From an uncultured virus (IMG/VR IMGVR_UViG_3300010383_000006) (lineage: Duplodnaviria; Heunggongvirae; Uroviricota; Caudoviricetes), in the IMG/VR virus record IMGVR_UViG_3300010383_000006: a DNA stretch of 20,000 bases. One strand, given 5' to 3'. Positions 1 through 20,000 of the stretch are shown here, one piece after another. The stretch's first letter is position 1; the number at the start of each line of letters is the position of its first letter. Below the pieces are notes generated by a model. The model was not told where the DNA came from. It saw nothing but the letters and a program-made list of their open reading frames with translations, and searched no databases. The position numbers and the translations under genes were made by a program.

Positions 1-11
1 CGCCGCAGGCG

Positions 12-254
12 GTGAAAGACGTGATCCACAAATGGATCGACGCCGCCAATTCCACCATCGAACTCTTGTCGATGCCTGACCTGCAAGAGGATTACGCCTC
101 GGCTGGATTCGATATGTCGATCTTCGCACTGGCCAGTGTCCATGCGCCATTGCTCGACGGCCCCAAGGACATGGAGGCGCTGCTTGAACGATTCCGCGAG
201 GCCCTGATCCGGCAGAACCAAGTTTTCCACCAAACCCCATCGAGGACCAACTAA
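12..254 (+). CDS. Hypothetical phage protein, probably 5'-truncated by the window edge
   Basis: Frame is open back to position 3. Its TAA (252-254) overlaps the next ATG (TAATG coupling). Confidence 0.65.
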   Translation: MKDVIHKWIDAANSTIELLSMPDLQEDYASAGFDMSIFALASVHAPLLDGPKDMEALLERFREALIRQNQVFHQTPSRTN

Positions 255-1228
255 TGAAGAATGATTTTTCTTGGTATCTAAACGCGCTCAAGGGTGTGCG
301 CGGTCCGATCACGGCGGATGATCCGGAGCCTGGTTTCTATGAGAGCCGGTTCAAGAACCGCGACACCGGCAAGGTGACGCGCTCGATCGTGGCCTACTGG
401 CATGATTCCAACGATGGCGGCCTGCGTTGCCACAAGAACGGCCGCGACGTCGACGATCTCGCCGCCCGCGAGATGTGGCCCTACGCCTCGAAATACCCGA
501 TCACCGAGGAAACCTATCACGCCGTGCGCGCGGGCAAGCCGTGGCCGGACGTGGATGGCACCGTCGATGCTGCGACCGAGGATGACGGCACCAAGTCAGA
601 GGCCGAGAAACTGGTCGATAAGATCAAGGCGGCCAAGGCCAACGTCCCGCTCTACACCAAGATCGATTCCGACGAACTGTCGGCCAAGGCGCAGTCGCTG
701 CGCTCCGAACTGACGGCGCTCGCCGGCCGGCTCGACAAGGAACGTGAGGCGCTGGTGCGGCCGCATATCGATGCCCAGCGCGACATCAACGGCGCGTGGA
801 ATCCCCACATCAAGGAAGCCAAGGATCAGGCCACCTTGATCCGCAAGGCGCAGGAGAAGTGGGAGGATGACAAGCGGGAGGCTGCGCGGCGCGCACAGGA
901 CGAATTAGATCGACAGGCCGAGGAAGCACGGCGGAAACTTGAAGCCGCCCAAGCCGACGGCAAGCCTGCACCAGTCGATGACGCACCCCCGCCCCCCCCG
1001 CAGTCGAACATGCCCGCGCCCTCGACCCAGATCAGGGGCGGCACCCGTCGCGCGGCCTCGGTCAGCGTCTGGCACGAGGCCGAAATCACCGACCAGGATG
1101 CGGTTTATCAGCACTTCAAGACCGATGCGGCGGTGAAAAACCTGCTCCGGCAACTGGCGCAGAACGCCACCAACGCGGGCATCACGGTGCCGGGCGTTGT
1201 CACCCATGAGCGGAGCAAAGTGCGATGA
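254..1228 (+). CDS. Phage protein with aromatic-rich N-terminal domain and long coiled coil, upstream of recT (Gam/Gp157-like architecture is only a guess)
   Basis: 324 aa, GAGG RBS at 242-245, coupled at both ends. Heptad-like Ala/Glu/Lys/Arg region, Pro-rich linker, C-terminal 'AGITVPGVVTHE'. Confidence 0.8.
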   Translation: MKNDFSWYLNALKGVRGPITADDPEPGFYESRFKNRDTGKVTRSIVAYWHDSNDGGLRCHKNGRDVDDLAAREMWPYASKYPITEETYHAVRAGKPWPDVDGTVDAATEDDGTKSEAEKLVDKIKAAKANVPLYTKIDSDELSAKAQSLRSELTALAGRLDKEREALVRPHIDAQRDINGAWNPHIKEAKDQATLIRKAQEKWEDDKREAARRAQDELDRQAEEARRKLEAAQADGKPAPVDDAPPPPPQSNMPAPSTQIRGGTRRAASVSVWHEAEITDQDAVYQHFKTDAAVKNLLRQLAQNATNAGITVPGVVTHERSKVR

Positions 1229-2631
1229 CCGGGAAAACCGTCGAAATCTTCAAGGGCGAAATCCTGCCGCCCGCCAAGGCCGAAGAACTCTGGACCTCCC
1301 TCCCGGCCCAGATCAAGCCCGCCGTGTTCGAGCGCAATCTGATGAACGCGCTGATGGCGAATCCCGATCTGATGAACTTTGACGCCCGGCTGGTCTATCG
1401 CGAGGTCGCCAAGGCGGCGGCGCTGGGCCTGCTGCTCGACCCCATCTTGGGCGAGGGCTATCTGGTCACGGCCTACAATTACAAGTCCAAGCGCGTCGAG
1501 CCGCAATTGCGGGTCGGCTACAAGGGCATGGCCAAACTCGCCCGGCAGAGCGGCAACGTGCGCAATCTCTACGCTCATGAAATCTGCCAGCTTGATCACG
1601 TCGAGGCCGACCTTGGATTCCCCAAGGTGTTCCACCACAAGCCGAAACTGTTCACCGACCGCGGCCCGATCATCGGCTATGTGGCGTTGATCACGTTCGA
1701 CGACGGCACGTTCGATTTCGAGCCGATGTCGTTGGAGGATTGCTTGGGGATCCGCGACCGCTCCGATGCATGGAAAGCCTTCAAGGAAGGAAAGATCAGG
1801 TCGACGCCGTGGTCGACCGACGAATCCGAGATGTGCAAAAAGACCGTGCTGCGGCGCCTGCTCAAGCGCCAGCAGCAGTCGCCGGAAATGGTGACGGCCC
1901 AGCGCATCGAGGATGAAGCCGAATTTCCCGAAATGAGCGGGAGCGGTCCGGCCATCCCGCGCGATTCAGGTCCGCCGTCGGCGCAGGTGGCACCGCCGCC
2001 GGAGAAACTGGCCGCGCCGGAGGCCACGCCGGAAACCAAGCCCGAGCCCGAGCCGGAAACCAGGCCCGAACCGGAGCCGGAAACGCCCCCCAGCGAGGCC
2101 GAGCAGGGCGCGATGGGCTTTGATGAGCCGGAGGAAGAACCGGAGCGCCAGCCCGAAACGATCTCGACCGCGAGCACCACGTTCCAGAGATGGGCCGACG
2201 AATACATCGCGGCGGTCGGCACCACCCGCCAGCCCGGCACCGTGTTCAAGTGGGCCGACGCCAATCACGTCGCGCTCGGCAAGATCGCGGTCGGCGCGCC
2301 TGCGATCTATGCCGGGATCAAAAAGGCCACCGAGCAGCAGTTGCAGCGCCTGCGCGGCACCTCGACGGCGCAGCCCAAACCCGCCCCCAAGGCCGAGACC
2401 AAGCCCAAAGCCTCGCGCAGCCGCAAGAAGGGTGCTGCCGAGGACGCGAGCGACCCCGAATCGGTGCTGCGCAAGATCGATGCCGAACTGGCGCGGGTCG
2501 CGAACGCCGACGATCTCGAGCAGGTATGGAACGACAAGTGCGCGCCGCTGCTCGACGATCTTTTGCCGCCGGATCGCGATGAGGCCATGGGCATCTACAC
2601 CGCTCATGAAAAGCGCCTCGGGGGAGACTGA
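1225..2631 (+). CDS. recT: RecT-family single-strand annealing protein with long C-terminal extension
   Basis: Motifs 'AAALGLLLDPILGEGYLV', 'QLRVGYKGMAKLARQSG' and 'PWSTDESEMCKKTVLRRLLK' are typical of RecT. ATGA overlap with the upstream gene. Confidence 0.92.
   Translation: MTGKTVEIFKGEILPPAKAEELWTSLPAQIKPAVFERNLMNALMANPDLMNFDARLVYREVAKAAALGLLLDPILGEGYLVTAYNYKSKRVEPQLRVGYKGMAKLARQSGNVRNLYAHEICQLDHVEADLGFPKVFHHKPKLFTDRGPIIGYVALITFDDGTFDFEPMSLEDCLGIRDRSDAWKAFKEGKIRSTPWSTDESEMCKKTVLRRLLKRQQQSPEMVTAQRIEDEAEFPEMSGSGPAIPRDSGPPSAQVAPPPEKLAAPEATPETKPEPEPETRPEPEPETPPSEAEQGAMGFDEPEEEPERQPETISTASTTFQRWADEYIAAVGTTRQPGTVFKWADANHVALGKIAVGAPAIYAGIKKATEQQLQRLRGTSTAQPKPAPKAETKPKASRSRKKGAAEDASDPESVLRKIDAELARVANADDLEQVWNDKCAPLLDDLLPPDRDEAMGIYTAHEKRLGGD
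2029..2085 (+). repeat. Imperfect 24-bp tandem repeat (about 2.4 copies) encoding PETKPEPE/PETRPEPE/PET in the RecT linker
   Basis: ccggaaaccaagcccgagcccgag / ccggaaaccaggcccgaaccggag / ccggaaacg. Confidence 0.8.
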
Positions 2632-2634
2632 CCC

Positions 2635-3093
2635 ATGAGTATCGACCTGCCGATGCGGAAGCGCCAAGGCCGCCCCGGCGAGGTCGGCCTATTCCTCGAG
2701 ACCCCCGTGTTTGATGATGATTTTGCCAACATCAAAATGGGGGCCGAGGTCCAAGTGAAGGTGACCCAGCCGCGCAGCCTCCCGCAGCACAAATTCGCCT
2801 GGGCACTCGCGAGCAAACTGGCCGAAGCCTACGATCACGCCATCAGCAAAGACGACATGATGGACATGCTGCTGGTCGAGGCGCGGCACTACCGCAAGGT
2901 CTGGGATCCGTTGCGCAAGCGGGTCGAACTGAAACCAAAGCCTACCAATTTCGCGGCGATGGATGGCGTCGCTTACACGCGCCTGCTCAAGCGCATCACC
3001 TACGTGGCCACCACCGTATTCGTCCCGGGGTTGCCCGAATCCGATCTCAAGGCCGAGATCGAGGCCATGCTGGCCCCAACCGGAGATTTCTGA
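2635..3093 (+). CDS. DUF1367/NinB(Orf)-like recombination accessory protein
   Basis: 152 aa. 'VKVTQPRSLPQHKFAWAL' and 'PKPTNFAAMD' resemble the PR(N/S)xxxHxxxxAL and (S/T)xxFxxMD motifs of DUF1367/NinB-like proteins. Directly downstream of recT with a GGGAG RBS. Confidence 0.65.
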   Translation: MSIDLPMRKRQGRPGEVGLFLETPVFDDDFANIKMGAEVQVKVTQPRSLPQHKFAWALASKLAEAYDHAISKDDMMDMLLVEARHYRKVWDPLRKRVELKPKPTNFAAMDGVAYTRLLKRITYVATTVFVPGLPESDLKAEIEAMLAPTGDF

Positions 3094-4838
3094 TGACCTT
3101 TCCCGTTGCCCGCCCGATGCTGGATGACCGCCTCGCCATTGTTGGCATCTCCGGCTCCGGCAAGACTTACGCCGCTTCCACCGCCGTCGAACTCATTCTC
3201 AAATCGAAATCGCGCGCCATCATCGTCGACCCCCTCGGGGTGTGGTGGGGTCTGCGCCTGCGCACCGACGGCATCACGCCGTCGATTTTCAACGTGGTGA
3301 TTTTCGGCGGTCCCCACGGCGATCTGCCGATCAACGAGCACTCCGGTGCGCTGATCGGGGAAGCGGTTGCGGGCATGGCCGAGTCCTGCGTCCTCGATCT
3401 CAGCCAGTTGGGCACCAAGGCGGCCGAGCGGCGGTTCATGCTGGCGTTCCTCACCGCTCTGTATCGCAAGACCACGGGCGAGCCGGTCCATTTGGTGGTG
3501 GATGAGGCCGACATGTTCGCGCCGCAGCGGCTGATGGACAAGGAAGGCGACGCCGCCAAGTTGCTCGGCATGATGGAGACGGTGGTGCGCCGCGGCCGGG
3601 TCAAGGGCTTCATCCCGTGGCTGATCACCCAGCGGCCAGCGGTGTTGTCCAAGGACGTTCTGAGTCAAGCCGACGGCCTGCTGGCGTTCAAGATGACCTC
3701 ATCGCAGGACCGGAGCGCGATCGGCGGCTGGATCGAAGGCCAGGCCGATCAGCAGCAGGGCAAAGCCATCCTTGCGTCCCTGCCGACCCTTGAACTCGGA
3801 CAAGGCGTCGTCTGGCTGCCGGGGCACGGCATCCTCGAGACAGCGCGATTCCCCACCAAGACCACCTATGATTCGTCGCGCACTCCGAAGCGCGGCGAGA
3901 CGCGCCACAGCGCCAACCTGCAGCCTTTGAACCTCGACAAGTTGCGCGAGCGGCTGGTGAAGGTGACGGTCGAGCAGGCCCAGAACGATCCGAAGGCACT
4001 CCGCGCCGAGGTCGCCGCCCTCAAGGGGGAAATTGCGAAATTGCGCAATTCGGCAAACTCCACCCCGGTGATCGACAAAAAGGCGATCGAGAAGGCGCGG
4101 CAAGAAAGTTATGCGGCAGGCATCGCGTCCGGCCGCTCCCACATCCGGGGCGTGTTGGGCGATTTCTGGCGGCAGGTCGACGCTCTCCATGAGAAATTTT
4201 CAAAAGAGGTCGATCGCCTGTGCGATCTGGCTCACGACGAAAGCTACAAGGCCACCAAATCGAACCCGGTCTCGCCAGCGGCACCCAAGCAACCCGCTTC
4301 TGCACCGGCTATCCCTGCCCCCCCCCGACCGTCGGCGGCGAGCGACGGTTATTCGGCTCCCCAGCAGCGCGTGCTCGCGTCGCTGATGTTCTGGCTGTCC
4401 ACCGGGGAGGCGGCGCCGACCCGCGAACAGGTCGCGGCGGTGGCGGGCTACGCCCCGGGCAGCGGCAATTTCAACAATATCCTCGGCTCGCTCAAAAGCC
4501 TCGACGCCGTGAGTTATCCAACCCCGGGCCGCGTCGAGTGCTTGGTGCAATACGGCCAGGCTCCCTCCCTCGCGGAGGCCCGCACCACGCTGCTGGATAA
4601 GGTGCTCGGCGGTCCTCATCGCAAGATTTTGTTGGCGATGAAAGACCTCCCCGCCCCGGCCAAGCGCGACGACATCGCACAGGAAAGCGGCTACGCCGCC
4701 GGATCGGGCAATTTCAACAATCTGCTCGGCAAGCTGCGCACCCTGTGCGTGATCGACTATCCCCAGCAAGGCTACGCCGAGATCACGGCGTGGGCCAACC
4801 ANNNNNNNNNNGGAAACGGAAATGTATATCGTCGTTGA
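3093..4838 (+). CDS. HerA/FtsK-superfamily (DUF87-type) P-loop ATPase with coiled coil and two C-terminal winged-helix-like repeats; 3' end uncertain because of the N-gap at 4802-4811
   Basis: Walker A 'GISGSGKT', Walker B 'LVVDEAD', arginine-finger-like 'RRGRVKG' and 'ITQRPA'. TGATG coupling to the upstream gene. Confidence 0.88.
   Translation: MTFPVARPMLDDRLAIVGISGSGKTYAASTAVELILKSKSRAIIVDPLGVWWGLRLRTDGITPSIFNVVIFGGPHGDLPINEHSGALIGEAVAGMAESCVLDLSQLGTKAAERRFMLAFLTALYRKTTGEPVHLVVDEADMFAPQRLMDKEGDAAKLLGMMETVVRRGRVKGFIPWLITQRPAVLSKDVLSQADGLLAFKMTSSQDRSAIGGWIEGQADQQQGKAILASLPTLELGQGVVWLPGHGILETARFPTKTTYDSSRTPKRGETRHSANLQPLNLDKLRERLVKVTVEQAQNDPKALRAEVAALKGEIAKLRNSANSTPVIDKKAIEKARQESYAAGIASGRSHIRGVLGDFWRQVDALHEKFSKEVDRLCDLAHDESYKATKSNPVSPAAPKQPASAPAIPAPPRPSAASDGYSAPQQRVLASLMFWLSTGEAAPTREQVAAVAGYAPGSGNFNNILGSLKSLDAVSYPTPGRVECLVQYGQAPSLAEARTTLLDKVLGGPHRKILLAMKDLPAPAKRDDIAQESGYAAGSGNFNNLLGKLRTLCVIDYPQQGYAEITAWANXXXXGNGNVYRR
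4802..4811. other. Assembly gap (10 N)
   Basis: Run of n. The true stop of the ATPase gene may lie in or near it. Confidence 0.99.
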
Positions 4839-5442
4839 TACTGAAAGCACCGGCCTGTTCGATTACCGCGCGCCGGCCGACGCGCCCCACCAACCCCGCA
4901 TGGCCGAGATCGCCATCCTGTTCGCCAACGCCGACCTCGAGGTCGAGCGCGAATACCGCGCGCTGATCAAGCCCGATGGCTGGGTCATGCCGCCGGAGGT
5001 CACCGAACTCCATGGCCTGACCCAAGAGATGCTGATGGAAAAGGGCGTCCCGGTGCTCGAGGCCCTGACCGTCTACAACGAGGCGATTGCCGAGGGTCGG
5101 GTGATGGCGGCGCACAACGCCCAGCACGACGCCAAGATGCTCCGCGGCGAACTGCGGCGCGCCGGATTGCCGGACCAGTTCGAGGACGCTCCGAATCTGT
5201 GCACGATGCGGACCCTCACCGACATCTGCCAGATTCCCTACGCCAACGGCCGCAAGGGCTACAAATTCCCGAAGCTGTCGGAAGCCTGCGCGTTCTTCGG
5301 CATCGAGCAGGCGGCGCAGCACAGCGCCTACAGCGACGCCATGGACTGCCTGCAACTCATGCGCCGGATGAAACAGGTCGGCGCGCTGCCCGAGGCCAAG
5401 GTGCATTACGCGAAAGCGCCTCCGGCCGGAAAGGCGGTGTGA
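4822..5442 (+). CDS. DEDDh 3'-5' exonuclease (DnaQ/epsilon-like)
   Basis: ExoI 'VVDTESTG', ExoII 'AHNAQHD', ExoIII 'HSAYSDA', plus 'CTM' and 'PKLSEAC' segments. Confidence 0.93.
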   Translation: MYIVVDTESTGLFDYRAPADAPHQPRMAEIAILFANADLEVEREYRALIKPDGWVMPPEVTELHGLTQEMLMEKGVPVLEALTVYNEAIAEGRVMAAHNAQHDAKMLRGELRRAGLPDQFEDAPNLCTMRTLTDICQIPYANGRKGYKFPKLSEACAFFGIEQAAQHSAYSDAMDCLQLMRRMKQVGALPEAKVHYAKAPPAGKAV

Positions 5443-5443
5443 C

Positions 5444-5797
5444 ATGGCAGCCAAAGCACGCCGCATCCCGAAAGGCGAGAAGTCGGCCGACACCATCGCC
5501 TACCAGAAAACCGTGATCGTGAACCTGACCCGGCGCATCGAGGATTTGGTCGAGGCCAAAGGGGCAGCGGAACAGCGCATGGCCGATCTCGAACGGCAGG
5601 TGCGATCAATCACCGAATCCCACAACAACATGCGGGAACGCCTTCGCGAGAAGGAATCCGACATCAAGCAGCGCGAAAACGAGATCGCCCGCCTCAGCGG
5701 CTACATCCAGCGCGTGCGCGAGGTGGAGCGCAAGGATGGCGAGCCGCACGAGATCGGCAACTCCGCGCCCGATCTCGCATCTCTCGTCCGCCGATGA
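5444..5797 (+). CDS. Hypothetical coiled-coil protein
   Basis: 117 aa, starts 1 nt after the exonuclease stop, heptad-like charged helix, ATGA overlap with the next gene. Confidence 0.75.
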   Translation: MAAKARRIPKGEKSADTIAYQKTVIVNLTRRIEDLVEAKGAAEQRMADLERQVRSITESHNNMRERLREKESDIKQRENEIARLSGYIQRVREVERKDGEPHEIGNSAPDLASLVRR

Positions 5798-5976
5798 GGC
5801 GCAGCCACAAAGAGGTGGCCGAACTGATCGACGCTCGCGCGCAGGATTTTTTCGCGGGCGTCATCACCGAGACGGTGTTCGAGGCATCGCTGTTCGCCCT
5901 CGGGCTGCGCGGCGAGGATCTCCGGCTCACCGTCAAAGAGTACAAACAGATCAAATTCGATAGGACTGCAAAATGA
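5794..5976 (+). CDS. Small hypothetical protein (60 aa)
   Basis: ATGA-coupled at both ends; globular-looking composition. Confidence 0.7.
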   Translation: MRRSHKEVAELIDARAQDFFAGVITETVFEASLFALGLRGEDLRLTVKEYKQIKFDRTAK

Positions 5977-6371
5977 GACTGACCGGTGCTCAAATCATGA
6001 AGGCGGTGTGCAAGCGCCGCGGCCTCACTCCCGAGGAAGTCACGGGACCCGGCCGGGGTTATCGCCTGGTCTGCGCGCGCCACGAGATCGCGTACCTGAT
6101 GAGCAAACAGGGCTATCCCAAGACTGTCATCGGACGCCGCCTCAACCGCGACCACACCACGGTCCACACCTACCTCAACCCCGATTTCCGGCGCCAGAAA
6201 TACCAGCGTTATTTGGCCAAACGAGGAAAAGGCGATGGACGAACTCAAGCCGAACCACTTCCAGAACTCGAACGTGCGTCCTCCTGCGGGCGACCCACGC
6301 TCGATGGCACAGAATATTTTGACCGTGCTGCAGTCGATGCCAGCACCCAACGAGAGGGAGAGTACACATGA
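5973..6371 (+). CDS. Stand-alone DnaA C-terminal (domain IV)-like helix-turn-helix protein
   Basis: 'ARHEIAYLMSKQGYPKTVIGRRLNRDHTTVH' matches the DnaA domain IV signature (R..AMYL....S...IG..FG.RDHTTV). No AAA+ domain. ATGA-coupled on both sides. Confidence 0.82.
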   Translation: MRLTGAQIMKAVCKRRGLTPEEVTGPGRGYRLVCARHEIAYLMSKQGYPKTVIGRRLNRDHTTVHTYLNPDFRRQKYQRYLAKRGKGDGRTQAEPLPELERASSCGRPTLDGTEYFDRAAVDASTQREGEYT

Positions 6372-6850
6372 CGACGGACACAGCGGACCTGCTGCCGAAA
6401 CCGGACCTGATCGACCAGCCGACCCCGCCGACGGTGAAGGCTCCCCTGCCACCCCGGACCCCCAGCGCGATTGAGCAGATATTCGCCCGTCATCACCCGG
6501 CGGTCATGAGCGATGAAAAGACCCCGTTCGAGGACGCCAACGGCGCGTTCAAGCGCCTGCGCGACGACAATTGGATGCTGATCGAGGAATTGCGCGCGAC
6601 CACTGCCGAGCGCGATGCCCTGCTCAAGATCAACGCCGCGCTACAGGCCGAGAAAGACACCCTCGACACCAAGCACCGCGCCACCGCCGCGCAACTGGGC
6701 GCGATCATGCAGGGGATGCGTTCGGCCGGCGACACCATCCTTGCGGTGATCCGGCAGAGTATGCAGGCGGCCGCCGAGGAACCGGGGCTGGCGATGTTCG
6801 CGCCCGACGGGGTGAAGTCCGGCAAGATCCAGACCGAGCACCGCGACTAA
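6368..6850 (+). CDS. Hypothetical protein with Pro-rich N-terminus and coiled coil; last gene of the + operon
   Basis: 160 aa, GGGAG RBS upstream, ATGA overlap. Confidence 0.75.
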   Translation: MTTDTADLLPKPDLIDQPTPPTVKAPLPPRTPSAIEQIFARHHPAVMSDEKTPFEDANGAFKRLRDDNWMLIEELRATTAERDALLKINAALQAEKDTLDTKHRATAAQLGAIMQGMRSAGDTILAVIRQSMQAAAEEPGLAMFAPDGVKSGKIQTEHRD

Positions 6851-7218
6851 GGATGCTTGCCGCGGCTTTTGCGCGCCCGCAACAGGCGCGTGATCGCCGC
6901 GACGGCCTCGCCCACTGCGCTCAGATCGCGGTGGATCTGGCCCAGCGCGCGCTCGATCGCGTCGATGTCGCGCTGCGCCTCCTGCGTCTGCAAATCGATC
7001 TTGTTGAGGGTGGTGATCAGCCACGGGGTTTGCTGGATCATCGGCTCCGGCGGCCGTCGCTCGGCACGGAATTCGCGGATGGCGGCGCGGAGCAGCGGGA
7101 GGGCCAGGAGAAGAATGATCAGAAAGGCGATGACGTTCTGCGCCGGGGGCATTGCACTGATGGTCGCAATTGCCCAGTCAGCCAATTTTCCTGAAAGCGA
7201 GCCGTCCTGAATCGGCAT
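6847..7218 (-). CDS. Single-TM plus coiled-coil membrane protein, lysis-associated candidate
   Basis: GAGGGGG RBS. Hydrophobic 'VIAFLIILLLALPLL' followed by a heptad helix and basic C-terminus. Last gene of the late operon. Confidence 0.75.
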   Translation of the reverse strand: MPIQDGSLSGKLADWAIATISAMPPAQNVIAFLIILLLALPLLRAAIREFRAERRPPEPMIQQTPWLITTLNKIDLQTQEAQRDIDAIERALGQIHRDLSAVGEAVAAITRLLRARKSRGKHP

Positions 7219-7669
7219 GATGCCCCCTCGCCAGTGCCCGATACATCGAGATCAGTTCAAAGAACGCGAGCACCGCGTAAACCCAAATTCCAATTGACGG
7301 GGGCGACCCGCGCTCCGACGAATACAGACACAACGCTGCGGCCATCTGCGCCCACACCACGGCACCGACAAACGCACCGCACGCTCGAATGATAGGCCCC
7401 ACAAACGCCCAGTGGCCATTCGCGATCAGCGCGGCGATTCGCGCCACCCCGATGATCGTATAAATTACGATGATCGTCTGTGCGGAAACGATCGTGAGAA
7501 GGTATCGGAATGATCCGCTCTCGATCGAATTTGGCCAGATGACCAGAAAAGCACCGACACCGAGCATCATGATCGTGGTCGCCAGTTCAAACAGCCGGTT
7601 CTCGAAATGCTCGACCAGCCGCCGCATCTTGAATTCCAAGGCACTCTCGAAATTCGCGATCAGGTTCAT
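7178..7669 (-). CDS. Multi-pass (about 4 TM) membrane protein; start reassigned to ATG 7669 (163 aa)
   Basis: Four hydrophobic segments. GGAAG upstream of ATG 7669. The longer 7735 start in the ORF track runs through an intergenic hairpin. Confidence 0.78.
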   Translation of the reverse strand: MNLIANFESALEFKMRRLVEHFENRLFELATTIMMLGVGAFLVIWPNSIESGSFRYLLTIVSAQTIIVIYTIIGVARIAALIANGHWAFVGPIIRACGAFVGAVVWAQMAAALCLYSSERGSPPSIGIWVYAVLAFFELISMYRALARGHHADSGRLAFRKIG

Positions 7670-7701
7670 TGTGGCTTCCACAATCTGACACCCCGGTGAG
7701 G

Positions 7702-7726
7702 GATGCCCGGAGAAATCCCGGGCATC
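7702..7726. other. Intergenic GC-rich stem-loop without a U-tract
   Basis: gatgcccgg (7702-7710) and ccgggcatc (7718-7726) are a perfect 9-bp inverted repeat with a 7-nt loop, in the spacer between two - strand genes. Confidence 0.6.
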
Positions 7727-7731
7727 AGGTT

Positions 7732-7941
7732 TCAATCGTCGGTGATCGGAGCCTGCAAGCGGTTGCGCAGCGCCTGCTCCTTGGCGAGCAGATCGGCACG
7801 CTCATCGGCGGTCAGCGTCTTGCCGTTCATGATGTCATAGGCGTTCTTGATGAACGGCCCGGCATCCTGGCCGAGTTCGTAGGCTGCCTGCGCGGCCGAT
7901 ACCGCGATCTTGATGGCGGAAATGATTTCGTCGACGCTCAC
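7732..7941 (-). CDS. Small amphipathic helical protein (69 aa) downstream of the lipoprotein
   Basis: GTG start with GGAGAG RBS; fills the space in the lysis cassette. Confidence 0.75.
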   Translation of the reverse strand: MSVDEIISAIKIAVSAAQAAYELGQDAGPFIKNAYDIMNGKTLTADERADLLAKEQALRNRLQAPITDD

Positions 7942-7953
7942 GGGCGGCTCTCC

Positions 7954-8385
7954 TTAAAGCTGGTTGATCTTGTAGGTGGTGAGGATGGCGACGGCCGCCT
8001 CGACCGCCGATTTCAGTGCGGTGTAGGCCGACACCGAGCCTTTGCCGTTCCCAGCGTCCAACTGCGCCTGCAGCGCGGTGAACTTTTCCGAGATCGTCCG
8101 GTCGGCCGCCTGCAACTGGCGCACGATCGCATTGTCTCGGCACCGGTTGGTCAGGATGTTGAACGACGTGCCCGGCGCGCACTTCGGCAGTTCGCGGTAG
8201 TTCGCGGCCGGCGCGAGATAGGCGCCGTTATAGGTCGCCCGCACGCTGTCGATCTGGTTCTGGGTGACGGTGTAGCCCGCGACCGCGCTGGCCTTGGCCG
8301 CGAGGTTGTCGATGGTATCGCAGGCCCCGAGCGGGGCGGCGAGGGCGATCACGGCAAAGGCGGCAAGGACGCGAAAGAATCGCAT
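7954..8385 (-). CDS. Lipoprotein (143 aa), spanin-like candidate; start reassigned to ATG 8385
   Basis: AGGAG RBS. Signal peptide 'MRFFRVLAAFAVIALAAP' with lipobox 'LGA-C'. Two further Cys in the mature part. Confidence 0.82.
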   Translation of the reverse strand: MRFFRVLAAFAVIALAAPLGACDTIDNLAAKASAVAGYTVTQNQIDSVRATYNGAYLAPAANYRELPKCAPGTSFNILTNRCRDNAIVRQLQAADRTISEKFTALQAQLDAGNGKGSVSAYTALKSAVEAAVAILTTYKINQL

Positions 8386-8410
8386 GGTCGGCTCCTGTGT
8401 GGTGGTGCGC

Positions 8411-8755
8411 TTAGGCACCTTTGGCGATGGCGTTGATGGCGGCCGCAGTCCCCGGGGCCGCAGCGATCTTGTTCTGCGCCGGATCCACGACGATCGCGGC
8501 GAGGGTTTTGTTGGCCTGGGCGTTGACCTCGAGGCGCTCGACGCCGGGCATCGCCAGCACGCCCTTGACCTGCGCGCTCTGGCCCGTGAGCACCACCAGC
8601 ACCGCCGACACCAGCGAGTTCGCGAGGCTGGCGATCGAGACGATGGCCTTGGCAGTACCGGGTCCGAACAGGTCGGTGAGTTGGGTGACTGAGCCGACGA
8701 TGACGCCGAGCACGGCGGAAATGATCGCGATAACCTGGGTGCCGTTGAGGTTCAT
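8411..8755 (-). CDS. Putative holin (about 2 TM, 114 aa); start reassigned to ATG 8755
   Basis: ATGA overlap with the endolysin stop. Hydrophobic 'VIAIISAVLGVIVGSV' and 'IVSIASLANSLVSAVLVVL'. Confidence 0.65.
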   Translation of the reverse strand: MNLNGTQVIAIISAVLGVIVGSVTQLTDLFGPGTAKAIVSIASLANSLVSAVLVVLTGQSAQVKGVLAMPGVERLEVNAQANKTLAAIVVDPAQNKIAAAPGTAAAINAIAKGA

Positions 8756-9576
8756 GGTGCCCCCTTCAATGCGGTGCGCGTGAGAGGTCCAGCGATGCCG
8801 TCCACCGCCAAGCCCTTGAGTTTCTGGAAAGACCTCACAGCGGCGCGCGTGAGATTGCCAATGATCCCGTCGACTTTCAGTTTGGCGCCGTGAGCGTTCA
8901 ACCGCGCCTGTAGCCACTTCGTCGACGTCAATTCCTCGGCCGTAAGATCGCCTGTCTCGGCCTCTTGGGAGGTCGGCGGGACCACAACGTGCTCGCCACC
9001 TTCTCCCTGTTGAGCGTTCGCCATGTACTCGACGACATCCCGAACGAATCGCTCCTTGTTGAGATTTTTACCCGGGCAAGTGCGATGTGTCGATTTCAGG
9101 TCCTCTTTGTGGAAGTGAATCCCGCTCACGCCCTTGACGTATTTGGCGGGGTCGAGACCGAGGCGCAGGTGCAGTTCTCCGGTGAGGGCGACCAGCGCAG
9201 CCTCACTCAAGGTCCCCTCGAACTGTTCGCGCTCGAACTCGCCCACGGTCTCGATGCCGATGGCGACTCCGTTCCATGAGGGGGAGTGGGTGCCGCGGAC
9301 GTTGAACGGCGCACCGAGGCCGATCCGGCCATCCGGGCCGACAAAGGCGTGCGGCATCGAGGCCCAGCCGAGCCCGGCATAGTAGGCGGCGAGGTTTTTC
9401 AGCCACTGCTCGAACGTCGGTTTGCCGGCCGCCTTCCAGCGGTTGAACGTCGCGATGTCCGGGATGCTGGTATTGTGAATTTCGACAAAACGGGGACGAA
9501 ACACCCCGTTGAATTCCGTCGCGTCCAGAACGCTGCGAATCTGCGGAATGGTGATCACCCGACCGTCGAGTTTCAT
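8752..9576 (-). CDS. Endolysin: N-acetylmuramoyl-L-alanine amidase (Amidase_2-type) with C-terminal peptidoglycan-binding domain
   Basis: Zn-ligand motifs 'EIHNT', 'HFHKE' and 'TCPG'; 'HSPSWNGVAIGIE'. PG_binding_1-like 'WLQARLN...VDGIIGNLTRAAVRSFQ...VDGIAGPLT'. GAGGGG RBS. Confidence 0.92.
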   Translation of the reverse strand: MKLDGRVITIPQIRSVLDATEFNGVFRPRFVEIHNTSIPDIATFNRWKAAGKPTFEQWLKNLAAYYAGLGWASMPHAFVGPDGRIGLGAPFNVRGTHSPSWNGVAIGIETVGEFEREQFEGTLSEAALVALTGELHLRLGLDPAKYVKGVSGIHFHKEDLKSTHRTCPGKNLNKERFVRDVVEYMANAQQGEGGEHVVVPPTSQEAETGDLTAEELTSTKWLQARLNAHGAKLKVDGIIGNLTRAAVRSFQKLKGLAVDGIAGPLTRTALKGAP

Positions 9577-9607
9577 GCTGCCCCTCGTTTACTTCACAGC
9601 CATCTGG

Positions 9608-12600
9608 CTATTGCTGCCCCAACCCTTGGGGCTGATCCTGATTCTGATCGGCGCGGGCTGGCAACGAACCGCCCCACCCCGTGGTGTCGATATGCAGGCG
9701 CGGAATACCGGTCTCCTGACCTGCGTTCGCGAGGCGATCGGCCAGCGCGCGCATCCCGTCCGCGACCTTCTGGTTGCTGACCATGATCCGCAGCCCTTGA
9801 GCGAGTTTGCGCGGATCGTCGGAGGTGAGCAGATCGGCCACCCGGGCGGCGGTGGCGGAATCGACCTTGCCGATGAGTTTGCGCGCCCCGGCCGCCATCT
9901 CGCTGGCGAGCGCGCGCCGGGCACCAGCAGCCCCGGCAGCGCCGGCCACGGCCCCTTTCCAATCGCCGTCGAGGTAGCCGCCGAGCGCGCCCCCGGCCAG
10001 ACCCGCCTCGATCAGTTGCCGCGCCGTCGTTGAGTTGCCCATCGCCTTGCGGGCGCCGTCCATCACCGCCTCGAGGGTCATGCGGGCTTGCAGCTTGCGC
10101 AGGCCAGCGTCCCCGAACAGGACCCGCGCCATCTCACGCTCATTCGGGGAGTTGAACATCGCCTTGGTGATGTCGCGGCTGTCGCGGAAGCCGCCGATCA
10201 CCCGACCGGCCCAGTCCGAGGCGAAGCCCTCGCGGAATAGGTCTTTCTCTTCCGGCGACATCTTACGCATCAGGCCCGCGACCACCTGCGGGTCCACGCG
10301 CTTGCCCGCGAGTTGACGCCCGGCCTCGAGCGCATCGCGCTCTCCGAAGAACTGTGCCGCGATCCCGCGCGCCTGCCCATATTCCGGCACCGCCTCGTCC
10401 AGTTTGCCGCGCAGCACCTTCGACCAGGCGTTGCCATCAGCCCCCATCTTGTCGAGGTTCTTTTTCACCACGTCCCAGAATTGCAGGTTGGGCGTGAAAT
10501 TCGGATCGGTCAGCGTCACCGTGCCGTCCTTGTTGAACTGGAACGGATTCACCGGAGGCTTGAGACCCAGCTTGGCCGCCTCGTTGCGGCCGTTCACGGT
10601 GGCCATGCGAATCGCCTGCCCGACCACCGGGGCCTGCGCCATCTGGGCGAACTCATCGTCCCACATGCCCTGCGCGCCGGGCTGCGCGAACGCCTTGCGG
10701 TAGGCCGGGATGCGCGCGACGTCGTACTCGGCCACCAACTGGTCGGCGGTCTTGTGAGCATTGGCGCCGCCGCTGACAAGGCTGCGGACATCGTGCGCGA
10801 CGCGCTCGGCCTGCCCCTCGAACCGGTCTCCGAACGCCTTTTCCAGCGTGCCCCGGGCCTCCGGGGAGGTGTTGGCTGCCGAGCGCAGCAGCGATTGCAC
10901 CCGGGTGCCCCCGAAATCGGCCAAGGTCACCGGCTCGCCGGCCGCTTTCGCCGCCTGCCACTGCGCCGGGGTGAGGCCGGTCATCTTGCCCGCCGCGATG
11001 TCAGCCGAATCGGCCTCGGCCGCGGTGAACAGACGCCGCGCCGCTTCCGCCTCAGATCCCCGGGTGAGACCGACCACCGAATTCCANNNNNNNNNNNNNN
11101 NNNNNNNNNNNGGTCGGCCGGATCGAGGGTGCGCTTGAGGAAATACCCCGCGCCTTCGGTCAGGGGAGCCGCCAGGGCGCCGCCAGCGCCGCCCGCCACC
11201 GCGCCCGCACCAGCGCCCACCGCGCGGGACGCCGCATCCTCGCCCTCGCCAGCGCCCGCCAGCGCCCCATATTCCGAGCCGACCAGCGCGCCCTGCCGCA
11301 TCCGGGCGCCCAGCGTGACCCCGCGCGCCGCCATGCCGCCCGGCAGCGCCATCATCGACGGCACTGCGCCTGCGAACTCGCCGCCCATGTAGGCGTAGGG
11401 GTGCTGCTCCTTGGCCAGCTTGTTGGCCTCGCGCTCGCGCTTCGCTCCGGCCTCATAGGCTTCCTCGGCCCCGGGCGCGCCGGTCCAGTAACGGTACGCG
11501 CCCTTCATCACCGAGATCGGGTCATTCCACTCATCCGGCTTGACGCCGCCCGCCTCACCGATGCCGCGCAATTCATCACCGAAACCGAACGTCGCGCCCT
11601 GATAGGCGCCGCGGGCCGCCGCGCTCATTGCACCGGCATCCGGCTTCACTTCCTCGAACGGCTGGTTCGGATCGAACGCAGGTTCGACCACATCGAACGG
11701 CTTGTCAGGATCGAACGTCGGAGCGCCGGCCATATCCACTCTCCCGCCTTGCGCGCGAAAATCGTCGCTCTGAATAAACGCCCAATCGTCCGGCGTCATC
11801 ATCGAGTTGGTCTGCTCAAGGTAGTCGTTGAGGATGCGGCTGCGGTCGTTATTCCACGCCGCGCGCACTTCCCCGACGTGGCGATCCCATGATCCCTTGG
11901 CCGGGTCGGGCCGCTTGAAGTCCCAGCCCTTGGCCGATTTGCCGGTGGGGATGCCCTGCCCGCGCTTTTTGATCGCCTGAATTTTGTAGTTCGGATCGTT
12001 GAGCGGGTCCCAGCGCATCGCGGACAGCGGGGTGCCGAACACCGCCGAGTCGTCGAACAGCGCGAACCCCTTGCTGCGCGCCTGGTCTTTCAGCGACTGC
12101 GGGATGTCGATGTACCAGACCGGCTCCTTGGCCTGCTGCAATTTGATCGGAGGATCGGTGCGGTTCTCATTGATCCGCGCCAGCCACTGATCGGCGGCGG
12201 CGCGATTTTGTGCGGGCCAGTCCGCAATGACGTGCCCACGGTTGTCGACGGCTTCCCATTTTCCGGGCAGATGACCCTTCTGCGCCTTCACCCCGTACTG
12301 TTTCGCGATCTTCTCGATCGATTTGGGAATCATCTGGTCATAGAACCCGCGCATTCCCTCGCCGCCGATCTTGAGGTCGGCATTGCGCAGGATGCTCACG
12401 CCCCTATCGTTCGGTTCGGTTTTCAGCAGCTTCTCGGCCGCTTCCTTGCCGATGTGATCAGCCAGTTTGGCCTCGGGCACCACGCTGGTGATGTGCTTCA
12501 CGCCGTTTTTGTCGACCGCTTCCAGATAGCCGGATTTCTTGTCGTAATTGATCTGGTCGATGGTCTTGCTCAGATCGTAGCGCGCCGCCTGCGCGTCGCC

Positions 12601-15600
12601 CGGCGTCCACGACAGCCGGTCATAGCCGCCCTCGGCCGCTTCACGCAGCGCGCGCTTGAGCGCCAGTTCGTGCCACGTCTTTTTGAATGGGGCATCGGGG
12701 ACGCCGGTATCCTTCTTGCTGGACGCCCGGTCATTCAACTCCCGCCAGCGGGCCTGCTGCTCAGGAGACGCGGCTGAGAAGTCCTCTCCGATCACGTCCC
12801 GCTCGGCAATCTCGGCGTTCGAGAGCGGCTTCTTTGTGTTGTACCCCTTGTCGCGCCCCTGCTGGTGCCAGTCCGACTGGATTTCCTCGAGGTGGAGCGA
12901 GCGCGCCTGACGCGGCTTGGGTTCGGGCGGCAGGCTGGCGCGCAACTGATCCTCCTGCGCGCGCAACTCCTGCAGCCGGTTCTGCAACGGGATGAGTTCG
13001 GGCAAGTCCTCGCCGTACAGCGCCTGTTCAAGCAGCTTGTTGGTTTCTGGACCTGAGACCTTCCCGCTGCGGTAATCCTCCATGATCTGATCGCGCTTCG
13101 CCTGCCGGAGCGGCTTCGCGGTCGCATTGATCTCGCGCGCCACGTCGGCCTGCTGGGCGCGGATCGAATCCAGTTGCCCCTGTGCCGCCCGGCGCGCCTC
13201 GATCGCCGCCGTTTCCTCCGGCGTGAACGGCAGCGCCATCGAGCGGTCGTTCATCCGCATGTGCGCCACGATGTTCGGCTCATCCCAGTGGGAGGATTTG
13301 TAATTGTCTCCGCTCACCACGTCGCGATTCTGTTCCATCCACCGCGAATATGCCGCGCGAGCCTCCGGGCCATCCTGCATCCCCTGCTGTTCGGCCCATT
13401 GGGCAAACGTCTTGGGACCAGAGGCGCGACGATCCGGCAGCGTCAGTAGCATCTCGCGGTAGTTCTCGCCGCCCGGCAGTTGGTACTGGTGATAGCGCGT
13501 CGGCGGGGGACCAGCCTCCAACTCATTGGCACGCTTGTCGGCCAACGCGAGAAAGCGATCAGACTGCGGATCAAGATCAGGGTTCTCGCGGGTGATTTCC
13601 TCAGTGGCGCGGTCCCAAACCGTGTCGGGATCATGTCCCTTGCCGCCCTTCCACACCTCGTTGAGGTGCACCTGGTTGTCGGCCAGATGCTCGGCGATCT
13701 CCTGCTTGGTGACGGGCTGGCCTTTGCGCTCGGCAAGGAAGTCGGCGAGGCCGGTCCACTGCAATTCCTCGGCCTTCACGCCCGGCTTGTTCGACAGCGT
13801 GCCCAGCCACTGGTCGCCGGTCATCTTGGGCTGCTTGATGTCGCCCACCGCACGCTCGACTGCGGAAAAGAACGGGGGGGCACGCTCCAATGCCGCGAGC
13901 GGCGCGCCGACGTTGCCGGAATCCGAATAAAGCACGCGCTCGACATGGGATCCGTTAGGCACCACCGCCGACACCGACCCGGCATCCTCACCGACGTTTC
14001 GATAATAATAGCCGCGCTTTGCCGCTCCGCGCTTTAATTGACCACGCATGTATCCGTTCGCGCGAAAATCCTCATGCGGTGCATTGCGCTGGTTCGACAT
14101 CCGCCCGGTGATCCGGTACGGCTCGACCGACGGCTTCACATCCATCGGCATCACTGAGCCGTCGGGATAACGCACTTCTTTGGTCGGATAATAATCATGA
14201 AGCGGGGCGTCGACATTGTATCCTGTGCGGTTGTATCCGCGCGGGTCCATCCGCTTCAAAGTTTCTTGGCCTGCCAGCAGAGTGCGACCATATTCCGCGT
14301 CGCCGCTCCACCCGCGGCCGTGCGCCGGAATGCCGATCCTCGCCTCAAGCGCCTCCTGCGCCGCTTTCCTTGTCCCGAGATGCAGCCCACTCTCACCCCC
14401 TCGCAAATCGCCGCTGGCGGACCCGTGCCACCACACATTCGGGTCACCCTCAAGCGGCGCTAGACGCTGCGCCCTTTCCAGCGCGGACAGCGGCGCGCCC
14501 GGCGCGGCGGCGTCCTCAAGCAGCAGTCCCGACTTGCCGAGGTTCTTGGGATCGAACCGCGCGAACTGCGAGCGCACCTGCTCGGGACCGAACGGAATTG
14601 CCACGGTGTGCCCCATGCCGCCCATCTTGCCGCCGGTATCAAGGATGCCGTCATAGCCCAGCGAGCGCAGCGCGTTGGTGATCTTGTCGGGGATCGAGGT
14701 CCAAACGTAGGAATTCTCGCCACTGGCATAATCCTGCTTGGCCTGCTCGATCCATTCCTTCGGCGTATAGCGGTGGTTTTTGTCCCACATATCGGCGCCG
14801 AATTCGGCCTTGCGCGAGCGGTCACGCTTGAACATTTCCTCGAGCCGCGGCAGCACCCTCTCAGTCATCACCTGCGTGTTGGTGGTGTCGAGCGGGTTGG
14901 TCATGCGGATGCGCGCCGGCGTGACGCCGCGCGCCTCGGTCCACGGCGCGGTGGTTTCGCTGATCTGATGGGGGTAGCCCGCGAGCCGGTAAACCTCCGA
15001 CAACTGGCTAGGATCATCCACAAACCGCCCGCTGTCGTTCCAGAGTTCGCGCAATGCAGCAAGATGGTTGCCGCGCGCCTCGTTGTTCAAAACCCAGTCG
15101 TAGTGGCTTCCGGCCCCGGTGGCATTCACGCCCTCGGGATGAAGGGTAAGAGGACCTTCGGCCATGTCGATATTCTCATGGCCGATGCGCCGCGCCTTGG
15201 CGGCAATTTCCGCGCGCTGCTCCGGCGACAGAAACCGCCACGTATCCTCGACCGGAATCCGGGTGCGCGAGGCCCAACCCAGATCCTTGGGGTGGATAGT
15301 GAAGTAGTCCGCCACGCGGCCCTCATCCACCAGCGACGTGTCGGGCTTTTTGCCCATCGCGTAGGAGGATGCCATTTCGGGATTGTCGGTGAAGTACGGC
15401 ATCGGCCCCGACGTCGCGCGCTTGGGGTCGATCTTTCCGCTCTCGGTAAAACGGTCCATGCGCAGACCGCCGTGATACCACGGTCCCTCGAATCCCTGTT
15501 CGGCGGCACGGGCCATGCGCGAGGCTTCATCCATCGGCAGCGCGCCCGCGCGCCGCACTGGCCCGGCCCCGAGCGACGCCACCGAACTGTCGGCCGCGCC

Positions 15601-17171
15601 GAACGCGGTGCCGCCGGCCATGCCAGCGGTGTCCTGCGCCCGCGCCAGCAATTCCTGCTGATCGAGCAGGCGCCGGGCCTCATCCTCATCGGACCACTGC
15701 CCCGGCACCGCCGGTTTGGTGTCGAACTTGCCGGCCGCGACATCGCCCGGTAGCGACGCGCCGCTGCGGATCATTTTTTCCGGCCACGTCTGATAGCGGT
15801 CCTCGCCGCCGGTCCCGAACAGCCGGTTGCCGAACATGGTGCCGGGCGAGAATTCCATCTCCCCCAATCGGGTGAGGAAATTGCCGTCGCCACCCAGATC
15901 CACCACGTCGCCGCCCTCGGCATAACCCACCCGACCGCCGGACGCGCGCCCGCGCGGCATCTGCGCGTTACAGCAGGCATGGGGATGAACAGCGACATCG
16001 AGGTCGAACTGGTTGGGAAACTCGCGGTTCAATTCTTCATACAGCCCGCACTTGCCCGCGTCGAAATACCGGCAGTTCTCGCACCGCACCGGGTGATCGA
16101 CATAGCCGACCTCGGCCTTGGTCATGTTGGCGATCGGGTGGCCGAGCGGCGCGCCCTTGATGTAGAACCCGCAACTGCCGTTTTCGGGATCGACCTTGGC
16201 GCCGCCCATGATCGCGCAGTGCTCATGGCCGAACCGGCAGGTGCCGCACTGGGCAAACCGTCCGCTGGTGCTGTCGAGATACAGGAAGGCGTCGCGGCCC
16301 ATCTTGGTGCGCCGATCCGGCACGCGGCCGCCCGCAGCGCGGGCGTACAGCCGCTCCTGATCTTCGTGCAGTTGGCGCGCATAGGCGTCGGAATTTTCCG
16401 GGGTATCAAACACCCCGAGATGCTTGCCGCTCATTCTGTAAAGCCGCACGGCGTCGGCATCGGAAAGTACCGCGCCATCTGGGCTCACGGTCGGTAGCAA
16501 CACCTCGCGGCCGTCCATATTCACACCGATCGACCGCACAGTGCTGATTGAGCCATCCGGGTTGTGCACCACCGGCCGAGAATTGAGATCGATGTTGCCG
16601 GGTTCGACCATGCCGGGCACTCGACCGCCGCTGGCACGGTGCAACGGTTTGGTGGTGTCGCCGGTTTTCAGCCAGTCCTTGAACTGGTCGACCGTCATTT
16701 CGGTGAGCGCACCGAGGCGTTGGTCGGCTTTGCCGTCCGAGAACGCCTTGCGGTAGGTGGCGAGCACATGACGCGGCGACGCGAACCCGAAAAACACCTT
16801 GTGCTCATCCCACCGTCCCGTGTCGGCGTCGCGCTGGTCGACCACGAACACCTTGGCGCTCTTGAGGTGGGGTCCCACATAGACGTCGACATGATCACCG
16901 TCCGCGCCCTCGGTGCGGCGGATATAGCCNNNNNNNNNNNNNNNNNNNNNNNNNNNNTATAGCCATAATGCGCGGGCAGGCGGCATTTCCACGGCTTGCC
17001 GTCCGGCCCTTTCCCCGAGCGCGTCGCGCCGCAGGCGTTCTCGATCACCACATCAAGGCCGTGCGCCTTGACGCGGCCCTTGCGGTAATTGCCCGCCGCC
17101 TTCTGGCCCTCGGTCGGCGCGGCGTTGGTGCGCCGGGCCTGATCGTCGAGATGCTTGCGCAGATCCATCAC
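9608..17171 (-). CDS. Giant (~2,500 aa) polyvalent, probably virion-ejected protein: InPase-like, GNIDL domain, tandem HiPIP-like, two ART-like, EEIQSDW domain, C-terminal ejection-protein-like region. Split into ORFs 16695-17171, 10981-16992 and 9608-11077 by two N-gaps
   Basis: Both frame changes coincide with N runs. At 16930-16957 the flanks share 'tatagcc'; collapsing the gap (35 nt) restores frame and the motif HYGYIRRTEGADGDHVD. At 11087-11111 both frames are open up to the gap. The start (GTG 17171 or ATG 17168) overlaps the upstream TGA. Confidence 0.82.
11087..11111. other. Assembly gap (25 N) inside the giant gene
   Basis: Run of n; its nominal length is out of frame with the flanking open frames. 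Confidence 0.99.
16930..16957. other. Assembly gap (28 N), probably spurious because the flanks overlap by 7 nt
   Basis: Left flank ends ...gatatagcc; right flank begins tatagccataatg. Confidence 0.95.
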
Positions 17172-19999
17172 GGCACCGCGTGATATTGGCCGTCCGCCCC
17201 CAATTCAAAGAGACGGCCGTTCTGCCGCACCTGCTTGGGCTTGGTGGCAGTGTCATGCCCGCTCACCGCCTCCAATTCTTTCTTGGTGTGGGGGTCGAGA
17301 AAATCGTCGAAATTCTTGAGTTTCGTGGTGGCTTCATATTGTCGGCGCAAGCCCTTCATCTGACCGGCCATCAGTTTCTTGAACTCAGTGGTAATGCCGA
17401 GGAGCTGTGCCGGACTCTGCGAATTGGCAGCGCGCCGCGCCATGTCGTCACGGTCATGGAGCGCGGTCTGTCCACCAACCACGGCCTTGGCGATTTCGGC
17501 GCTGACCACCTGCTTGATCGAATCGAAATTGGTGGTCACAGGATTGCCCGTTTGCTGTTTTGCATAATTCACAAGCCTGTTCAGCGCGGGGATGTCACCG
17601 TTTTGCAGCGCGCGGGCAGCGTCCTCAAGGGTGTTGAGATGGTCGATCGCGACGTTGAGCGAGCGCACCGTGCGGCCCTCGGGGCCTCCCGCGAAATTGC
17701 TCACCGCGCGGTTTTTGCCTGTGAACTGGGTCTGGTCGTAATCGGGGTACGCTTGCATGACGTAGCCCAGAATGCGTTCGCGATGACCGCCACGCACCGA
17801 CAGCGACGTCAGCGGGGTCTTGTAGGTCCCGATCGCCTTGACCGTGCCGGCCAGTTGCGGATTGCGCGCCGCCAGTTCGGCGAGGAAGGCGTCACCGGTC
17901 AGTCCCGGATCGATCGGCCCGTTGCTCTTGCCCCCGGCTCCTGGTGCTCCGACATTGGGTGCCGCGACGCCCTGCGTCGTCATGTTGTTCGGGTTGATCC
18001 AGCCGTATTGCTTGATCCCGGTCAGGGGGTCCTCGCCGATCACGCCCCACGTCGGCTTGAACTCCTTGCCTTCGGTCGCGCGGTTGTGACGCTCGGTTTC
18101 AGTCTGCTTGCGAGTTTCCAAAGCCAGTTTCTCGGCCGCATCCTTGGCTTTCTGTGCCAACTCCTGCGCGGTTTTCGCCTGCTCTTGCTCACCCTTTTTA
18201 ACCCCAGCATAGGTTCCGAATCCGGCCAGACCGCCCTCGCCGATGGCGTTGCCGAGATTCGGCGAACGCGACGCCATCATGCCCAGGCCGCCCGCGATCA
18301 GCGCGGCGCGCTCGGCGTTGGTCCACGGAATCAGGATGCCGCTGCGCTCATCGCCGGTCGGGACCGGGCCCACGCCGGGCAGACGGGACTGTGCCGACAG
18401 ATCGGTCGGTGCCCCGGGAGGGACATCGGCCGGAACATCGGGGGCATCATCCTGCGCCACCACCGGGGGGGAGATCGGCCCGACCCCCGGCTTGCCGTCC
18501 GGCCCCGGCAGCGGGTTGGCCTCGCGCCACTCCTGCGTCGCTTCGGCCGACGGCATATGGATCGGATCGAACGGATTGATCGCATCACCGACATCGGTGG
18601 GCGGCTGGAACGGGTCATAGCCCGGGGTGGTGTTATCGCCACCCCAGCGCTCGCCGAATGGTGTGCCGCCGGCGGCAAAGCCCGCGACGCCGCCGCCGCG
18701 GCGGAAACCGGTCCCATAATCCGAGGCGTCGAGCCCGGGCAACGGCTGGCTGCTGCTGCCGCCCCATTCACTGTTGAACACGTTGCCGCCGCCATAGGCT
18801 TCGCCGCTGTACTTGCCCGCGAGGCCCGCCAGACCGGTCGCCGCCTTCATGATGCCCTCGGCGCTGACCCCCGAGCCACCATCACGCGACGAACCCGGCG
18901 AGATCGGCGACGGCGCGCCGCGCCCCGCCGTGATGTTCATCTTCGGCACCCAGCCCTGCGCGGCATCGAACGGCACGCCTGCAACGCCGCCGCCGCTGTC
19001 GAAATGCCCGACCACCCCGCCATGGGCGCGGGCCGCCTCATCGGTGGCACCCTTCACGTCGATGAATTTCAGGCCCGCGACGCCGGGGGCGACCGATTCG
19101 GGATGGCGCTGCTCGACCTCCTGCGCGATCGGCCCGATGTGCCATTCCGGTGATCCCTTGTAACGGTACCGGTAGATGTTCTGGCCGTCGTTCATCTTGC
19201 CGATGTGTTCGATGTCCTCCTTGGCGCGCTCATCCGACAAAAGGCCGAGCGCCGAAACGCCGAGCCCGAGCCACTGCGCCGTCGAGTTCGGCTGCGGCTG
19301 GGTCGAGGTGCCGTAGGACGTGCCACCGAGTTGCGACCCCACGCCGGTCTGCAAGCCCGCCAGCCACTGCAAGGTCTGGAACGGATAGGCCTGTTGCTGC
19401 ATGTACTGACCGTACTGCGCGGTGTCGGCCGCCTGCTGGGTCTGCTGCTGCAGCGTACCCGCCCCGAGTTGCGCGGTCGCCCCCGACAGCGCCGCGCTCT
19501 GTCCGGCGACGCCGAGATTGCCCAGCGAATACGCCGCCGCCTGCTTGCGCTGCTGATCGGCCTGCGCCGCCGCCAGCGCCTGCTGATAGCCCTGCGAGCG
19601 CAGATTGGCGAGCACCGGGGCCTGCGCCAGTTGCTGCTGGCCCGCAAGGTTGGCCTGCGCCACGCCCAGCCGATTGCCGCCCAGCGCGCCCTGCGCCGCC
19701 GCCTGGCTCAACACACCCTGCTGCGCCTGCTGGTTCTGGTTGTTGAACTGTGCCTGCGTCGCGTCGATCACGCTCTGGGTGTAGGGATCCTGATACGCCG
19801 CGATCTGCTCGGGGGAAATCGGATTGGCGGCATCGGTCGCCAGCCCCGCCGCCTGCTGAATGTAAGGCTGCGCGAATCCGGCGTTGGCGTTGATGTTGCC
19901 GATCGCGGTTTGCTGCTGCGCGTTGATCGGCGCGGTCAGTTCGCCGCTGTAGGCCTGATACGGCGTGTTGGCGACCGTCGCGGCGCGCGAAATGAGAGA
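17168..19999 (-). CDS. Large putative DNA ejection/pilot protein: Gln/Ala-rich N-terminal region, internal Peptidase_S74 (intramolecular chaperone autocleavage) domain, Gly/Pro-rich linker, helical C-terminal ejection-like region; 5'-truncated by the window edge
   Basis: Frame is open from 19999 (SLISRAATVANTPYQAYSGELTAP...YQDPYTQSVID), so the 19771 start is not the real one. 'LLSDERAKEDIEHIG...IYRYRYKG...GPIAQEVE...PESV' at 19055-19237 is an S74-like motif. Confidence 0.85.
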   Translation of the reverse strand, partial: SLISRAATVANTPYQAYSGELTAPINAQQQTAIGNINANAGFAQPYIQQAAGLATDAANPISPEQIAAYQDPYTQSVIDATQAQFNNQNQQAQQGVLSQAAAQGALGGNRLGVAQANLAGQQQLAQAPVLANLRSQGYQQALAAAQADQQRKQAAAYSLGNLGVAGQSAALSGATAQLGAGTLQQQTQQAADTAQYGQYMQQQAYPFQTLQWLAGLQTGVGSQLGGTSYGTSTQPQPNSTAQWLGLGVSALGLLSDERAKEDIEHIGKMNDGQNIYRYRYKGSPEWHIGPIAQEVEQRHPESVAPGVAGLKFIDVKGATDEAARAHGGVVGHFDSGGGVAGVPFDAAQGWVPKMNITAGRGAPSPISPGSSRDGGSGVSAEGIMKAATGLAGLAGKYSGEAYGGGNVFNSEWGGSSSQPLPGLDASDYGTGFRRGGGVAGFAAGGTPFGERWGGDNTTPGYDPFQPPTDVGDAINPFDPIHMPSAEATQEWREANPLPGPDGKPGVGPISPPVVAQDDAPDVPADVPPGAPTDLSAQSRLPGVGPVPTGDERSGILIPWTNAERAALIAGGLGMMASRSPNLGNAIGEGGLAGFGTYAGVKKGEQEQAKTAQELAQKAKDAAEKLALETRKQTETERHNRATEGKEFKPTWGVIGEDPLTGIKQYGWINPNNMTTQGVAAPNVGAPGAGGKSNGPIDPGLTGDAFLAELAARNPQLAGTVKAIGTYKTPLTSLSVRGGHRERILGYVMQAYPDYDQTQFTGKNRAVSNFAGGPEGRTVRSLNVAIDHLNTLEDAARALQNGDIPALNRLVNYAKQQTGNPVTTNFDSIKQVVSAEIAKAVVGGQTALHDRDDMARRAANSQSPAQLLGITTEFKKLMAGQMKGLRRQYEATTKLKNFDDFLDPHTKKELEAVSGHDTATKPKQVRQNGRLFELGADGQYHAVP

Positions 20000-20000
20000 A

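Follow-up and report, generated by a model that had tools for sequence, protein, structure and literature searches.

The window (the whole stretch of 20,000 nucleotides of viral DNA that was analysed) carries on its minus strand a giant gene flanked upstream by a gene matching phrog_4287 and downstream by an endolysin gene (Table 1), so that the earlier placement of this gene between an ejection-like gene and the endolysin stands. The gene starts at GTG 17171 or ATG 17168 and overlaps the stop codon of the upstream gene. In the product of the latter, a Peptidase_S74 segment (19094-19237) is followed by M1-like GG peptides of the kind described below.

Table 1. Coordinates of the giant gene, its modules and junction peptides, and its neighbours in the window.
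Feature	Position	Strand	Remarks
Upstream neighbour, phrog_4287 "DNA ejection protein"	17168..20000	-	open at window end
Whole gene, ~2,500 aa	9608..17171	-	pieces 16958-17171, 11112-16929 and 9608-11086 around two N runs
InPase domain (PF18823)	16666..17108	-	broken by 28-base N run 16930-16957
M1 copy 1 (HRASGGRV)	16618..16641	-	pLDDT 40-70; 16 homology endpoints within 20 aa
GNIDL domain, ~92 aa	16342..16617	-	folds at pLDDT ~90
M1 copy 2 (ARAAGGRV)	16321..16344	-	motif match and structure prediction
Cys-rich module, 9 Cys, putative zinc-binding fold	15949..16320	-	pLDDT below 57
M1 copy 3 (GRASGGRV, then GYAEGG)	15928..15951	-	motif match
118-aa helical-hairpin unit	15547..15900	-	two long helices, pLDDT 74-87
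ART1, ART-PolyVal candidate with large insert	14524..15540	-	PF18760
M2 copy 1 (EDAAAPGAPLSALER, GLLL before it)	14470..14517	-	75 homology endpoints within 20 aa
'ART2', 176 aa, putative fold	13933..14460	-	4 viral loci, 51-59% identity
M2 copy 2 (SDSGNVGAPLAALERA, VLY before it)	13879..13926	-	60 homology endpoints within 20 aa
EEIQSDW domain, 606 aa	12061..13878	-	pLDDT ~90; variable coiled-coil insert 12907-13230
M2 copy 3 (DDSAVFGTPLSAMRWD, ALF before it)	12007..12054	-	23 homology endpoints within 20 aa
86-aa unit	11758..12015	-	5/120 homologs; no Pfam match
M1 copy 4 (FRAQGGRV)	11737..11760	-	immediately before body
Conserved body, ~700 aa (phrog_5880)	9608..11733	-	contains 25-base N run 11087-11111
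Downstream neighbour, endolysin	8752..9576	-	Amidase_2 and PG_binding_1

As given, the minus strand contains three ORFs in three frames (16695-17171, 10981-16992 and 9608-11077). The reading frame changes across each N run, where the letters are N only, and the length of neither run (28 and 25 bases) is divisible by three. These three frames could be taken literally as three separate genes, or as a pseudogene whose frame is truly shifted at the N runs, and the nearest relative is indeed called as two ORFs (P0001, 1,270 aa, and P0007, 1,067 aa). This is, however, highly improbable, since both breaks interrupt single conserved domains or families: the part preceding the first N run matches the Pfam InPase profile at 2-51 and the part following it at 50-135, and the phrog_5880 profile is likewise matched on either side of the second run (5-195, then 241-653). 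Moreover, four full-length homologs pass both places as single ORFs (P0002, 2,006 aa; P0003, 2,418 aa; P0004, 1,951 aa; P0010, 2,103 aa) with practically no residues missing (0-1 in the alignment), and outside the N runs no stop codon is present over 7.5 kb of the gene. Identical 7 bases are repeated on the two flanks of the first N run. Owing to the continuity of profiles and homologs across both of them, the N runs are apparently gap fillers of arbitrary length. One gene of ~2,500 aa is the best reading because single-ORF homologs of 1,951-2,418 aa align through both runs, in agreement with the single reconstructable frame proposed in the sequence-only reading. The split between P0001 and P0007 falls inside the EEIQSDW domain, away from any motif; it was counted against the main reading.

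The protein is composed of discrete modules in the order InPase, M1, GNIDL, M1, Cys-rich, M1, helical unit with ART1, M2, 'ART2', M2, EEIQSDW domain, M2, 86-aa unit, M1 and body, and the module coordinates read earlier from the sequence proved right to within a few codons. The labels given to the modules then fared unequally: InPase is solid, ART1 is weak, and neither 'ART-like 2' (no profile support) nor 'tandem Cys4' (a non-significant match) could be upheld. The two parts of the InPase domain score E 1.8e-15 and 3.1e-27 (57.5 and 95.5 bits versus a Pfam cut-off of 26.8), and the module matches the InPase fused to portal gp19 in PDB 9b41. The GNIDL domain has relatives at 52 viral loci (48-73% identity) and is the sole module matching podophage proteins whose annotation reads 'DNA transfer' or internal virion protein; a fold search among solved structures gave no match for it. 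The Cys-rich module, present in 1 of 120 homologs, matches the treble-clef family zf_Tbcl at a non-significant E of 0.036. The 118-aa unit is found in 19 of the 120 homologs and is joined to ART1 without a motif.

ART1 (69 of 120 homologs) is a probable ART-PolyVal domain, judging from its match to PF18760 (E 2.6e-5), which with 25.4 bits lies under the cut-off of 31.2 and covers profile positions 53-132 only; the profile was matched in all five aligned members. For 'ART2' no Pfam match and no HMM or profile support for an ART was obtained, and hhalign of 'ART2' against ART1 gave a probability of 0.5%; a language-model Atlas lead connects it to ART-PolyVal clusters with a score of 0.90. The EEIQSDW domain (80 viral loci; 61-62 of 120 homologs) gave nothing in Foldseek at E<=1e-3 and no Pfam GNAT match. 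Structural alignment of its model by VIA-align with GNAT-fold chains yields Z 8.1-9.9 over 111-155 residues, with 6edw, 8g8k, 5l7j, 6g96, 6gtp and 4ua3 recurring, so a GNAT-like fold may be considered as a lead only. Thus unrelated effector-type domains, namely InPase and an ART-PolyVal-like domain along with the confidently folded GNIDL and EEIQSDW domains, reside in one chain. The earlier assignment to the polyvalent-protein type is supported by the InPase score above the Pfam cut-off, and so is the fusion to a conserved late-operon body. Taking identity and architecture jointly, we are highly confident that the window encodes a phage polyvalent protein of ~2,500 residues in one gene.

M1 (RA[SAQ]GGRV) is present in four copies (residues 97-104, 196-203, 327-334 and 1724-1731 of the middle piece) and M2 (G[AT]PL[SA]A[LM]) in three (residues 805-820, 1002-1017 and 1626-1641), each M2 copy being preceded by a hydrophobic strand and then by D-[SA]. 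The numbers expected by chance are 0.00105 for M1 and 0.0004 for M2 (20,000 protein shuffles, maximum 1 per shuffle). A motif is present at seven of the eight module borders, as had been noticed from the sequence, and both motifs are far above the shuffles; the exception is the border at which the 118-aa unit meets ART1. The motifs fall in segments of low pLDDT bordering confidently folded domains, and the predicted domain edges coincide with them, a coincidence on which the sequence-only reading had been made to depend. At M2 copy 2 the structure predicted at the domain edge runs from a short strand through a low-pLDDT stretch to a short helix. The copies within the gene use different codons, and conservation of M1 and M2 at the peptide rather than the DNA level is strongly supported.

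Strict M1 and M2 are limited to this lineage, and M1 is absent beside the GNIDL domain at the 34 other viral loci examined. Within one protein the motif flavours co-vary (P0003 and P0010 have '..AAGH'; P0134 has 'GGSVFDKM' in three places), and the same flavour may stand on both sides ('RFALP' at locus L047; FQ-type at L023, L056 and L068). The junction regexes for types beyond this lineage were picked after inspection of the data, and a stricter FQ regex applied across whole ORFs showed no enrichment (21 matches versus 18.6 in shuffles).

Alignment of homologs shows where the modules come and go. P0001, which is 96% identical, is devoid of 'ART2', the gap lying exactly between two M2 copies. 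P0004, P0010 and P0011 are devoid of the GNIDL and Cys-rich modules with the junction within M1, and their post-InPase M1 aligns to both copies 1 and 3 of the window protein. The position of M1 copy 4 is conserved in P0002, P0003, P0007, P0010, P0011, P0054, P0122, P0125, P0129 and P0140. Of 445 homology endpoints, 181 are located no more than 20 aa from a motif, versus 18.6% expected; the other 264 cluster at the motif-less border of the 118-aa unit with ART1, about the coiled-coil insert and close to residue 1550. The earlier expectation that modules are gained or lost exactly at the linkers is thereby supported, and the alignments strongly support M1 and M2 as points where relatives differ by whole modules. 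The minimal form among relatives consists of InPase, M1 and body (~880 aa), and by the same comparison it is strongly supported that the window protein corresponds to this form with ~1,560 aa of cargo inserted in between.

Gain and loss of modules at the motifs would also be expected if the peptides were passive joints, i.e. hinges or insulators and in-frame recombination joints kept by descent and read by nothing in an uncut chain. A hydrophobic 'terminator' strand (LLED, ILFQ, IRFS, ILHQ) closes the modules of many polyvalent proteins, and the first part of M2 is predicted to be the last strand of the preceding domain. We nevertheless regard purely passive joints as rather improbable: the difference in codons between copies of one gene means that there is no homogenisation at the DNA level and little DNA identity for recombination, hinges are seldom conserved across 8-20 residues between unrelated modules, and where copies are located at extreme termini or in other late proteins, they have nothing to join.

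The placement of such copies can be followed in the family of the C-terminal body. As candidates for membrane-active segments, the window protein offers the only clearly hydrophobic stretch of the body, which is Gly/Ala-rich (11158-11223, Kyte-Doolittle mean 1.35), and weak Gly-zipper-like stretches (Pfam Gly-zipper_YMGG, E 0.027). A PDB sequence search found no relative of the body among solved structures, and phrog_5880 carries no functional annotation; hence, of the earlier term 'ejection-like', the late-operon context given by phrog_4287 is retained and a known function of the body is not. The family numbers 1,726 representatives at E<=1e-3. Among the best 150 of them, 96 stand alone, 30 possess a single additional N-terminal module, 9 are extended far at the N-terminus, 9 are extended at the C-terminus, and 6 are fragments; one stand-alone homolog of 702 aa is located in the structural module of Rhizobium phage RHph_I1_23. 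Membership of the body in a large family of mostly stand-alone late proteins of ~700 aa from short-tailed-type phages is thus strongly supported by sequence comparison. InPase is carried by 12 of the best 150, and in 11 of these 12 a GG-type peptide occurs within about 12 residues after it. M1-like matches in the body family amount to 27 versus 3.9 in shuffles (maximum 11 in 300). Ten of them lie at the end of the body or beyond it, 5 immediately precede its start, 3 fall within the final 45 residues, 8 are found at other places in the extensions and only 1 is inside the body. GG-type peptides bracket the body.

G001, a complete relative of 69 kb, shares the gene order of the window and encodes TerL, portal and a Mu gpT-like capsid protein; those of its ORFs that were scanned included neither a tape measure nor a sheath. 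In this the locus resembles those of podophage ejection (internal virion) proteins, whose genes lie beside other ejection genes where the late operon of a phage with no tail tube ends. M1-like peptides are present in three other late proteins of G001: a basic protein of 232 aa after the portal (four copies), a protein of 163 aa (a copy behind a leader of ~30 aa) and the 982-aa ejection protein. That a GG-type peptide brackets a widespread family of ~700 aa and recurs in further late proteins speaks for a shared reader and not for a spacer. The earlier term 'linker motifs' is too narrow, as GG-type copies are also situated at extreme C-termini and behind short N-terminal leaders of other proteins.

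One conceivable reader is a protease. The chain would then be cleaved at M1 and/or M2, either inside the capsid or once injected, by a protease of the phage or the host or by its own activity, and six to eight separate effectors would be released. The motifs are short, conserved as peptides, situated in flexible segments and change together by lineage, all of which fits a co-evolving protease. M1 behind N-terminal leaders of ~25-35 residues (P0054 and two G001 proteins) or ~10-15 residues from the C-terminus (P0133, P0134, P0183) resembles a pro-peptide. Passages of PMC5512222 argue for a processing need of polyvalent proteins and mention P1 DdrB as a protein whose processing precedes packaging, and ejection proteins of giant phages are described in parts of PMC5694885 and PMC10052503 as cut at a motif by the prohead protease. 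On the other hand, no peptidase family was detected in the whole protein (E<=0.01) or per module (E<=1), and an HExxH is absent from it. The window yielded no protease either, nor did G001, in which Peptidase_S78 gave no match and PHROGs and Pfam scans of 40 ORF entries revealed none; this point is weak, since the scans covered part of the G001 ORFs and many match no family. M1, with about 14 conserved positions including two GG, is unlike a simple cut site, the 232-aa protein with its four copies would be fragmented, and N4 virion RNA polymerase is packaged unprocessed according to a passage of PMC5512222. We consider cleavage at the linkers, as proposed in the sequence-only reading, unlikely, although it should be kept in mind.

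The best explanation, to which we give about an even chance, is that the window protein is a cargo protein loaded into the capsid and ejected through the tail, with the junction peptides as uncut handles. The body would mediate loading into the capsid, as for the neighbouring ejection protein, and the chain would leave through the tail together with the DNA, bringing its enzyme modules into the cell. Most likely, a partner would read the junction peptides as handles or address tags which load, order or thread the chain, probably without cutting it. Since the same peptide ends and begins every module, the joints would also keep swaps in frame. For the peptides themselves the role of an uncut handle or joint is proposed tentatively, a little short of even chances. 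The handle reading names no partner, and this was counted against it. A bolder version is doubtful: M1 and M2 might constitute a lineage-private code of cut or dock signals for a phage or host factor, which would make this a true dsDNA-phage polyprotein of up to eight effectors, with the same tag addressing other small proteins to the capsid.

Short conserved peptides are known to demarcate the modules of polymorphic toxins (VENN of CdiA, PxxxxDPxGL of Rhs) and of MuF-fused phage toxins. Like the window protein, these combine a fixed delivery part with variable cargo and have a short conserved peptide where the cargo is exchanged; in contrast, they have one cargo at one end, whereas here up to eight modules are connected by two kinds of joint, copies of which are also found in other virion-operon proteins. 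In T4 internal proteins and Alt a capsid-targeting sequence serves as a short peptide address and/or cut site. The T4 and phiKZ/SPN3US-type systems likewise comprise head-packed injected enzymes, ADP-ribosyltransferase included, with a short peptide as address or cut site, but they encode a cognate head protease, none of which was found here, and consist of separate small proteins with other motifs instead of a single chain. Injection of T4 Alt is noted in a passage of PMC5512222.

A close parallel is provided by phage-type polyvalent proteins, predicted to be packaged and delivered with DNA in the passages of Iyer, Burroughs, Anand, de Souza and Aravind (2017, PMC5512222) devoted to them. The window protein resembles them in being a giant late-operon chain of InPase, ART-PolyVal-like and uncharacterised modules, mosaic among relatives; InPase lacking the beta-hairpin (PF18823) is named there as a hallmark of the phage-type repertoire. 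It differs from the proteins described in those passages by its C-terminal phrog_5880 body, its conserved junction peptides and the absence of the zincin-like MPTase, which is proposed there as a processing hub, frequent though not obligatory (PMC5512222). The words linker, boundar-, interdomain and inter-domain are all absent from the main text of that paper. Another giant polyvalent protein of a short-tailed phage, phi24B gp47 (2,811 aa), was detected in virions by mass spectrometry and proposed to be an ejection protein, which provides a precedent for the explanation preferred here. From its description in passages of that preprint, gp47 is set apart by LPD5, LPD1, LPD38 and an MuF-C metallopeptidase, and these passages contain no junction motifs (bioRxiv 10.64898/2026.04.10.717836). 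N4 virion RNA polymerase and P1 DarB are also of giant size, and both are carried in the phage head and injected, as the window protein may be; the latter has no polymerase, helicase or methylase. No sequence relation to either of them was found, phrog_10089 'DarB-like' being matched through InPase only.

Junction peptides in such proteins appear to be undescribed in print. The kind itself, a polyvalent protein of ejection type, is known, and giant proteins of the polyvalent type abound in uncultured phages. Should a partner or a protease indeed read the peptides, these would offer exact sites for N-terminomics and mutagenesis, a rule for parsing modules without structure prediction and, possibly, a handle for bringing foreign cargo into phage particles.

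The minus-strand gene had been read from the sequence as one frame of about 2,500 aa. As given, the DNA holds three ORFs in three different frames, with N runs of 28 and 25 bases between them, but profiles and homologs span both runs. Each break interrupts one conserved unit: InPase in the first case and phrog_5880, the family of the C-terminal part (body), in the second. The Pfam InPase profile is matched at positions 2–51 before the first N run and 50–135 after it, and phrog_5880 at 5–195 before the second run and 241–653 after it. Homologs numbered 145 at E<=1e-3, and the best 120 of them were examined. Four of these 120 are single ORFs that run from an N-terminal InPase to a C-terminal body (P0002, 2,006 aa; P0003, 2,418 aa; P0004, 1,951 aa; P0010, 2,103 aa), and their alignments cross both N-run sites with 0–1 residue missing. 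Since these homologs align through and the same seven bases are repeated on both flanks of the first run, the N runs look like fillers of arbitrary length. A real frameshift at one or both of them is possible. Speaking against a single gene, the closest relative, with 96% identity across the first 820 residues, consists of two called ORFs, P0001 and P0007. The break between them lies inside the EEIQSDW domain and not at a motif. P0001 was found on two contigs and P0007 on three.

Early and recombination genes occupy the plus strand of the window and late genes the minus strand (see the table). The small ORF directly after the endolysin may encode a holin or a spanin-type lysis partner. The ejection protein upstream of the polyvalent gene gave nothing meaningful in a PDB sequence search. 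It may process itself: a Peptidase_S74 segment (intramolecular chaperone, self-cleaving) lies in its middle and is common to the 982-aa ortholog of G001, a complete related phage of 69 kb. M1-like GG peptides (RAHGGVV, RRGGGVAGFAAGG) are located downstream of this segment.

Coordinates of the features, in the window unless a related locus is named
Feature	Coordinates	Strand	Remarks
Early/recombination genes	254 to ~7210	+	exonuclease, RecT, NinB-like protein, ATPase, DnaQ-type exonuclease, DnaA_C-type HTH protein
ATPase gene	3093-4838	+	
Third N run	4802-4811		10 bases; end of ATPase gene, start of DnaQ-type exonuclease gene
DnaQ-type exonuclease gene	4822-5442	+	
Late genes	20000 down to ~8400	-	
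Small ORF	8411-8755	-	starts MNLNG...; hydrophobic segments, membrane-type
Endolysin	8752-9576	-	Amidase_2 + PG_binding_1
Polyvalent gene, ~2,500 aa	9608-17171	-	ORFs as given: 16695-17171, 10981-16992, 9608-11077
Coiled-coil hairpin insert	12907-13230	-	in EEIQSDW domain
Ejection protein	17168-20000	-	phrog_4287 'DNA ejection protein' match, E 1.3e-27; open at window end
Peptidase_S74 segment	19094-19237	-	SDERAK signature
232-aa protein of G001	L007:10275-10973	-	basic, proline-rich; just after portal
163-aa protein of G001	L006:10628-11119	-	

The modules of the protein are characterized to different degrees. The InPase label is solid, and its PDB relative is an InPase fused to a portal (9b41). 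The GNIDL domain folds with pLDDT ~90 and is present in 52 viral loci at 48–73% identity; its tblastn matches fall in podophage proteins whose annotation is DNA transfer, IVP-C-like or minor structural protein. Foldseek against the PDB found no solved fold for it at E<=1e-3. Among loci L102–L153 the domain often adjoins segments resembling lytic transglycosylase or other cell-wall enzymes, which suggests that it acts at the envelope and not in the cytoplasm. That M1 flanks GNIDL everywhere was ruled out by its absence beside GNIDL in 34 loci read of the 52. The whole protein has 11 cysteines, nine in the Cys-rich module and two in InPase, with none in the other ~2,200 residues. The sole family match of the Cys-rich module is non-significant and it has no confident fold; this module, ART2 and the region of the first M2 copy stayed at pLDDT below 50–57 and did not fold. 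The 118-aa unit is predicted as a helical hairpin.

ART1 matches ART-PolyVal with 25.4 bits, under the cut-off of 31.2, and five of five aligned relatives match it likewise. The second ART-like domain of the sequence-only reading (ART2) obtained no HMM or profile support, but a language-model search placed clusters with ART-PolyVal near it (score 0.90, 20% of members with the family, 13 of 30 matches). No repeat between ART1 and ART2 was detected by blastp self-comparison (hhalign probability 0.5%), and their alignments used as PDB profile queries gave nothing below E 0.8. The EEIQSDW domain, which has a variable coiled-coil insert, is predicted to fold at pLDDT ~90. Foldseek against the PDB returned nothing at E<=1e-3 and the Atlas search nothing above 0.82; with an exhaustive structure aligner, GNAT-fold acetyltransferases, including tRNA-acetylating toxins, recur at Z 8–10. 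A GNAT-like nature is a lead only. The insert occurs in 9 of the best 120 of 145 homologs and resembles a module-like indel without a junction motif, with 52 and 49 homology endpoints at its two ends.

Two recurring peptides mark the module borders. M1 (RA[SAQ]GGRV) is present in four copies against 0.00105 expected, and M2 (G[AT]PL[SA]A[LM], after a hydrophobic strand and D-[SA]) in three against 0.0004 (20,000 shuffles in each case). Seven of the eight borders named in the sequence-only reading carry one or the other. The predicted structures agree with this placement: every motif copy is found at the edge of a confidently predicted domain, where pLDDT is low or drops, so that predicted borders do coincide with motifs. 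For M2 the prediction gives a short terminal strand, then disorder and lastly a short helix. The copies differ in synonymous codons, hence conservation acts at the level of the peptide, and recombination signals in DNA are ruled out as its cause. Strict M1 and M2 were found to be confined to the lineage of the window protein.

Gain and loss of modules at the motifs, as had been proposed, is often seen. P0001 lacks ART2 exactly between two M2 copies; from P0004, P0010 and P0011 both GNIDL and the Cys-rich module are missing, and the one M1 left after InPase in each aligns to the first and to the third copy of the window protein. M1 follows InPase where InPase is N-terminal and precedes it where InPase is internal or C-terminal (P0005, P0049, P0054, P0120), and M2 is found behind at least four unrelated modules. 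The body is present in 9 of the best 120 of 145 homologs, with a different cargo set in each. Homology endpoints fall within 20 residues of a motif in 181 of 445 cases vs 18.6% expected, endpoints of related proteins being not independent. The remaining 264 are concentrated at the border of the 118-aa unit with ART1, which has no motif, at either end of the coiled-coil insert and around residue 1550.

The last 492 residues of the body have 1,726 matches at E<=1e-3 (599 at E<=1e-30) among 1.84 billion representatives. The best 150 of these 1,726 comprise 96 stand-alone bodies of ~640–780 aa, 30 with one extra N-terminal module, nine with a long N-terminal extension, nine with a C-terminal extension of at least 300 aa and six fragments. 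InPase is present in 12 of the 150, and in 11 of the 12 a GG-type peptide follows it by ~12 residues or less; the smallest fusion consists of InPase, M1 and body, ~880 aa. Rhizobium phage RHph_I1_23 encodes, within its structural module, a 702-aa stand-alone body without M1 at its N-terminus. The body of the window protein contains a single hydrophobic stretch, rich in Gly/Ala; a PDB sequence search gave nothing meaningful, a characterised relative was not found, and the term ejection-like is contextual. Scans with the body retrieved just the 69-kb record from metagenome contigs, one relevant locus from viral contigs and one weak, irrelevant match from genome contigs. A loose M1 pattern has 27 matches in 19 of 146 proteins of the family, against 3.9 in shuffled sequences, where 300 shuffles gave 11 at most. 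Ten of the 27 stand at the end of the body or beyond it and five immediately ahead of its start; three fall within the final 45 residues, eight at other places in the extensions and one in the body itself. M1-like copies at extreme termini join nothing; that the junction peptides are passive joints seems improbable.

G001 is bounded by direct terminal repeats and shares the gene order of the window. It encodes TerL, portal and a Mu gpT-like capsid protein; tape measure, sheath and protease were not found among the ORFs scanned. M1-like peptides are also present in three other late proteins of this phage: the 982-aa ejection protein, the 232-aa protein (four RAxGGR[VI]-like peptides) and the 163-aa protein (one, preceded by a leader of ~30 residues, RRADGGRVHVGPLAG). 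P0015 carries the module of the 163-aa protein as well, fused behind the motif at its C-terminus.

The stretch immediately preceding the EEIQSDW domain, compared over 56 non-redundant viral loci, holds an M2-type peptide in 11 (background mean 1.0, maximum 4) and an FQ-type peptide in 20 (mean 3.6, maximum 9), both regexes having been chosen after the data were seen. Enrichment of 'hhFQ' over whole ORFs was ruled out (21 vs 18.6) and is restricted to this position. In other lineages among loci L010–L089 (viral contigs), joints on either side of the domain read h-[FYL]-Q-[SGA] (e.g. NILFQG, ELFQS), resembling 3C-type protease sites; module ends of still others read IRFS, ILHQ or ILMQ. A joint flavour shared within one protein is seen as '..AAGH' in P0003 and P0010, 'GAP.AALE/Q' three times in P0006 and 'GGSVFDKM' three times in P0134, and the same flavour stands on both sides in L047 ('RFALP') and in L023, L056 and L068 (FQ-type). 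Together with the codon divergence, this sharing favours a co-evolving reader over DNA homogenisation.

The polyvalent protein would be packaged in the particle and then ejected, and the joint peptides would be read by a partner. Cleavage at these peptides would suit those copies whose positions resemble leaders or tails, and Iyer et al. (PMC5512222) argue that polyvalent proteins need processing. Against it stand the length of M1, its four copies within one 232-aa protein, the lack of a peptidase domain or HExxH in the ~2,500-aa protein, and the scanned ORFs of G001, which yielded no protease. Cleavage sites are rather unlikely. The junction peptides may instead be an uncut handle or address tag, a tentative reading which is somewhat more likely than a cleavage site or a passive joint.

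Phage-type polyvalent proteins are a known kind (PMC5512222), and a giant polyvalent virion protein of phi24B is proposed as an ejection protein in a preprint (10.64898/2026.04.10.717836). No description of junction peptides in polyvalent proteins was found in the literature searched, including the main text of PMC5512222. The ~2,500-aa protein is a real, well-marked member of the known polyvalent/ejection-type kind; what is new here, and open to testing, are its joint peptides.

Follow-up and report, generated by a model that had tools for sequence, protein, structure and literature searches.

The window, as we call the whole stretch of 20,000 nucleotides of uncultured Caudoviricetes DNA that was analyzed, carries on its minus strand a giant gene whose reading frame is broken because of runs of N. 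Three such runs are present in the window (4802-4811, 11087-11111 and 16930-16957), and the match to phrog_5880 is divided between ORFs 10981-16992 and 9608-11077. The related proteins P0126, P0018 and P0043 are uninterrupted across both frame breaks, and the ATG at position 17168 starts the InPase N-terminus. Most likely, the real gene spans positions 17168 to 9608. It is flanked by a gene for an ejection protein (phrog_4287) and an endolysin gene, and the same gene order, downstream of tail genes, is found in L017. The modules of the gene product follow each other in the order InPase, GNIDL domain, Cys-rich domain, a cargo block of ca. 1,380 residues and a phrog_5880 module, with four copies of a short Gly-Gly peptide, referred to below as the tag, between them:

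9608-17168, minus strand: giant polyvalent virion cargo gene, ca. 2,520 aa, in three frames in the window owing to two N runs
16958-17168, minus strand: InPase, N-terminal portion, preceding the N run (PF18823, positions 2-52 of the profile, E 4e-15)
16666-16929, minus strand: InPase, C-terminal part (PF18823 profile positions 49-135, 96.9 bits, cut-off 26.8)
16618-16638, minus strand: tag 1, RASGGRV (motif match; coil with pLDDT <50 in the AlphaFold model)
16342-16617, minus strand: GNIDL domain, 92 aa, without a Pfam family (AlphaFold pLDDT >90)
16321-16341, minus strand: tag 2, RAAGGRV (motif match; left joint of the 1,522-residue block missing in P0126)
15949-16320, minus strand: Cys-rich domain (stand-alone homologues; weak treble-clef match, E 0.036)
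15904-15948, minus strand: tag 3, full bipartite RASGGRV-G-YAEGGDV, in the order seen in the family
11758-15903, minus strand: variable cargo block, residues 364-1745 (conserved N-terminal stretch plus ART-PolyVal-like and LPD23-like parts)
14569-14925, minus strand: ART-PolyVal-like part (E 4e-5, 24.8 bits, under the 31.2 cut-off)
about 12292-13887, minus strand: LPD23-like part (tblastn matches to proteins annotated LPD23)
11713-11757, minus strand: tag 4, RAQGGRV with the degenerate second half DMAGAPTF (right joint of the block missing in P0126)
9608-11736, minus strand: constant C-terminal module (phrog_5880, E 3e-22 and 5e-46)

The InPase part at 16666-16929 also matches the C-terminal InPase of the portal protein gp19 (PDB 9b41_L). 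The GNIDL domain matched 4,748 protein clusters at E<=0.001, and a fold search of its model against the PDB gave no match at the same threshold. The Cys-rich domain is also found as stand-alone proteins of 120-151 aa (P0143, P0146, P0162 and P0180), and parts of the cargo block are separate genes adjoining the portal gene in L003-L009. The C-terminal module, within whose phrog_5880 match tag 4 falls at the N-terminus, is 47-78% identical to the C-termini of P0126, P0018, P0029, P0043 and P0132; a PDB sequence search with this module gave no match.

Occurrence and conservation of the tag

The initial annotation had described a heptapeptide repeated at the module boundaries, and RAxGGRV is indeed present four times in one minus-strand frame (16618-16638, 16321-16341, 15928-15948 and 11737-11757, at residues 119, 218, 349 and 1747 of the 2,003-aa ORF), with no copies in the other five frames of the window. 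The third copy is followed by GYAEGGDV as described, with one correction: this second half occupies 15904-15927, and the lower bound given for it, 15907, was off by 3 bases. When the residues of the 2,003-aa ORF were shuffled 20,000 times, 19 shuffles contained one RAxGGRV and none contained more, giving an expected mean of 0.00095 per shuffle, far below the four copies observed. The copies do separate unrelated domains, namely the InPase, the GNIDL domain, the Cys-rich domain, the large cargo block and the phrog_5880 module. Since in pairwise comparisons they share only 10-16 of 21 nucleotides, the conservation is at the protein level, as had been concluded from their differing codons.

A motif frequency no higher than in shuffled ORFs and a lack of conservation in homologues had been named as refuting outcomes, and neither was obtained: 167 strict tags were found in 120 homologues compared to 14.7 +/- 3.7 in shuffled sequences, an 11-fold enrichment. 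The tag persists in relatives across 45-64% GC, and this range, together with the low nucleotide identity of the copies, leads to the conclusion that selection acts on the peptide. An origin by chance or by GC-rich composition was ruled out by the shuffles and by the persistence of the tag in relatives of lower GC content (45-54%). The tag-bearing relatives are podophages with an SU10-type portal and adaptor. In a plasmid-borne polyvalent protein of 5,000 aa, none of 20 GG dipeptides is part of a tag, a hint that the tag belongs with virions.

The tag has the general form [R/K/F/Y]-A-x-G-G-[R/x]-[V/I]; in many cases, [M/Y/F]-A-[D/E]-G-G comes 8-9 residues further on. This bipartite form is ordered in the family, with the basic half preceding the aromatic/acidic half, and the spacing peaks at 8 (53 pairs) and 9 residues (26 pairs). 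Judged by its order and spacing, the bipartite form looks more like one recognized unit than like two cut sites. Relative to background, Val is preferred 9.8-fold at position +2, Ala 4.3-fold at -2 and Arg, Tyr or Phe 3-5-fold at -3, so that both flanks of the Gly-Gly are constrained.

Two further bipartite tags are present in the upstream ejection protein, a PDB sequence search with which gave no match:

18983-19030, minus strand: RAHGGVV-GH-FDSGGGV, right after the Peptidase_S74 chaperone domain
18659-18706, minus strand: FRRGGGV-AG-FAAGGTP (motif match)

The first of these sites is kept in the L017 orthologue as ARARGGFVPHMAGGGDI.

Placement of the tag and search for a protease

Tags flanking the InPase domain were found at 107 of 191 internal junctions and at none of 73 free ends; on the two sides of the domain, the numbers are 64/109 and 43/82 for internal junctions and 0/23 and 0/50 for free ends. 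Homology of the window protein to P0043, P0029, P0018 and P0024 stops exactly at tag 1. P0126 corresponds to the window protein minus residues 224-1745, with the tags as exact swap joints, and the 1,522-residue block between tags 2 and 4 is present or absent among relatives. One and the same cargo module is found in three carriers: the window protein, L018 and, as a separate gene, L003/L004. Elsewhere, the majority of GNIDL junctions have no tag (tagged, 15/187 and 19/220).

The possibility that the tag is part of a folded domain was rejected, as tags 1 and 2 are modeled by AlphaFold as coil beside a domain with pLDDT >90. The same was ruled out for both tags of the carrier protein P0325, in whose model a GNIDL module interrupts a loop of a domain folded with confidence (pLDDT 84-97), between FADGGMV and FADGGAA. 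All 19 of 19 family members, including those without the insert, have the Gly-Gly of this loop. The tag, being present, enriched, conserved, confined to junctions, located in coil and coincident with swap joints, is a conserved junction element of swappable modules.

It had also been stated that no cognate protease is visible in the window, and this stands as far as Pfam detects. The scan covered 24 ORFs and, with E values up to 1, ten segments of the giant gene, and the only peptidase-named matches were the Peptidase_S74 domain, which is a chaperone, and the Amidase_2 domain of the endolysin. In G001 and G002, two complete related genomes that bear tags, the 134 ORFs gave no match to a Pfam peptidase at E<=1e-4, S78 and SprT-like families included, and clan CE cysteine proteases likewise had no Pfam match in these genomes, where most ORFs match no family. 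Their head modules encode a coiled-coil scaffold that has a helix-turn-helix at its C-terminus, and they lack a protease. The metalloprotease motif HExxH does not occur in seven cargo proteins. A divergent protease, one of unknown type or a host enzyme may be compatible with the absence of a Pfam match.

Several candidate functions were considered and discarded. The sequence of phrog_28737, considered as a hidden protease, is that of a coiled-coil scaffold. A self-cleaving protease of the S24/LexA type was considered for the conserved "GRTD" carrier domain, but the Ser that might serve it is not conserved; Pfam at E up to 10 gave only a weak DUF6496 match, the best Foldseek E was 0.19 and the best VIA-align Z was 4.0, for N-terminal helices only. 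Mimicry of the GroES mobile loop was also rejected, since the phage Cpn10 of MW202675 has KTKSGLYL at that place and not the tag.

Possible roles of the tag

We lean towards the explanation that the tag is an uncut connector and assembly handle (probability of about 0.4), in preference to a protease site or a passive hinge. The tags lie in disordered linkers between swappable modules of presumably packaged and injected podophage proteins and would stay uncut. As a connector, the tag would allow a new module to be inserted in frame with its neighbors unharmed; as a handle, it would be recognized by a putative partner in assembly that tagged proteins share, such as the scaffold, the inside of the capsid or other cargo with tags, so that whatever stands between two tags would be taken into the procapsid. 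Prediction of a complex between a tag-bearing L004 segment and the capsid and scaffold proteins of the same phage gave a score of 0.32 (mark, 0.34), which speaks neither for binding nor against it. Natural C-termini retain the entire tag (RNNGGTV, ARGGVAK and ARGGAP), and these, the tag-flanked insert in the folded domain of P0325 and the constrained Val at +2 appear to be a better fit for an uncut element. The constraint on both flanks of the Gly-Gly speaks for the same reading. Counted against an uncut handle are the junction-only placement, which suits a separator better than a per-module address, and the stand-alone GNIDL and Cys-domain proteins, which are almost never tagged. Small basic proteins that consist of little but tags (P0375, P0377 and L041:18274-18828) might just as well be precursors from which short basic peptides arise.

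Cleavage at the tag is an alternative explanation. A polyprotein would enter the head by its constant ends and would then, while inside the capsid or once injected, be cut at every joint to release free enzymes, with multi-tag basic proteins yielding short basic peptides. We consider this possible but doubtful. It would account for the presence of tags at internal junctions and not at free ends, for the seven-residue conserved core in disordered linkers and for proteins that contain nothing but tags and spacers. In 12 of 372 related proteins, the tag comes right after a short leader at the N-terminus, which resembles a propeptide. Proteolytic release of polyvalent-protein domains, by MPTase, has moreover been proposed already, with no site named in the portions of the article covered here (Iyer et al. 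2017, PMC5512222). However, a protease site is at odds with the lack of a Pfam peptidase family match in the window and in the two complete relatives, with the missing HExxH and with a head module built on a scaffold with no protease in it. The Val at P2' is constrained as strongly as the P side, a folded domain of P0325 contains an insert with tags on either side, and of the 32 proteins that have GG within the final 15 residues none ends in GG, the full tag being kept.

It is unlikely, in our view, that the tag is only a flexible hinge or swap joint that has no partner, travels as a linker with shuffled modules and is kept since in-frame joints at linkers survive. Such a hinge would agree with the coil in predicted models, with homology that breaks exactly at tags, with the block present or absent between two copies, with the three carriers of one module and with the tag-free ends. 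Yet it would need neither the ca. 10-fold preference for Val, nor the near-fixed Ala, nor the ordered bipartite form, and it does not explain peptide-level selection, the untagged majority of GNIDL junctions elsewhere or tag-only proteins, which hold no modules to hinge.

More broadly, we tentatively suggest that one Gly-Gly peptide, in variants across SU10-like podophages and crAss-like phages, might constitute a portable cargo code that marks modules for head entry and injection, acting either as a handle for docking or as the place where a processing system yet to be discovered would cut. Any protein put between two tags of a carrier gene would in that case become injected cargo. The selection and loading of injected phage proteins are understood for a few model phages only. 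If true, a conserved junction code would explain the free swapping of cargo enzymes among carriers, would make cargo sets readable from sequence alone and would offer a route to loading foreign protein into phage particles. A cut site, if true, would represent a new maturation system in tailed phages, parallel to the Gly-Gly-directed core processing of adenoviruses and large DNA viruses.

Comparison with known systems

The two analogies offered in the initial annotation, ubiquitin-like precursors and bacteriocin leaders, fail because their defining features are missing. The Gly-Gly does not follow a beta-grasp domain: preceding the tags are the InPase (an OB fold, according to the portions of Iyer et al. 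2017, PMC5512222, covered here), the GNIDL and the Cys-rich domain, and no Ulp family was found in the ORFs scanned. The tags are internal and not at the end of an N-terminal leader of 15-30 aa terminating in Gly-Gly, and Pfam reveals no C39 peptidase/ABC exporter in the window ORFs or in the 134 ORFs of the two complete relatives.

Core precursors of adenovirus and African swine fever virus are cut at Gly-Gly-X by clan CE proteases. The likeness is that internal virion proteins, small basic ones included, carry repeated short Gly-Gly motifs. Here, however, P4 is Ala and not Met/Leu/Ile, the constraint on Val at P2' has no counterpart there, and cleavage is putative; no such protease was found by Pfam in the window and G001/G002. 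The T4 capsid-targeting sequence and encapsulin cargo-loading peptides are short peptides that address cargo into an HK97-type shell. These are single terminal tags, whereas the present tag is internal, repeated and missing at free ends. It may serve as a capsid-loading signal, as had been suggested.

The closest parallel in architecture is provided by phage polyvalent proteins (Iyer, Burroughs, Anand, de Souza, Aravind 2017, PMC5512222), which, in the sections of that article considered here, likewise string together unrelated effector-type domains. The window gene has the signature InPase, several unrelated domains and a virion/packaging neighborhood; it is encoded among virion genes, and its product is presumably packaged and injected. 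Those sections name no junction motif and attribute processing to MPTase domains; the window protein has none. A literature search found no published description of the tag. Relative to the same sections, new elements in the description of polyvalent proteins are the tag as a conserved feature, its two-part form and its exact coincidence with swap joints.

A packaged protein with similar tags is the crAss001 cargo protein C1 (gp45) (Bayfield et al. 2023, PMC10172136), the text on which mentions neither tags nor Gly-Gly nor proteolytic cleavage. It belongs to another phage order, its tags are a different sequence family, and the Ala and Val positions are missing from most of them. Its ordered segments, 214-245 and 425-552, are bracketed by [F/Y]xxGG tags, and the cryo-EM-resolved stretch 425-552 passes through one such tag, which speaks for an uncut element. 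The C-terminus of gp45, KAKGGKV, fits the present consensus.

Architecture of the giant cargo gene

The initial annotation had described four copies of R-A-x-G-G-R-V, and a six-frame scan of the window recovered all of them on the minus strand in one shared frame, the motif being absent from the remaining five frames. Runs of N at 4802-4811 (10 bases), 11087-11111 (25) and 16930-16957 (28) interrupt the reading frames; the latter two fall within the giant gene and, as neither length is divisible by three, shift its apparent frame. The N-terminus of InPase (PF18823 domain) is encoded from an ATG at 17168, the match to the constant C-terminal module phrog_5880 falls partly on the last stretch of the big ORF and partly on the 9608-11077 ORF, and P0126, P0018, P0043 and like relatives are uninterrupted at both frame breaks. 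Because these observations bridge both N runs, the gene is most likely a single one, from 17168 to 9608 (minus strand), with a predicted product of ~2,520 residues. By the definition in the article text of Iyer et al. 2017 (PMC5512222), the product is a phage-type polyvalent protein.

Parts of the giant protein, in order
InPase: PF18823, 96.9 bits
16618-16638, minus: tag 1
16342-16617, minus: "GNIDL" domain, 92 residues, no Pfam family, 4,748 protein clusters, pLDDT above 90
16321-16341, minus: tag 2
Cys-rich domain, known also as a stand-alone protein
15928-15948, minus: tag 3, bipartite form, directly followed by GYAEGGDV at 15904-15927
1,380-residue cargo block: ART-PolyVal-like part (24.8 bits, under cut-off) and LPD23-like part
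11737-11757, minus: tag 4
phrog_5880 module, constant C-terminal part

Shuffled versions of the 2,003-residue ORF contained a mean of 0.00095 copies of the motif and never more than one (20,000 shuffles), against the four found. As had been suggested, conservation is at the protein level: the peptide is the conserved entity, since the 21-base copies have just 10-16 bases in common pairwise. In an AlphaFold model, tags 1 and 2 are in coil next to a confident domain, and the tag 3 region is poorly predicted throughout.

Ejection proteins from many groups of phages also contain the GNIDL domain, among them those of SPN1S, Klebsiella and Aeromonas phages and 869-aa glucosaminidase proteins; its model had no match in PDB. 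An InPase homologous to that of the window forms the C-terminus of the solved portal protein gp19 (765 aa, PDB 9b41_L), which ends three residues past the position where a tag would begin. Residues 1036-1567 (~12292-13887, minus) resemble part of a ~5,000-aa LPD23-annotated protein of Pseudomonas aeruginosa megaplasmids.

The upstream gene (17171-19999, minus) encodes an ejection protein (phrog_4287) with two bipartite tags, beyond which ~600 more residues follow. Its Peptidase_S74 intramolecular-chaperone domain is mid-protein (residues 255-302 of the visible part), not C-terminal. The downstream neighbour of the giant gene is an endolysin. On the opposite strand, 254-5442 (+) is a recombination/replication block with exonuclease-like, RecT, NinB/Orf-like and RNase T-type exonuclease genes and an ATPase with terminase-like PHROG matches.

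Tags at domain junctions and module exchange

Conservation extends to homologues: 120 long ones contained 167 copies of [RKYFH][AD]xGGx[VILM], at least one copy in 74 of them, against 14.7 ± 3.7 after shuffling (maximum 23, 200 shuffles). When positions around Gly-Gly were counted with the outer ones left free, Val at +2 was 9.8x background, Ala at -2 4.3x, and Arg, Tyr and Phe at -3 3-5x; the flanks are of low information and rich in G/P/D/A. Paired tags are frequent and of fixed order, R-A-x-G-G-R-V preceding [M/Y/F]-A-[D/E]-G-G at a spacing of 8 (53 cases) or 9 residues (26 cases). Tag sites are preserved in relatives of 45%, 49% and 54% GC and, in both ejection and cargo genes, in a syntenic locus (L017) whose ejection protein is 61% identical.

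Placement was analyzed around 132 InPase domains, a tag being scored within 20 residues of the domain. Downstream, tags were present at 64 of 109 domains followed by more protein and at 0 of 23 C-terminal ones; on the upstream side, values were 43/82 for internal and 0/50 for N-terminal domains. For 262 GNIDL domains, drawn from many groups of phages, the internal flanks with a tag numbered just 15 of 187 on the upstream and 19 of 220 on the downstream side. Stand-alone GNIDL and Cys-domain proteins almost always lack it, as do most GNIDL flanks, so the tag is an element of junctions that is specific to a lineage and belongs to no domain.

P0126 (973 aa) corresponds to the window protein without residues 224-1745, and its junction aligns to tag 2 and tag 4 alike. 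Homology with P0043, P0029, P0018 and P0024 breaks off at residue 125, with which tag 1 ends. In L003-L009 the cargo module of residues ~368-830 forms a gene of its own following the portal, and in L018 it is an insert between tags of a different carrier. The tag is the exact joint at which modules are swapped.

Carrier and tag-only proteins

The carrier seen in L018 is a small virion-module protein, conserved in all relatives compared, whose gene lies upstream of the ejection gene at a distance of ~1 kb. A helix pair at its N-terminus is followed by a tag and then by a domain of 115 residues, for whose model structure comparison matched no known fold. The domain has invariant R, D, D, N, E, H and R, and its internal loop closes with an invariant [RKF]-A-x-G-G. 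InPase, ART-like and GNIDL modules are found inserted in carriers; in P0325, GNIDL lies within the carrier-domain loop with a tag on either side. Other small basic/His-rich proteins are nearly all tag, with 5-10 copies of [RK]-x-G-G-[RK]-[VIA] and low-complexity spacers, some with Cys knuckles and a Pro-rich tail. Their genes either follow that for the capsid or are placed between cargo and scaffold genes.

Examples in related loci
L038:2135-2635: carrier protein
L017:8658-9146: carrier protein
L016:8527-9078: carrier protein
L002:10891-12039: tag-only protein
L003:11464-12798: tag-only protein
L041:18274-18828: tag-only protein
L045:4734-6089: tag-only protein

Cleaved site or uncut connector

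We consider it most probable (ca. 0.4) that the tag is an uncut connector and handle. That it is a protease site, as first proposed, is somewhat less probable. Restriction of InPase tags to junctions (107/191 internal versus 0/73 free ends), an N-terminal leader followed by a tag in 12 of 372 proteins and the existence of multi-tag basic proteins are in its favour, but residues past the Gly-Gly are constrained too, natural C-termini retain the whole tag (none of those listed ends in GG), and the P0325 insert is tag-flanked within a folded domain. Nor did a candidate enzyme emerge: in line with the initial annotation, Pfam revealed no peptidase family among the window ORFs, and none turned up in the 134 ORFs of two complete related genomes that bear tags. 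HExxH is absent from seven cargo proteins, and the head module has a scaffold and no protease. A passive hinge is less probable still than cleavage.

A full-text literature search, which took in the article text of Iyer et al., retrieved no published description of the tag. New here are the findings that tags are missing at free ends of InPase, that a deletion joint coincides exactly with tags, that the bipartite form is ordered, that a module is inserted within a folded domain of the carrier, and that a peptidase survey covering two complete genomes was negative. The ~5,000-aa polyvalent protein of the Pseudomonas megaplasmids, a single case, has zero Gly-Gly tags. In crAss001 gp45, similar tags of its own bracket resolved segments, and resolved segment 425-552 passes through one of them, a comparison that counts little because those tags are a different family.
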